Source: a virus
Lineage: Duplodnaviria > Heunggongvirae > Uroviricota > Caudoviricetes
Strand: one strand, 5' to 3'
DNA: 4,943 nucleotides
IMG/VR virus record: IMGVR_UViG_2700989508_000017
Shown here: positions 1-4,943 of the stretch, one piece after another
Numbering within the stretch: the first letter of the stretch is position 1
How the letters are laid out: each line of letters starts with the position of its first letter
Program-made: the position numbers and the translations under genes
Notes under the pieces: model-generated
The model's database searches: none
Seen by the model: the letters and a program-made list of their open reading frames with translations, nothing else
Told to the model about the DNA's origin: nothing

Positions 1-100
1 GGTTAAGGCTGGAAAAGTGAGTATCCCCGTGATTTCCGGTAATGGTCAGTTTGCCACGGTAGCTGAAGTCACCGTTACTGAAGCGGGCGCTGCAGGGTAA
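1..100 (+). CDS. V: Major tail protein V, C-terminal end (5'-truncated by window edge)
   Basis: Frame starting at nt 2 is open from the window edge to TAA at 98-100 and reads VKAGKVSIPVISGNGQFATVAEVTVTEAGAAG*. It lies immediately upstream of G, matching the lambda order V-G-T-H. The beta-rich Ser/Thr/Val/Gly composition fits the Ig-like C-terminal domain of lambda gpV. Only 33 codons are visible, so the call relies mainly on synteny. Confidence 0.55.
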   Translation, partial: VKAGKVSIPVISGNGQFATVAEVTVTEAGAAG

Positions 101-103
101 ACG

Positions 104-108
104 GAGGT
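104..108 (+). promoter_or_regulatory. Shine-Dalgarno (GGAGG) for G
   Basis: GGAGG at 104-108, 5 nt upstream of the ATG at 114. Confidence 0.6.
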
Positions 109-113
109 AATAC

Positions 114-536
114 ATGTTTCTGAAAACAGAACAATTTGAATATAACGGTGTGTCCGTCACGCTTTCCGAATTGTCTGCGCTGCAGCGGTTTGATTATATA
201 AAGTTTGTTTCAGACGCAGAACAACAGGAGACAACGAAGCATGATGTCGTGCACATTAACCAGCGATATCTGGAAACGGCATCCCTGCTTGTGGCGATGT
301 CGCTATGGCATTCCCATTCCCTCAAAGGCACTCTGGCCTCTCCGGAGACAGAGATGCAGCAGATCCGCCGTGAAGTGATGCTGGGATGGCCTGCTGATGC
401 ACTGAATCAGGCAACGAACCGGGTGCTTTATCTTTCAGGTATGCTGGATAACCGGCACGATGCCGATCCTGAACAAACCGGGAAAGCAGAAGCGACTGAG
501 CCGGTAACATCAAAAAAGCATTCGAAGGCGAGCTGA
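114..536 (+). CDS. G: Tail assembly chaperone G (zero-frame product)
   Basis: 140-aa ORF with a strong SD. N-terminus MFLKTEQFEYNGVSVTLSELSALQR and internal LVAMSLWH closely resemble lambda gpG as I recall it. Position between V and the tape-measure gene is as in lambda. Stop TGA at 534-536. Confidence 0.93.
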   Translation: MFLKTEQFEYNGVSVTLSELSALQRFDYIKFVSDAEQQETTKHDVVHINQRYLETASLLVAMSLWHSHSLKGTLASPETEMQQIRREVMLGWPADALNQATNRVLYLSGMLDNRHDADPEQTGKAEATEPVTSKKHSKAS

Positions 537-976
537 ACTTTGTCCTGAAACTGGCGCGAGAGATGGGGAGACCCGACTGGCGCGCCATGCTTGCCGGGAT
601 GACATCCACCGAATATGCCGACTGGCGACGTTTTTACTGCACGCATTATTTTCAGGATACCCAACTGGACGCTCATTTTTCCGGGCTGATGTACGCCGTA
701 CTCAGCCTGTTTTTTGGCGATCCGGATATGCATCCGGCGGATTTCAGTCTGCTTGCTCCAGCGTGTGAGGAAGAGCAGACGGAGATGCCGGACGAGGAAG
801 AAATGCTGATGCAGAAAGCGACAGGAGTTGCCGGAGGCGTCCGGTTCGGAGGGGACGGAGGGCGCGATATTTCACCTTCTGCGGATGTGGTGGATGTCAG
901 CGAGGATGATGTTGCATTAATGATGGCTTCAGCGGGGATTTCCGGAGGTGTGAGATATGTCCCAGCCAGCGGGTGA
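114..976 (+). CDS. GT: Tail assembly chaperone G-T fusion, made by -1 frameshift at 512-518 (approx. join 114..518,518..976; about 287 aa)
   Basis: The -1 frame relative to G is open from 500 (after TGA at 497-499) to the stop at 974-976. The T-frame translation MGRPDWRAMLAGMTSTEYADWRRFYCTHYF...DPDMHPADFSLL...GGVRFG...GGVRY resembles lambda gpT. The frameshifted G-T arrangement is the conserved feature of tail chaperone genes upstream of tape-measure genes (Levin, Hendrix and Casjens 1993; Xu, Hendrix and Duda 2004). Confidence 0.88.
512..518 (+). promoter_or_regulatory. Programmed -1 ribosomal frameshift slippery heptamer A AAA AAG (G to G-T)
   Basis: In the G reading frame the codons are TCA AAA AAG (510-518), giving the canonical X XXY YYZ heptamer A AAA AAG at 512-518. 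The heptamer ends 15 nt (5 codons) before the G stop, the same position as lambda's G GGA AAG. After a -1 slip the frame reads KKAFEGELNFVLKLAREMGRPDW..., running into the T ORF and matching lambda gpT. Confidence 0.85.
944..948 (+). promoter_or_regulatory. Shine-Dalgarno (GGAGG) for H
   Basis: GGAGG at 944-948, 8 nt upstream of the ATG at 957. It sits inside the 3' end of the T reading frame. Confidence 0.6.
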
Positions 977-3569
977 TCTGGTTATTGATTTGAGTCTGGA
1001 TGCGGCCCGGTTTGATGAACAGATGGCCCGGGTACACCGTCATTTTTCCAGTCTGGAGGCGGATGCCAGAAAAACCGCCAGTACTGTTGAACAGGGGCTG
1101 AGCCGACAGGCGCTGGCTGCACAAAAAGCCGGGATATCAGTCGGACAGTATAAGGCTGCCATGCGCACACTGCCCGCACAGTTCACGGATATTGTCACTC
1201 AGCTTGCCGGTGGTCAGAATCCCTTCCTTATCATGCTGCAGCAGGGGGGGCAGATCAGCGATTCATTCGGTGGACCGCTCAGCCTGCTTACCCTGCTGAA
1301 GGAGGAACTTCTCGGGATCAGGGATGCCTCTGAATCATCAGAGGAGTCGCTGTCAGATACGGCAAATGCACTGGCTGAAAATGCCCGGAATGCCGGTGAG
1401 CTGGGACGATTTATGTCGGTGGCCCGTGTGGCGGCAGGTGGCGGGGTTGCCGTACTGGCCGCGCTTGCTGCCGCCGCCTGGCAGGCAGAGCAGGCTGACC
1501 GGGCCTTATTGCGTTCACTGATCCTGACCGGAGGGGCGGCTGCCACCACAACGGCAGAATTGTGGAAAATGGCCGGGGTGATCAGCGATGAAGCCGGTGG
1601 TGGTATCAGACAGGCGGCAGAAAATCTGGCCCGTCTGGCAGAAAGCGGGAAATATACCGCCGGGCAGCTACGGATCATGGGGGAAACCTCTCAGAGATGG
1701 CTGCAGACGGTGGGGGACGATGCCGGGAAGGTGGAAAAAGCCTTTGAAGGGATTGCAGCAGATCCGGTGAAGGCGCTGGCCTCCCTGAATCAGCAGTATA
1801 ACTTCCTGAGCGTTTCCCAGTTACGCCATATTGATGAGCTTGAGCGCACGAAAGGTAAACAGGCTGCGGTGACGGAGGCGATGTCCCTGTTTGCGGATGT
1901 CATGAATGCACGTCTGGAGCAACTTGATAAAGCGGCCACGCCGGTGGAAAAAATCTGGGACGATGTTAAAACCTGGACTTCTGACGCATGGGCATGGATA
2001 GGTGATCATACACTGGGGGCACTCAGTCTGATCACTGACGTGGTGGCCGGAACCGTTGAACAAGTGAAGCTGCTGCTTGTGCAGGGGGATCTGGCGCTGG
2101 CTGAATTTATTCAGTCAGCCTGGGAAACGACAAAGAATGTGCCCGGCGTTGGTGCGTTGTTTGGTGAACTGGCAGAAGAGAACCGCGTATTTATTGAGAA
2201 AACAAAACGCGATGAACTGGCGCTGAGAAAATCCATTGCGGAACGGGATGCGCGTATACGCCAGGGGGAAATGGGGTACATCAACCGCTCGCGTGCAACA
2301 GGCGTCAGCAAAGGTCCTGGGCAGCAGGAAGCCGTCAGCCGTCTGGCTGAAGAGCTGACAGGTAAAAAGCATACATCACCGAAAACGCGCTCTGCCGGGG
2401 AGAGGGAAGAGGAGCAGGCAAGAGAGGCTCTGCTTGCCCTTGAAGCTGAGCTCAGGACGCTGGAAAAACACAGCGGTGCGAATGAGAAAATCAGTCGGCA
2501 GCGCCGTGATTTATGGAAGGCGGAAAGTCAGTATGCGGTCCTGAAAGAGGCTGCCACGAAACGGCAGTTATCCTGGCAGGAAAAATCCCTGCTGGCCCAT
2601 GAGAAAGAGACGCTGGAGTACAAACGCCAGCTGGCTGACCTGGGCGACAAGGTTGAACACCAGAAACGCCTGAATGAGCTGGCACAGCAGGCGGTGCGGT
2701 TTGAAGAGCAGCAGAGCGCGAAGCAGGCCGCCATCAGCGCAAAAGCCCGCGGTCTCACTGACCGTCAGGCGCAGCGGGAGTCTGAAGCGCAGCGTCTTCG
2801 GGACGTGTACGGTGATAATCCGCAGGCGCTGGCCCGGGTCACTGGGGCACTGAAACAGACATGGGCGGATGAAGACATGCTGCGCGGTGACTGGCTGGCC
2901 GGGCTGAAGTCCGGCTGGGGGGAGTGGGCGGAAAGTGCGACGGACAGTTTTTCGCAGGTTAAAAGTGCTGCCACGCAGACCTTTGACGGTATTGCACAGA
3001 ATATGGCGGCGATGCTGACCGGTGCAGAGGCAGACTGGCGGGGATTCACCCGTTCGGTGCTGTCCATGATGACAGAAATCCTGCTTAAACAGGCCATGGT
3101 GGGCATTGTCGGGCGTATCGGCAGCGCCATTGGCGGTGCTTTCGGTGGTGGTGCATCTGCTTCCTCGGGGACGGCCATTGAGGCTGCGGCGGCGAACTTC
3201 CATTTCGCGACCGGAGGATTTACGGGGACGGGCGGCAAATATGAGCCTGCGGGGATAGTTCACCGCGGGGAGTTTGTTTTCACGAAAGAGGCAACCAGCC
3301 GGATAGGTGTGGGGAATCTTTACCGTCTGATGCGCGGCTATGCGGAAGGTGGTTATGTGGGTGGTGCCGGAAGTCCGGCGCAGATGCGGCGGGCGGAAGG
3401 TATTAATTTTAATCAGAACAATCACGTGGTGATTCAGAACGACGGTATCAACGGACAGGCGGGGCCGCAGCTGATGAAGGCGGTGTATGACATGGCCCGC
3501 AAGGGGGCGCAGGATGAGCTCCGGCTGCAGTTGCGTGATGGCGGTATGTTATCAGGGAGCGGGCGATGA
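957..3569 (+). CDS. H: Tail tape measure protein H
   Basis: 870-aa ORF (lambda gpH is 853 aa). N-terminus MSQPAGDLVIDLSLDAARFDEQMARVHRHF...ALAAQKAGISVGQYKAAMRTLPAQFTDIVTQLAGGQ and the C-terminal half (ALLALEAELRTLEKHSGANEKISRQRRDLWKAESQ ... NNHVVIQNDG ... AVYDMARKGAQDE) match lambda gpH as I recall it. Coiled-coil-like Ala/Glu/Gln/Arg/Lys-rich middle and Gly-rich hydrophobic C-terminal segment are typical of tape-measure proteins. Confidence 0.95.
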   Translation: MSQPAGDLVIDLSLDAARFDEQMARVHRHFSSLEADARKTASTVEQGLSRQALAAQKAGISVGQYKAAMRTLPAQFTDIVTQLAGGQNPFLIMLQQGGQISDSFGGPLSLLTLLKEELLGIRDASESSEESLSDTANALAENARNAGELGRFMSVARVAAGGGVAVLAALAAAAWQAEQADRALLRSLILTGGAAATTTAELWKMAGVISDEAGGGIRQAAENLARLAESGKYTAGQLRIMGETSQRWLQTVGDDAGKVEKAFEGIAADPVKALASLNQQYNFLSVSQLRHIDELERTKGKQAAVTEAMSLFADVMNARLEQLDKAATPVEKIWDDVKTWTSDAWAWIGDHTLGALSLITDVVAGTVEQVKLLLVQGDLALAEFIQSAWETTKNVPGVGALFGELAEENRVFIEKTKRDELALRKSIAERDARIRQGEMGYINRSRATGVSKGPGQQEAVSRLAEELTGKKHTSPKTRSAGEREEEQAREALLALEAELRTLEKHSGANEKISRQRRDLWKAESQYAVLKEAATKRQLSWQEKSLLAHEKETLEYKRQLADLGDKVEHQKRLNELAQQAVRFEEQQSAKQAAISAKARGLTDRQAQRESEAQRLRDVYGDNPQALARVTGALKQTWADEDMLRGDWLAGLKSGWGEWAESATDSFSQVKSAATQTFDGIAQNMAAMLTGAEADWRGFTRSVLSMMTEILLKQAMVGIVGRIGSAIGGAFGGGASASSGTAIEAAAANFHFATGGFTGTGGKYEPAGIVHRGEFVFTKEATSRIGVGNLYRLMRGYAEGGYVGGAGSPAQMRRAEGINFNQNNHVVIQNDGINGQAGPQLMKAVYDMARKGAQDELRLQLRDGGMLSGSGR

Positions 3570-3895
3570 AAACATTTCGCTGGAAAGTGAAGCCGGATAT
3601 GGAGGTGAACTCGCAGCCATCGGTGCGTGAAGTGCGTTTTGGTGACGGGTACTCACAGCGTATGGCGGCAGGGCTGAATGCTGACCTGAAAACATACCGT
3701 GTGACGCTTTCCGTGACCCGGGAGGAGGCCCGGCATCTGGAAGCGTTCCTGGCAGAGCACGGAGGCTGGAAGGCATTTTTGTGGAAGCCACCCTATGCAT
3801 ACCGGCAGATAAAGGTGACCTGTGCCGGGTGGTCTGCGCGGGTCGGGATGTTGCGCGTTGAGTTCAGCGCGGAGTTTAAGCAGGTGGTGAACTGA
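3566..3895 (+). CDS. M: Minor tail protein M
   Basis: 109-aa ORF, the same length as lambda gpM. MKTFRWKVKP...VRFGDGYSQR...LKTYRVTLSV...HGGWKAFLWKPPY...RQIKVTCAGWS...MLRVEFSAEFKQVVN is near-collinear with lambda M. Its ATG overlaps the H stop (ATGA, 3566-3569). Confidence 0.95.
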   Translation: MKTFRWKVKPDMEVNSQPSVREVRFGDGYSQRMAAGLNADLKTYRVTLSVTREEARHLEAFLAEHGGWKAFLWKPPYAYRQIKVTCAGWSARVGMLRVEFSAEFKQVVN

Positions 3896-4593
3896 TGCAG
3901 GATATTCACGAAGAAAGTCTGAACGAGTCGGTTAAATCAGAGCAGTCACCGCGGGTGGTACTCTGGGAAATCGACCTGACGGTACAGGGTGGTGAGCGGT
4001 ATTTTTTCTGCAATGAGCTGAATGAAAAAGGGGAGGCGGTTACCTGGCAGGGGCGGCAATATCAGGCATACCCGATTGACGGCAGTGGCTTTGAGATGAA
4101 CGGGAAGGGCAGCAGTGCCAGACCGTCGCTGACGGTGTCGAATCTGTTCGGTCTGGTCACCGGAATGGCGGAGGACCTGCAGAGCCTGGTGGGGGCCACG
4201 GTGGTCCGCCGCCGGGTGTATGCCCGTTTTCTGGATGCGGTGAATTTTGTGGCGGGCAATCCGGAAGCGGACCCGGAGCAGGAGCTGAGCGACCGCTGGG
4301 TGGTGGAGCAGATGTCAGAGCTGACGGCCATGACAGCCTCGTTTGTGCTGGCAACACCGACGGAGACGGACGGGGCGCTGTTTCCTGGTCGCATCATGCT
4401 GGCGAACACCTGTATGTGGGATTACCGGGGAGATGAATGCGGGTATAACGGTCCTGCGGTGGCGGATGAGTTCGACAACCCCACCACGGATATCCGTAAG
4501 GACAGATGCAGCAAGTGCATGCGCGGGTGTGAGATGCGCGGCATGGTGGCTAATTTTGGCGGTTTCCTTTCCATTAATAAACTTTCGCAGTAA
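3895..4593 (+). CDS. L: Minor tail protein L (tail tip assembly; Fe-S cluster-binding family)
   Basis: 232-aa ORF, the same length as lambda gpL. Conserved C-terminal cysteines at residues 173, 182, 205, 208 and 212. Start ATG overlaps the M stop by 1 nt (TGATG at 3893-3897). Stop TAA at 4591-4593. Confidence 0.95.
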   Translation: MQDIHEESLNESVKSEQSPRVVLWEIDLTVQGGERYFFCNELNEKGEAVTWQGRQYQAYPIDGSGFEMNGKGSSARPSLTVSNLFGLVTGMAEDLQSLVGATVVRRRVYARFLDAVNFVAGNPEADPEQELSDRWVVEQMSELTAMTASFVLATPTETDGALFPGRIMLANTCMWDYRGDECGYNGPAVADEFDNPTTDIRKDRCSKCMRGCEMRGMVANFGGFLSINKLSQ

Positions 4594-4597
4594 ATCC

Positions 4598-4943
4598 ATG
4601 ACAGAGACAGAATCAGCGATTCTGGCGCATGCCCGGCGGTGTGCGCCTGCGGAGTCTTGCGGCTTCGTGATAAGCACGCCGGAGGGTGACCGGTACCAGC
4701 CGTGCGTGAATATCTCTGCAGAGCCTGAGGCATATTTTCGTATTGCCCCGGAAGACTGGCTGCGGGCAGAGATGCAGGGGGAGATTGTGGCACTGGTCCA
4801 CAGCCATCCCGGTGGCCTGCCCTGGCTGAGCGAGGCTGACCGGCGGCTGCAGATAAAAAGCGCACTGCCCTGGTGGCTGGTCTGCCGGGGTGACATTCAC
4901 AAATTCCGCTGTGTGCCACATCTGACAGGACGGCGCTTTGAAC
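4598..4943 (+). CDS. K: Tail assembly protein K, N-terminal part (3'-truncated by window edge); MPN/JAB domain
   Basis: Not in the ORF track because no stop falls within the window. The frame from ATG 4598 is open to the window end and reads MTETESAILAHARRCAPAESCGFVISTPEGDRYQPCVNISAEPEAYFRIAPEDWLRAEMQGEIVALVHSHPGGLPWLSEADRRLQIKSALPWWLVCRGDIHKFRCVPHLTGRRFE, which closely resembles the lambda gpK N-terminus. It contains the JAMM motif HSHPGG...S..D. It follows L as in lambda. Confidence 0.92.
   Translation, partial: MTETESAILAHARRCAPAESCGFVISTPEGDRYQPCVNISAEPEAYFRIAPEDWLRAEMQGEIVALVHSHPGGLPWLSEADRRLQIKSALPWWLVCRGDIHKFRCVPHLTGRRFE

Follow-up and report, generated by a model that had tools for sequence, protein, structure and literature searches.

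A known system close to the one analysed here is the G/G-T pair of phage lambda, for which the -1 shift out of gene G is established (Levin, Hendrix & Casjens 1993). In lambda the frameshift amounts to ~4%, about 30:1 G:GT is needed (cited through Atkins 2016) and more frameshifting lowers the phage yield. Closer in sequence is the sister phage VT1-Sakai, for which AAAAAAG is named as the G-T site by Xu, Hendrix & Duda 2004, as cited in Lynch et al. 2012 (PMC3483164).

The window (the whole stretch of 4,943 nt of viral DNA that was analysed, IMG/VR record IMGVR_UViG_2700989508_000017) is a V-G-T-H-M-L-K tail module of a lambda-like, Stx-phage-type E. coli prophage. Its gene G contains A AAA AAG at positions 512-518, five codons ahead of the G stop, and we consider it very probable that a -1 slip at this heptamer yields the fusion protein GT, with G made in excess. 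The G-T site is thus correctly placed by the original prediction. It is also already known, having been catalogued for this phage group in 2004, and the novelty that the prediction implied is lost to the citation of AAAAAAG for VT1-Sakai from Xu et al. 2004.

The tail module and its relatives

The genes that frame the frameshift region, all on the + strand, are as follows.

1-100, + strand: 3' end of V, the major tail protein, with stop TAA at 98-100 (from VT1-Sakai and PGAP annotations of near-identical DNA)
114-536, + strand: G, tail assembly chaperone, 140 aa, 15.85 kDa (ORF list; PF06894, TIGR01674)
518-976, + strand: T portion of GT, 152 aa, in the -1 frame, which is open from 500 and stops at TGA 974-976
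957-3569, + strand: H, tail tape measure, 870 aa (ORF list; PF06791, PF09718)

G and T therefore occupy the lambda-type position, between V, which ends at 100, and H, which starts at 957. The end of T and the start of H overlap by 20 nt, and downstream of H the ORF list and profile searches place M, L and then the beginning of K. In megablast the window is 96-98% identical to Stx1a- and Stx2a-converting phages, CP-1639 and VT1-Sakai, with a value of 94-96% for VT1-Sakai DNA over the window, while nt 100-1000 match prophages of E. coli E2865 and 2013C_3964 at 100%. The module is widespread: searching with 91 nt around the slip site at an identity cut-off of at least 95%, we found the junction region in 644 of 5,426 complete E. 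coli genomes (about 12%), at 1,445 places. The carriers are mostly EHEC/STEC, and several copies per genome are common.

Two further observations concern the genes downstream of the shift. Positions 863-1083 of the window, covering the C-terminus of T and the N-terminus of H, are not alignable with VT1-Sakai, whereas identity in the flanks is 94-96%. In phages of the VT1-Sakai type T is shorter and H follows after a gap of 43 nt, while in the window T is lambda-like and overlaps H by the 20 nt mentioned above. This arrangement, together with the break in the alignment, places a mosaic junction inside T. In the E2865 prophage, which is otherwise 99.7% identical, the tape measure gene (L002:3858-6469) is annotated as a frameshifted pseudogene and has a 1-nt gap relative to window positions 957-3569; in the window H is intact at 870 aa.

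The probable slip site in gene G

G is a homologue of gpG and matches PF06894 (E=6.5e-35) and the equivalog family TIGR01674 (E=5e-35; 120 bits against a cutoff of 74). A Shine-Dalgarno sequence, GGAGG at 103-107, can be read 6 nt before its start. The codons of G begin at positions divisible by 3, and the gene ends with GTA ACA TCA AAA AAG CAT TCG AAG GCG AGC TGA. In the -1 frame the scan finds stops at 470-472 and 497-499 and the next one only at 974-976, and G as a whole contains only two XXXYYYZ strings. The relevant elements are the following.

480-486, + strand: decoy GGGAAAG, in register GGG AAA G (judged by register, downstream -1 stop and poor conservation)
497-499, + strand: TGA, the last upstream stop in the -1 (T) frame (frame scan)
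512-518, + strand: A AAA AAG, slippery heptamer of the programmed -1 frameshift (judged by register, lambda homology, conservation and the VT1-Sakai citation)

A AAA AAG 512-518 is the sole X XXY YYZ heptamer that is in register within the G/T overlap, and the frame scan bears out the prediction that no other in-register heptamer lies past TGA 497-499. AAAAAAG and GGGAAAG each occur once in the window, both strands having been searched. Shuffled sequences give an expectation of 0.55 AAAAAAG per window, so that the chance of an in-register copy within the ~12-codon overlap is ~5e-4, conservation aside. Ordinary E. coli genes strongly avoid AAAAAAG in phase, with z = -10.1 (Sharma et al. 2014, PMC4066793, Table S3). 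The 3' end of lambda G, GCG GGA AAG TGT TCG ACG GTG AGC TGA, aligns codon for codon with TCA AAA AAG CAT TCG AAG GCG AGC TGA of the window, and both heptamers are found 5 codons ahead of the G stop. The predicted homology with the lambda site thus holds at the level of single codons.

The same position is occupied throughout the family. Among 100 related loci surveyed, 32 carry A AAA AAG and 68 carry G GGA AAG, in every case 5 codons before the G stop. In the 32 same-lineage loci with A AAA AAG the heptamer is invariant (32/32), while neighbouring bases vary. It is also present in G lineages that are 86% (L106) and 46% (L102) identical, and the variant therefore spans more than one lineage. 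Across the family it is the A-site A AAG alone that is invariant. The fourfold-degenerate base just before the P-site codon changes together with that codon, being NCA (TCA or GCA) before AAA AAG and GCG before GGA AAG. Such tracking is exactly what a tandem slip demands and marks a need for re-pairing in the P site.

Departures from the two canonical forms were also noted. A divergent lineage of lambda-type G has the non-canonical G GAA AAG (GTG or GCG GAA AAG) exactly where the slip site lies, at L104:1893-1899, at L105:1893-1899 and in L110-L118 (about 695-701, ending 18 nt before the G stop). This form is not X XXY YYZ. Re-pairing of the P-site tRNA-Glu on GGA would have to involve a middle G.U. 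The form is apparently stable, the G protein of L104/L105 occurring on 7 contigs in addition to the nine IMG/VR loci. At L103:1308-1314 an otherwise A AAA AAG lineage shows A CAA AAG, on one metagenomic contig with a coverage of about 4.9, which reflects a sequencing error or else natural variation with only the A AAG tetramer preserved. Loci L085-L100 have the exact slip-site region of lambda on low-coverage contigs, several of them about 48.4-48.5 kb long, in assemblies labelled Neobacillus, Oceanobacillus, Kitasatospora, Shewanella, Leeuwenhoekiella, Enterococcus and others, which looks like lambda DNA contaminating those assemblies. These loci come from a scan of genome contigs, most of whose matches were such lambda DNA and which added little diversity.

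A speculative reading of this variation, to which we give a small chance, is that the orthologous slip site turns over among G GGA AAG, A AAA AAG and G GAA AAG and that the forms may differ measurably in the G:GT ratio that they set or in how far they depend on tRNA modification. With A AAA AAG, the tRNAs that slip are both the thiolated tRNA-Lys. If the idea were true, the prophage family would represent a natural allelic series relating P-site re-pairing to the frameshift rate and to tail assembly.

Proposed synthesis of the GT fusion

Joining 114-518 to 518-976 gives a GT of 135 + 152 = 287 aa and 31.93 kDa. The T frame encodes a gpT homologue, matching the equivalog family TIGR01715 with E=5.8e-60 and 200 bits (cutoff 77), and PF06223 also matches. 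How would the two reading frames be connected? In the mechanism that we favour, most ribosomes on G would stop at TGA 534-536 and release the 140-aa G protein. A minority, holding AAA 513-515 in the P site and AAG 516-518 in the A site, would slip back by 1 nt. Both codons are read by the single E. coli tRNA-Lys(mnm5s2UUU), which pairs worse with AAG than with AAA (Atkins 2016; Sharma et al. 2014, PMC4066793). The two tRNAs would then re-pair on AAA AAA 512-517, decoding would resume at GCA 518-520 and T-frame decoding up to TGA 974-976 would complete the 287-aa GT (...EPVTSKK-AFEGELNF...). The roles are those expected from homology with lambda: G, like the G part of GT, would coat the tape measure H, the T part would recruit V, and a large excess of G over GT would be needed.

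A tandem -1 slip of this kind leaves two lysines at the junction, which would read ...EPVTSKKAFEGELNF (also given as ...VTSKKAFEGELNF and ...TSKKAFEGELNF), and the junction peptide would be expected to contain KAFEGELNFVLK after ...EPVTSK. The junction proposed originally, VTSKK/KAFEGELNF, has three lysines if read literally, that is one too many, and needs to be amended.

Alternative routes to T

Three other ways of obtaining the T sequence have to be weighed against the slip at 512-518. The string GGGAAAG at 480-486 is identical to the heptamer of lambda, which is the only point in its favour. Its register in G is GGG AAA G, which is wrong for a tandem slip, and a -1 slip there would read AGC AGA AGC GAC TGA and end after 4 codons at 497-499. 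It is the reading frames that exclude this position. The string also decays in relatives (GGTAAAG in 8 loci, GGGAAAA in VT1-Sakai), as opposed to the invariance of 512-518, and ~1 copy per window is expected by chance. GGGAAAG 480-486 is therefore no functional shift site, and the likelihood that the shift occurs there is negligible; in preferring 512-518 over this string the original prediction was right. A change of frame might also arise before translation, if RNA polymerase added one A to the six at 512-517. Slippage at poly-A runs is known, and insertion of one A would give exactly ...SKKAFEGE..., so the junction peptide is the same by both routes. However, productive realignment has been reported for A runs >7, while the run here is 6, and at the same position the A runs of the orthologous sites G GGA AAG and G GAA AAG are just A3-A4. 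Moreover, the X XXY YYZ register and the tracking by the base at position 1 are demands of the ribosome, not of the polymerase, and we regard transcriptional slippage as extremely improbable.

The remaining route would dispense with frameshifting altogether, with T as an independent gene started at an ATG inside the T frame.

563-565, + strand: ATG used as the T start in database records (PGAP and GenBank)

A 137-aa ORF does open at this ATG, and T is called from it in the four annotated records inspected for this module (VT1-Sakai, ASU11, an Stx2a phage and the PGAP annotation of E2865). None of the four carries a slippage annotation. The RefSeq record of lambda itself is annotated without a join, however, so the absence of slippage annotation carries no information, and the same methionine exists in lambda (REMGRPDW), where the shift is established (Levin 1993). 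Upstream of ATG 563 we found no SD-like sequence or anti-SD complement, in contrast to the true starts in the operon, which have GGAGG 6-8 nt upstream (G at 103-107; H at 944-948, 8 nt). T homology extends beyond this ATG: the TIGR01715 match begins at T-frame residue 11, that is at nt 530, 33 nt upstream of ATG 563, and the T-frame peptide in this region is conserved, being AFEGELNFVLKLARE in the window and VFDGELSFALKLARE in lambda, as well as AYEGELNFALKLARE in L102 and VLASELKFVLRLARE in L104, which belong to divergent lineages. The family match and the conserved peptide thus reach 11-15 codons upstream, where there is no start codon, since the T frame, open over 500-976, lacks ATG, GTG and TTG in 500-562. 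ATG 563 is probably just an internal methionine of GT, and an independently started T is highly improbable. In practical terms, G and T are split in every record inspected, and none of these records therefore contains the 287-aa GT chaperone. As none of the four marks slippage at any position, the warning that a motif search would misplace the shift is hypothetical in practice.

Frameshift efficiency and the downstream region

With the slip at A AAA AAG 512-518 as the preferred reading, the question is how often it would happen. The original prediction expected a GT:G ratio above that of lambda, on the ground that the heptamer is of the dnaX type. The E. coli reporter measurements of Sharma et al. 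2014 cover all 64 heptamers in three contexts, namely with no stimulator, with IS911 stimulators and with the IS3 pseudoknot. In this order AAAAAAG gave 0.291 / 4.26 / 39.0% and GGGAAAG 0.277 / 3.80 / 43.0% (PMC4066793, Table S3), and C_CCA_AAG, G_GGA_AAG and A_AAA_AAG are grouped as the top three (Sharma et al. 2014, PMC4066793; Atkins 2016 agrees). A AAA AAG is thus indeed among the most efficient heptamers, as claimed, but it is not above G GGA AAG in these reporters, and with equal heptamer efficiencies the replacement of GGGAAAG by AAAAAAG predicts no change in rate. As either heptamer yields only ~0.3% in that reporter without a stimulator, the ~4% of lambda must depend on context.

The context in the window can be compared with that of lambda directly. 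Upstream of the heptamer there is no SD-like stimulator: the strongest anti-SD pairing in 485-511 reaches -3.1 kcal/mol (CGGUA), and this stretch has no GGAG-like element. A cmscan of 400-700 at E <= 10 gave no match to an Rfam frameshift element, only two chance matches to a snoRNA and a lncRNA. Downstream, the predicted fold contains one candidate.

527-595, + strand: candidate stem-loop with an outer stem, 527-533/589-595, and an inner hairpin, 552-587 (predicted fold)

This candidate starts 8 nt after the heptamer and has an MFE of -35.3 kcal/mol with z = -2.0. The same two-level stem-loop is predicted in lambda (z = -2.1), and the 100 nt downstream of the site are near-identical to those of lambda. 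Covariation in an 18-sequence alignment is not significant (term +0.24; 56/500 shuffles; 1 compensatory pair), and the outer stem of the candidate is disrupted in L106/L107. Window positions 552-595 and the homologous DNA of all related loci belong to the first ~80 nt of T past the G stop, which are near-invariant, synonymous sites included, and this holds even between lineages whose G proteins share only 45-50% identity. Such near-invariance of early T DNA reflects either a recent recombinational exchange of T or a constraint at the RNA level.

An efficiency like that of dnaX, in the tens of percent, would produce far more GT relative to G than in lambda. The identity of the heptamer with that of dnaX would be compatible with it, as would a moderately stable structure that can be drawn 8 nt downstream. 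The dnaX-type label, though, applies to the heptamer and not to its surroundings, in view of the missing upstream SD-like element and of the Rfam result. AAAAAAG equals GGGAAAG in the three contexts, and the downstream sequence and predicted fold are essentially those of lambda. Also, lambda needs the G:GT of about 30:1 quoted at the outset and surplus GT is harmful to it, while in an unrelated HK97-like tail-chaperone cluster, from among the clusters with A-rich heptamers, just 6-7% was measured. Frameshifting at the dnaX level is therefore very unlikely here, and the expectation of a GT:G ratio above that of lambda finds no support in the equal heptamer efficiencies and the lambda-like downstream region. 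We infer instead that the slip would take place at a few percent, as in lambda, because in E. coli neither heptamer is shiftier than the other and both phages have the downstream context in common.

Comparison with known systems

Biologically, the locus adds nothing new: it is a further case of the conserved frameshift in tail chaperones, with an already catalogued heptamer that has been measured to be as shifty as that of lambda. Among systems that use the same heptamer, one resides in the same strains, the HK97-like chaperone of the O157 prophage Sp9 (ECs1801), which also undergoes a -1 shift at A AAA AAG. At L101:25002-25681 (ECs1801/ECs1802) its downstream ORF is in the -1 frame, and this locus is cluster A_AAA_AAG_25 of Sharma 2014. 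We considered whether A_AAA_AAG_25 could be the gene described here and rejected this, as the Sp9 sequence encodes an unrelated 124-aa chaperone, with no detectable similarity to G (E = 1.2) and with a heptamer that abuts the stop codon (AGA AAA AAG TAG). ECs1801 sets a precedent for tail chaperones with this heptamer but none for the locus itself.

Elements of the IS3 family (IS911, IS2, IS150) similarly employ A AAA AAG to make a longer fusion from two overlapping ORFs, orfA and orfB, but these are unrelated transposases, and IS3-family sites have proven stem-loop or pseudoknot stimulators. In dnaX (tau/gamma) A AAA AAG is likewise in register and allows a tandem slip of tRNA-Lys. There, however, an upstream SD-like stimulator and a strong downstream hairpin are present, while the window has no SD and only a candidate structure; and dnaX shifts at about 50% into a shorter product, whereas the shift in the window would bypass a stop and extend the protein from 140 to 287 aa.

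The VT1-Sakai site is the same site in a sister phage, with identical heptamer and flanks, and differs from the window in having GGGAAAA at the decoy position and another T C-terminus and H N-terminus. Lambda G/G-T (Levin, Hendrix & Casjens 1993) is likewise close. The proteins are orthologues (G about 45% and T about 69% identical), the gene order V-G-T-H is shared, and the site falls on the identical codon. The A-site codon is the same too (AAG to AAA, tRNA-Lys), and downstream there is hardly any difference in the T sequence or in the fold predicted for it. The difference lies in positions 1-3 of the heptamer, GGG in lambda and AAA in the window. Consequently, the P-site tRNA is tRNA-Lys instead of tRNA-Gly, and lysine takes the place of glycine in both G and GT.
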